Positions 1-35,031 of a stretch of 35,031 bases of DNA are shown here, one piece after another. Where the stretch lies: IMG/VR virus record IMGVR_UViG_638341082_000010. The stretch is one strand, 5' to 3'. The position numbers and the translations under genes are program-made. Source of the DNA: a virus. Taxonomy: Duplodnaviria; Heunggongvirae; Uroviricota; Caudoviricetes. The stretch's first letter is position 1. Every line of letters starts with the position of its first letter. The notes below the pieces were generated by a model. It was not told the DNA's origin, searched no databases, and saw only the letters and a list, made by a program, of their open reading frames with translations.

Positions 1-1023
1 TTATGTGGATGAAATGTGGATGCCTCCTTTTAACGGATTAAGTGAAATTGCATCCTGGAGGAAATCAGGAGCGAGGTGCGCATAGGTCATAGTTTGCTGA
101 ATCGTGGCGTGCCCCATAATTCGCTGGAGCGTAAGTATATTTCCTCCATTAATCATAAAGTGAGCTGCAAAGGTATGGCGTAGAACATGTACAGCCTGTC
201 CCTTTGGTAGGTCTGGCTTAACACTGCGAAGCACCTTGCGATATTCCTCATAATTGACGTCAAACAAAAGGCCGGATTTCTTTGTTTTGATCTCACTAAC
301 AACCTCATCAGAGACAGGAATAATTCGAACTTTTCCGTTTTTAGTTTTGTTAAACGTCACGCGATTATTGATGATGTGTTCCGCGCGCAGATTTTTCGCT
401 TCTCCCCATCTCGCCCCAGTACTGAGACAAAGTAGCGTAATCCGCCGGGCATCACCGCTTACTGCATCCAGCAATTTGGCGATTTCTTCCGTGGTGAGGT
501 ACGTCATTTCGGGTGATTTTCGTTTCAAAGAGGGGAGGGCGCGGAGTGGATTTTCTCCGTGAAATTCCCCGGCATTTGCCAGGAGTGTAAACATTCCTCC
601 GAGATCCGACTCATCACGCCGAACAGTAGATTCTTTTACTCCTAAGGATAAACGGGAGCTTCGATAAGCTGCCATGAAACGAGCATTAATCTGGCTAACC
701 CTTGGATCATTCATTTCTTTGATGATTTTTTTCAATCTGGTTAGAACGCCGTTAGCATATGGCTTATTGCGTCCACCCAATTCCCACCATAATGGAAGCA
801 GATCTGAGAGATGACGTTGCTCTGTTGGCTTTTCAAGCCATTCCTTATCGTGCATGTGGCTGAGAACATAGCGCTCAAAGGCCACTGCATCTGCCTTTTT
901 CTTAAAAATCCGCTGAATCCGACGTCCACTTCGGCCACGCGGTCTAACATCCACTTTATACCGTCCACCATCGAGTGCCTTAATTGCCATTGGCAAGCCC
1001 TCCGGTGAAACGAGGAAAGACAT
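1..1023 (-). CDS. int: Tyrosine integrase (P2 Int-like)
   Basis: 340 aa; C-terminal catalytic motifs visible (GARWGEA, HVLRHTFA, YAHL); sits beside the repressor as in P2. Confidence 0.9.
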   Translation of the reverse strand: MSFLVSPEGLPMAIKALDGGRYKVDVRPRGRSGRRIQRIFKKKADAVAFERYVLSHMHDKEWLEKPTEQRHLSDLLPLWWELGGRNKPYANGVLTRLKKIIKEMNDPRVSQINARFMAAYRSSRLSLGVKESTVRRDESDLGGMFTLLANAGEFHGENPLRALPSLKRKSPEMTYLTTEEIAKLLDAVSGDARRITLLCLSTGARWGEAKNLRAEHIINNRVTFNKTKNGKVRIIPVSDEVVSEIKTKKSGLLFDVNYEEYRKVLRSVKPDLPKGQAVHVLRHTFAAHFMINGGNILTLQRIMGHATIQQTMTYAHLAPDFLQDAISLNPLKGGIHISST

Positions 1024-1056
1024 TCCCAGTTTGTAAAACGTAAGAATAATAAAGGG

Positions 1057-1359
1057 TTAACCAATTTTCCTTTCGGATGGGGGTAAGTCCGTTGGCTCTT
1101 GCCCATAGTGTGCGAGAGCCGGAGCTACCTGCCCGGATTCAGGCGCAATTTTTCCAGTCATAAACCACAAGGCATATTTTTCGAACCGCGGGCAATTTAA
1201 GATTTTCATCATTACATCCCCTTTGGGTATGGATTCGCCAGTCTCATAACGCCATAGCGCGTTATGCGGAATACCTATTAACTCCGCAGCCTCATTGCGA
1301 CTTGTAATGCGCTCACTTTCACGCATTAGTTTTAGTTTTTCACCAATCTCCAAAATCAT
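1057..1359 (-). CDS. C: Immunity repressor, P2 C-like HTH protein
   Basis: 100 aa from the internal Met (MILEIGEKLKLMRESE...), close to the length and sequence pattern of P2 C as I recall it (LWFMT..IAPESGQ.APALAH); alternative start at 1386. Confidence 0.8.
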   Translation of the reverse strand: MILEIGEKLKLMRESERITSRNEAAELIGIPHNALWRYETGESIPKGDVMMKILNCPRFEKYALWFMTGKIAPESGQVAPALAHYGQEPTDLPPSERKIG

Positions 1360-1360
1360 A

Positions 1361-1445
1361 TTGCATTCTCCAAATATGTAGTGCATTATGCAAACAATGA
1401 GTTGAACTATGGGGTAAATATCTCACCTATACCCCAAACAGGGAG
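1361..1445. promoter_or_regulatory. Immunity switch region between divergent C and cox: TGCATT direct repeats about 21 bp apart and a GGGGTA/TACCCC inverted repeat
   Basis: Read directly from the 94-bp intergenic sequence; P2 C binds direct-repeat operators at a similar spacing. Confidence 0.3.
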
Positions 1446-1453
1446 ATTATCAC

Positions 1454-1780
1454 ATGAATGAAGAACTATTGAGGGCATTGTTTAAGATCCCAGACCCCAT
1501 CACCGTCGATGAATTTGCCCGCCGCACGGGCAAGACCGAATCAGCCGTAAGAAAGTTGGTGGAACGTCGGCTCATCCCTCTGGCCACTGAGCGTGAAGTT
1601 TTAGGCGAGGAAGGAAGTTCACGCCGCCTTCTCATCCTATGGAACGAGTGGCTCGAAATGGTCTATGACGCAACGAAACAACTTCCTCCTGAGCGTAAAG
1701 ATTGGCGCAATCACTGGCTTAATAAAGCCAAGAAGCTGGCGGAAGATTTGGGATTAGGCTTTCTTAATTTTGCTGCATGA
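1454..1780 (+). CDS. cox: Cox/Apl-like excisionase and early regulator
   Basis: 108 aa, first gene divergent from the repressor; HTH-like segment EFARRTGKTESAVRKLVERRLIP resembles the P2 Cox pattern. Confidence 0.55.
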   Translation: MNEELLRALFKIPDPITVDEFARRTGKTESAVRKLVERRLIPLATEREVLGEEGSSRRLLILWNEWLEMVYDATKQLPPERKDWRNHWLNKAKKLAEDLGLGFLNFAA

Positions 1781-1798
1781 GATGCAGGGAGTTTTGAT

Positions 1799-2140
1799 AT
1801 GAAACAGCAACGTAATTCACGCTTTCGTAATGGTGCGGAACGCCATGCTAACCGTTTCGCTACCAGTGCATCACGTAGCAACTCTCGCTACAGCCTGAGC
1901 GAAACACACGCCACACCTGATGGACATCCCGTAAAACAAATCGGCGAGCACACCTGGCTGATTGAGAAAGCTGGAATCGTAGTCCACAAATGCCCACGCA
2001 ATCCGTTTACCGGAAACCGCATTTTTGCACTAAGCAGCGGCGACAATCAGTTCGGACAGGATTTCACATTATACGAAGCACTTCGCACGGTTGATCGTCT
2101 GCTTCGTGGGCAAAGTTTTATTAAACAGGCTGATTTATAA
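1799..2140 (+). CDS. Hypothetical early protein
   Basis: 113-aa ORF co-oriented in the early operon. Confidence 0.5.
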   Translation: MKQQRNSRFRNGAERHANRFATSASRSNSRYSLSETHATPDGHPVKQIGEHTWLIEKAGIVVHKCPRNPFTGNRIFALSSGDNQFGQDFTLYEALRTVDRLLRGQSFIKQADL

Positions 2141-2150
2141 CAGGTGCTTT

Positions 2151-2438
2151 ATGACCAAAGAGCATGCACAAGGTGTATTTATCCGTTTTATTGATTTTCG
2201 CGGTGAACTGTTATTACGCGCATCCGCTATTGATGGAGTGACTCCTGCGGGTAAAAACGGAGCCGCCGAAGCCACTTACATTTATCTGAACGGCACACGG
2301 CTGCTTGTGGAACTTCCGTACCAGACCGTACGAGAAATCATTAGCGAAGCTGAAAAGGCACGTCAGGTTAATGGCGATAAACCCTATATCGAAATTATTT
2401 GTATGGATTCAGAAGCAGAAATCCAGAAGGCAGATTAA
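2151..2438 (+). CDS. Hypothetical early protein
   Basis: 95 aa from the internal ATG preceded by AGGTG. Confidence 0.5.
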   Translation: MTKEHAQGVFIRFIDFRGELLLRASAIDGVTPAGKNGAAEATYIYLNGTRLLVELPYQTVREIISEAEKARQVNGDKPYIEIICMDSEAEIQKAD

Positions 2439-2448
2439 AGGGTGTGCG

Positions 2449-2691
2449 ATGGACAAAGAATATAAAGCTCTTATCAATAAAGCACTTGAGCGTTTTTATT
2501 TTCGCCTAAACACATCAGGGGCCCAGGCAGAACACGCAGCCCATGATTCATTAGCAAGGGCAATCAGAAGCCTTTATGACGTGGCTTTTTACGCCGACGA
2601 TTTGGATGCGATTAACGAGCTTTCCGAACTCGTCTGCGCTGCAGAATGCGGTGAACGCATTGAACCGTATAAACTGGGGAATATCGTATGA
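2449..2691 (+). CDS. Hypothetical early protein
   Basis: 80 aa from ATG at 2449, tightly packed after the previous gene. Confidence 0.5.
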   Translation: MDKEYKALINKALERFYFRLNTSGAQAEHAAHDSLARAIRSLYDVAFYADDLDAINELSELVCAAECGERIEPYKLGNIV

Positions 2692-2801
2692 GCATATTTA
2701 TGTCATGGCTTATTCTGATTATTTCGGTGGCCTGCGCAATCGGGATTATGCGAATTATTAATTCAGTAAAAAAGATTGAACGCTTTTTCACTGGTGAATA
2801 A
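2688..2801 (+). CDS. Small hydrophobic peptide, 37 aa (MSIFMSWLILIISVACAIGIMRIINSVKKIERFFTGE)
   Basis: ATGA start/stop overlap with the upstream gene; single predicted transmembrane helix; below the 60-aa cutoff of the ORF track. Confidence 0.35.
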   Translation: MSIFMSWLILIISVACAIGIMRIINSVKKIERFFTGE

Positions 2802-2894
2802 CGATACAAATAAAACATCAAATTAAATAAGAAAACGTGAAAACCATCCGTATTAACGGAGGTATTCGCACACGCAAATAATGGAGATACAAAA

Positions 2895-3305
2895 ATGCAC
2901 GCAAAAGAAGAAGGTATCATCAGAGCACTGAAAGAAATTTCAAAGACAGAAAACGAAGTAGCGAAAAAAGCCATAGCAAATAATCATATGGACGTCGCAA
3001 CCCACACACTGATAGTCGCAAGAGTCACGGCCGAAGCAGCCGAAATTATCGAAAAACAGGATGCTGAACTAACGGTTCTCAGAACACAACCAGTCACCGG
3101 GCTGGATTTGTCTAACACCGGACGCCTTATTTACACAATTGGCTCGGAGCCACAGCAATACACCATTATCGCCGGATTACAGGATAAATACCTGATCACT
3201 CCTCACCCCATAAGGGAATCAGAAATTCTGACAAATCTCCGCCTGATAGAGCGCTCTCAAGTCGCATTCATTGATGACGCACAGCGCACCGTATTTAACG
3301 CATAG
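2895..3305 (+). CDS. Hypothetical early protein
   Basis: 136-aa ORF with GGAG RBS upstream. Confidence 0.55.
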   Translation: MHAKEEGIIRALKEISKTENEVAKKAIANNHMDVATHTLIVARVTAEAAEIIEKQDAELTVLRTQPVTGLDLSNTGRLIYTIGSEPQQYTIIAGLQDKYLITPHPIRESEILTNLRLIERSQVAFIDDAQRTVFNA

Positions 3306-3328
3306 GGTTACTGGACAAAGGGGGCGCA

Positions 3329-3532
3329 ATGGCAATTAAACGTTTTTCCGTCATTCGTTTCACATCCAGAGGGCGTGAATACGAAGTTGACGAACGGCTG
3401 ATTAAAACGCTCGACCGTCACCGTTCGCAACCTGACGCGCATCACATTTATCTCACTGACGACACTTACTTCTGCGCCACCAACGTGGTGCAGGTGAACC
3501 TTATCCGACAGGTACAGGAGTCACGCAGATGA
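3329..3532 (+). CDS. Hypothetical early protein
   Basis: 67-aa ORF with AAGGGGG RBS; stop overlaps the next start. Confidence 0.5.
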   Translation: MAIKRFSVIRFTSRGREYEVDERLIKTLDRHRSQPDAHHIYLTDDTYFCATNVVQVNLIRQVQESRR

Positions 3533-3774
3533 CCATTCTGGACTATATCGCCGCCAATCCGGGTTGTAGCGGTGGAGAAATCGCCGCCGCGCTGAATACC
3601 CCAACCACAGCCATTAATGCGGAGTTACGCCGACTCTGGCGCAGCGGTTCAGTCATAAGAAAAGAGCGCAAAACAGGCGGTCGCTTTTCTTACCAGATAA
3701 ACCCGATGCCGTTCGGGTGCGGCAATCCACTTACCAACATGTTAAACCAGCTACTGAAGGAAGTCAGAGCATGA
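3529..3774 (+). CDS. Small putative winged-helix DNA-binding protein
   Basis: 81 aa, translationally coupled; helix-turn-helix-like core GGEIAAALNTPTTAINAELRRL. Confidence 0.45.
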   Translation: MTILDYIAANPGCSGGEIAAALNTPTTAINAELRRLWRSGSVIRKERKTGGRFSYQINPMPFGCGNPLTNMLNQLLKEVRA

Positions 3775-3893
3775 GCACCATCAACCATCAGGAACTACGT
3801 GAACTGGCGACTGCCGTGCAAAGAATGTCTACCCAAAAATCACTGCCATTCCGTGTGAGCCCTGTCCGGCAGGTACAGGAGTCACACGGATGA
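3771..3893 (+). CDS. Small ORF, 40 aa, translationally coupled
   Basis: ATGA overlaps at both ends; C-terminus RQVQES repeats the C-terminus of the 3329..3532 product. Confidence 0.3.
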   Translation: MSTINHQELRELATAVQRMSTQKSLPFRVSPVRQVQESHG

Positions 3894-4090
3894 ACAGAAG
3901 GAGAATTACACGCAGACATCGCCGCACACGCCTGAGCTCCCCGCCAACACTAAAGGAACTCATTCAAAGCGAGATCGGTGATTTCTTCGCTGGATTTGGA
4001 TCACCAGGCGAACCAGAAACACCAGAAGCGATGCAGCGCGAACTCACGATGCGCATCGACAACGTTTTCGATTTTTTCCTTAACCAGTAA
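3890..4090 (+). CDS. Hypothetical early protein
   Basis: 66-aa ORF, coupled start. Confidence 0.45.
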   Translation: MNRRRITRRHRRTRLSSPPTLKELIQSEIGDFFAGFGSPGEPETPEAMQRELTMRIDNVFDFFLNQ

Positions 4091-4104
4091 GGGAGTAAAT
4101 CACA

Positions 4105-4656
4105 ATGAAACTCAAACCAATGGGTACGCCTGGTGTGGCTCCGGCACATGTAAAGCCATGGACACAGCAGGAGGATGAACTTTTAGCCACGTTATACCAC
4201 TCCCACACAGCGCCGGAGCTGACAAAGCACTTTCAGAGAACCGAGTCAGCAATACGAAGCCGCATCCGTCTTTTGCTCTCTCAGGGGGTTATTCACGCCA
4301 AACAAACTCCACTGAGTACAAAAGAACTCAGCATGCTCATCAGGAATCGCCACACAAAAACCATCCGGGAACTCGCGAATGAGCTGGGGCGCTCGCCATC
4401 CACGGTAGAACTGAACCTGAGAAAAAGAGGGTATCGGTTCAGGAAATACGGGGAACTCCACCACAGAACCAGATACAGCGATCACCTGGTGGAGCTGGTA
4501 ACTGAACTGCGTGATGAGAAGGGGATGACATTCAGCGAAATCAGGAAGCACATCCGGGACACGACCGGGATATCCCTTAAAAGATGGGTCCCCGCCAGGC
4601 TTTACGCACGATATACCGCCGCTGATACCGTGCTTTGCGAACTACTACCGGACTGA
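4105..4656 (+). CDS. Putative DNA-binding protein with three tandem HTH-like repeats
   Basis: 183 aa; strong RBS AAGGGAG; three repeated basic helical segments. Confidence 0.5.
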   Translation: MKLKPMGTPGVAPAHVKPWTQQEDELLATLYHSHTAPELTKHFQRTESAIRSRIRLLLSQGVIHAKQTPLSTKELSMLIRNRHTKTIRELANELGRSPSTVELNLRKRGYRFRKYGELHHRTRYSDHLVELVTELRDEKGMTFSEIRKHIRDTTGISLKRWVPARLYARYTAADTVLCELLPD

Positions 4657-4776
4657 GTAACCACTATGTACACACAAAAAAACCGCTTGCCATGCCGCAA
4701 TCAGTCAGGTTACATTTCCGCTGCACCTCACAAAACGGGTGCCGGGTTTCGCAGCCTGCTGACAAACATAGCGCAC

Positions 4777-4797
4777 AACCGCGCCAGCGGTTTTTTT
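4777..4797 (+). terminator. Candidate intrinsic terminator (AACCGC-GCCA-GCGGTT then T7)
   Basis: GC stem followed by a 7-T run, read from sequence. Confidence 0.4.
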
Positions 4798-4976
4798 GTG
4801 CGTACTGTATCGCCACGTTTTTTTCGCACACGAATTATGGCGGGGCGTACGGGGCCGACTTCGGTCGGGCCGGGTTCTATGTTTGCCGGTACTGCGAACC
4901 TCGTACGTCTCGCCACCCACAGTTTCGCAGCTCTGGATGGTGAGTTTTCAAAACTTACACACATAGAGGCCACACC

Positions 4977-5207
4977 ATGGCAAACCGCAAACAGCACCGC
5001 GCTATCGCGGAGCGTCGTCACATCCAGACTGAAATCAACCGCAGACTTTCCCGCGCATTCCGCGTCGCTAAAATCATGCACATCAATATGCTGCATGAGC
5101 GTAGCTGCGAACTTTCAAACCTCTACTCATCCGCTGTTTTCAGTTATCTGGCGGATGATCTGCGCGAGCTTCAGCAGCTCATCCAGCAGCAAAACAAACT
5201 CCATTAA
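4977..5207 (+). CDS. Hypothetical small basic protein
   Basis: 76-aa ORF with AGAGG upstream; overlaps only low-quality alternative-frame ORFs. Confidence 0.35.
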   Translation: MANRKQHRAIAERRHIQTEINRRLSRAFRVAKIMHINMLHERSCELSNLYSSAVFSYLADDLRELQQLIQQQNKLH

Positions 5208-5279
5208 TTCCTGTTCCGGGCCTTTCCTGCACCTTGCGGCGGGAGGCCTTCGCACATCTGTAACAAGAGGATTGCCGCA

Positions 5280-5645
5280 ATGATTCTCGCCAACGACTTT
5301 CTTGAATACCTGCTCAACACAGAGCGTGATCTTGCCGTTCGCGTGCGTGAACGTTATGACATGTACCTGAAATCCCTGCCTGTACCGCAGCTCGCTGACG
5401 GAAAGATTGTTATTGATGGTCGCTACATGATTGACAGCCACGAGGGAAATTACAGGCTTTACTGCATTGAAGGTGGCACTCCGTCCGTTATTGGCATTTA
5501 CCAGCGCCCATCCTCTGCAATCGTCGATGTGATTGCCGACAGCATCCGCATCACACATCGCCATGCCGACACAGAAGACACCGTGCTGGAAATTCAGCGG
5601 CTGGCTGCCGTTTGCCGTGACACCCTGAACGGTATGACGCAGTAA
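5280..5645 (+). CDS. Hypothetical protein immediately upstream of A
   Basis: 121-aa ORF with AAGAGGA RBS. Confidence 0.5.
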   Translation: MILANDFLEYLLNTERDLAVRVRERYDMYLKSLPVPQLADGKIVIDGRYMIDSHEGNYRLYCIEGGTPSVIGIYQRPSSAIVDVIADSIRITHRHADTEDTVLEIQRLAAVCRDTLNGMTQ

Positions 5646-5651
5646 ATCAGT

Positions 5652-8474
5652 ATGACGACAGAGTACATCAGGGACTGGCAACAACCGCGCCACGCAGTGG
5701 GGCGTGAAGGAACGGGGATCCCCGCACCTGAATCCGCGCTTTCCTCCTGGCTGGATGCCTACCGGGCAGAGAACGAGCGCCGACAGGAAAAGGCTGATGC
5801 GGCGTTCTCCGCCACGCCGCTGGGCAACCTGATTAATAAAAGCCTGGATGCACAGGAAAAACAGGACAAAACTATCACACTGGCAGGAGACGTCAGAAAA
5901 CAGGCACGCGGCGCGGTGGATGAAGCCATGGCCTCGCTGCGCCTGCTGCCGTCCTATCTGCGCGATCCGCTTATTCGCCACCTCTCCTTCCTGCGCAAAA
6001 AACAGGAAGCCGATCGCCGGAAAGGCAAAAAGAGCTGGCAGGCGGAACGCTATGCACGCGGAACCCTGCGCAAAATATTCGAACGTCTGGATCGCACTGA
6101 CGGACGCTGGCTGACACCGGGTTATCGCTCCCTTGCCGGACGCGAACGCCTGGACGATTTGCTTTACCTGCCGCAGCTCAACAAACACCAGATACAGACG
6201 CTGGCCACCATGACGGCGGCGATGTTCAGCAGCACCTTCGAAAAACTCTGCGATGGCTTTGGCGCGACCGATGGCGAACTGACCATGGATGTAACGCTGA
6301 AGACGTATCAGATGCTGGCCCGCATGGCGTTACACCTGCACATCATGCCTCCACATTATGACGCACTGACAACAGATAAAGACCGGAGGAACGAACCGGA
6401 CACGGAGCTGCTGCCGGGCGCAGTCCTTCGCCTGACCTGTGCGGAATGGTGGAAACGCAAACTGTGGCTGTTACGTTGCGAGTGGAGAGAAGAACAACTC
6501 CGCGCCGCCTGTCTGGTTTCCAGAAAAACATCGCCCTATCTGAGCCAGGGCGCATTAAGCGAGTTTCGCGCACAGCGCGAGAAAACACGCGATTTCCTGA
6601 AAAGTTTCATGCTGGAAAATGAAGACGGGTTCACGATTGATCTCGAGACGGTGTATTACGCGGGAGTAAGTAACCCGGTTCACCGTAAGGCAGAAATGAT
6701 GACCACCATGAAGGGGCTGGAACTTCTGGCCGAAGCCCGTGGCGACAGAGCGGTGTTTCTGACTGTCACCTGCCCGTCAAAATACCACGCAACAACGGAG
6801 AACGGTCATCCGAATCCCAAATGGAACGGGGCCACCATGCGTGACTCCAGCGATTACCTGGTTAACACGTTTTTTGCGGCGGTCCGCAAAAAACTGAACC
6901 GCGACGGTCTTCGCTGGTATGGCATCCGCACGGTGGAGCCTCACCATGACGGCACTGTGCACTGGCATATGATGGTCTTTGCACATCCGGACGAGATTGA
7001 AACCATCGTGTCCCACGTCTGCGATATTGCCATTCAGGAAGACCGCCACGAGCTGGGCGATGACATAACTCCGCGTTTTAAAGCGGAGTACGTCGACGGC
7101 TCAAAAGGCACGCCAACCAGCTACATCGCCACCTACATCGGAAAGAACCTGGACAGCCGCGCCGTGGATGGTATCGACCCGAAAACGGGCAAGCCACGCG
7201 TTGACCACGAAACCGGAAAATCAATGGCCGAGAGCGTGGAGCGCGCCATCGGCTGGGCGCGCCTTCACCGGGTCCGCCAGTTCCAGTTCTTTGGCATCCC
7301 CTCCCGTCAGGTGTGGCGTGAACTGCGCCGCCTTGCCAGCCAGATGGCACGCAACCCGGAAGGCCCGCAACAGCTGAAGGATGACGCAATGGATGCAGTG
7401 CTCGCTGCCGCTGATGCCGGGTGTTTTGCCTCCTACATTGAAAAACAGGGCGGCGTACTTGTTCCACGCAAAGACTACCTGATTCGCACCGCCTACGACC
7501 TCGCAGATGAGCTGAACGATTACGGCGAACAGAGCGTACAGATTTACGGGATCTGGTCACCACTCATCGGGGAGTCTTCCCGTGTGTGCACACATCCGGA
7601 TAACTGGAAGCTGGTAAGACGTAAACCGGAAGCGGAAGACAGCGCCCGCGAAAATGGTTTTGACCTTCAGGGCGGCCCTGCCGCCCCTTGGACTCGTGGC
7701 AATAACTGTCCCCGTGTACAGGAAACGGACAACAACGGGACAGAACAGCCGGAAGAACGGCCAGCACCGTGGCCGCAGCTCCCTGACGGCGTTGAAGTGA
7801 ACGAATGGATGCGCTCACTGAAACGGCACGAACGCCGGGCGCTGATGCGTTCGCTGCGTGACAAGCAGGCAAAAAACAGCAGTGATGAAATGCAGAACTG
7901 GACACAGAGCCGCAAACAGCCACGGCCTTTGCCTGATAACCACGAATTACTCGCTAAAGAATGGCGGGAATCTGCCGAATCTCTCGGCCTGCATATCGGT
8001 GAACAGCAGATGCAGCACCTGTTACGGGGCGGCAGCCTGTACGTTGACGGCAGCATCATTGCACCACAGGGATTTGAAATTGTACGCAAACCGGATACCC
8101 GCCCGGACAGCCGAATCACGCAGCTCTGGCAGCACCTGAGCCGTAATCACGGCGTAAGCAGCACGGAGATCCGCCATAACCCGGTCGCCAGCTATCTGGA
8201 ACAGCTGGGGGCATCAGACCCCGAAGCCGCCGCACGTCTGGCATCCACACTTCAGCAGGACCAGAACACCATGAAAACCCCCGTTACCGTGCTTTCTGAC
8301 ATGCTGCGCGCCATTCGTGACGCAGAGCACGCACAGAGAATCAGTGAAACAACTGAACGCGCCCGCCGCAAAGCAGACCTGCTGCGGGGTGGCCTGACCA
8401 GTAGAAACAAAAAACAGACAGAAACGGGATTCACAAATCCCGTAAATGAGCAAAAAACGCGCCGCGATATATGA
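5652..8474 (+). CDS. A: Rolling-circle replication initiation endonuclease (P2 gpA family) with a long C-terminal extension
   Basis: 940 aa; HUH-type motif VHWHMMVF and paired catalytic tyrosines YIATYIGKN in the central domain. Confidence 0.9.
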   Translation: MTTEYIRDWQQPRHAVGREGTGIPAPESALSSWLDAYRAENERRQEKADAAFSATPLGNLINKSLDAQEKQDKTITLAGDVRKQARGAVDEAMASLRLLPSYLRDPLIRHLSFLRKKQEADRRKGKKSWQAERYARGTLRKIFERLDRTDGRWLTPGYRSLAGRERLDDLLYLPQLNKHQIQTLATMTAAMFSSTFEKLCDGFGATDGELTMDVTLKTYQMLARMALHLHIMPPHYDALTTDKDRRNEPDTELLPGAVLRLTCAEWWKRKLWLLRCEWREEQLRAACLVSRKTSPYLSQGALSEFRAQREKTRDFLKSFMLENEDGFTIDLETVYYAGVSNPVHRKAEMMTTMKGLELLAEARGDRAVFLTVTCPSKYHATTENGHPNPKWNGATMRDSSDYLVNTFFAAVRKKLNRDGLRWYGIRTVEPHHDGTVHWHMMVFAHPDEIETIVSHVCDIAIQEDRHELGDDITPRFKAEYVDGSKGTPTSYIATYIGKNLDSRAVDGIDPKTGKPRVDHETGKSMAESVERAIGWARLHRVRQFQFFGIPSRQVWRELRRLASQMARNPEGPQQLKDDAMDAVLAAADAGCFASYIEKQGGVLVPRKDYLIRTAYDLADELNDYGEQSVQIYGIWSPLIGESSRVCTHPDNWKLVRRKPEAEDSARENGFDLQGGPAAPWTRGNNCPRVQETDNNGTEQPEERPAPWPQLPDGVEVNEWMRSLKRHERRALMRSLRDKQAKNSSDEMQNWTQSRKQPRPLPDNHELLAKEWRESAESLGLHIGEQQMQHLLRGGSLYVDGSIIAPQGFEIVRKPDTRPDSRITQLWQHLSRNHGVSSTEIRHNPVASYLEQLGASDPEAAARLASTLQQDQNTMKTPVTVLSDMLRAIRDAEHAQRISETTERARRKADLLRGGLTSRNKKQTETGFTNPVNEQKTRRDI

Positions 8475-8519
8475 AGCGCGCACAAAACAGGCGAAAACGG
8501 GATTTAAAAATCCCGTAAA
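8422..8519. repeat. Two copies of a 20-bp palindrome (ACGGGATT-N4-AATCCCGT and ACGGGATTT-AA-AAATCCCGT) inside a roughly 40-bp direct repeat
   Basis: Read from sequence; first copy lies in the last codons of A, second about 35 bp upstream of the parM start. Confidence 0.5.
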
Positions 8520-8550
8520 CGATTAATTAATCAACATAAGGAAAAGCGAC

Positions 8551-9510
8551 ATGAAAATTTGTATCGACGACGGCTCCACCAACATCAAGCTGGCATGGAC
8601 TGAGAACGGCGAACGCCGCAACGCCATCAGCCCGAACAGCTTCAAGTCGGAATGGTCTGCGCCGTTCGGTGGCACGCAGCCCGCGAACTACATGCTTGAT
8701 GGCGTGCGCTATGGTTTTGATCCGGTCAGCGATCGCTTTGTCCAGACGACCGACACGCAATACCAGTACAGCGATGTGAATGTAATCGCCATTCACCACG
8801 CGCTGGTCAAATCAGGCATCACACCACAGGAAGTGGATGTGGTTGTTACCCTGCCACTGAGCGAGTATTTCGACACAAACGCACAGCCGGACATGGCCAA
8901 CATCAACCGCAAAAAAGCGAACGTTATGCGCCCGGTGGAGTACCAGAACGGCGAAGCATTCACTATCCGTAACGTGCGGGTTATGCCTGAATCCATTCCG
9001 GCTGGCTTTAAAGCACTGGCTGACATGAGTCCGTTTGAATCCCTGCTGATTGTGGATTTAGGCGGAACCACGCTGGATGTGGCAAAGGTTCAGGGGCAAC
9101 TGGCAGGTATCAGCCAGGTGTTTTGCGATCCACACGTAGGCGTCTCCCTGATGGCCGGTGCCGTGCTGTCGGTGATGGCCGCTAACGGTATGCGTACCAG
9201 TCACCACATCGCCAATACCATTATCGAACATCGCCATGATGAAGCCTGGTTGCGCCAACACATCCACAATGACGCGCATTACGCCAGCCTGATGGCGGTT
9301 ATTCGTGAAAAGGAAGAAACACTGAAACAACGCGTGATCCGCGCGCTGGCGGGTTTTTCGGGTTACGGGCGGGTGATGGTTGTCGGTGGCGGGGCGGAGA
9401 TTGTGGCACCCGCTATCCGCGAAGCCTGCGGAGTTAATGCGACTTTCATCGCGGACGGGGTGCCACAGTTTGCTCTGGTTAATGGGCTGTACGCAATGGA
9501 CAAGGAGTAA
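8551..9510 (+). CDS. parM: Actin-like plasmid segregation ATPase ParM/StbA
   Basis: 319 aa; N-terminus MKICIDDGSTNIKLAW and internal VMPESIPAG, DLGGTTLD, VMVVGGGAE, LVNGLY match the R1 ParM/StbA pattern. Confidence 0.85.
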   Translation: MKICIDDGSTNIKLAWTENGERRNAISPNSFKSEWSAPFGGTQPANYMLDGVRYGFDPVSDRFVQTTDTQYQYSDVNVIAIHHALVKSGITPQEVDVVVTLPLSEYFDTNAQPDMANINRKKANVMRPVEYQNGEAFTIRNVRVMPESIPAGFKALADMSPFESLLIVDLGGTTLDVAKVQGQLAGISQVFCDPHVGVSLMAGAVLSVMAANGMRTSHHIANTIIEHRHDEAWLRQHIHNDAHYASLMAVIREKEETLKQRVIRALAGFSGYGRVMVVGGGAEIVAPAIREACGVNATFIADGVPQFALVNGLYAMDKE

Positions 9511-9514
9511 ACCA

Positions 9515-9829
9515 ATGACGACACCAACCAGACGGATAAGTTTCTATCTGAAGCCAGTCGCCGTCAATAGTGAACGGGAGGCGTGTAATTACCTCGACAG
9601 CCTGCCAGCCTCTGAACGCAGCCGCGCGCAACGCGCGGCCTTTCTGGCCGGGCTGGCACTCATAAAACGCGATCCTGCATTTGCCTATTGGTTGGCCGAA
9701 TGGCCGGAAGAAGGAGCTGCGCCAGCCAAGAATAATATTCAGAGTAAATATGCCAGCACACCTGCCACCGGAAGCAATCACAGCACTAGCGAGATAAGAA
9801 AGAACATTCAGTCATTTTTCCCAGAGTGA
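9515..9829 (+). CDS. parR: ParR/StbB-like centromere-binding adaptor
   Basis: 104 aa from ATG after an AAGGAG RBS; N-terminus RRISFYLKP...LDSLPASERSRAQRAAFLAGLAL resembles R1 ParR. Confidence 0.75.
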   Translation: MTTPTRRISFYLKPVAVNSEREACNYLDSLPASERSRAQRAAFLAGLALIKRDPAFAYWLAEWPEEGAAPAKNNIQSKYASTPATGSNHSTSEIRKNIQSFFPE

Positions 9830-9848
9830 AAACAGGAGAGGAGCATCT

Positions 9849-10310
9849 ATGGCAACTATCCCCAAAAAATGGTTACAACGCAAAATTGCAGACCTTGAAT
9901 CGTGTCGTGAAGACATCCCGTTTGGCCTTGATGAAAACGATCACAATATGTTAATCGCACTGAAAATCGCACTCACATCGCTGGAAGCAGAGGCAGTTAT
10001 GTTCTGTATATCAGGACAAAATGTAGATTCAGAAGAACATGTATCAACCAGCAAAGCGGTTGTTGATGCCTGGGTTGAAGAATGGAATCAGGTTGACGGA
10101 AGTCCTGGCGAACCACTGTACAAAACTATGCCACTCTACTATCACGCTGCCTTGCCAGCGCCGGTAGTGCCGGAAGAAGCAACTCCGGAAAACGTAGAAA
10201 TGCTCTCTGGCTATGTTTCCACGTACAAATTAACCGATAGCGAGCGCGATATTGCTGCCGAAATATGGAACGCCTGCCGCGCCGCTATGCTTCATGGGAA
10301 AGGAGAGTGA
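9849..10310 (+). CDS. Hypothetical protein, lower-GC cargo
   Basis: 153-aa ORF with AGGAGAGGAG RBS; no recognisable motif. Confidence 0.55.
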   Translation: MATIPKKWLQRKIADLESCREDIPFGLDENDHNMLIALKIALTSLEAEAVMFCISGQNVDSEEHVSTSKAVVDAWVEEWNQVDGSPGEPLYKTMPLYYHAALPAPVVPEEATPENVEMLSGYVSTYKLTDSERDIAAEIWNACRAAMLHGKGE

Positions 10311-10311
10311 T

Positions 10312-10575
10312 ATGGCAACTTTAACAAAAAAAGAACGGGCATGGTTGAACGAATTACAGGACGTTCTTGATCGCTGCCCATCACCGAAAAAAATTGGTTT
10401 TTACACCATTGGCGATAAAAGCATTTACCTGTATGACCTGCGCCGCATGGATGAAATCATGGAGGCTCTTGATAATCGTTCGTCAATGGATTGGTGTGTT
10501 GCTGTCCATGATATGAATGCAGGGTTTGATGAAAAGATTTTGTTCCCCTCATCAGTTGAAAGCACAGCAGGATAA
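10312..10575 (+). CDS. Hypothetical protein, lower-GC cargo, coupled to the previous gene
   Basis: 87 aa from ATG at 10312 with AGGAGAG RBS, 1 bp after the upstream stop. Confidence 0.5.
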   Translation: MATLTKKERAWLNELQDVLDRCPSPKKIGFYTIGDKSIYLYDLRRMDEIMEALDNRSSMDWCVAVHDMNAGFDEKILFPSSVESTAG

Positions 10576-10610
10576 GGACCCAGCAAATATACACAACCTA
10601 TAAAACACTA

Positions 10611-10633
10611 AAGCGCCTCAGGGGCGCTTTTTG
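10611..10633 (+). terminator. Intrinsic terminator (AGCGCC-TCAG-GGCGCT then T5)
   Basis: GC hairpin plus T-run about 35 bp after the stop at 10575. Confidence 0.6.
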
Positions 10634-10635
10634 TT

Positions 10636-10662
10636 TGCACAAAAGTGCACAAATTTGCACAA
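10636..10662. repeat. Three direct TGCACAA repeats at exact 10-bp spacing
   Basis: Read from sequence: TGCACAAAAG TGCACAAATT TGCACAATTT. Confidence 0.5.
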
Positions 10663-10758
10663 TTTTTTTGAACGACTTTTTACCCTTCCGGCCCGCATGG
10701 CGGCTGGATCCGTCAAGGATCCGTGCGTGCACAAAAAAACGCGTTTTTTCTGCGCGCA

Positions 10759-10780
10759 GGTGACGGGGGAACAGCCCGCG
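10759..10780. other. Candidate cos-like GC-rich segment (GGTGACGGGGGAACAGCC)
   Basis: Partial resemblance to the recalled P2/186 19-nt cohesive-end sequences; position between the replication-side genes and Q matches the prophage map. Confidence 0.25.
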
Positions 10781-11035
10781 TTTCAGGGGGGTAAATAGCA
10801 TTCCCTGAATGATGTCGCAGAGACACAACAGAATGGCTGTATTTCTCATGCTGAGCGTGAAAAAGACGTGAGGGCTTTTGATTTGATGGGATGACAGATA
10901 GGGCTGTCAAAATCGCACTGAGGCAGTGAGAACATGCTGTCAGCGCGATGGGATTGCGTAAGAGTCCGGCAGTCGATGATGGCAATAAGTTGGAAGATGT
11001 CGTGAAATTATCTGATTGATACAGGAGCTGGAGAG

Positions 11036-11060
11036 TCGGGGCATAAATTTTTTATGCCCC
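11036..11060. promoter_or_regulatory. Perfect palindrome GGGGCATAAA-TTT-TTTATGCCCC about 100 bp upstream of the cargo gene
   Basis: 10-bp arms read from sequence; no flanking U-tract, so operator-like rather than terminator. Confidence 0.4.
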
Positions 11061-11162
11061 GGCGAAGCAGCAGACAAGCGAAGCGCGTCAGCGATACGGC
11101 ACCTTGCCGACCATACTTCATAAGTGCAAAATACGAGCAAAGAAATCAATGGAGGCTGTCTT

Positions 11163-11687
11163 ATGGTCATTAATTACAAGCAGTTAAGAGAAAAACGGGA
11201 GCAGGTAAAGGAGAGCTTTCGCCGCAATGAAGATCTGACCCCGCTTGTACGCCTTGCCCAGGGCATTGTTGATGCTTATGAAATCTCGCTGGAGCTGCCA
11301 TCACAGACCTGGACAGATAGCGACGGTAATCGCCAGCATTACGTTTCATGCGGACTGGAAGCAGCCGAAGGATTTCGCAGAATGCCTTTATCTCAGATCC
11401 CTGCCGCTACCCCCAAAGCACGGGGCTGCAATGATGAGCGAAAACTGACTTTTAGTATTGAAACGGTGGTTGACGACACACCTGGCGAAGTCGCGTTCGT
11501 GCACACTCCTGTTTCGATCGCAATGTATAACGATGAAATACAGGTTCGCGTTAATAATAATATCGTGCCACTTAAAGAAGGTAATTCACCATACACCACC
11601 GTTTGTGAAGCCATTCAATATTACGTTCTCTCTGAAATTGATAATCTCAAGCCTGACGGCACCCAGAAAATGGTTCAACTCTGGTAA
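11163..11687 (+). CDS. Hypothetical cargo protein between the cos region and the portal gene
   Basis: 174 aa from ATG with GGAGG RBS; lower GC than backbone; convergent with Q. Confidence 0.5.
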   Translation: MVINYKQLREKREQVKESFRRNEDLTPLVRLAQGIVDAYEISLELPSQTWTDSDGNRQHYVSCGLEAAEGFRRMPLSQIPAATPKARGCNDERKLTFSIETVVDDTPGEVAFVHTPVSIAMYNDEIQVRVNNNIVPLKEGNSPYTTVCEAIQYYVLSEIDNLKPDGTQKMVQLW

Positions 11688-11693
11688 AAAGGA

Positions 11694-11719
11694 CAGCCCC
11701 AATCACGGGGCTGTTTTTT
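11694..11719 (+). terminator. Intrinsic terminator hairpin (CAGCCCC-AATCA-CGGGGCTG then T6) overlapping the 3' end of Q
   Basis: GC stem plus T6 directly after the 11687 stop. Confidence 0.6.
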
Positions 11720-12749
11720 CATCAAGAAGAGCATAAGAATTAAAACGGATCACCTCTTCGCCAAGCCAGTCATTGATGTGCTTCATGGCCTCCATAACGG
11801 GCATCAGCTCGTTAATTGCATAAACCCGCGCGGCCTTCTCCACATCACCAAACGCACTTTTTTCGCCCGGCATCGCCCCCATCAGTTGCGGTGGAACACG
11901 GTGCGCAGCCAGCACATCATCACGGGATGCCGCCTTAACATTCATGAACTCATCTTTTGCGGTGATCTGCTGGAACGGCAAAATTTGCACCCCCTCTTTG
12001 CCCCCGTTGGGCGCATGGATGAGCACGTTTTTAAACGCACCACCACCACGCGCACCCTGTAACGTTTCTTTCAGGGAGTCCATGCTTTCGCGGTTTACCT
12101 GCGCTGCACCGATATAGATGATGCACCCGGCGTGGGATCCATTGTCGTAATACAGTTTTCTGAACATGTCCGCCGAATGAGACAGGCTGGCCGAGAGTAA
12201 TGCGCCAAGATATTCCGGCATGCCGTAAATTTCCTGGTTAATGTCCGGATTCATCAGGTGGCACACTTTGCCAGGGCGAAACTGAAACGCATCCTTGCCA
12301 TCCTGCACATACCACCATGATTCAAGATCGCTTCCGCGTCGCATGTATTTCGCCAGGGCGTGCCGTAATTTAAGCGGTTCGCCGAGCATATTGCTTCGAA
12401 GCTCAAGAAATGCGTTACCGAACACAAACCAGTCCAGCGCCAGCGCCGAGAAATCCTGCCGGGAAAGCAGCGGGTGCGGAATATAGCAACCGAGCAATAC
12501 ATTGCGCTTAAAGTAAAGCGCAGACTGATGCCAGGACGTTTGCCGGGCAGCTCTTGCCAGACCGTACCAGTCCACCGGGGTTTCATACCACCGCCCGTTA
12601 TCAGCACAGTACATATTGTCCAGCAAATCATGCCCGGTCAGGCGATAAGGACCATCAAATGTGAATGCACTGAGCGACGATTCTTTCCTGAGCGCATCAG
12701 CGAGATCAATGCGTGAACTCATGCGCACTTTTTTATTTTTTCTGCTCAT
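11703..12749 (-). CDS. Q: Portal protein (P2 gpQ family)
   Basis: 348 aa; divergent from O and directly downstream of P with ATGA overlap, as in P2. Confidence 0.9.
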   Translation of the reverse strand: MSRKNKKVRMSSRIDLADALRKESSLSAFTFDGPYRLTGHDLLDNMYCADNGRWYETPVDWYGLARAARQTSWHQSALYFKRNVLLGCYIPHPLLSRQDFSALALDWFVFGNAFLELRSNMLGEPLKLRHALAKYMRRGSDLESWWYVQDGKDAFQFRPGKVCHLMNPDINQEIYGMPEYLGALLSASLSHSADMFRKLYYDNGSHAGCIIYIGAAQVNRESMDSLKETLQGARGGGAFKNVLIHAPNGGKEGVQILPFQQITAKDEFMNVKAASRDDVLAAHRVPPQLMGAMPGEKSAFGDVEKAARVYAINELMPVMEAMKHINDWLGEEVIRFNSYALLDEKTAP

Positions 12750-14500
12750 CAGAACTCCATAACCGTAAAACGCTCGTTTTCCCCTTCGCCGCCAATTGGT
12801 TCGTTAATGACAGCAAGCATGGTTGCCCACGCAAGGTCGCCGTGGCTGATCCCCCTCGCACGGTCCGTTTCGTAAGTGATAAAACCGCCCGGTGTTTTCA
12901 CCTTACGCACGGCGTTAAAGGCCGCGACCAGCTCGCGTTCGGCGCGATCGTATTCCCACCGCCCGGCACGCATTATTTGCAGCATTTTCAGTACCAGCGA
13001 CCGTTTTGATGACAGCGTGAAGGTGTACGGAATAGCAGCAGGGAAAAACCGTTTCACTATCTGATAAACAGCCTCCCCGTTCCCGCCCGTCACATCAATG
13101 CCGATGTGTTCCACGTTGTAGCGACACGTGAACTCTTCAATGACTCTGGCCTGTTCTTCAAACTCCAGCCCCTGAACGCGTCGCGTCTCCACCGTTCGAA
13201 AACGGCCACCAGGAACAGCCGGAGGAACCACCACGGACACAGCGCCGCTGTCGCCGTTGCCACTGCTGCCGTTTGCGTCATACCCAATCCATACCGGACG
13301 ATTCCCCATCGGGCGGGGAGCAAAAGGTTTCCAGTCTTTCCAGTCGTCGTATCCGTCAACACCGCAGCCAATCAGGATATTCAGGTTAAATGCCGATTCC
13401 CCTTCGCGGACAAACTCACACATATAGAGATTGCGGAACTCGTCTTCGGTGTTTTCATCACGAATTTCGTCAATATCGGTGTGTTTCCAGCCGTGATTAA
13501 CCACATCTTCCAGCGTGACAATTTGCCGCCACGTCCGGTCAGGGCAGATAAGCCCGTTATGCAGCGTTTTCCAGTCCACAGAAAAACGCTGGCGTTTATG
13601 CGTGGCCTTTTTCTCGTTCCAGTGGTCGCCGTTCCAGTAGGCGTATGCCTCGTGCGTTTCGGTGGATGGCGTGGAGAAGTAGGTGCGCCGCAGTCCGCTG
13701 AGGGTTGCCATAGCGCCAGCCACCTTGCGCAGTTCAGCAAAGCGACTGACCCAGAAAAATTCATCAAAATAAAAATTGCCCGTATAGGACTGTGCCGACG
13801 CAGCAGAAGTGCCGAGAAAATGCAGCTCTGCACCGTTGGAGAGGATGATTTTATCGCCCCCTTTCAGCTCCACATCAACTTCAGCCGCGGCCTTCTGAAT
13901 AATGCTTTTGAACTGGAACGCCTGACGACGCGACGCAGACAAAAAAATCTGGTTACGCTGGTAAGGTTGCGCCACATCGTCACGCAGCGCCATCAGCAGA
14001 GCTTCCTGTGCAAAATACCAGGTCGCCCCAATCTGTCGGGATTTCAGGATCATCCTGTTACGTATCTCGGCTTCCTTGCAAAGTGTCAGGGAGTCAAACC
14101 AGCCCCGCTGATGCCACTCCAGCCTGCTGATGATTTTTTCCCGCAGTGCGGCAATCTGTTCCGGCGTGAAATGATTTTTGAGTTTTTTCGCCCGGCCTTT
14201 CTTTCCTGCGGCCATCACATCCGGCTGGCCATCATGCAGCTTTTTAAGCTGCCGGGTCAGCAGGTCTATTTCCTTAAAGTCACCGCCTGTTTTATTCTGT
14301 TTTTCAGTAAGCTGGATGAGGCGCGCATCGATGGACTGCGTGACACGCTGCACGGGTGGCGTTTCATCCCACTGGTCGCGTTTTTTCCACGCATAAACCG
14401 TGTTCGGGTTTATTCCCATCAGACGTGATATTTCTGCGGGCGGATAACCCTGCCAGTAAAGTTGCCGCGCACGCTGGCGCACAAAAGCGTCCTGAATCAT
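12749..14500 (-). CDS. P: Terminase large (ATPase) subunit (P2 gpP family)
   Basis: 583 aa; N-terminal HTH region and conserved position upstream of Q. Confidence 0.9.
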   Translation of the reverse strand: MIQDAFVRQRARQLYWQGYPPAEISRLMGINPNTVYAWKKRDQWDETPPVQRVTQSIDARLIQLTEKQNKTGGDFKEIDLLTRQLKKLHDGQPDVMAAGKKGRAKKLKNHFTPEQIAALREKIISRLEWHQRGWFDSLTLCKEAEIRNRMILKSRQIGATWYFAQEALLMALRDDVAQPYQRNQIFLSASRRQAFQFKSIIQKAAAEVDVELKGGDKIILSNGAELHFLGTSAASAQSYTGNFYFDEFFWVSRFAELRKVAGAMATLSGLRRTYFSTPSTETHEAYAYWNGDHWNEKKATHKRQRFSVDWKTLHNGLICPDRTWRQIVTLEDVVNHGWKHTDIDEIRDENTEDEFRNLYMCEFVREGESAFNLNILIGCGVDGYDDWKDWKPFAPRPMGNRPVWIGYDANGSSGNGDSGAVSVVVPPAVPGGRFRTVETRRVQGLEFEEQARVIEEFTCRYNVEHIGIDVTGGNGEAVYQIVKRFFPAAIPYTFTLSSKRSLVLKMLQIMRAGRWEYDRAERELVAAFNAVRKVKTPGGFITYETDRARGISHGDLAWATMLAVINEPIGGEGENERFTVMEF

Positions 14501-14654
14501 TGCTCCCCCTGAGTAATTACAGGAAGATTACCCGCGCGCGAAACCGTTCTCCTTAACCCCCTGTTCTGGCCGTTTTCTTACAACAAAAGCCCTTTGTATC
14601 AGCCTGTTACGCTTTGCCATCATGACTGAAGAACCAGTCAGAGGGGCAAAAACT

Positions 14655-15491
14655 ATGGCTAATGAAAAAAAGACATCCCGCAAAAAGTTTCGCGTGGCTG
14701 TCTCCGGATCAACTGTTGATGGCCGCGAAATCAGCCCGGTACATCTGCGTGAAGCCGCCGAGAACTTCAACCCGGATGTTTACGCTGCCCGCGTGAACGT
14801 TGAGCACTATCTCTCGCCATGCCCGTCAAGCGAATTTTCCGCAATGGGCGATGTCACCGCGCTGAGTACGGAAGATATTACGGAAGGCCCGCTGGCCGGA
14901 CGTACTGCGCTGTATGCAGAAATCGAACCGACCGAGCGCATGAAGCAGCTTGTCGCTGACGGCAAGAAAATCTATTCCAGTATCGAACTGCACCCGCAGT
15001 TCTCCGTTAACGGGCGCGCCTATCTGGTCGGGCTGGCGATGACCGACACCCCGGCAAGCCTGGGCACTGAGCGCCTGAAATTCACGGCACAGCAACGTCA
15101 GGCGGTGATGACGTTCAACAGTATCCAGGGTGAAGCGCCGCTTATCTCCGAAGCCATCGAGTCTGAAATCATCGAAATGGCAGAACAACGCCAGGAAGAA
15201 GGCACCCAGTGGTTTAACCGCGTAATGGGGATTATTGGTCGTGGCCGCAAAGCGGATGACGCCAGTTTTTCCCGTATTCAGGAAGCGGTGGAAGGCGTCG
15301 CAACGTCACAGGCCGACATTATCGACCGTTTTAATGTGCTGGAAACCCGCCATCAGCAGGACCGCCAGAAAATCACGTTACTGACCACAGAGCTGACAGC
15401 ACTGAAGGAAAAACTGCGCACGCAGGACGGCGATCCGCAGAACCGGTTCACCGCAACGGGCGCAGCCTCCGACCAGCTGGCTGACTTCTGA
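14655..15491 (+). CDS. O: Capsid scaffolding protein (gpO)
   Basis: 278 aa from the internal ATG with GAGGGG RBS; N-terminus KKFRVAVSGSTVDGREISP resembles P2 gpO. Confidence 0.85.
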   Translation: MANEKKTSRKKFRVAVSGSTVDGREISPVHLREAAENFNPDVYAARVNVEHYLSPCPSSEFSAMGDVTALSTEDITEGPLAGRTALYAEIEPTERMKQLVADGKKIYSSIELHPQFSVNGRAYLVGLAMTDTPASLGTERLKFTAQQRQAVMTFNSIQGEAPLISEAIESEIIEMAEQRQEEGTQWFNRVMGIIGRGRKADDASFSRIQEAVEGVATSQADIIDRFNVLETRHQQDRQKITLLTTELTALKEKLRTQDGDPQNRFTATGAASDQLADF

Positions 15492-15514
15492 TAAGACAAA
15501 GGAGCAAATTTTTT

Positions 15515-16567
15515 ATGAATCTGGTGATGTCAGATATTACCCGCAACAAGCTGGGTTGCTATATGGCGCAGCAGGCGTCGCTTAACAATATCCCGGTTTC
15601 CGCACTGGTATCGCGATTTACCGTGGAACCCTCGGTACAGCAGCGTTTTGAAAACGCCTCAAAGGAAAGCACCGAATTTACAAAAAGAATTAACGTGATC
15701 GGCGTGACCGACCAGAAAGGCGAAAAAATCCTCCTGGATACCACCGGGCCGATTGCGCGCACGAATACCAGTTATGACGGCACAAAACGCCGTAACCCGA
15801 ATAATGTGGTTGATCTGAAAAACCGCAAATACCAGTGCGAACAGGTGAACTACGACACGTTTATTTCATATCCGCAGCTTGATGCCTGGGCGGCACACCC
15901 TGATTTTCAGTCCCGCATCAGCGCACAGATTGCCCGACAGGTGGCACTTGACCGCATCATGATCGGTTTCAACGGCACGTCTCACGCGGATGAGTCCAAC
16001 TTCAGCACCAACAAGCTGCTTCAGGACGTTAACGTGGGGTGGCTGGAGCACATCAGAACCGACGCCAGCGAACGCGTTATGAATGACGTGACGCTGACCT
16101 CCCGTAACATGGACAACACCGTGGCGCACGCGGGTAAGTATGCGAACGCTGATGCACTGGTACAGGACGCGCGCTCATCCCTGCTGGATGAATGGCACAA
16201 GGAAGCTGACGACCTCGTGGTGATTATGGGGCGCAACCTGTTTAACTCGCTGCGTCTGCCCGTGCTGAACAGCATCAGCGGCCAGAATCCTAATGCGGAA
16301 TTACTCGCCGGGCAGCTCATTCTGTCATCGCGCACCATTGGCGGGCTGGGCGTGTTCCTTGCGCCGTTCTTCCCGGATGCAACGATGCTGATCACCTCGT
16401 TCAACAACCTGTCGATTTACTGGCAGAAAGGTTCAATGCGTCGTCTGATGAAAGACGAACCGGAATACAACCGCATCGCCACCTACCAGTCCATCAATGA
16501 CGCTTATGTCGTTGAAGACTATGGCAAGTGCGCGATGGTCACTGGCCTGAAGTTCGCCGACAGCTAA
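15515..16567 (+). CDS. N: Major capsid protein (gpN)
   Basis: 350 aa; motifs FTVEPSV, IMIGFNG, DYVVEDY resemble P2 gpN. Confidence 0.9.
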   Translation: MNLVMSDITRNKLGCYMAQQASLNNIPVSALVSRFTVEPSVQQRFENASKESTEFTKRINVIGVTDQKGEKILLDTTGPIARTNTSYDGTKRRNPNNVVDLKNRKYQCEQVNYDTFISYPQLDAWAAHPDFQSRISAQIARQVALDRIMIGFNGTSHADESNFSTNKLLQDVNVGWLEHIRTDASERVMNDVTLTSRNMDNTVAHAGKYANADALVQDARSSLLDEWHKEADDLVVIMGRNLFNSLRLPVLNSISGQNPNAELLAGQLILSSRTIGGLGVFLAPFFPDATMLITSFNNLSIYWQKGSMRRLMKDEPEYNRIATYQSINDAYVVEDYGKCAMVTGLKFADS

Positions 16568-16576
16568 TCAACTCAC

Positions 16577-16595
16577 GGCGGGCATCATGCCCGCC
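16577..16595 (+). promoter_or_regulatory. Perfect hairpin GGCGGGCA-TCA-TGCCCGCC directly after the capsid gene
   Basis: 8-bp GC stem read from sequence; no U-tract. Confidence 0.35.
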
Positions 16596-16612
16596 TGTAA
16601 CGGAGAGAAAAA

Positions 16613-17413
16613 ATGATTACTCCTGCACAGCAACACTGGCAGAACGTGATGGCACAGCGCGCAGGCCGGGCGAATGAAGGCGTGGACCATGCCGCGCGTA
16701 CCGCGCATGAAGAGGTGCTGTATCGTCTGCGTCTGGCACAGGCCCGGCTTAAGGGCGTACAGGCCAGAAGCGCGAAAGCCGCCATCAAAAAAGAGTTGTT
16801 GCCGGATTTTTCCGGCTGGATTGAGGGAACGCTGGAGGCTGACGGCGGGCAGCAGGATGAAGTGATTGCCACGCTGATGGTGTGGGCGATTGACTGTGGC
16901 GATCTTCCGCTTGCGCTGCGTATCGGCGCGTATGTGGTCCATCACAACCTCATCATGCCGGATAACTTTGGCCGTACTGCTGCCACGGTACTGACCGAAG
17001 AAATCTGTAATCCGGTACTGACGCAGGCCGGGACGGATGCCGACGCGGATTTGTCCGCCTTTATCGAACCACTGGACACCCTCCGGGAGATTGTCACCGA
17101 CCAGGACATGCCGGACGAAGTGCGCGCCAAATTATGCAAGGCGTGCGCCTTTGCCCGCCGTGGCCTGAGTGATGCGGACAGCATGGCCCTGTCACTGAAG
17201 CTGCTGCGCGAAGCGATGCACCTGAACCCGAACGCAGGTGTGAAACGCGAGATTGCAACCCTTTCCCGCGCCCTGAAAAAAGCCGATTCCGCAGCCGCAC
17301 CAGAAGACGCCAGCACACCGCAGGCGCAGGACGAAAGCAGCAAAAGTAAAAAGACAACGCGGAAGCCTGCAACACGAAAAACCACCGCGACGCAGAAGGC
17401 GAAGCGCGGTTAA
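16613..17413 (+). CDS. M: Terminase small/endonuclease subunit (gpM)
   Basis: 266 aa; position after N; basic C-terminal tail. Confidence 0.85.
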   Translation: MITPAQQHWQNVMAQRAGRANEGVDHAARTAHEEVLYRLRLAQARLKGVQARSAKAAIKKELLPDFSGWIEGTLEADGGQQDEVIATLMVWAIDCGDLPLALRIGAYVVHHNLIMPDNFGRTAATVLTEEICNPVLTQAGTDADADLSAFIEPLDTLREIVTDQDMPDEVRAKLCKACAFARRGLSDADSMALSLKLLREAMHLNPNAGVKREIATLSRALKKADSAAAPEDASTPQAQDESSKSKKTTRKPATRKTTATQKAKRG

Positions 17414-17431
17414 CGACTGACCCCGTCAGCG

Positions 17432-17500
17432 GGCGGCGTGCGCGGTGTTCCGGTTTGACTCCGTGACCGTTTACACCGCGCACCCACCGCCCGATTTTTT
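17432..17500 (+). terminator. Long imperfect hairpin followed by GATTTTTT between M and L
   Basis: GGCGGCGTGCGCGGTGT pairs with ACACCGCGCACCCACCGCC, then a T6 run. Confidence 0.45.
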
Positions 17501-17505
17501 CAGGA

Positions 17506-18009
17506 GTGAACCCCATGAGTATGGTTGCCAGAACCAACCCCGGACCCGCAGAGGACGACATCACCGATACCGATGATGGTGATACCCGTATTTCAGCAGG
17601 TGCATTCTGGCCGGATATTGTGCTGCGTGAACTGCGTCTGGCGGTACGACTGCCGGGCCGTGTGACCACCTCCCGCCTGCTGCATACCGCCACCGGGGCC
17701 GTGGCACACGTTACCCGCGAGCTGGAAGCGTGGCAGCAGGAACAGCAGGCGGCTGGCCATCAGACGCTGGCCGATGTTCCGGCACCCGTAATTAACGGAG
17801 AAAGCGTCAATCTCTGGCACTGGCGCAATGCGGTTTACACCGCCACACGCGCCCTGATTCTGGAGCGTTACCGCGATGCGGACACAACGGACAAGGGCGA
17901 CCGCCGGGCGGACGCACTGGATATACAGACATCGGATTTGTGGCGCGATGTGAGCTGGGCCATCTCTGACATTCTGTGCCGCCCGCGAATCTTTGCGGAA
18001 TTGTGCTGA
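17506..18009 (+). CDS. L: Head completion/stabilisation protein (gpL)
   Basis: 167 aa with CAGGAG RBS; conserved position. Confidence 0.85.
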   Translation: MNPMSMVARTNPGPAEDDITDTDDGDTRISAGAFWPDIVLRELRLAVRLPGRVTTSRLLHTATGAVAHVTRELEAWQQEQQAAGHQTLADVPAPVINGESVNLWHWRNAVYTATRALILERYRDADTTDKGDRRADALDIQTSDLWRDVSWAISDILCRPRIFAELC

Positions 18010-18209
18010 TGAAAGTGAAGGCACTGGAAGGCGACACCGTGGATTCGCTCTGTTTCCGGTACTACGGCACGACGCAGGGCGTCACCGAAAAGGTGCTGGA
18101 TGCCAACCCCGGACTCTGTCAGCAGGTATTTCTGGACGCCGGGCAGGACGTGGAGATGCCGGAGCCGGAGAAGAAGAAACGAGAAATGATTCAGTTGTGG
18201 GGGGAGTAG
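18009..18209 (+). CDS. X: Tail protein X
   Basis: 66 aa from MKVKALEGD..., start overlaps the L stop. Confidence 0.75.
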   Translation: MKVKALEGDTVDSLCFRYYGTTQGVTEKVLDANPGLCQQVFLDAGQDVEMPEPEKKKREMIQLWGE

Positions 18210-18211
18210 CA

Positions 18212-18535
18212 GTGAGCACCATTCAAACAGGGATCACAGAGCAGGTTATTGCATGGCTCTTTGACCACCTGCCAACGGTGTATGCAGTAGGCGCGGCGGT
18301 CAGCATTTCCGCGCTGATGAGTCTTTATGACGGACGAACACTGGTTCAGACCGTAACGGGATCGCTGGCGTGCGGCGTTCTTGCCATGGCCGTGGCCGGG
18401 TCGTTGCGCTTCTTCGGTTTTCCTGAAGATGCCGTGACGTTTATCGGCGCATCAATCGGTTTCATGGGGGCAGAGAAAGCACGCGACAAGGTTATTGCGG
18501 CCTTTAATCGCAGGGTGAAGGAGAAGGACGAATGA
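18212..18535 (+). CDS. Putative holin
   Basis: 107 aa from a GTG after a GGGGAG RBS; two or three hydrophobic helices; first gene of the lysis cassette. Confidence 0.55.
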   Translation: MSTIQTGITEQVIAWLFDHLPTVYAVGAAVSISALMSLYDGRTLVQTVTGSLACGVLAMAVAGSLRFFGFPEDAVTFIGASIGFMGAEKARDKVIAAFNRRVKEKDE

Positions 18536-18924
18536 GCAACACATTTAAATTCAGCAGCCGGAGCGAAAAGAATTTGCAGGGCGTAAATCCTGATCTGGTG
18601 AAAGTGACCCGACGGGCACTGGAAATCTCGGAAGTGGATTTTGGTATCACCGAAGGGTTGCGCAGCCGTTACCGCCAGAAGCAACTTGTGGCCACGGGTA
18701 AGAGCCAGACCATGAACAGTCGCCACCTTACGGGGCATGCCGTGGATGTTGTGGCTTATATCGGCAGCCAGGTGTCATGGGAATGGCCGCTGTACGAAAA
18801 AATCGCAGCAGCATTCAGACAGGCCAGCCGGGAACTGAATATTCCGGTGGAATGGGGCGGCGACTGGAAGACCCTGAAAGACGGACCGCATTTTCAGTTA
18901 CCACACGGAGTTTATCCGGCATGA
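18532..18924 (+). CDS. Endolysin, M15-family zinc peptidase
   Basis: 130 aa; SRHLTGHAVDV metal-binding motif typical of M15 peptidases. Confidence 0.75.
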   Translation: MSNTFKFSSRSEKNLQGVNPDLVKVTRRALEISEVDFGITEGLRSRYRQKQLVATGKSQTMNSRHLTGHAVDVVAYIGSQVSWEWPLYEKIAAAFRQASRELNIPVEWGGDWKTLKDGPHFQLPHGVYPA

Positions 18925-19328
18925 AGCTCTGGCCCACGCTGGGCGTCGCTTTCCTTCTGATTGCCGCATGGGGAACATCCATGCGTCTGTCGTGGTCGCT
19001 GGGCCGGGAGAACGCCAGAAACGAAGCGCAGGCCAGCGCCCTGAAACGTACCGCCGACACCCTGAATATCATCAGCGCCGGGGTACAGGATATGCAGCAG
19101 GTGCTGGCGCAACTCCGCGTGGAAAATCAACAGCGAAATCAGGACGGAGAGGCCAGACGTGAACAGCTACGCAACGATATTGCAAAAGATGAATGCGCCC
19201 ACGCTTTGCCTGACGCTCGTTTTACTGACAGGTTGCGCAGGCACGCAGAACGCGCCACGGCCAGCGCCGTCAGTCCGGCTTATACCGCAGACGCTGACCA
19301 TACCGGTAACGCCTCCCCCCTTCCCTGA
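18921..19328 (+). CDS. lysB: i-spanin (LysB/Rz-like)
   Basis: 135 aa with an N-terminal transmembrane helix and a charged coiled-coil region. Confidence 0.6.
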   Translation: MKLWPTLGVAFLLIAAWGTSMRLSWSLGRENARNEAQASALKRTADTLNIISAGVQDMQQVLAQLRVENQQRNQDGEARREQLRNDIAKDECAHALPDARFTDRLRRHAERATASAVSPAYTADADHTGNASPLP

Positions 19329-19479
19329 CACTCCCACATGGGGAAATCTCGGTATATGGGGCGACCGCCTTCTGGATGCACTGGAAACCTGTAACGCGGA
19401 TAAACGGGCCATTGAATTACTGGAACAGCGCAGGCTGCAACGACTGAACAACGAGGATAACAACCATGCTGAAAACTGA
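19189..19479 (+). CDS. lysC: o-spanin lipoprotein (LysC/Rz1-like), overlapping lysB out of frame
   Basis: Lipobox LLTGC after a signal peptide, proline-rich body. Confidence 0.6.
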   Translation: MNAPTLCLTLVLLTGCAGTQNAPRPAPSVRLIPQTLTIPVTPPPFPDTPTWGNLGIWGDRLLDALETCNADKRAIELLEQRRLQRLNNEDNNHAEN

Positions 19480-19933
19480 TTCCCTGCGTGAAGCCATGAC
19501 CCGTTCATGCCGATGGTGTCAGGCCAACCCGGAAAAATTCACCATTTTCGTGGAGAGCGGCAACATTGAAACGACAGGAGAAACCCCATCGTTTGTTTAC
19601 CGCTATCAGATGGTGATGTTTGTCATGGATTACGCCGGGGAGCTGGATGACCTCACGCTGCCGCTGCTGGCGTGGTTATCCGAAAATCAGCCACAGTTGT
19701 TGCTCAACCCTGAGCGTAATCAGGACATCAAATTCTCCGCCGTTATCAATGACGATGACAGCGCCGACCTCCTGTTTACGCTCCCCCTGTGGGAACGCGT
19801 TCGCATCACGCGCAACAGTCAGGGCACACCGCAGGCAGAACACCTGCCGGAGCCAAAACCCCGTCTGCCCTCTTCCGAAGGCGACTGGTCGCATGTATTC
19901 CAGGATGTGACGTGGGGTGAAAGCGATGGATAA
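19466..19933 (+). CDS. R: Tail completion protein R
   Basis: 155 aa, same length as P2 gpR; conserved position. Confidence 0.8.
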   Translation: MLKTDSLREAMTRSCRWCQANPEKFTIFVESGNIETTGETPSFVYRYQMVMFVMDYAGELDDLTLPLLAWLSENQPQLLLNPERNQDIKFSAVINDDDSADLLFTLPLWERVRITRNSQGTPQAEHLPEPKPRLPSSEGDWSHVFQDVTWGESDG

Positions 19934-20561
19934 GGCATTCACCCGCGTGGATGAAACCTTTGAGGCCATCCGCGACAGCCTGAATCAGCAGGCCATCAAT
20001 AACATCGCCAGAAAGCTGGCACAGGATTTACGCCGCGCCCAGCAGGCGCGTATCCGGTCACAGAAAGCGCCGGACGGGACCGCGTGGACACCACGCAGAC
20101 GCCGCGTAACCCGGATACAGGAGCGCATTCGCTTTATCTGGAATAACGAAGCACGCACGCTGAAAAACTGGCATCACGACACGGGGAAATACGGGCGAAC
20201 CATTACCGGGTGGGATGAGGATAAAAACAATATCCGCACGTTTTACCGGGATGACATCGACCGTTTTCTGGAAATACGCACCCGGCGCATCAACCAGGAC
20301 AGCACAAAGCGCGTCCCCATGTTCGTAAAACTGCGCACCGCCCGCTACCTGAAAGCCCGTGCAGATGCTTCCGGTGTGACGGTGGGTTACAGCGGCGTGT
20401 CCGCACGTATTGCCCGCGTTCATCAGTTCGGTGAGCGCGATCAGGTTGCGCCGGGCATTTTCACCGATTACCCGGTACGTGAGCTGCTGGGTATCAGCCA
20501 GGCAGATGAGCGCCTGATTTATAACACGATGCTGGGCCGGATTGCGGAGGCTGTACGGTGA
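19926..20561 (+). CDS. S: Tail completion/virion morphogenesis protein S
   Basis: 211 aa from ATG at 19926; conserved position. Confidence 0.7.
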   Translation: MDKAFTRVDETFEAIRDSLNQQAINNIARKLAQDLRRAQQARIRSQKAPDGTAWTPRRRRVTRIQERIRFIWNNEARTLKNWHHDTGKYGRTITGWDEDKNNIRTFYRDDIDRFLEIRTRRINQDSTKRVPMFVKLRTARYLKARADASGVTVGYSGVSARIARVHQFGERDQVAPGIFTDYPVRELLGISQADERLIYNTMLGRIAEAVR

Positions 20562-21139
20562 GCGCAGAACTCATGCGACTGCTGAGCAATATCATCCGCA
20601 CCGGGATCATCTCTGAAATTGATGAGAAGTCCTGGCGCGTGCGCGTTCGCAGCGGCGAACTGGAAACAGGATGGTTGCGCTGGAACACCACGCGCGCGGG
20701 AGCCTTCAATGTGTGGCTGCCGCCATCACCAGGCGAACAGGTGGTAATTGCCTGCATTGGCGGCAACCCGGAAACCGCCATGATAATTGGCAGCCTGTGG
20801 AGTGATGCCAGTCCGGCACCCGGCAAAAGCCTGAAAGAAATCGTGGTCAGCGCGCCGGATGGCGCGGTGTTCCGCTACGACGCGGACGCAGGCGCACTGA
20901 GCGCCAGCGGCATGAAAACGGCCACTTTACAGGCATCCGTCAGCGTGAAACTGGATACGCCCGTCGTGGAATGCACAAACCTTCTGAGAACGGCGACGCT
21001 TGACGTCACAAAAGGAGGAAAGATGAGCGGCAATATCACGCACAGCGGCGGCAACTTCACCTCAAACGGCATCACAGTGCATACGCATAAACACGGTGGC
21101 GTGAAAGGCGGCAGCGATTCGACAGGAGGCCCGCAGTGA
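20558..21139 (+). CDS. V: Baseplate spike/assembly protein V
   Basis: 193 aa; GTGA-coupled start. Confidence 0.85.
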   Translation: MSAELMRLLSNIIRTGIISEIDEKSWRVRVRSGELETGWLRWNTTRAGAFNVWLPPSPGEQVVIACIGGNPETAMIIGSLWSDASPAPGKSLKEIVVSAPDGAVFRYDADAGALSASGMKTATLQASVSVKLDTPVVECTNLLRTATLDVTKGGKMSGNITHSGGNFTSNGITVHTHKHGGVKGGSDSTGGPQ

Positions 21140-21486
21140 CAACCCGCTACACAGGAATGAATCCGGACGGGACGGGAAACCTGAACGATATGGAGCACCT
21201 GAAACAGTCAGTCAGGGATATCCTGACCACCCCGCTGGCAAGCCGGGTTATGCGACGGGAATATGGCAGCCTTGTGCCTGATTTGATTGACGAACCCATG
21301 AATAACACCACGCGTCTGCAATGCATGAGTGCTGCCGTGATTGCGCTGACACGATGGGAACCCCGCATTGCCCTGGATGCCATCGACGTTGTCTGGAAAG
21401 CGGGAGGCCGCGCCGGGGTGACGCTGTCGGGCACTGTCATGCAGACCATGCAGAATGTTGAATTAACCATCACGCTAAGGGAGTAA
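21136..21486 (+). CDS. W: Baseplate wedge protein W (gp25-like)
   Basis: 116 aa; MTTRYTGMN...RVMRREYGS closely resembles P2 gpW. Confidence 0.85.
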   Translation: MTTRYTGMNPDGTGNLNDMEHLKQSVRDILTTPLASRVMRREYGSLVPDLIDEPMNNTTRLQCMSAAVIALTRWEPRIALDAIDVVWKAGGRAGVTLSGTVMQTMQNVELTITLRE

Positions 21487-21489
21487 ATC

Positions 21490-22386
21490 ATGCCCGCCGT
21501 TGACCTTTCACAGTTACCGGACCCCGCCATCATCGCGGAGCCTGACTTTGAGGCAATTCTGGCTGACACAAAGGCCATGATGATTGCGGCTTATCCCGCC
21601 GAACAGCGTGAAGCCGTTTCCGCCGCGCTGGAGCTGGAATCGGAACCCCTTAACGTTATCGCTCAAACCATGTCGTTTCGTGAAATGCTGTTACGCCAGC
21701 GGGTTAACGAGGGGGCACGCGCCTGCATGTTAAGCCACAGCGCCGGGACAGACCTGGACAACCTCGCGGGCAATATGAACACAAAGCGCCTGACCATCAC
21801 TCCGGCAACGGATACCACCGACGCAGTGATGGAAAGTGACACCTCGCTGAGACTGCGGGCGCAGCGGGCGTACGATGGCCTGAGTGTTGCTGGCCCGTCA
21901 GGTGCATACGAGTATTTTGCCCGCAGCGCCAGCGGTCTGGTGCGTGATGCGCGGGCTATCAGTCCGTCTCCGGCAAATGTGACGGTTTCCATCCTGTCCA
22001 CTGAAGGCGACGGCACAGCAACGGAGGCGTTGCTTAATACCGTTCGCGCCGTTCTGAATGCAGAGGATACCCGCCCGGTGGCCGACCGCCTTACTGTACA
22101 GAGCGCCAGAATCGTGACATGGCGGCTGAATGCAAAACTGTACTTTTACCCCGGCCCGGAATCCGAACCTATTCTGGCGGCGGCTGAATCGTCGTTCAGG
22201 AAGTGGCTGGCTGAGCAGGGGCTTATCGGTCAGGACGTGGCGTTGTCCGCCATTGCTGCCGCACTGCATGTGCACGGTGTGCAACGCGTGGAGATAATCG
22301 AACCCACACAGAATATGGCCATCAGCGACATACAGGCGGCGCGCTGTGAGTCGTTCACCATCAGCGAAGGTGGGCGTAATGAGTAA
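21490..22386 (+). CDS. J: Baseplate assembly protein J
   Basis: 298 aa; conserved position and length. Confidence 0.85.
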   Translation: MPAVDLSQLPDPAIIAEPDFEAILADTKAMMIAAYPAEQREAVSAALELESEPLNVIAQTMSFREMLLRQRVNEGARACMLSHSAGTDLDNLAGNMNTKRLTITPATDTTDAVMESDTSLRLRAQRAYDGLSVAGPSGAYEYFARSASGLVRDARAISPSPANVTVSILSTEGDGTATEALLNTVRAVLNAEDTRPVADRLTVQSARIVTWRLNAKLYFYPGPESEPILAAAESSFRKWLAEQGLIGQDVALSAIAAALHVHGVQRVEIIEPTQNMAISDIQAARCESFTISEGGRNE

Positions 22387-22909
22387 TTCGTTGTTACCCC
22401 CATCAGCCAGCAATTTCATGCGTTGTGCCGAAGCCGTCGGAACACGCATTACAGACATCCCGGTAGACCTCAACACACTGTGGTCCCCGGACACCTGCCC
22501 GGTGCACCTGCTGCCTTATCTCGCCTGGGCATTTTCCGTTGACCGCTGGGATCGCAACTGGCCGGAAGAGACAAAGCGACAGGTTATTCGTGATGCATGG
22601 CTGATACACCGACACAAAGGGACCATCAGCGCACTGCGCCGGGCCATTGAGCCGCTGGGATACCTCATTCGCGTGTCTGAGTGGTGGGAATTCGGCGGAG
22701 AATCGGGAACATTTACCGTTGAAGTCGGCACGCTGGACAGTGGCGTGACGGAGGAAATGTATCTGGAAATGGAGCGGTTGATTGCTGATGCCCGCCCGGT
22801 CAGCCGCCACATGACAGGGCTGAATATCATTCAGGAAATTCCGGGGGATATTTTCGCAGCGGCGGCAACTTATGACGGTGAAGTTATCACCATTTATCCA
22901 GGCGATTAA
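22379..22909 (+). CDS. I: Baseplate/tail protein I
   Basis: 176 aa from the internal ATG overlapping the J stop. Confidence 0.8.
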
Positions 22910-22911
22910 GC

Positions 22912-25044
22912 ATGAGTACCACAACACGAAAATTTAAAACCGTTATCACCGATACGGGTGCAAAAAAATTAGCTCAGGCAGCCGCGCCAGATGGTAAGCC
23001 TGTCCGCCTGACTCATATGGCCGTGGGCGACGGTGGCGGCACGTTGCCCACACCAGACAGTAAGCAGACCCGTCTGGTGCATGAGGTGTGGCGACATACT
23101 GTTAATCGCGTCATCCTGGACGCAACACATCAGAATCGCATTATTGCGGAGCTGGTTATTCCTCCAGAAACGGGCGGATTCTGGATCCGGGAAATTGGTG
23201 TGTTTGATGAGCACGGCGATTTAGTCGCGGTGGGCAATACTGCCGAAAGTTACAAGCCAGCCGTTGCCGAAGGGTCCGGTCGTACACAAACATTTCGCAC
23301 CATTCTGACCGTATCCAGCACTGCCACTGTGGCGCTTACCGTGGATAACACCATGGTGATGGCCACAGTGGATTACGTGGATAACAAACTGAAAGAGCAT
23401 GAACAGTCACGACGTCACCCGGATGCCTCGCTGACCGCAAAAGGCTTTGTTCAACTCAGTAGCGCCACTAACAGCGTGTCTGAAACACAAGCTGCAACGC
23501 CGAAAGCAGTAAAGGCCGCGTATGACCTTGCTAACGGGAAATATACTGCGCAGGATGCCAGCACAACGCGAAAAGGCCTTGTTCAGCTCAGTAGCGCCAC
23601 CAACAGCGATTCTGAAACGCTGGCGGCAACACCAAAGGCGGTAAAGGCAGCATATGACCTTGCTAACGGGAAATATACCGCACAGGACGCTACCACAGCG
23701 CGAAAAGGTCTTATCCAGCTCAGCAGTGCGACTAACAGCACTTCCGAGTCACTGGCGGCAACGCCAAAAGCCGTTAAGGCCGCGTATGAGCTGGCTAACG
23801 GGAAATACACCGCACAGGATGCAACGACAGCACAGAAAGGGATAGTTCAGCTTAGCAACGCGACCAACAGCACATCTGAAACGCTGGCGGCAACGCCAAA
23901 GGCGGTAAAGGCAGCATATGACCTTGCTAACGGGAAATATACCGCACAGGACGCTACCACAGCGCGAAAAGGTCTTGTCCAGCTCAGTAGTGCAACCAAC
24001 AGCACGTCTGAAACGCTTGCCGCGACCCCGAAAGCGGTTAAAGCTGCTAATGACAATGCAAACGGGCGTGTGCCCTCTGGACGTAAGGTTAATGGCAAAC
24101 CACTGACCAATGATGTCAATGTTACATCACAGGATATTTTTAACGGTCAGAGTATTAATATTGGTGCAAACCAGAATCTGGATAATTACAAAACGCCGGG
24201 GCTGTACCATCAACCCCTGAATGCCTATACAAGTGCAGCGCTGAAATACCCAGAGAATCTTGCCGGTACACTGGTTGTGCTTAAAAATGCCGGGATAACA
24301 CAGATTTACTATGTGTATAACACATCCAGAAGCTATACCCGCAGCCAGTACTCAACGGGTGACTGGACAGCATGGACGCCGCAGGATTCATTTCCTGTAG
24401 GTGCGGCGATTCCGTGGCCTTCTGATTCAGTGCCTACAGGCTATGCCGTTATGCAGGGGCAGACTTTTGATAAAACAACCTATCCCCTGCTTGCAGCAGC
24501 TTATCCCTCTGGTGTACTCCCCGATATGCGTGGCTGGACAATCAAGGGCAAACCCGCCAGTGGTCGGGACGTATTGTCTCTGGAACAGGATGGCATTAAA
24601 TCGCACACCCACAGCGCCAGCGCATCCAATACGGATTTGGGTACGAAAACCACATCTTCGTTTGATTACGGTACTAAATCAACGAATAACACAGGTGCAC
24701 ATACCCACAATGTATCTGGTACTGCAAATAGTGCTGGCGCACATACTCATACCGTGCCATTAAGGAGACCAAACAGTGGCGGTATGAATTTCGACTGGCT
24801 GGATGGTGCATCAAGTGGCACGGTGGTAGGGAATGGAACTGTGCCTTCTTCTGGCGCACATACCCACTCAGTATCAGGTACCGCTACAAGTGCTGGGGCA
24901 CATGCACACACTGTTGGTATTGGCGCTCATACGCACTCTGTTGCGATTGGTTCACATGGACATACCATCACCGTTAACGCTGCTGGTAACGCGGAAAACA
25001 CCGTTAAAAACATCGCATTTAATTATATTGTGAGGCTTGCATAA
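22912..25044 (+). CDS. H: Tail fibre protein H
   Basis: 710 aa; conserved P2-H-like N-terminus, about six tandem 42-aa repeats, His-rich C-terminal domain ending NYIVRLA. Confidence 0.85.
23434..24065 (+). repeat. About six tandem 126-bp coding repeats inside H
   Basis: Repeated peptide unit [43 protein letters not shown]; also produces spurious antisense ORFs. Confidence 0.8.
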
Positions 25045-25661
25045 TGGCATTCAGAATGAGTGAACAATCACGTACTGTAAAAATTTATAACCTGCTGGCC
25101 GGAACTAATGAGTTTATTGGTGAAGGTGACGCATATATTCCACCTCATACAGGGCTGCCAGCTAATTCTACAGATATCGCCCCACCGGAAATTCCTGCTG
25201 GCTTTGTGGTAGTTTTTAACAGTGAAAATGAATCGTGGAATATTGTTGAAGACCATCGTGGTAAAACGGTCTATGACGTGGCATCGGGGGACGCGTTGTT
25301 TATTTCTGAACCCGGACCGCTACCAGAGAATGTCACCTGGTTGTCGCCAGCAGGGGAATATCAGAAGTGGGACGGCGTATCCTGGGTGAAGGATGAGGAA
25401 GCAGAAAAACTGTTTCGGATACGGGAAGCGGAAGAGAAAAAGGCAAGGTTGATCCAGGAGGCAACAGATAACATCGCAATCCTGCAGGATGCAGTTAATC
25501 TTGAAATAGCAACAAACGAGGAAAATTCACAACTGGATTCCTGGAGAAAATACAGAGTATTAGTGAGTAGAATTGACACCAGTACAGCTCCGGATATCGT
25601 ATGGCCAGAGCTGATGAATCAGGGTTATGTGCGGGAGGACGAGCAGATAACTTCAGACTGA
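25044..25661 (+). CDS. G: Tail fibre assembly chaperone (gpG/Tfa-like)
   Basis: 205 aa directly after H. Confidence 0.75.
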
Positions 25662-26188
25662 AATTTAGTGATGAATGTTGAATCATCAGGAATATCATGC
25701 AATACCAATGCATGAGCACCTATTGTGACATTGTTTCCTATACGCACTTTGCCACCAAGAATGGTGGCATTACAACCAATGGTCACATTATGTCCTATAA
25801 CAATATCCATATCATTAAAATCACCACGTAGCCCAATAGTTACCCCCGGTTTTATTGAACAATTTTCACCGATTGTTACTTTGTGACCGATAACAACACT
25901 GTTGAGATAAGAAATATCAAAGCCTTTCCCTATATTTACAGTTAAAGGGACTGTTATATTATATTTATCAAGAATGAAACGTTCTATTTTCCCCGCAATC
26001 TTCCGACAGTATCCGCCTTTATCAAAAAGGTATTTGGCTATGCGCCACCAAAATAAATAACGAAGTCTTCTATGTTTTATTGCGCGAACAATTGCCTTTC
26101 GCCAGGAGAAAGGACGCTCGCTACCGATTACTTCATAGTGAATACAGTCTTTAAGTTCATTAATATTCATATCTCTATTATTCAGCAT
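25625..26188 (-). CDS. Hexapeptide-repeat (left-handed beta-helix) acetyltransferase; low-GC moron
   Basis: 187 aa; imperfect hexapeptide repeats ([45 protein letters not shown]); visibly AT-rich versus flanks. Confidence 0.75.
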
Positions 26189-26358
26189 AAGATAATCATG
26201 TGACCAATTATTGTAATAATTTTAATGGTATGTTTCTACTGGCTATCCAGCGTGTCTGATACCCAGTAACAAATCGTTAACACAGGTGCAATCAAATGGT
26301 GAGTGTTAAGACTGGCCACTTATTACCAGGTATGAGGGTATGAGTGGCCAGCATTAAA

Positions 26359-26853
26359 TCAGAACAGCCCTTTAACTGAACTGGCCGCGCTGTTAAGGGA
26401 TGATGTCACTTTATCTTTGAAGCCGGACAGCATATCGCTGAACGATGAGGATTGCAGGCGCTCCCGCAAATCCTCATCACAGCGTTCAAGGGTCAGTGAA
26501 AATTCTATCTTTTTCGCCTTACCGTAGCGATCAAACTCGGAACGGGTCGTATTCGTTTCGGTCAGGACATACATGCCGTAAATCTGCCCGACGCCATCAA
26601 TAAGAGGCCAGGGGCGTCCTGTATACGCCTGCGTGGTCAGCAGCGACAGCGACACTTCGCCACCTGTAATTTCAGGATAAAGCACACCAGAAAGAACGAT
26701 GCGATCATCACCTGCACCGATATACTGCCAGCTTGCTGAACGGTTAACGCGTTCATTTTTCACATGCCGCCAGCTTTTGTTTTGCTGTAACTGCTGATGC
26801 GGCAGCGTGCGCAGCTCAAAAACAAACATGCCGTAGATCATCATCATGGCCAT
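26359..26853 (-). CDS. U: Tail protein U
   Basis: 164 aa downstream of the tape measure gene. Confidence 0.8.
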   Translation of the reverse strand: MAMMMIYGMFVFELRTLPHQQLQQNKSWRHVKNERVNRSASWQYIGAGDDRIVLSGVLYPEITGGEVSLSLLTTQAYTGRPWPLIDGVGQIYGMYVLTETNTTRSEFDRYGKAKKIEFSLTLERCDEDLRERLQSSSFSDMLSGFKDKVTSSLNSAASSVKGLF

Positions 26854-26859
26854 GACTCC

Positions 26860-29703
26860 TCAATCTTTATCGTAAAAACTGCCACGCCCGGCATGGGCAC
26901 GCCGTTCCATTTCTGCCCTGACCATTTCACCGACCAGTTTCGCCAGTTCGCGGGGATTCTGCGTAACAACGTTATGCAGATGAACATGAATTTCACCACC
27001 AAATCCGGAGGCAACAGGCTCCCGGTTACGGGAAGTTGCAGGAACTGATGCCACTGGCGATCGTATGGCCTCCGCCACCGGGTGAGAGCTGGCCGCAACA
27101 ACAGGGACCAGCGCCGGAGGCAGCGGAGCCGGAACCACGGGGGTGATATTAATTGCGGGGGCAGGCTTACTGACCTGTGTAATCTTCCGCTCCTGCCACT
27201 CCCCACGAACAGCAAGTGCGCGGGGCAGGTTCTTAAAGACAATATCGCCGGGGCCAATGCGTTTTTTCGTCTCATCAACCAGCTTACCTGTGTTATCAGC
27301 AATTTTGCTGAGTCTGCGTAGCGTCCCGGTATTGCTGTCTGTGAGCGGTTTGTTGTCTTTGGGTTTATCACCTCCGGTGCCATTGCCATTTTCCACAGGC
27401 TTCGGCGGATTGATTTTCGCCAGGTCCCCCTGAAGTAAGGCTACCTTGTCCTGAAGAATGGCCGCACGCTGTGCGTCTTCGATTTTCTTGCGCGCCCTTT
27501 CCGCTTCATCCGGAAGGACGCCAAGTTTTTCAAGTATCCACGCCAGCGTATCCAGTAGCATTTTTGCAGGTGTCAGAACAAGTTGTAACGCACCGCCAAG
27601 AACGTTACCGAATATCTCGCCAGCACTGGTACATTTATCCAGCGTTTCCTTGCTGGACTCCATCGGTGACAGTAGCGATTTAAACCAGTTAAACACCTGG
27701 CTGATCCCGCTTCCGATTGCGTCAAAAACAGGACCAAACCGTTCAAAAGTTTCGCGCAACGGGGTCAGCCTTTCCATAATCCCGCTGAACACCCCGGCAA
27801 AAAATGCCCTGATGGGATCCCAGTATTTCCAGATAAGAACGGCAGCTCCGGCAAGCGCAGCCACGATAAGACCAACCGGACTGAACAGCGCCCCGATAGC
27901 ACCTCCCAGCAAAGAAACGGAACCCGTCACCATTCCCCATAGTGCTGGCAGGAGCCTGACAGCATTCATTGATCCGGTCAGGAGGGAAAAACCAAGACGC
28001 AGTTTTGCCAGCGGGCCAGCAAGCACACCAAGAGCAAGCGACAACGAGCCTACGGTTGCAGTCACTGCCAGCAGCGCACCGCCTGCAATCAGTAGCTGGC
28101 GCGTCAGTACAGGATGGGCCTGCGCCAGTACCGTCACCTTTGAGACCACCCGTGTTAGCCACTGCGTGACAGAACGCAGCGGACCGTCAACCAGATCACT
28201 GATGCGAATACGAAGACCTTCCCATGCGCTGTCGAGATTTTTCAGGTCGCCATCAAGGTTGTCGGCCATAACCTTTGCCGTGCGTTCAGCCTCACCGCGT
28301 GCGCCCTCAAGTTCTTTTCTCAGTTTGGGTAAGGAACCGTCACCCGCCGCATCAACGAGTGCCATAAACGATGTGAAAGCCTCTTCCCCGGCGATGTCCT
28401 TAAAGAAGGATACCCGGTCAACTTCCCCGTATTTGCGGGTAGCTTTATAAAGGTCAGCCAGCAGATCTTCCATCGGGCGCATTTTGCCCCCGGCATCCGA
28501 AACGGACACGCCCAGCTCTTTCAGAGCTTCTGCCGCCGCCTTTGGCGGTGATGCCAGACGAGCCAGGCTGGCACGCATTGCCGTCCCGGCATCACTCCCT
28601 CTGATGCCCATATTCGCCAGCACGCCCGCCATCGCTGCGGTCTGCTCCAGCGATATTCCCAGCTTACCCGCCACCGGACCTGCATATTTCATGGTTTCGC
28701 CCAGTGCGCGAAGGTCAGTGTTGGTACGGGTAAACGCTGCGGTGAGTGTGTCACCGACCCGGTCCATCTGGTCAGCAGAAAGGCCGAACTGCGTCAGGAT
28801 ATTTGAGCCAATATCTGCCGTCTCGCCGAGATCCATACCGCCAGCCGTTGCCATGCTCAGCACGCCGGGAAGCGCAGCCTGAATGGCCTGCGGAGTGAAG
28901 CCAGCCATTGCAAGAAATGCCTGTCCACTGGCGGCATCGCCTGCGGTGAACTGCGTTTCAGAGCCAAGTTTTAACGCCTGCTCACGCAGCGCCTTAAACT
29001 GCGGGCTGTTCTGGTCGATTCGCGTCAGTGCCTGAACGCGGGACATCTCTTTGCCGAACCCGATCGCAGGCTGCAAAAAACGCCCGGCAGCATAGCCGCC
29101 CGCCGCTGCCGCACCAATTGCCAGTGCACCACCTGTTTTCAGTTTTCCCGCTGTTTCCTGCGCGCGCGAATACCGCTCACGCGCCCGCGTTACACGCGCA
29201 AGCGCCTGCCGTTCGCGTTCAAGCTGATTGTTGTACTGTTCGGTGCGTCTGATGGCCTGCTGGATGGTGTTATCGCTGCCTGTCAGGGAAATGCCGTGGC
29301 GTTTCAGCTCTCCGCCAAGCTCCCGCATTTTCTGAATTTCCCGCGTGCGCGATTCATTCAGGCGTTCAAGCCGGGTGCTTAACTGCTGCATCAGCTTTTG
29401 TTGTTTTTCGCTGAGCACTGTACCCGTGCGTTGTAACTGATTAAGGGCGTTAAGCTGGCGTCGTGCTTTCACGATACCCGCATCCGCTTTACTGACAGCG
29501 TCGCGGGCGCGCTCAAATGAACGCGCCTGACGCTCGAGATTTTTGATCGCCCCCTGCGTTCGCTGGATGGAGTCACCAAACTGCCCCATCAGGCGGCGGG
29601 CGTTTTCGGCAGGCCGGGTCAGCCTGTCAACGGCGCTGAAAGCGACCCGGATATCAAGAGTCTTCATTGTCTGCATTCCCGCTGCGAAGTGCCGCCCGCT
29701 CAC
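26860..29703 (-). CDS. T: Tail tape measure protein T
   Basis: 947 aa, coiled-coil N-terminus and Gly/Ala-rich hydrophobic segments. Confidence 0.85.
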   Translation of the reverse strand: MSGRHFAAGMQTMKTLDIRVAFSAVDRLTRPAENARRLMGQFGDSIQRTQGAIKNLERQARSFERARDAVSKADAGIVKARRQLNALNQLQRTGTVLSEKQQKLMQQLSTRLERLNESRTREIQKMRELGGELKRHGISLTGSDNTIQQAIRRTEQYNNQLERERQALARVTRARERYSRAQETAGKLKTGGALAIGAAAAGGYAAGRFLQPAIGFGKEMSRVQALTRIDQNSPQFKALREQALKLGSETQFTAGDAASGQAFLAMAGFTPQAIQAALPGVLSMATAGGMDLGETADIGSNILTQFGLSADQMDRVGDTLTAAFTRTNTDLRALGETMKYAGPVAGKLGISLEQTAAMAGVLANMGIRGSDAGTAMRASLARLASPPKAAAEALKELGVSVSDAGGKMRPMEDLLADLYKATRKYGEVDRVSFFKDIAGEEAFTSFMALVDAAGDGSLPKLRKELEGARGEAERTAKVMADNLDGDLKNLDSAWEGLRIRISDLVDGPLRSVTQWLTRVVSKVTVLAQAHPVLTRQLLIAGGALLAVTATVGSLSLALGVLAGPLAKLRLGFSLLTGSMNAVRLLPALWGMVTGSVSLLGGAIGALFSPVGLIVAALAGAAVLIWKYWDPIRAFFAGVFSGIMERLTPLRETFERFGPVFDAIGSGISQVFNWFKSLLSPMESSKETLDKCTSAGEIFGNVLGGALQLVLTPAKMLLDTLAWILEKLGVLPDEAERARKKIEDAQRAAILQDKVALLQGDLAKINPPKPVENGNGTGGDKPKDNKPLTDSNTGTLRRLSKIADNTGKLVDETKKRIGPGDIVFKNLPRALAVRGEWQERKITQVSKPAPAINITPVVPAPLPPALVPVVAASSHPVAEAIRSPVASVPATSRNREPVASGFGGEIHVHLHNVVTQNPRELAKLVGEMVRAEMERRAHAGRGSFYDKD

Positions 29704-30183
29704 GCCAGCTAACCACTTCGCCGGGCGTCATCATGAAGATTTCGGCGGGCGACCAGTTAAAAATAACGGCAATATCTGCCACAAAGTCTTCTATGTGCTC
29801 AAAGCACACAACCGTGATCAGGCTTCCGTCGCCTGTTCGTTCTTCCCGCCAGAGTCCGCACCGCTCAAAAAATTTACGGCAACCACACATAACTGAATAA
29901 AGTCACGGGATGCCATTTTTTTGATCGTCACTTCATCCAGTCGCGGTGATGTCACTCGTGACAGCAGCGTAAACATGGATTCCGCTTTCAGATTCAGCAC
30001 ATCAGACAGCGACAAATCTCGCAGAGATCCAGCCTGCTCAATAGCCCCGGTGATCTCCACATACGTGATTTTTTCGCCGCCTCGCTCAATTGGTTGGGTA
30101 AGTTTTACGCCACGCTCACTGGTTTCTTTCACAGTGTCAGCAACTACCGTGTTTTCGGTATCGATGTTTTTCGTCTCTTTCAT
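29654..30183 (-). CDS. E+E' fusion made by -1 programmed frameshift
   Basis: Overlapping -1 frame stays open from 29902 to 29654 and overlaps the T start; T TTT TTG heptamer at 29866..29872. Confidence 0.65.
29818..30183 (-). CDS. E: Tail assembly chaperone E
   Basis: 121 aa between tube and tape measure genes; contains the slippery site. Confidence 0.75.
   Translation of the reverse strand: MKETKNIDTENTVVADTVKETSERGVKLTQPIERGGEKITYVEITGAIEQAGSLRDLSLSDVLNLKAESMFTLLSRVTSPRLDEVTIKKMASRDFIQLCVVAVNFLSGADSGGKNEQATEA
29866..29872 (-). other. -1 frameshift slippery heptamer T TTT TTG
   Basis: Read from sequence in the E frame (AAT TTT TTG); same heptamer as the classical P2 E/E' site. Confidence 0.7.
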
Positions 30184-30237
30184 CAGGAAACTCCTTTCAG
30201 TCAGAGGCGACGCACTGCGCCGCCTGCATATTACTTA

Positions 30238-30750
30238 TCAGCCAAGCCCAAGCGCGGAACGGATGCGATCGGGCACAATGTCCTTGCCGTCCTTCCGGTA
30301 AATGAAGTTCAGCAGGTCAATCTCCCACAACGGACGATCGTTAACACTCAGCTTGTAGTAGGTGTTTTTAATGGCGTAAGTGTGTGATGTGGCTTCGCCC
30401 TGTTTGGCTTCCCCCATATCAATTTCCGTCACGCGTCCGCGCATTTCGACTTCATACAGGTCGCTTTCTGCATCGGTGTAGTATTCACCCGCAAAACGCA
30501 GTAGCGTGCCGTCAATCGTGCCGCCATACTTAAGGAACAGCTCACGAACTGCGCCCCCCATGACAAAGCTCGCATCAAGCGCGGAGTCGTCCAGACCGAG
30601 ATCAATACTTACCGCACCCATCATGCCACCACCCCGGTAGCTGTCGGTTTTGCGCGTCAGTTTAGGCAGGGTGACGGACGTCACCTTACCCACTTCGTTT
30701 TCACCATCCACAAACAGCGTAAAAAAGCGAAGATGTTTTGGTACAGCCAT
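30238..30750 (-). CDS. FII: Tail tube protein FII
   Basis: 170 aa, directly downstream of the sheath gene. Confidence 0.85.
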   Translation of the reverse strand: MAVPKHLRFFTLFVDGENEVGKVTSVTLPKLTRKTDSYRGGGMMGAVSIDLGLDDSALDASFVMGGAVRELFLKYGGTIDGTLLRFAGEYYTDAESDLYEVEMRGRVTEIDMGEAKQGEATSHTYAIKNTYYKLSVNDRPLWEIDLLNFIYRKDGKDIVPDRIRSALGLG

Positions 30751-31934
30751 CAGGCACCTCCCAGCACCGCAAATGCGGGACCAAAGAATTCATCAGTAAA
30801 CGACTGGTAAAGCTCCATGTCTTCCAGCGGAGGAACGGGCGTATATTTGTAGCGAATACGCACACGCCCCTGACGTAAATCCGTGGTGCTGTTATCCACC
30901 ACGTCATACCAGCACGACGCCCCAATCAGTTTCCCGGCAGTAACCAGTGAATCCAGTTTTGCCCTGATGGCACTGATAACATCCTTCACGTTCGCAGGCG
31001 TCAGTGGACTATCGATGGTTTCAAACTGCGCTTCCGCAATTGAATCAGCCAGCACCTGTGCGGTTCGGGTATACACCTCAAAGATGTAGGCGTTCGTTTC
31101 CGGTGTGCGGTTGCCCCAGAAGCGGAACCCGTTGCGACGAATAATGGTCGTGATTTCTTTGTTGTTGAGGCTGTTGGCATCACTGTCTTCGGCCTGCAAC
31201 GACCAGAACACATGCCTGGACATCCCCAGCACATTTTTAACCGGAACGTTGGACAGCGATTTGTGCCAACCCTGCTCATGGTCAATGTACGCACGAAGGC
31301 CGCACGCATAGGCAGGCGCGGGGAACGTTTCGTTTTTGCCACTTTTCGGGTTGTAGGCGATGAAGTCCGGCCATAAGAGCATCACCTCACGTTCGTTGAA
31401 TTTCTGGCGGTAGGTAATCGCCTCAGCCATCGTGTTACAGCCGTGACATGAGGCATACACAAACGCGCGCAGTTTACCCGCAATCACGCACAGGGATTTT
31501 GTTACCGCCTCCGTGTCCAGCTCCGGCGCGGCCAGAATACGCGGACGGTATCCGATGCTTTCATCCTGCTCTGCAACAAGCAGCGCATACATCCCCGTAT
31601 AGCTGCCGTCAGATTCAGAACCACCGATAACCAGTTGATCCTGCGTTTTTCCGTCTTCTTCTTTGTGTTCAGCCACGCGAACGACGATCACCTTTGTACT
31701 CACCTGGTCTGCGATGGCCTTAAGCGCACGATAAAGCGTCCCCGTTGTCCCGCATTTTCCCAGCACGTCATTGACGCGGGTCAGCAGTGTGGGCTTGTTC
31801 AGCGGGAACAGCTTCGCGTCCGCATCATCCGCCGTTGCCACGATACCGATAACGCTGGAATCAACATCGTTAATCGCTGTTACCAGGTCGGTATTTTCCG
31901 TAACACGGGCACCATGAAAACGAGTTTCACTCAT
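30750..31934 (-). CDS. FI: Tail sheath protein FI
   Basis: 394 aa; motifs RILAAPELDT, KLRAF, IRRNGFRFWGNRT, YTPVPPLE typical of contractile sheath proteins. Confidence 0.9.
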   Translation of the reverse strand: MSETRFHGARVTENTDLVTAINDVDSSVIGIVATADDADAKLFPLNKPTLLTRVNDVLGKCGTTGTLYRALKAIADQVSTKVIVVRVAEHKEEDGKTQDQLVIGGSESDGSYTGMYALLVAEQDESIGYRPRILAAPELDTEAVTKSLCVIAGKLRAFVYASCHGCNTMAEAITYRQKFNEREVMLLWPDFIAYNPKSGKNETFPAPAYACGLRAYIDHEQGWHKSLSNVPVKNVLGMSRHVFWSLQAEDSDANSLNNKEITTIIRRNGFRFWGNRTPETNAYIFEVYTRTAQVLADSIAEAQFETIDSPLTPANVKDVISAIRAKLDSLVTAGKLIGASCWYDVVDNSTTDLRQGRVRIRYKYTPVPPLEDMELYQSFTDEFFGPAFAVLGGA

Positions 31935-32091
31935 AGCTTCAGCCCCTTGTATCCGTTAAATGATTCGGCAACAATCATCACCCACCACGCGCGTAATCTC
32001 ACCCCTGCGCCGTTCTCTCGCCACGGCGACAACAAAAAGCAGTAACCCCCTCCGCACGCACATGCGACCATGCCGCACAGGGAGGGAGCAG

Positions 32092-33198
32092 ATGACCGAC
32101 ACCACCATGCAATTGCTCAGTCAGGGCACAGACCCCGTAAAAATGCCGGATTTTGATATTCTCGCGGAGGGTAAAACGCTGTCAGGCGTGGCAGAGCGCC
32201 TGATGAGCCTGTCACTGACCGACAACCGGGGATTTGAGGCGGACCAGCTCACCATCACGCTGGATGATGCGGATGGTCAGTTGCAGCTACCGCCACGGGG
32301 CGCGCGCCTGACGGTTCTCATTGGCTGGAAGGGAGAACCGCTGACAGAAAAAGGCACTTACATTGTTGATGAAATCGCTCACGAAGGACCGCCGGACAGG
32401 CTGACTGTTTCAGCCAGAAGCGCAGATTTTCGGGATGAATTTAACGTTAAACGTGAGGTGTCCTGGCATGATGTGACCGTTGAGCGTGTGGTATCCGCCA
32501 TCGCTCATCGGTATGGTCTGAAACCGCAAATCAGCGAAATGCTGATGGATATCGAAATCGACCACGCCGACCAGACCGAAGAAAGCGACATGTCCTTCCT
32601 TACGCGCATGGCGGAAATGCTGGGTGCAATCACCACGGTAAAAAGCGGCAATCTGTTATTCATCATGCCAGGTGGTGGCGTGAACGCACAGGGCCAGCCG
32701 TTGCCCTCGTTCGCCATTACACGCAGCAGCGGCGATCGCCATCAGTTCCGCATTGCTGACCGCGAGGCGTATACGGGGGTACGCGCCTACTGGCTTGATC
32801 TTAATTACGGGAAAAAGAAAAAAGTCAGCGTGAAACGCCGTAAACCGCCAAAACCCAAAAAGGAGAAAAGCAGCCGTGAAGGTGATTATATGGAAGGCGC
32901 GGAAGGCAATGTGTTTGTGTTACGCAAGACTTATCAGAACGAGCAGGCAGCAAGACGCGCAGCGGCGGCAAAGTGGCAGCAACTACAACGCGGAGCCGCA
33001 TCATTCTCCATCACGCTGGCGCGTGGACGTGCAGAACTCTACCCCGAAATGCATGGCACGGTAACAGGATTTAAAAGCGAGATTGATAATCAGGACTGGA
33101 TTATTGCAAAAGCCGGGCACACCATTGATAACAGCGGCTTTACCACGCAGCTTGAGCTTGAGGCAAAAATCCCGGAATGGATAGCGGAAACAGAGTGA
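32092..33198 (+). CDS. D: Tail protein D (late control gene D family)
   Basis: 368 aa from ATG with GGGAGGGAG RBS; conserved position upstream of ogr. Confidence 0.85.
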   Translation: MTDTTMQLLSQGTDPVKMPDFDILAEGKTLSGVAERLMSLSLTDNRGFEADQLTITLDDADGQLQLPPRGARLTVLIGWKGEPLTEKGTYIVDEIAHEGPPDRLTVSARSADFRDEFNVKREVSWHDVTVERVVSAIAHRYGLKPQISEMLMDIEIDHADQTEESDMSFLTRMAEMLGAITTVKSGNLLFIMPGGGVNAQGQPLPSFAITRSSGDRHQFRIADREAYTGVRAYWLDLNYGKKKKVSVKRRKPPKPKKEKSSREGDYMEGAEGNVFVLRKTYQNEQAARRAAAAKWQQLQRGAASFSITLARGRAELYPEMHGTVTGFKSEIDNQDWIIAKAGHTIDNSGFTTQLELEAKIPEWIAETE

Positions 33199-33240
33199 GC
33201 AACTTAGAATAGCGGCAGCACCACGTTAAGGGAGGTCGCT

Positions 33241-33501
33241 ATGTTCCGTTGTCCGCTTTGTGGCGCATCTGCCCGTATCCGCACCAGTCGTCCGGAAAAT
33301 GATTCAAACACCGTGCGGCAAAAGTATTACCAGTGTAACAATCTGGAATGCGGCGTATGCTTCTCAACACTGGAAGCTTTCCATAAATTCACATCGAAAC
33401 ACGCCTCCGGCGTTCACTCATCAGAAGGTATCCCGTGGCATGAGCTGCCAGCTTCACACAGGGGAAACAATCAGATGAGTTTGCCTTTACCTCAGAATTA
33501 A
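33241..33501 (+). CDS. ogr: Ogr/Delta-family zinc-finger late transcription activator
   Basis: 86 aa; MFRCPLCG...YYQCNNLECG cysteine pattern resembles P2 Ogr. Confidence 0.85.
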   Translation: MFRCPLCGASARIRTSRPENDSNTVRQKYYQCNNLECGVCFSTLEAFHKFTSKHASGVHSSEGIPWHELPASHRGNNQMSLPLPQN

Positions 33502-33589
33502 CAGGCAGAATTGCCGGAGTAACAAAAAAGCGATAGATTACGTGCGGGTGCCTTTCGGCTGATGGTCGGAGGGAATACCCGAAGGCCAG

Positions 33590-33826
33590 ATGTGGAAAGG
33601 CCCCGGAAAACATTTCTGTTTAACCGAGGCCCTAACACTTCTTACCTTCGCAAGTAGAAGATTAGCGCCTCTCCTCTCAGGAGACAAGCGTTATGACGCA
33701 AATTCCGTTAAAAACCCTGTTACTTTGCATAACTGCGGTAGCGATAATCTGGATCCTCCACACATCACCGTGCGAGTTACGATTCAGGTTTGCTGGCACG
33801 GAAATTGCGGCATTCTTACTATGTAA
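33590..33826 (+). CDS. mok-like overlapping reading frame of a type I toxin locus
   Basis: 78-aa ORF that contains the hok-like ORF in another frame, as in hok/mok loci. Confidence 0.4.
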   Translation: MWKGPGKHFCLTEALTLLTFASRRLAPLLSGDKRYDANSVKNPVTLHNCGSDNLDPPHITVRVTIQVCWHGNCGILTM

Positions 33827-33833
33827 TAAGTAA
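33693..33833 (+). CDS. hok: Hok/Gef-family membrane toxin, 46 aa
   Basis: MTQIPLKTLLLCITAVAIIWILHTSPCELRFRFAGTEIAAFLLCNK: transmembrane helix then CE.R...G.E.AAF motif characteristic of Hok/Gef; AGGAG RBS. Confidence 0.65.
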   Translation: MTQIPLKTLLLCITAVAIIWILHTSPCELRFRFAGTEIAAFLLCNK

Positions 33834-33919
33834 GATAACCGCGACGGGGGAGTAATCCCCCGTCAATCGGTTGCTAAGGTTGGTCGAAACGGCACCCTAT
33901 CTCACAGACATGAACAACA

Positions 33920-33953
33920 AACCCGCAGCGTAAAAACTGCGGGTTTTCTTTTT
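33920..33953 (+). terminator. Intrinsic terminator (AACCCGCAG-N8-CTGCGGGTT then TTCTTTTT)
   Basis: 9-bp stem plus U-tract about 90 nt after the hok stop. Confidence 0.65.
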
Positions 33954-34000
33954 GCTGCCCTCACAAATGAGGGCACCATACATAAGCAATAGGCATAACA

Positions 34001-34035
34001 GATCGATGCAATAAATCCGATCGATAAAAACGATC
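34001..34035. promoter_or_regulatory. Cluster of three GATC sites (GATCGAT repeats) upstream of the com-like gene
   Basis: GATC at about 34001, 34019 and 34032, read from sequence. Confidence 0.55.
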
Positions 34036-34082
34036 GATTTGTTATCATATCGGCAGCAGTAACCACACAAGAGGTGCCGCAA

Positions 34083-34280
34083 ATGACGCAAAATGTACGA
34101 TGCAAAAATTGCAACAAACTACTTGCCCGCGCCTCATTTCACTACATTGAAATAAAATGTCCGCGCTGCAAAACACTTAACCAGATAACGAGAGCCATCG
34201 AGCACCCCACACACATGAGGAGTTATGACCGTGGGGATCGCAATCCAGCACCAACCAGCACATACACCGGAACACACTAA
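34083..34280 (+). CDS. com: Mu Com-like zinc-finger protein
   Basis: 65 aa from ATG with AGAGG RBS; RCKNCNKLL...HYIEIKCPRCK closely resembles Mu Com. Confidence 0.75.
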   Translation: MTQNVRCKNCNKLLARASFHYIEIKCPRCKTLNQITRAIEHPTHMRSYDRGDRNPAPTSTYTGTH

Positions 34281-35031
34281 GGTTTATCAGACTGACAATG
34301 CCACGCTCTGTCGTGGGAATGCGCTGGAAATATTGCCGCTGATTGAGCCAGAAAGTATTGATGCCTTAATCACTGACCCGCCTTACAGTTCAGGCGCGAC
34401 ACACAAGGCCGGACGCACCAACCAGGGCAGCCATGCAAAATATCTGAACGGCGAGAACCTTCACCGCTTTGATGGGTTCGCGGGTGAAAACATGGACGCC
34501 CGTTCGTGGGCTTACTGGACACAATTATGGATGGCACAGGCACACCGCGCAGTCAGGCCGGGCGGTTATGCCCTGGTATTTACTGACTGGCGACAACTAC
34601 CAGCTTTAACCGATGCGTTTCAGGCCAGTGGCTTTACATGGCGCGGCATCATTGCGTGGAACAAGGGGAGGGGGTCACGAACACCACATACCGGGTATTT
34701 CCGGCATCAGTGCGAATACATCGTCTGGGGCAGCAAAGGCCATTTAGATAAATCGCCTTCGGGACCGTTCGACGGCTGCATGACGTTCCCGGTTATCCCG
34801 TCAAAGAAAATGCACCCGACCGGAAAACCAGAAGAACTAATGGCGGAACTGGTCAGGACTGTGAATAGTGGCGGAACAGTCCTTGATCCTTTTATGGGGT
34901 CAGGGACAACGGGTGTGGCTGCACTGAAAGCAGGGCGAAAATTTATTGGTATAGAAACCAGCGATCATTATTTTGAGGTAGCAGCGCAGCGGCTTCGGGG
35001 GACTATTACCACAACCATTTCGGCTACATAA
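34225..35031 (+). CDS. DNA methyltransferase, beta-class amino-MTase (N6-adenine or N4-cytosine)
   Basis: 268 aa; DPPY catalytic motif near the N-terminus and FMGSGTT AdoMet motif near the C-terminus; start overlaps the com 3' end. Confidence 0.85.
   Translation: MTVGIAIQHQPAHTPEHTKVYQTDNATLCRGNALEILPLIEPESIDALITDPPYSSGATHKAGRTNQGSHAKYLNGENLHRFDGFAGENMDARSWAYWTQLWMAQAHRAVRPGGYALVFTDWRQLPALTDAFQASGFTWRGIIAWNKGRGSRTPHTGYFRHQCEYIVWGSKGHLDKSPSGPFDGCMTFPVIPSKKMHPTGKPEELMAELVRTVNSGGTVLDPFMGSGTTGVAALKAGRKFIGIETSDHYFEVAAQRLRGTITTTISAT

Follow-up and report, generated by a model that had tools for sequence, protein, structure and literature searches.

We found that positions 33511..33956 of a 35,031-nucleotide viral sequence (the window; IMG/VR record IMGVR_UViG_638341082_000010) very likely hold a type I toxin-antitoxin module of the hok/sok type, which a P88-like (Xuanwuvirus, P2-like) prophage of E. 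coli carries as accessory cargo. The module is an ordinary Hok-family membrane toxin gene with a self-locking mRNA and a predicted antisense antidote. The gene itself is already known: it is annotated as Hok/Gef in RefSeq and as 'MokW-like host killing' in the records of P88-like phages. An earlier note, made by eye, had proposed that 33540-33960 contain a type I toxin locus of the Hok family, with an mRNA built like those of hok genes. This proposal is borne out by a match to PF01848 and a sub-threshold match to RF01794, by the tac/fbi and tac/ucb pairings, and by promoters, and all of the features it named are present at or near that interval. Support for the locus is now stronger than when it was read by eye, a method that could not reveal the alternative tac/fbi and tac/ucb pairings or the conserved two-strand promoters. 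We class the locus as one that appears to work like hok/sok, rather than as a confirmed three-gene hok/mok/sok system, because the start sites of the overlapping mok ORF are inconsistent and the ORF is absent from P88.

We examined 71 distinct homologues, found mostly by scanning viral contigs with a 15-mer tac pattern; the structure alignment comprised 42 sequences and the dN/dS analysis 778 pairs. The same 15-mer pattern gave only chance matches, in unrelated phyla, when run against genome contigs. Searches with blastn from the window did not reach R1 hok or hokW. Homology to these two loci therefore rests on the covariance model, the protein profile, and position.

Profile scores place the peptide in the Hok/Gef family, but in neither the HokA nor the R1-type Hok subfamily. 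The coding sequence (33693..33833, plus strand) is an ATG-initiated ORF for a 46-aa peptide, MTQIPLKTLLLCITAVAIIWILHTSPCELRFRFAGTEIAAFLLCNK. This peptide matches Pfam PF01848 (HOK_GEF) with 33.8 bits against a gathering score of 22 (E 2.5e-8), with residues 9-44 aligned to profile positions 7-42 of 42. It also matches PHROG 251 (E 2.8e-13), and an identical sequence, RefSeq WP_032140709.1, is named 'Hok/Gef family protein'. Thus, the Hok/Gef signature that had been read in the 46-aa ORF holds up in the family profile search proposed as its check, and the RefSeq name agrees. The NCBIfam models for the HokA equivalog (NF007290; 27.7 bits against a cut-off of 89) and the Hok subfamily (NF007279; 25.2 against 73) are not reached. 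The peptide is therefore not an orthologue of HokA or of any named K-12 Hok, its HokA score being far below the equivalog cut-off. A protein similarity search, which used a word index on a short peptide, returned six clusters, all of them E. coli Hok/Gef. No PADLOC model matches the peptide, and neither it nor the P88 peptide matched the part of the supplement text that was available for a Hok catalogue preprint.

The peptide follows the family pattern of an N-terminal hydrophobic helix, here LLLCITAVAIIWIL, and then a periplasmic tail of the form C-E-x-R … E-x-A-x-F; its 46 residues fit the Hok length range of ~45-55 aa. Nine residues (M1, C12, T14, C27, E28, R30, E37, A39, and F41) are common to the peptide, R1 Hok, and HokW. 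The published Hok logo comprises M1, C16, T18, L30, C31, E32, and E41. Six of these seven are present in the peptide (M1, C12, T14, C27, E28, and E37, aligned with R1 Hok and HokW), and the conserved Leu before the CE motif is Pro. We show that the peptide is under purifying selection, with a median dN/dS of 0.23 and values below 1 in 778 of 778 pairs. Of the 71 homologues, 67 have an intact ORF free of frameshifts.

The hok locus belongs to the phage, as cargo, and is not part of the host flank. Genes run in the order D-ogr-hok-com-methylase-attR-raiA, with hok between the late activator ogr and the com/DNA-methylase pair, ~1.3 kb inside attR. The earlier note had allowed either prophage cargo or host chromosome marking the att boundary. 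Cargo is the part that stands, and a flanking host locus has a negligible probability. Such a flank would fit P2, in which ogr is the last gene before att. However, E. coli E700025 has ogr-hok-com-methylase followed by raiA, and a 25-nt direct repeat with one mismatch, AAAAAACGCGCCCGAAGG(C/T)GCGTTG, lies both ~100 nt past the methylase stop and between int and pheL. This places the att core of E700025 at the raiA terminator, beyond the methylase. Phage records also hold the module within the phage genome (D-ogr-hok-com-methylase-int in Chuche, ogr-hok in P88 and P88_4B11), and prophages that reside on plasmids bring it along. Besides these plasmid-borne prophages, P88, Chuche, P88_4B11, and Shae_phiSM have hok next to ogr. 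What follows hok differs between phages, being com-methylase here and other genes, or int directly, elsewhere. Enrichment of Hok genes in prophages is known; for hok adjoining ogr in P2-like phages, we found nothing specific in the literature.

The 46-aa hok clade is widespread in E. coli. It occurs in 1756 of 5426 complete genomes (~32%), where it is routinely annotated Hok/Gef. The E. coli copies number roughly 3000, with up to nine in one genome. The exact variant (at least 95% identity) is found in only 43 of the 5426. Stx phages with hokW often also hold a separate copy of the 46-aa clade.

A weak but conserved promoter is predicted to start a hok mRNA of ~408 nt at about 33546. Read from the sequence, this promoter (33511..33539, plus strand) has a -35 element TTGCCG (33511..33516), a 17-nt spacer, and a -10 element TAGATT (33534..33539), and the predicted transcription start is at about G33546. 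Both hexamers match the consensus weakly, and a consensus promoter scanner missed the promoter because only 8 of 12 positions match. In 36 of 37 distinct upstream contexts, which include the ogr 3' end, lambdoid, and plasmid sequences, a TTGnnn/TAnnnT pair lies at a constant distance from GGGTGCC, while the intervening sequence differs. GGGTGCC is also the 5' boundary of homology across contexts.

The predicted full-length mRNA (33546..33953, plus strand) is delimited by the start of the RF01794 alignment, the homology boundary, and the terminator. Its 3' end is set by an intrinsic terminator (33919..33956), which the terminator scan resolved as a 10-bp stem (33919..33946) followed by TCTTTTTGCT, with a folding energy of -16.3 kcal/mol (z = -3.9). 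The intrinsic terminator that the earlier note had placed downstream of hok is therefore present, with both its stem and its T-run. The 408-nt transcript has a minimum free energy (MFE) of -164.2 kcal/mol, compared with -113.4 for shuffles (z = -8.6). The covariance search for hok mRNA that the earlier note had recommended gave a mixed outcome. Model positions 1-157 of the Rfam hok leader RF01794 align at 33546..33704 on the plus strand with an E-value of 5.8e-9, but the score of 45.4 bits falls short of the 59 bits set for gathering. So do the scores of five further clade members (42-51 bits); R1 (88.9) and hokW (113.5) pass.

A GNRA-capped hairpin after hok had likewise been noticed by eye, and we locate it at 33843..33864 on the plus strand. 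It has a 9-bp stem and a GUAA loop (-19.7 kcal/mol, z = -5.2), is 100% paired in 42 homologues, and has four pairs that change on both sides, which is compensatory. By analogy with R1 hok mRNA, which has a 3' stem-loop (PMC9841398), this hairpin is predicted to protect the 3' side of the processed mRNA.

Folding models suggest that the full-length RNA locks itself, with tac paired to fbi and the hok Shine-Dalgarno (SD) sequence and AUG buried, and that tac can pair with ucb instead. The tac element forms the 5' end of the mRNA (33546..33563). Its 3' complement fbi (…GGUCGAAACGGCACCC, 33878..33896) pairs with it over 18 pairs in the MFE structure, and 42 homologues show 90% pairing in this helix. 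Substitutions in fbi preserve it, for example from G-U to G-C in 16 sequences and from U-G to U-A in seven. The alternative partner is a ucb-like box (GGAAAGGCCCC, 33594..33604; all three elements on the plus strand), which is complementary to tac. Ten pairs join 33546..33556 to 33594..33604, with 97.9% pairing over 42 homologues, and the RNAalifold consensus likewise pairs alignment columns 1-11 with 52-61. When tac-ucb is forced in the 3'-truncated RNA, the energy equals the MFE (-129.8 kcal/mol). Because tac is nearly invariant, support for both helices consists mostly of one-sided changes and conservation rather than compensatory pairs; the ucb-paired positions barely vary. The covariation score of the whole structure exceeds those of 500 of 500 shuffles and of all slid controls.

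Translation initiation is buried by a hairpin at 33663..33693 (plus strand, -13.9 kcal/mol), which takes in the SD GGAG (33681..33684) and the first base of the AUG. The hok SD has a probability of being unpaired of at most 0.02 in the full-length RNA, and the outer helix of the hairpin is 100% paired in 42 homologues. This hairpin is mutually exclusive with another conserved hairpin, GAGGC-CUAAC / GUUAG-GCCUC. The hok AUG also pairs with the downstream 'AAF' codons, in a helix that is 99.5% paired; its R1 equivalent is the 9-bp complement GCCATGAAA / TTTCATGGC. With tac-ucb forced in the truncated RNA, the AUG is unpaired (P ~0.97) and the hok SD is still paired.

A conserved sigma-70-type promoter on the opposite strand appears to point into the hok leader. 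This predicted Sok promoter (33659..33687, minus strand) has a -35 element TTGTCT (33687..33682), a 17-nt spacer, and a -10 element TAATCT (33664..33659). A TTGnnn-17/18-TAnnnT antisense motif is present in 71 of 71 homologues. The -10 element is weak relative to the consensus, and a generic scanner missed both the hok and the Sok promoters. The predicted promoter shares its position and spacing with TTGCGC-17-TATCCT, which we take to be the R1 Sok promoter motif, and likewise with a TTGCCT-17-TAACCT motif in the sokW locus. Mutations in the sokW -10 promoter abolish antitoxin activity (PMC8621323), and, judged by its position in sokW, the TTGCCT-17-TAACCT motif would be the mutated element.

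The predicted Sok-like RNA is ~60 nt long (33592..33651, minus strand), with ends placed by analogy with R1 Sok and sokW. It would begin with a single-stranded tail, continue into a strong hairpin (33632..33600), and end in UUUCC; its predicted terminator has a short U-run only. Its folding energy is -22.9 kcal/mol (z = -3.3), and the tail-plus-hairpin layout is that of R1 Sok, which is 64 nt long. For sokW, 71 nt are complementary (PMC8621323). The earlier note had expected a Sok-like RNA opposite the mok start, around 33560..33640. The predicted RNA (~33651..33592) overlaps this interval, but it is shifted to the right, so that it adjoins rather than covers the ATG of the putative mok.

Extrapolating from R1 hok/sok and hokW/sokW, we suggest how these parts could act together. 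Slow 3' trimming to the GNRA hairpin would remove fbi. The leader would then refold, with tac pairing ucb and the GAGGC…GCCUC target hairpin forming. The refolded mRNA would be translatable unless the unstable ~60-nt Sok-like RNA bound it and triggered RNase III decay. Once the supply of Sok stopped, Hok would be made and the inner membrane depolarised. Several results count against this as the best explanation: the RF01794 and NCBIfam scores lie below their cut-offs, tac is nearly invariant, the predicted Sok terminator has a short U-run, the Sok -10 and both hok promoter hexamers are weak, Pro replaces the conserved Leu, the SD is not predicted to open in the truncated RNA, and mok is not conserved. 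For the phage, the payoff could be prophage addiction, earlier lysis on induction (as with hokW-sokW), or the exclusion of other phages.

Whether translation of a leader frame has a part in this scheme depends on the status of the overlapping ORF. The earlier note had described hok as nested in a mok-like frame. A 78-codon ORF with an ATG start is indeed present in the window (33590..33826, plus strand, in a frame other than that of hok), but its status as mok is doubtful. A canonical hok/mok/sok arrangement, in which this ORF is a true mok whose translation opens the SD hairpin while Sok blocks mok initiation as in R1, is possible but on balance unlikely. The ORF has GAAGG ahead of its ATG, reads through the SD hairpin, and terminates 7 nt short of the hok stop codon; the ATG at this position hardly varies across the alignment. 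The Sok duplex predicted at 33592..33651 starts 2 nt past this ATG and could therefore block initiation there. The R1 mok SD motif GAGG is also conserved at 33626..33629. Furthermore, no fold exposes the hok SD, so something has to unwind it. Against this, an ORF of any ATG, GTG, or TTG start that overlaps hok occurs in only 28 of the 71 homologues, with three different start places (alignment position 23, 51, or ~108), and the 'mok' frame is thus probably not a conserved element of the clade. P88, Chuche, P88_4B11, 1720a-02, and most Stx-phage copies lack the ORF, because their frame has no start codon and is interrupted by stops. A stop (TGA or TAG) comes directly after the conserved ATG in three aligned homologues. 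The variable leader segment often gains or loses single nucleotides, which shifts the frame at no apparent cost, the conserved GAGG has no start codon downstream at the R1 spacing, and the ORF product matches no Pfam or PHROG family. A short upstream ORF that ends at the SD hairpin was also considered as a mok substitute, acting by termination-coupled unwinding; its stops scatter, and nine of the 71 homologues have none, so we reject it as a mechanism for the clade in general.

We tentatively put forward a mok-free switch for the 46-aa clade, one candidate that we would not favour outright, in which Hok is gated purely by RNA structure. Here, 3' trimming would let tac take ucb, freeing GAGGC-CUAAC to pair with GUUAG-GCCUC. 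This pairing would compete with the hairpin that buries the hok SD and AUG. Sok would then capture the GAGGC-CUAAC arm and recruit RNase III, rather than block a leader ORF. A Sok-tail target that is hypervariable and is exchanged along with the toxin, as one cassette, could give co-resident copies private antidotes. Thermodynamic folding alone does not support this model, because the SD stays paired in the truncated RNA. There is also a small chance that the locus is a decayed or silenced remnant, which looks like hok/sok although the toxin is no longer produced, as at several K-12 chromosomal hok loci. Pedersen and Gerdes reportedly described such inactivation of K-12 hok loci in 1999. A hok SD that is never predicted to open, the lack of a conserved mok, the weak promoters, and the Leu to Pro change would all fit decay. 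However, the intact ORF of 67 of the 71 homologues and the dN/dS below 1 in every pair argue for a maintained gene, and conservation extends to the two-strand promoters, tac, ucb, fbi, and the 3' hairpin, none of which is damaged. Moreover, many P88-like phages have retained the module in the same position, and of 45 diverse Hok peptides tested, 42 proved toxic.

As a discovery, the hok/sok-type module matters little; its practical value lies in annotation. In P88-like phages, it is the last conserved module that precedes the variable cargo slot and att. Its RNA parts (Sok, tac, ucb, and fbi) are annotated nowhere, and Rfam misses the whole clade at the gathering threshold. For type I toxin-antitoxin specialists, the point of note is that mok, considered essential in R1, is not conserved in an abundant clade. 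If this proves true experimentally, the clade would be a natural system for studying Hok translation activation without a leader ORF.

The module shares its anatomy with known hok systems. The chromosomal K-12 hokA-E genes belong to the same Pfam family, with HokA the best NCBIfam model for the peptide, but they are part of the core chromosome, whereas this locus sits on a mobile element. R1 hok/mok/sok, whose mechanism is the basis of our comparison (PMC9841398), encodes a Hok peptide 33% identical over the alignment, with the C…T…CE.R…E.A.F pattern in common. Both leaders match RF01794, here below its gathering score, and in both the 5' tac has two alternative partners, a 3' fbi and an upstream ucb, the AUG is paired to downstream 'AAF' codons, the SD lies in a hairpin with a CCUC anti-SD, and a stem-loop stands at the 3' side, here with a predicted protective role. 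The position and 17-nt spacing of the predicted antisense promoter also agree. Conversely, the peptide here has 46 aa and ends LLCNK, whereas R1 Hok has 52 aa and ends AYESGK. Leader similarity is too low for blastn, with RF01794 giving 45 bits here and 89 for R1; an ATG is missing where R1 mok has its start, and the clade lacks a conserved mok frame; and the carrier is a prophage rather than a plasmid.

The hokW-sokW locus of the Stx2 prophage Sp5/933W is the best available model for the function of this module. It too is a prophage-borne hok locus, with a similar antisense sigma-70-like motif (TTGCCT-17-TAACCT there, TTGTCT-17-TAATCT here), an mRNA that begins GGGUGC…, and a hairpin of the GGGGGAGUAAUC… type past the stop codon. 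It is a working type I system, dependent on RNase III and Hfq, that speeds lysis after induction: Sok is lost, toxic HokW goes to the inner membrane, and cells lyse earlier (PMC8621323). The two differ in that HokW has 51 aa and is 28% identical, hokW has an upstream ATG in frame with hok that yields a 70-aa product annotated as a gef homologue, RF01794 scores 113.5 bits there against 45.4 here, and its host phage is lambdoid rather than P2-like.

Related genes are found in the P88-like phages (Xuanwuvirus: P88, P88_4B11, Chuche, and Shae_phiSM), which have a 46-aa hok with the same mRNA anatomy directly after ogr. In P88, nt 1-88 of the mRNA are 100% identical and the 3' hairpin is 95% identical. 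In contrast, the central segment, which holds the Sok-tail target, the Sok promoter, and the hok coding sequence, is only 62-69% identical, and the peptide 48%. From this pattern of identity, the segment looks like a swapped cassette of toxin plus specificity.

The 46-aa ORF described in the earlier note is a gene of the Hok/Gef toxin family. It lies at 33693..33833 (+), and its product, MTQIPLKTLLLCITAVAIIWILHTSPCELRFRFAGTEIAAFLLCNK, passes the Pfam HOK_GEF profile (33.8 bits; gathering score 22) and matches PHROG 251 ("MokW-like host killing") with an E value of 2.8e-13. Its scores against the NCBIfam HokA and Hok models are far under their cut-offs. Taken together, these matches make the peptide a member of the Hok/Gef family and an orthologue of no named Hok. 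In alignment, it shares M1, C12, T14, C27, E28, R30, E37, A39, and F41 with plasmid R1 Hok and with HokW, the toxin of the hokW-sokW system of Stx2 prophage Sp5/933W. Seven residues are reported to be conserved among 1264 Hok peptides; six are present here, and the seventh (Leu) is replaced by Pro. Purifying selection acts on the hok frame: dN/dS has a median of 0.23 and is below 1 for every pair compared (778/778).

The hok locus is phage cargo. The window extends from the integrase stop codon (position 1) to the DNA methyltransferase stop codon (35031) of a P2-like prophage. Its right end comprises gpD (31960..33198), ogr (33241..33501; Pfam Ogr_Delta), the hok locus, a Com-like zinc ribbon ORF (34074..34280, +), and an N6/N4 DNA methyltransferase (34225..35031, +) whose start the Com-like ORF overlaps. 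Phage Chuche has the order tail protein (in the gpD position), ogr, hok, com, methylase, int, repressor, and cox. Similarly, hok is immediately 3' of ogr in P88 and P88_4B11, and plasmid-borne prophage copies have an identical ogr-hok arrangement. The genes beyond hok differ: com-methylase in the window, other genes in P88_4B11 and Shae_phiSM, and int directly in pC-Ec2-KPC. In E. coli E700025, raiA lies beyond the methylase and pheL-pheA beyond the integrase end, such that the prophage sits between raiA and pheL. The att core in this strain is the direct repeat AAAAAACGCGCCCGAAGG(C/T)GCGTTG, which looks like the raiA terminator hairpin. One copy is found ~100 nt beyond the methylase stop and the other between int and pheL (L004 5936..5960 and L256 about 1480..1510, E700025 regions just beyond the right and left ends of the window, respectively). 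The hok locus therefore lies ~1.3 kb inside attR. The earlier note had wavered between prophage cargo and host flank; the shared ogr-hok order and the att core beyond the methylase decide for cargo. The interval from int stop to methylase stop is 187 bp longer in E700025, and thus the copy in the window is a slightly different one.

The Com-like/methyltransferase overlap resembles the Mu com/mom layout, but the methylase is an ordinary type II-like or orphan enzyme. Just upstream of the Com-like ORF, three GATCGAT motifs (GATC at 34001, 34019, and 34032) fall within 35 nt; GATC density over the whole window is one per 417 nt. Within the span considered (33995..35031, +), this cluster overlaps a promoter-like TCGATA-16-TATCAT (34021..34048). 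The Mu mom promoter is under Dam-dependent control, of which this arrangement is reminiscent. In the early region (4723..4920, +), a gathering-level Rfam match to isrK (4723..4797; 65.4 bits) stands next to one to C4 antisense RNA (4833..4920; 83.5 bits). C4 RNA is known from the P1/P7 immunity system.

Relatives of the locus are widespread in E. coli. From ogr to the window end (1.8 kb), the sequence matches the chromosomes of E. coli E700025 and E1535 at every position (100% identity), and there RefSeq labels the same ORF "Hok/Gef family protein" (WP_032140709.1). Of 5426 complete E. coli genomes, 1756 carry relatives of the 421-nt locus (70-100% identity), as many as 9 in a single genome, and almost all of these are annotated Hok/Gef. 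Copies of 95% identity or more are present in 43 genomes. The best phage-record matches (81-84%) are P88-like, genus Xuanwuvirus (Chuche, P88, P88_4B11, 500465-2, and Citrobacter phage Shae_phiSM), followed by many Stx-converting lambdoid phages at about 76%. Some IMG/VR viral contigs carry tandem pairs of complete hok loci, 450-720 nt apart (L154: 4318..4683 and 5040..5405; L234: 5545..5910 and 6000..6365), whose leader variable segments differ between the two copies. The enrichment of hok in prophages is already reported in the literature, and public annotation already holds the gene, its family, and its occurrence in P88-like phages. The residual novelty lies in mok apparently not being conserved, in the mosaic structure, and in Rfam missing the clade.

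The hok mRNA has a conserved promoter and a divergent leader. The promoter, TTGCCG-17-TAGATT (33511..33539, +), is upstream of 33546. Its -35 and -10 elements keep their distance from GGGTGCC over 37 distinct upstream contexts while the remaining sequence changes, the one exception being a copy with a rearranged 5' end. This constancy fixes the predicted transcription start. Rfam model RF01794, although named "sok", covers the sense strand of hok and stops at its AUG. We ran it on 33546..33704 and on L002 (the P88 record), L003, L007, L010, L011, and L013. The window leader aligns end to end (E 5.8e-9), but its 45.4 bits fall short of the gathering score (59), a threshold that both R1-type hok (88.9 bits) and hokW (113.5 bits) exceed. 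Five other members of the 46-aa clade (relatives of the window's peptide) reach 42-51 bits. Thus, this abundant clade is a divergent branch, which standard Rfam annotation misses.

The predicted transcript is strongly structured. Its 408 nt (33546..33953) fold at -164.2 kcal/mol, where shuffled sequences average -113.4 (z = -8.6), with the first 18 nt (tac, 33546..33563) paired with 33878..33896 (fbi), directly 5' of the terminator. In this fold model, the pairing corresponds to the tac/fbi lock of hok mRNAs, the mechanism of which is summarized in PMC9841398. The transcript also has a post-stop GUAA-loop hairpin (33843..33864), then a terminator 3' of fbi.

These pairings are conserved among homologues. 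We assembled 71 distinct loci from annotated records and IMG/VR, and thinned them to 42 aligned sequences (<97.5% identity). Over these, tac/fbi is 90% paired, and changes on the fbi side preserve pairs. RNAalifold prefers to pair the same 5' end with the upstream box (ucb), GGAAAGGCCCC (33594..33604), in a tac/ucb stem that is 98% paired. Because tac is almost invariant, both pairings rest on conservation and one-sided changes. The alignment also forms a GAGGC-CUAAC / GUUAG-GCCUC hairpin, equivalent to the Sok-target hairpin of the Rfam consensus; it cannot coexist with the hairpin in which the hok Shine-Dalgarno (SD) is buried. The hok AUG and next two codons (AUGACGCAA, 33693..33701) are complementary to UUGCGGCAU (33805..33813), ~110 nt downstream where the conserved I-A-A-F motif is encoded; the helix they form is 99.5% paired. 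This constraint ties conservation of the peptide to RNA structure. An equivalent complement of 9 bp, with a different sequence, exists in R1 (GCCATGAAA / TTTCATGGC). The post-stop hairpin is 100% paired, with four pairs changed on both sides. Covariation over the whole structure scores higher than every one of 500 column shuffles and every slid control.

A Sok-like antisense RNA is predicted opposite the leader. Its promoter would be TTGTCT (33687..33682), 17 nt, TAATCT (33664..33659) on the (-) strand. Position and spacing are those of TTGCGC-17-TATCCT, which we take to be the R1 Sok promoter, and of a TTGCCT-17-TAACCT motif that we located in the sokW locus. Judging from its position, the latter is probably the element whose -10 mutation abolishes sokW antitoxin activity (PMC8621323). 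All 71 homologues have TTGnnn-17/18-TAnnnT at this site; a generic promoter scanner did not report it in the window, as it has too few consensus matches. R1 Sok is 64 nt long and starts 7 nt after the -10 (the R1 sequence used is 100% identical to plasmid records). An analogous Sok-like RNA would extend here from about 33651 to about 33592 (-). Its predicted fold has a single-stranded 5' tail, a strong hairpin, and UUUCC (-22.9 kcal/mol, z = -3.3).

Sequence comparison leads us to conclude that mok is probably not a conserved part of the 46-aa clade. The mok-like frame noted earlier does exist as an ORF in the window (33590..33826, +) and in its four near-identical relatives, but does not hold up as a conserved element: only 28 of the 71 homologues have an ATG-, GTG-, or TTG-initiated ORF overlapping hok, from three different starts. 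P88, Chuche, P88_4B11, 1720a-02, and most Stx-phage copies have no start codon and have in-frame stops in the overlapping frame, and three aligned homologues share a conserved ATG followed by an immediate stop codon. Leader 1-nt indels shift the frame freely, and no start codon occurs at the R1 mok spacing after the conserved GAGG. It is rather doubtful that the ORF of this allele serves as mok. The authors of a recent Hok catalogue likewise state that Mok is not reliably identifiable, and left it out. As mok fails at clade level, the locus cannot be counted as a confirmed case of the three-gene hok/mok/sok scheme. When the RNA is cut 3' of the GNRA hairpin, a forced tac-ucb conformer has exactly the minimum free energy (-129.8 kcal/mol) and exposes the AUG, not the SD. 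Thermodynamic SD opening after refolding, in which the SD stays closed, fails to explain hok activation, as does an upstream ORF terminating at the SD hairpin.

The locus is a mosaic relative to P88 (33546..33911 vs. L002 3067..3432). Identity is 100% over nucleotides 1-88 of the mRNA (tac, ucb, and Sok hairpin), falls to 62-69% over the Sok-tail target, Sok promoter, and hok CDS, and is 95% in the 3' hairpin. From these identities, toxin and antisense recognition segment appear to have been swapped as a single cassette. The parts that vary most over the clade are the Sok hairpin, Sok-tail target (33634..33659), and 3' fbi. Variation of this kind would be in keeping with private antidotes where a genome holds as many as 9 copies.

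The hok transcript would be driven by a weak constitutive promoter. In the predicted fold, the full-length mRNA is locked: tac/fbi is closed, and both SD and AUG are buried. Fold and alignment indicate an alternative tac/ucb conformer and a target hairpin. The predicted antisense promoter would be convergent with this transcript. If R1 and hokW-sokW are a guide, 3' exonucleolytic trimming to the GNRA hairpin would take off fbi, the leader would refold, and Sok would bind the exposed target, leading to duplex destruction by RNase III. Were Sok transcription stopped or outpaced, Hok would be made and inserted into the inner membrane. A terminator scan found none between ogr and hok, so late-phase ogr read-through could oppose the convergent Sok promoter. 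This idea is speculative but agrees with sokW RNA being lost once the prophage is induced (PMC8621323). The phage could benefit through prophage addiction, through lysis that comes earlier (as in Sp5), or by excluding superinfecting phages. The locus is a member of the Hok/Gef protein family and probably works like R1 hok/sok and hokW-sokW.

Follow-up and report, generated by a model that had tools for sequence, protein, structure and literature searches.

The 3′ end of the window, the 35,031-nt stretch of DNA that was analysed, probably carries a Mu-type, Com-gated DNA-modification cassette that forms the last cargo of a P2-like prophage. The initial annotation had proposed a Mu-style operon in which a Com homolog activates a methyltransferase, and this reading is supported at the level of sequence comparison: Com, its RNA target with the adjoining hairpin, and the GATC/OxyR operator each have a Mu counterpart, and the likeness of these regulatory layers looks like homology.

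The window runs from int (1–1023, minus strand) through gpD to ogr (33241–33501, plus strand; Pfam Ogr_Delta, E = 5e-14), a hok/gef toxin gene (33693–33833, plus strand; Pfam HOK_GEF, E = 2.5e-8), com, and the methyltransferase gene; ogr and hok have identical annotation in RefSeq and in phage Chuche. As described in the initial annotation, the last codon of the window is the stop (TAA) of the methyltransferase gene. The context, which had been left as unknown, can now be placed: in the chromosome, host raiA lies 3′ of the methyltransferase gene, with attR alongside, giving the order ogr–hok–com–methyltransferase–attR. The com–methyltransferase pair is the terminal cargo of the same P2-like prophage as the rest of the window. 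The free phage Chuche has the cassette between ogr/hok and int. The content of the hok–com interval differs from copy to copy, and the cassette occupies a variable, non-essential position inside a P2-like (Peduoviridae) genome, the kind of position that characterizes accessory cargo. A Mu-like or second prophage end, for which a check of the flank had been suggested, is ruled out, since the cassette adjoins attR and raiA of this same P2-like prophage. Besides phage Chuche, the cassette is present in about 3% of complete E. coli genomes (173 of 5,426), and it also occurs in Salmonella, Klebsiella, and E. albertii. Strains that carry it include CFSAN018748, RM14723, 2015C-3121, GB089, and UMNF18.

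The com gene (34083–34280, plus strand) begins with ATG behind a Shine–Dalgarno (SD) sequence (AGAGGTG, 34069–34075) and encodes a protein of 65 aa, a CxxC-N16-CxxC zinc ribbon with cysteines at residues 7, 10, 27, and 30. The protein matches Pfam PF10122 (Zn_ribbon_Com; E = 1.1e-11, 44.5 bits against a cutoff of 22.9) and PHROG 13819 (“gpCom control of modification”; E = 2e-17), and BLASTP aligns it to Mu Com with 60% identity over 42 aa (E = 1e-15). Judged by these matches, it is homologous to the Mu translational activator Com, which bears out the resemblance noted at the outset. The exact com sequence is found on about 1,000 public contigs. The 3′ end of com overlaps the methyltransferase gene by 56 nt on the same strand, an arrangement typical across Com loci, and the overlapped gene encodes, as first reported, a DPPY…FMGSGTT enzyme rather than Mom. 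In RefSeq, the protein is named “Com family DNA-binding transcriptional regulator.” This automatic product name is the sole support for a reading in which Com would be a DNA-binding transcription factor acting on the promoter and not on the mRNA. We consider this reading highly improbable: Com proteins of the Mu type activate translation by binding RNA at a defined motif (PMC6483171; PMC3299994), and both that motif and an adjoining start-codon hairpin occur here and family-wide. The RefSeq name is probably wrong for the Com family.

The RNA motif recognized by Com, established by SELEX and footprinting, is 5′-CC(N)2-3GAG-3′ (PMC6483171). It is fitted by CC-AUC-GAG at 34195–34202, which aligns with Mu AUGCCUGCGAGCAU and falls within the com codons for A-I-E-H. 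The motif occupies a loop closed by a short, imperfect stem (pairs G92–C05, G94–C03, and C95–G02, with an A·A mismatch), and this small hairpin constitutes the predicted Com-binding element (34192–34205, plus strand); in the minimum-free-energy fold, part of the motif is paired otherwise. Among 70 distinct Com loci, 55 have CC(N)2-3GAG in the same place, 3′ of the zinc finger. The motif abuts a hairpin starting at 34205 that RNA folding predicts to inhibit translation (34205–34236, plus strand). Its outer stem pairs CCCCAC (34205–34210) with GUGGGG (34231–34236) and its inner stem pairs CAUGA (34214–34218) with UUAUG (34223–34227), enclosing the SD sequence GAGGAG (34217–34222), AUG 34225, and the in-frame GUG 34231; the predicted pairing probability is at least 0.99 for each of the two start codons. 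Relative to shuffled sequences, the hairpin has a z-score of −3.0 in the window and −2.9 in Mu, where the counterpart stem (CCCACGG/UUGUGGG) surrounds the GUG start. Across 53 loci, the 45 nt after the motif have a mean z-score of −1.49 and are significantly more structured than two control windows, where the mean is −0.35 (Wilcoxon p about 0.001). Stem sequences vary by lineage (CCCAC/GUGGG, GCAUCC/GGAUGC, GCAUCG/CGAUGC, and GCGUCAC/GUGACGC), with the position constant and the SD sequence or start codon always covered. A C5-methylase ORF overlooked by the automatic ORF call emerged once the AUG in the 3′ arm of the stem was taken as its start codon. Diverged copies in E. coli and Salmonella, in which the upstream flank is unrelated, conserve the hairpin together with the operator and −10 element described below. 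In Rfam, no family covers the com/hairpin region; a sub-threshold sok match lies upstream of it.

The methyltransferase gene (34225–35031, plus strand) encodes 268 aa if translation starts at AUG 34225 and 266 aa if it starts at GUG 34231; at least 1,000 contigs carry the exact sequence, and some annotations give the 266-aa version. The protein matches Pfam PF01555 (N6_N4; E = 2.7e-33) and PHROG 67 (E = 4e-82), and its motifs stand in beta-class order (DPPY at residues 51–54, FMGSGTT at 222–228). On the basis of the Pfam match and motif order, it is a beta-class N6/N4 amino-methyltransferase. The DPPY motif indicates that the specificity is probably N6-adenine, although this motif does not strictly exclude N4-cytosine. 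The search for a characterized close relative found none, the PDB relatives being M1.HpyAVI (“DpnA,” the best) and CcrM at about 1e-20, and no NCBIfam model matched at its own cutoff. Membership in the non-specific Hia5/M.HaeV group is rejected by sequence, since that group is of the D12 type and this enzyme is not. Membership in the M.EcoGII group is also rejected, as the presumed M.EcoGII homolog of phage 1720a-02 aligns with the enzyme in the core motifs only (33% identity across 67 aa, 22% across 129 aa). Relaxed specificity is possible but unsupported. The enzyme is an orphan, with host raiA coming next and no restriction gene nearby; a restriction–modification pair is ruled out, with an endonuclease gene on neither side. 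A literature search for functional or methylome studies of this E. coli methyltransferase gene found none.

Upstream of com, a terminator scan identified a bidirectional intrinsic-terminator-like hairpin (33919–33946; AAACCCGCAG…CTGCGGGTTT followed by a T run) that divides the hok transcript from the com operon and is conserved in Chuche and in three surveyed loci (L004, L086, and L087). Given this upstream terminator, the com operon would have its own promoter. The candidate is a predicted sigma70 promoter (34021–34048, plus strand) with a −35 hexamer TCGATA (34021–34026), a 16-nt spacer, and an extended −10 element TGtTATCAT (TG at 34041–34042, TATCAT at 34043–34048). It is the single match in a scan of 33450–35031 (9 of 12 positions plus TG), against 1.8 matches expected in shuffled sequence. 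TGnTATCAT is kept in Chuche, L004, L005, and L084–L087. Neither the C-activator dyad of Mu (TTATgccccAATAA) nor the Mu-type weak promoter (ACCACA/19 nt/TAAGAT) has a counterpart upstream of com; with the C site and the weak 19-bp-spacer promoter absent, the transcriptional logic may differ from the strictly late expression of Mu. An Ogr-dependent late promoter is ruled out, because there is no TGT-N12-ACA box upstream of com; in the window, this pattern occurs at chance frequency, and the nearest match is inside com. When the regulatory DNA was compared with phages in a blastn “distant” search, nothing was retrieved apart from Chuche and the Mu-like inserts of two Stx phages; in those inserts, the match is confined to the coding part of com.

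The predicted promoter is overlapped by a predicted operator that bears the three GATC sites described in the initial annotation as clustered within 35 bp upstream of the operon's genes: GATC-1 (34001–34004), about −54 from a transcription start predicted near 34055; GATC-2 (34019–34022), over the predicted −35 hexamer; and GATC-3 (34032–34035), within the promoter spacer. Each is part of a GATCGAT heptamer, and there are no other GATCGAT heptamers in the 35-kb window. Their spacing of 18/13 bp is exactly that of Mu Pmom, compared with 19/13 bp in agn43; the 13-bp pair is present in Mu, in agn43, and in one further Com locus (L006). When the whole window was scored on both strands against the OxyR tetramer consensus (20 specified positions), the six top matches all fell on the GATC cluster, where the score reached 15/20, and the best elsewhere reached 13/20. 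The predicted OxyR operator (33989–34034) comprises two overlapping 37-bp registers (33989–34025 and 33998–34034), each with 15 of 20 consensus positions, and opens with a conserved ATAG box (33989–33992). The register at 33998 is the one with the best score in Mu Pmom; this match would span the −35 hexamer and spacer of the sigma70-like promoter and contains all three GATC sites. The likeness to the Mu mom promoter proposed at first is thereby strengthened, comprising identical 18/13 spacing, common flanking bases, and OxyR-consensus scores in the register of Mu.

An origin of the cluster by chance, or its persistence as an inherited relic, has to be weighed here. When the 84 GATC sites of the window are placed at random, 23% of trials contain a triple within 35 bp (P about 0.23), so the bare triple exceeds chance only weakly; nonetheless, heptamer uniqueness, Mu spacing, OxyR scores, and conservation make a chance origin of the cluster implausible. 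As a relic, the cluster would be without function, transcription would be constitutive or come from elsewhere, and control would be exerted by Com and the hairpin only. The statistical commonness of the bare triple is compatible with this, as are two exceptions among relatives: a 31-bp deletion in L005 has removed two GATC sites, the OxyR site, and the −35 hexamer while com and the methyltransferase gene are intact, which indicates that the operator is dispensable in at least one lineage, and non-enteric P2-like relatives such as Smp131 have com and a methyltransferase without the 18/13 triple. Against it, E. coli, Salmonella, Mu, and the Mu-like locus L009 all retain the ATAG box and the three GATC sites at exactly the same spacing while the bases between and upstream of them diverge; the triple is retained in diverged E. 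coli copies with an unrelated upstream flank; and it coincides with the top OxyR-consensus matches in 35 kb. Furthermore, among 69 Com loci examined, the 18/13 triple is in enterobacterial loci only, with no triple-GATC operator seen in the Com loci of Haemophilus, Neisseria, or Acinetobacter. Enteric bacteria are Dam+. We regard the relic reading as quite unlikely.

As a Mu-type, Com-gated cassette, the locus could operate as follows. The sigma70 promoter (−35 at 34021, extended −10 at 34041–34048) would produce one bicistronic com–methyltransferase mRNA. OxyR bound to unmethylated or hemimethylated GATC sites would occlude the −35 hexamer, and full methylation by Dam would exclude OxyR, thereby permitting transcription. 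On the mRNA, the ribosome-binding site and start codon of the methyltransferase gene (AUG 34225 or, more probably, GUG 34231) would be locked in the hairpin at 34205–34236. Com translated from the same mRNA would bind the CC-AUC-GAG loop 5′ of this hairpin and open it; as Com is needed for opening, the enzyme would be made only once Com has accumulated. The beta-class enzyme could then methylate phage and cell DNA, such that progeny would be shielded from restriction in the next host. A Dam-methylated operator, however, would leave the promoter on in ordinary dam+ lysogens, which is hard to square with an anti-restriction role confined to the lytic phase. This difficulty is avoided if Com/hairpin gating, or OxyR binding that depends on hemimethylation, holds expression low.

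The same parts could alternatively act in lysogens as a phase-variation switch like that of agn43, rather than in lytic anti-restriction. Methylated GATC sites would keep com and the methyltransferase ON, and capture of the operator by OxyR after replication would leave it unmethylated and silent, so that the population would divide heritably into ON and OFF cells that differ in methylome. Where Mu has its C site, the cassette has an activator-independent-looking promoter under the OxyR operator, without an Ogr box, and for this reason may be an ON/OFF switch. The triple-GATC layout (18/13 versus 19/13) and OxyR-consensus score (15/20 versus 14/20 for agn43) point the same way, as does the operator of a Citrobacter com–C5-methylase locus, which is nearly identical in sequence to that of agn43; phase variation of Mu mom itself is given as an unanswered question by Broadbent et al. 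(PMC2909390). Conversely, the retained Com/hairpin lock suggests an enzyme that is costly and, like that of Mu, meant for a burst of synthesis; methyltransferases of related prophage origin (M.EcoGII; Hin1523 and Hia5) are silent in lysogens; and the agn43 operator lies downstream of +1, not over a −35 hexamer. On balance, we consider the lysogenic switch rather unlikely, and it is with similar reserve that the cassette may be viewed as a prophage-borne, Dam/OxyR phase-variable methyltransferase, a “phasevarion” varying by methylation state and not by repeat slippage. Were this true, an enzyme acting on GATC, or on adenine in general, would also modify the operator that controls it and so fix the switch in the ON state. 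The cassette offers a simple system in which to ask whether a Dam/OxyR operator without the Mu C activator gives phase variation.

The preferred reading of a Com-gated modification cassette is also favored by the partners of Com at other loci, most of which are DNA-modification enzymes. At 59 loci, Pfam assigns 35 partners to D12, 7 to N6_N4, 3 to Mom, and 3 to C5, with 2 more C5 partners recognized after ORFs were re-called (L012 and L021); the remaining partners include one aspartyl-tRNA synthetase and several proteins without a Pfam match, which, apart from the re-called loci, are automatic ORF calls. Mom partners are found only in Mu, L009, and L057. Judged by this survey, Com would gate DNA-modification enzymes from no fewer than four unrelated families. 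The combination of OxyR/Dam operator, Com, CC(N)2-3GAG target, and start-codon hairpin suggests that Mu mom control is a portable module, here joined to a different enzyme, phage family, and promoter, without a new principle. By helping phage to evade restriction, the cassette could alter host range and, were it expressed in lysogens, the host methylome as well.

Pairs of Com and a methyltransferase are already published in Mu-like prophages and annotated in the P2-like phages KS5 and Smp131. In Mu-like prophages, com accompanies non-specific adenine methyltransferases (Hin1523 of FluMu, Hia5/M.HaeV, and Nme1821; ORF47/48 of B3), for which an anti-restriction role has been proposed and which are silent in lysogens (Drozdz et al., 2012; PMC3299994). 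As in the window, a Com homolog precedes a methyltransferase in the place of mom, and most Com partners in our survey (35 of 59) are of this Hin1523/Hia5-like D12 type. Those enzymes, however, are D12/Dam-like (PF02086, with motif I before DPPY) and reside in Mu-like prophages, unlike the beta-class enzyme described here. Closer in carrier is Burkholderia phage KS5, in which gp21 and gp20 are annotated as Com and an N-4/N-6 DNA methylase (Lynch et al., 2010; PMC3091744). KS5 and Stenotrophomonas phage Smp131 have in common with the window the P2-like family and a Com–methylase pair with overlapping genes; the Smp131 methyltransferase is 46% identical to that of the window and is likewise preceded by a CC-AC-GAG motif and a stem covering the SD sequence. 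Unlike the window, KS5 has its cassette between tail genes, and Smp131 has its own beside the portal gene Q and without the 18/13 GATC/OxyR operator. Both pairs are known by annotation, and a regulatory analysis of them is unpublished.

E. coli prophages also encode M.EcoGII and M.EcoGI, non-specific adenine methyltransferases of the beta class that are unexpressed in lysogens and harmful under constitutive expression (Murray et al., 2018; PMC5778455). They resemble the window enzyme in being beta-class, prophage-borne orphans, but have 349–352 aa with a large insert and a lambdoid/Stx-phage setting downstream of Q, without com. At the level of the operator, agn43 (flu) also has three GATC sites (19/13 bp) within one OxyR tetramer site, and in P22 gtr an OxyR half-site contains 13-bp GATC pairs; in both switches, methylation excludes OxyR. 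They govern surface structures without a translational gate, the agn43 operator is just downstream of the transcription start, and phase variation, which is demonstrated for agn43 and gtr, is conjectured for the com–methyltransferase cassette.

The match to com–mom of Mu is close: a Com zinc ribbon that is 60% identical, a com 3′ end lying over the modification gene, a CC(N)2-3GAG target directly 5′ of a CCCAC/GUGGG-type start-codon hairpin, and an ATAG box with three GATC sites at 18/13 bp, which in Mu are reported to form an OxyR operator. The cassette differs from com–mom in its enzyme, a beta-class SAM methyltransferase (PF01555) instead of Mom (PF25680); in the distance from GATC-3 to the com ATG (51 nt here, 78 nt in Mu); in the position of the OxyR site, predicted here over a sigma70-like −35 hexamer and reported to lie upstream of the activator site in Mu; and in its carrier, a P2-like phage here and a transposable phage in the case of Mu.

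A complete P2-like prophage occupies the window, and the com–methyltransferase pair is its last cargo before attR. The first gene of the prophage is an integrase gene on the minus strand that ends at base 1; gpD (31960-33198) follows the tail genes and precedes ogr (33241-33501, + strand) and a hok/gef toxin gene (33693-33833, + strand; Pfam E=2.5e-8; PHROG "MokW-like host killing"). A terminator scan placed a strong bidirectional terminator-like hairpin (33919-33946) between hok and the cassette (com and the methyltransferase gene with their upstream control DNA). In a 100%-identical E. coli chromosome, host raiA and bamD lie about 150 bp after the methyltransferase stop, and the free phage Chuche, 92% identical in this region, has the order ogr–hok–com–methyltransferase–integrase; the pair is therefore assigned to the same prophage. 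A Mu-like or second element as carrier, raised in the initial annotation as a possible flanking prophage end, is rejected on the same grounds, the next chromosomal gene being raiA.

A hok/sok-type toxin–antitoxin locus (33546-33833) lies between ogr and the cassette, with an Rfam sok match at 33546-33704 that is reported on the + strand at 45.4 bits, under the gathering score of 59. The interval between hok and com is variable cargo (L084, 1046-1432; L085, 1047-1433; L086, 1148-1444; L087, 1140-1436): some E. coli copies hold a gene for a TM2-domain protein, others, in the opposite orientation, a gene for a hypothetical protein of 128 aa, and the window neither of these. The L084 copy is integrated beside flk rather than raiA. 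In E. coli RM14723 and TUM2820, an IS element within or close to the cassette, annotated as an "integrase core domain-containing protein", splits the match to 33200-35031 into two pieces. The regulatory DNA occurs in 173 of 5,426 complete E. coli genomes, and the exact Com and methyltransferase sequences are each present, under generic names, on at least about 1,000 public contigs, from E. coli, Salmonella, Klebsiella, and E. albertii.

The com gene (34083-34280, + strand; ATG start, 65 aa) has a Shine–Dalgarno (SD) sequence, AGAGGTG, 7 nt upstream. Its product matches Pfam Zn_ribbon_Com (E=1.1e-11) and PHROG "gpCom control of modification" (E=2e-17), and is 60% identical to Mu Com across the zinc-ribbon core, which bears out the Mu Com-like zinc finger first reported here; the reported overlap with the start of a beta-class methyltransferase gene was also recovered, the last 56 nt of com being shared. 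RefSeq/PGAP names the protein (WP_001353016.1) "Com family DNA-binding transcriptional regulator". Because Com has been found by experiment to activate translation through RNA binding (PMC6483171), this name is probably misleading for the family; that Com acts as a DNA-binding regulator, as the name would have it, is highly improbable, since a conserved RNA target and the published work on RNA binding both contradict it.

The Com target, as defined by SELEX and footprinting, is 5'-CC(N)2-3GAG-3' in the hexaloop of a short hairpin, which in Mu adjoins a translation-inhibition structure with the GUG start of Mom in its stem (Nowacka et al., PMC6483171). In the window, a predicted Com-binding element, CC-AUC-GAG (34195-34202, + strand), matches the SELEX motif and directly abuts a predicted translation-inhibition hairpin (34205-34236, + strand) with an outer stem CCCCAC/GUGGGG and an inner stem CAUGA/UUAUG; the counterpart predicted around the Mom GUG in Mu is CCCACGG/UUGUGGG. 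The folded hairpin encloses the SD GAGGAG (34217-34222), AUG 34225, and the in-frame GUG 34231, with both potential starts at least 0.99 paired in the predicted ensemble. Because GUG 34231 is better spaced from the SD (8 nt vs. 2 nt for AUG 34225) and a 266-aa version of the methyltransferase is annotated in some records, the true start may be this GUG, as in Mu. The codons of the conserved "EHPT" in the Com tail spell GAGCACCCCAC, so that conservation of these residues would at least partly reflect an RNA constraint. In L086 (E. coli EC9; com at 1638-1781), loss of 2 bp from the hairpin loop CACACACAUG shortens the loop and frameshifts Com to 47 aa, while the methyltransferase ORF is still intact; this is consistent with the published dispensability of the tail for RNA binding (PMC6483171).

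Of 70 distinct Com loci, 55 have the motif GCC-N2-3-GAG[CT], derived from the loci independently of the published SELEX definition, in the same position 3' of the zinc finger. Across 53 loci, the 45 nt after this motif have a mean structure z of -1.49, compared with -0.35 for either of two control windows (p about 0.001 in a paired Wilcoxon test), with values against shuffles of -3.0 for the window and -2.9 for Mu. The predicted stems vary in sequence by lineage (GCAUCC/GGAUGC and GCAUCG/CGAUGC in Neisseria and Snodgrassella loci, GCGUCAC/GUGACGC in Pseudoalteromonas, CCUCCA/UGGAGG in an Endobugula locus carrying Mom, and GAGC/GCUC in the Stenotrophomonas phage Smp131), yet the SD or the start codon is always covered. 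For two Neisseria loci, setting the start at the AUG in the 3' arm yields a C5-methylase ORF (PF00145, about 1e-50) that is absent from the automatic ORF call.

The methyltransferase (34225-35031, + strand; 268 aa) has DPPY at residues 51-54 before FMGSGTT at 222-228, which is the beta-class order, and matches Pfam N6_N4_Mtase (E=2.7e-33) and PHROG 67 (E=4e-82), in agreement with its earlier description as a beta-class enzyme rather than Mom; its stop codon forms the last bases of the window, again as described. The nearest phage relative is Bpm of Bordetella BPP-1 (53%), and methyltransferases of P2-like Stenotrophomonas, Ralstonia, and Burkholderia phages are also among the closest (40-46%). 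The nearest solved structures are M1.HpyAVI ("DpnA") and CcrM (about 1e-20), and no NCBIfam model matched at its cutoff. Membership of the M.EcoGII type was rejected, since nothing beyond the core motifs is common with the presumed homologue in phage 1720a-02; the D12 Hia5 type was likewise rejected. DPPY suggests an N6-adenine target. No restriction gene adjoins the pair in the identical E. coli chromosome or in Chuche.

When genes called directly downstream of 59 Com loci were sorted by Pfam family, D12/Dam-like methylases (PF02086, Hia5/Hin1523 type) accounted for 35 loci, N6_N4 beta-class enzymes for seven (window, Salmonella, "Vagococcus", Cellvibrionaceae, and Pseudoalteromonas), C5-cytosine methylases for five (three by the first Pfam pass, two after ORF re-calling), and Mom for three. 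Of the remaining automatic calls, all provisional, one is a D12 fragment, another an aspartyl-tRNA synthetase that probably lies there by chance, and several have no Pfam hit. Because these partner families are mostly DNA-modification enzymes, Com looks like a portable gate, mainly for such enzymes. Several partners that lack a Pfam hit, of 307 aa in Acinetobacter and of 711-813 aa in Firmicutes MAGs and Terrisporobacter, may represent DNA-modification enzymes not yet characterised, with the proviso that automatic ORF calls were wrong at L012 and L021. In Methylophaga thiooxydans DMS010, the same com locus recurs on at least 12 scaffolds, often at their ends, as would be expected of either a transposable (Mu-like) prophage present in several copies or an artefact of assembly.

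The three clustered GATC sites noted upstream of com in the initial annotation lie at 34001, 34019, and 34032, each as GATCGAT, and are the only GATCGAT heptamers in the 35-kb window. Their spacing (18 and 13 bp) is exactly that upstream of Mu com, and the operator flanks align as ATAG...GATCGAw.CAATwAA..CGATCGrTAA.A..GATCGATT. When the OxyR tetramer consensus ATAGnTnnnAnCTAT-N7-ATAGnTnnnAnCTAT was scored at each window position on both strands, all six top scores belonged to the GATC cluster, with 15/20 for 33989 and 33998 and 14/20 for 34002; the best elsewhere was 13/20. The Mu fragment peaks at 13/20 in the same register as window 33998, and K-12 agn43, the classic Dam/OxyR switch, has GATCs at 19/13 bp and scores 14/20. 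In P22 gtr, a single OxyR half-site contains GATC pairs with 13-bp spacing, and OxyR binding is lost on methylation (PMC2909390). Random placement produces a bare triple-GATC cluster fairly often (P about 0.23); it is the spacing identity, OxyR ranking, and conservation that make a chance origin of the operator implausible. GATC is under-represented in the prophage (84 sites vs. about 135 expected from base composition).

A single sigma70-like match was found in 33450-35031, a predicted + strand promoter in which a 16-nt spacer separates -35 TCGATA (34021) from an extended -10 TGtTATCAT (34041-34048). GATC-2 (34019) falls within the predicted -35 and GATC-3 (34032) within the spacer, so that the predicted OxyR site covers the -35. 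A search upstream of com for a P2 Ogr-type TGT-N12-ACA box found none. Because a late activator seemingly is not needed, the same parts could instead serve agn43-like ON/OFF phase variation in lysogens, the main rival reading, which we consider rather unlikely.

The ATAG box that begins the conserved operator block, the 18/13 GATC triple, and TGnTATCAT are kept in Chuche, a Salmonella locus (L004), and the diverged E. coli copies L084-L087, of which L084 and L085 have an unrelated gene and sequence directly upstream. The 18/13 spacing recurs, with different intervening bases, in a Mu-like enterobacterial locus that carries a true Mom gene (L009). Citrobacter braakii ATCC 51113 (L006, about 2400-3700) pairs com (Com 59% identical) with a C5-cytosine methylase. 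A GUG is enclosed there by the same CCCCAC/GUGGGG hairpin, and of the GATC sites only the 13-bp pair is kept, in a stretch that hardly differs from the agn43 operator. In a set of 69 Com loci drawn from many genera, the GATC triple is confined to enterics, which are Dam+; this fits a Dam-dependent function. The non-enteric relatives without the triple would also suit a GATC cluster that is merely a relic, as would L005, where a 31-bp deletion between GATCGAT repeats 1 and 3 has removed the OxyR site and -35; operator conservation and the OxyR ranking count against a relic, which we regard as improbable. L005 (NZ_JBQPOM010000071.1, about 2380-2500; a 226-kb contig labelled Vagococcus sp. WN89Y) holds an enterobacterial-type cassette with a 92% identical Com, which is probably due to contamination or mislabelling.

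We thus favour, with reasonable confidence, a Mu-type cassette with two locks: Dam and OxyR would modulate its transcription, Com would unlock translation of the methyltransferase, and the resulting methylation would shield progeny DNA from restriction. The Mu-style Com-gated epigenetic operon of the initial annotation is thus supported, with a refinement as to the promoter: the C-activator dyad TTATgccccAATAA and the ACCACA/19 nt/TAAGAT promoter of Mu Pmom are both missing in the window. Furthermore, GATC-3 lies 51 nt from the com ATG, compared with 78 nt in Mu. Transfer of the whole control region from Mu to P2 is neat to a specialist, not surprising; the part worth testing is a possible phase-variable methyltransferase.

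Com–methyltransferase pairs replace mom in Mu-like prophages of Haemophilus and Neisseria and have been noted for Pseudomonas phage B3 (Drozdz et al., 2012, PMC3299994). Literature searches turned up no study of the function or the methylome for the enterobacterial copy. In the P2-like Burkholderia phage KS5, an annotated "Com translational regulator" overlaps an N-4/N-6 methylase (Lynch et al., 2010, PMC3091744), as in the annotation of Smp131; both pairs occupy other cargo positions than that of the window. What appears undescribed so far is a P2-type com/beta-methyltransferase pair combined with the OxyR/Dam operator of Mu, in which a sigma70-like promoter under the operator replaces the activator-dependent promoter of Mu.
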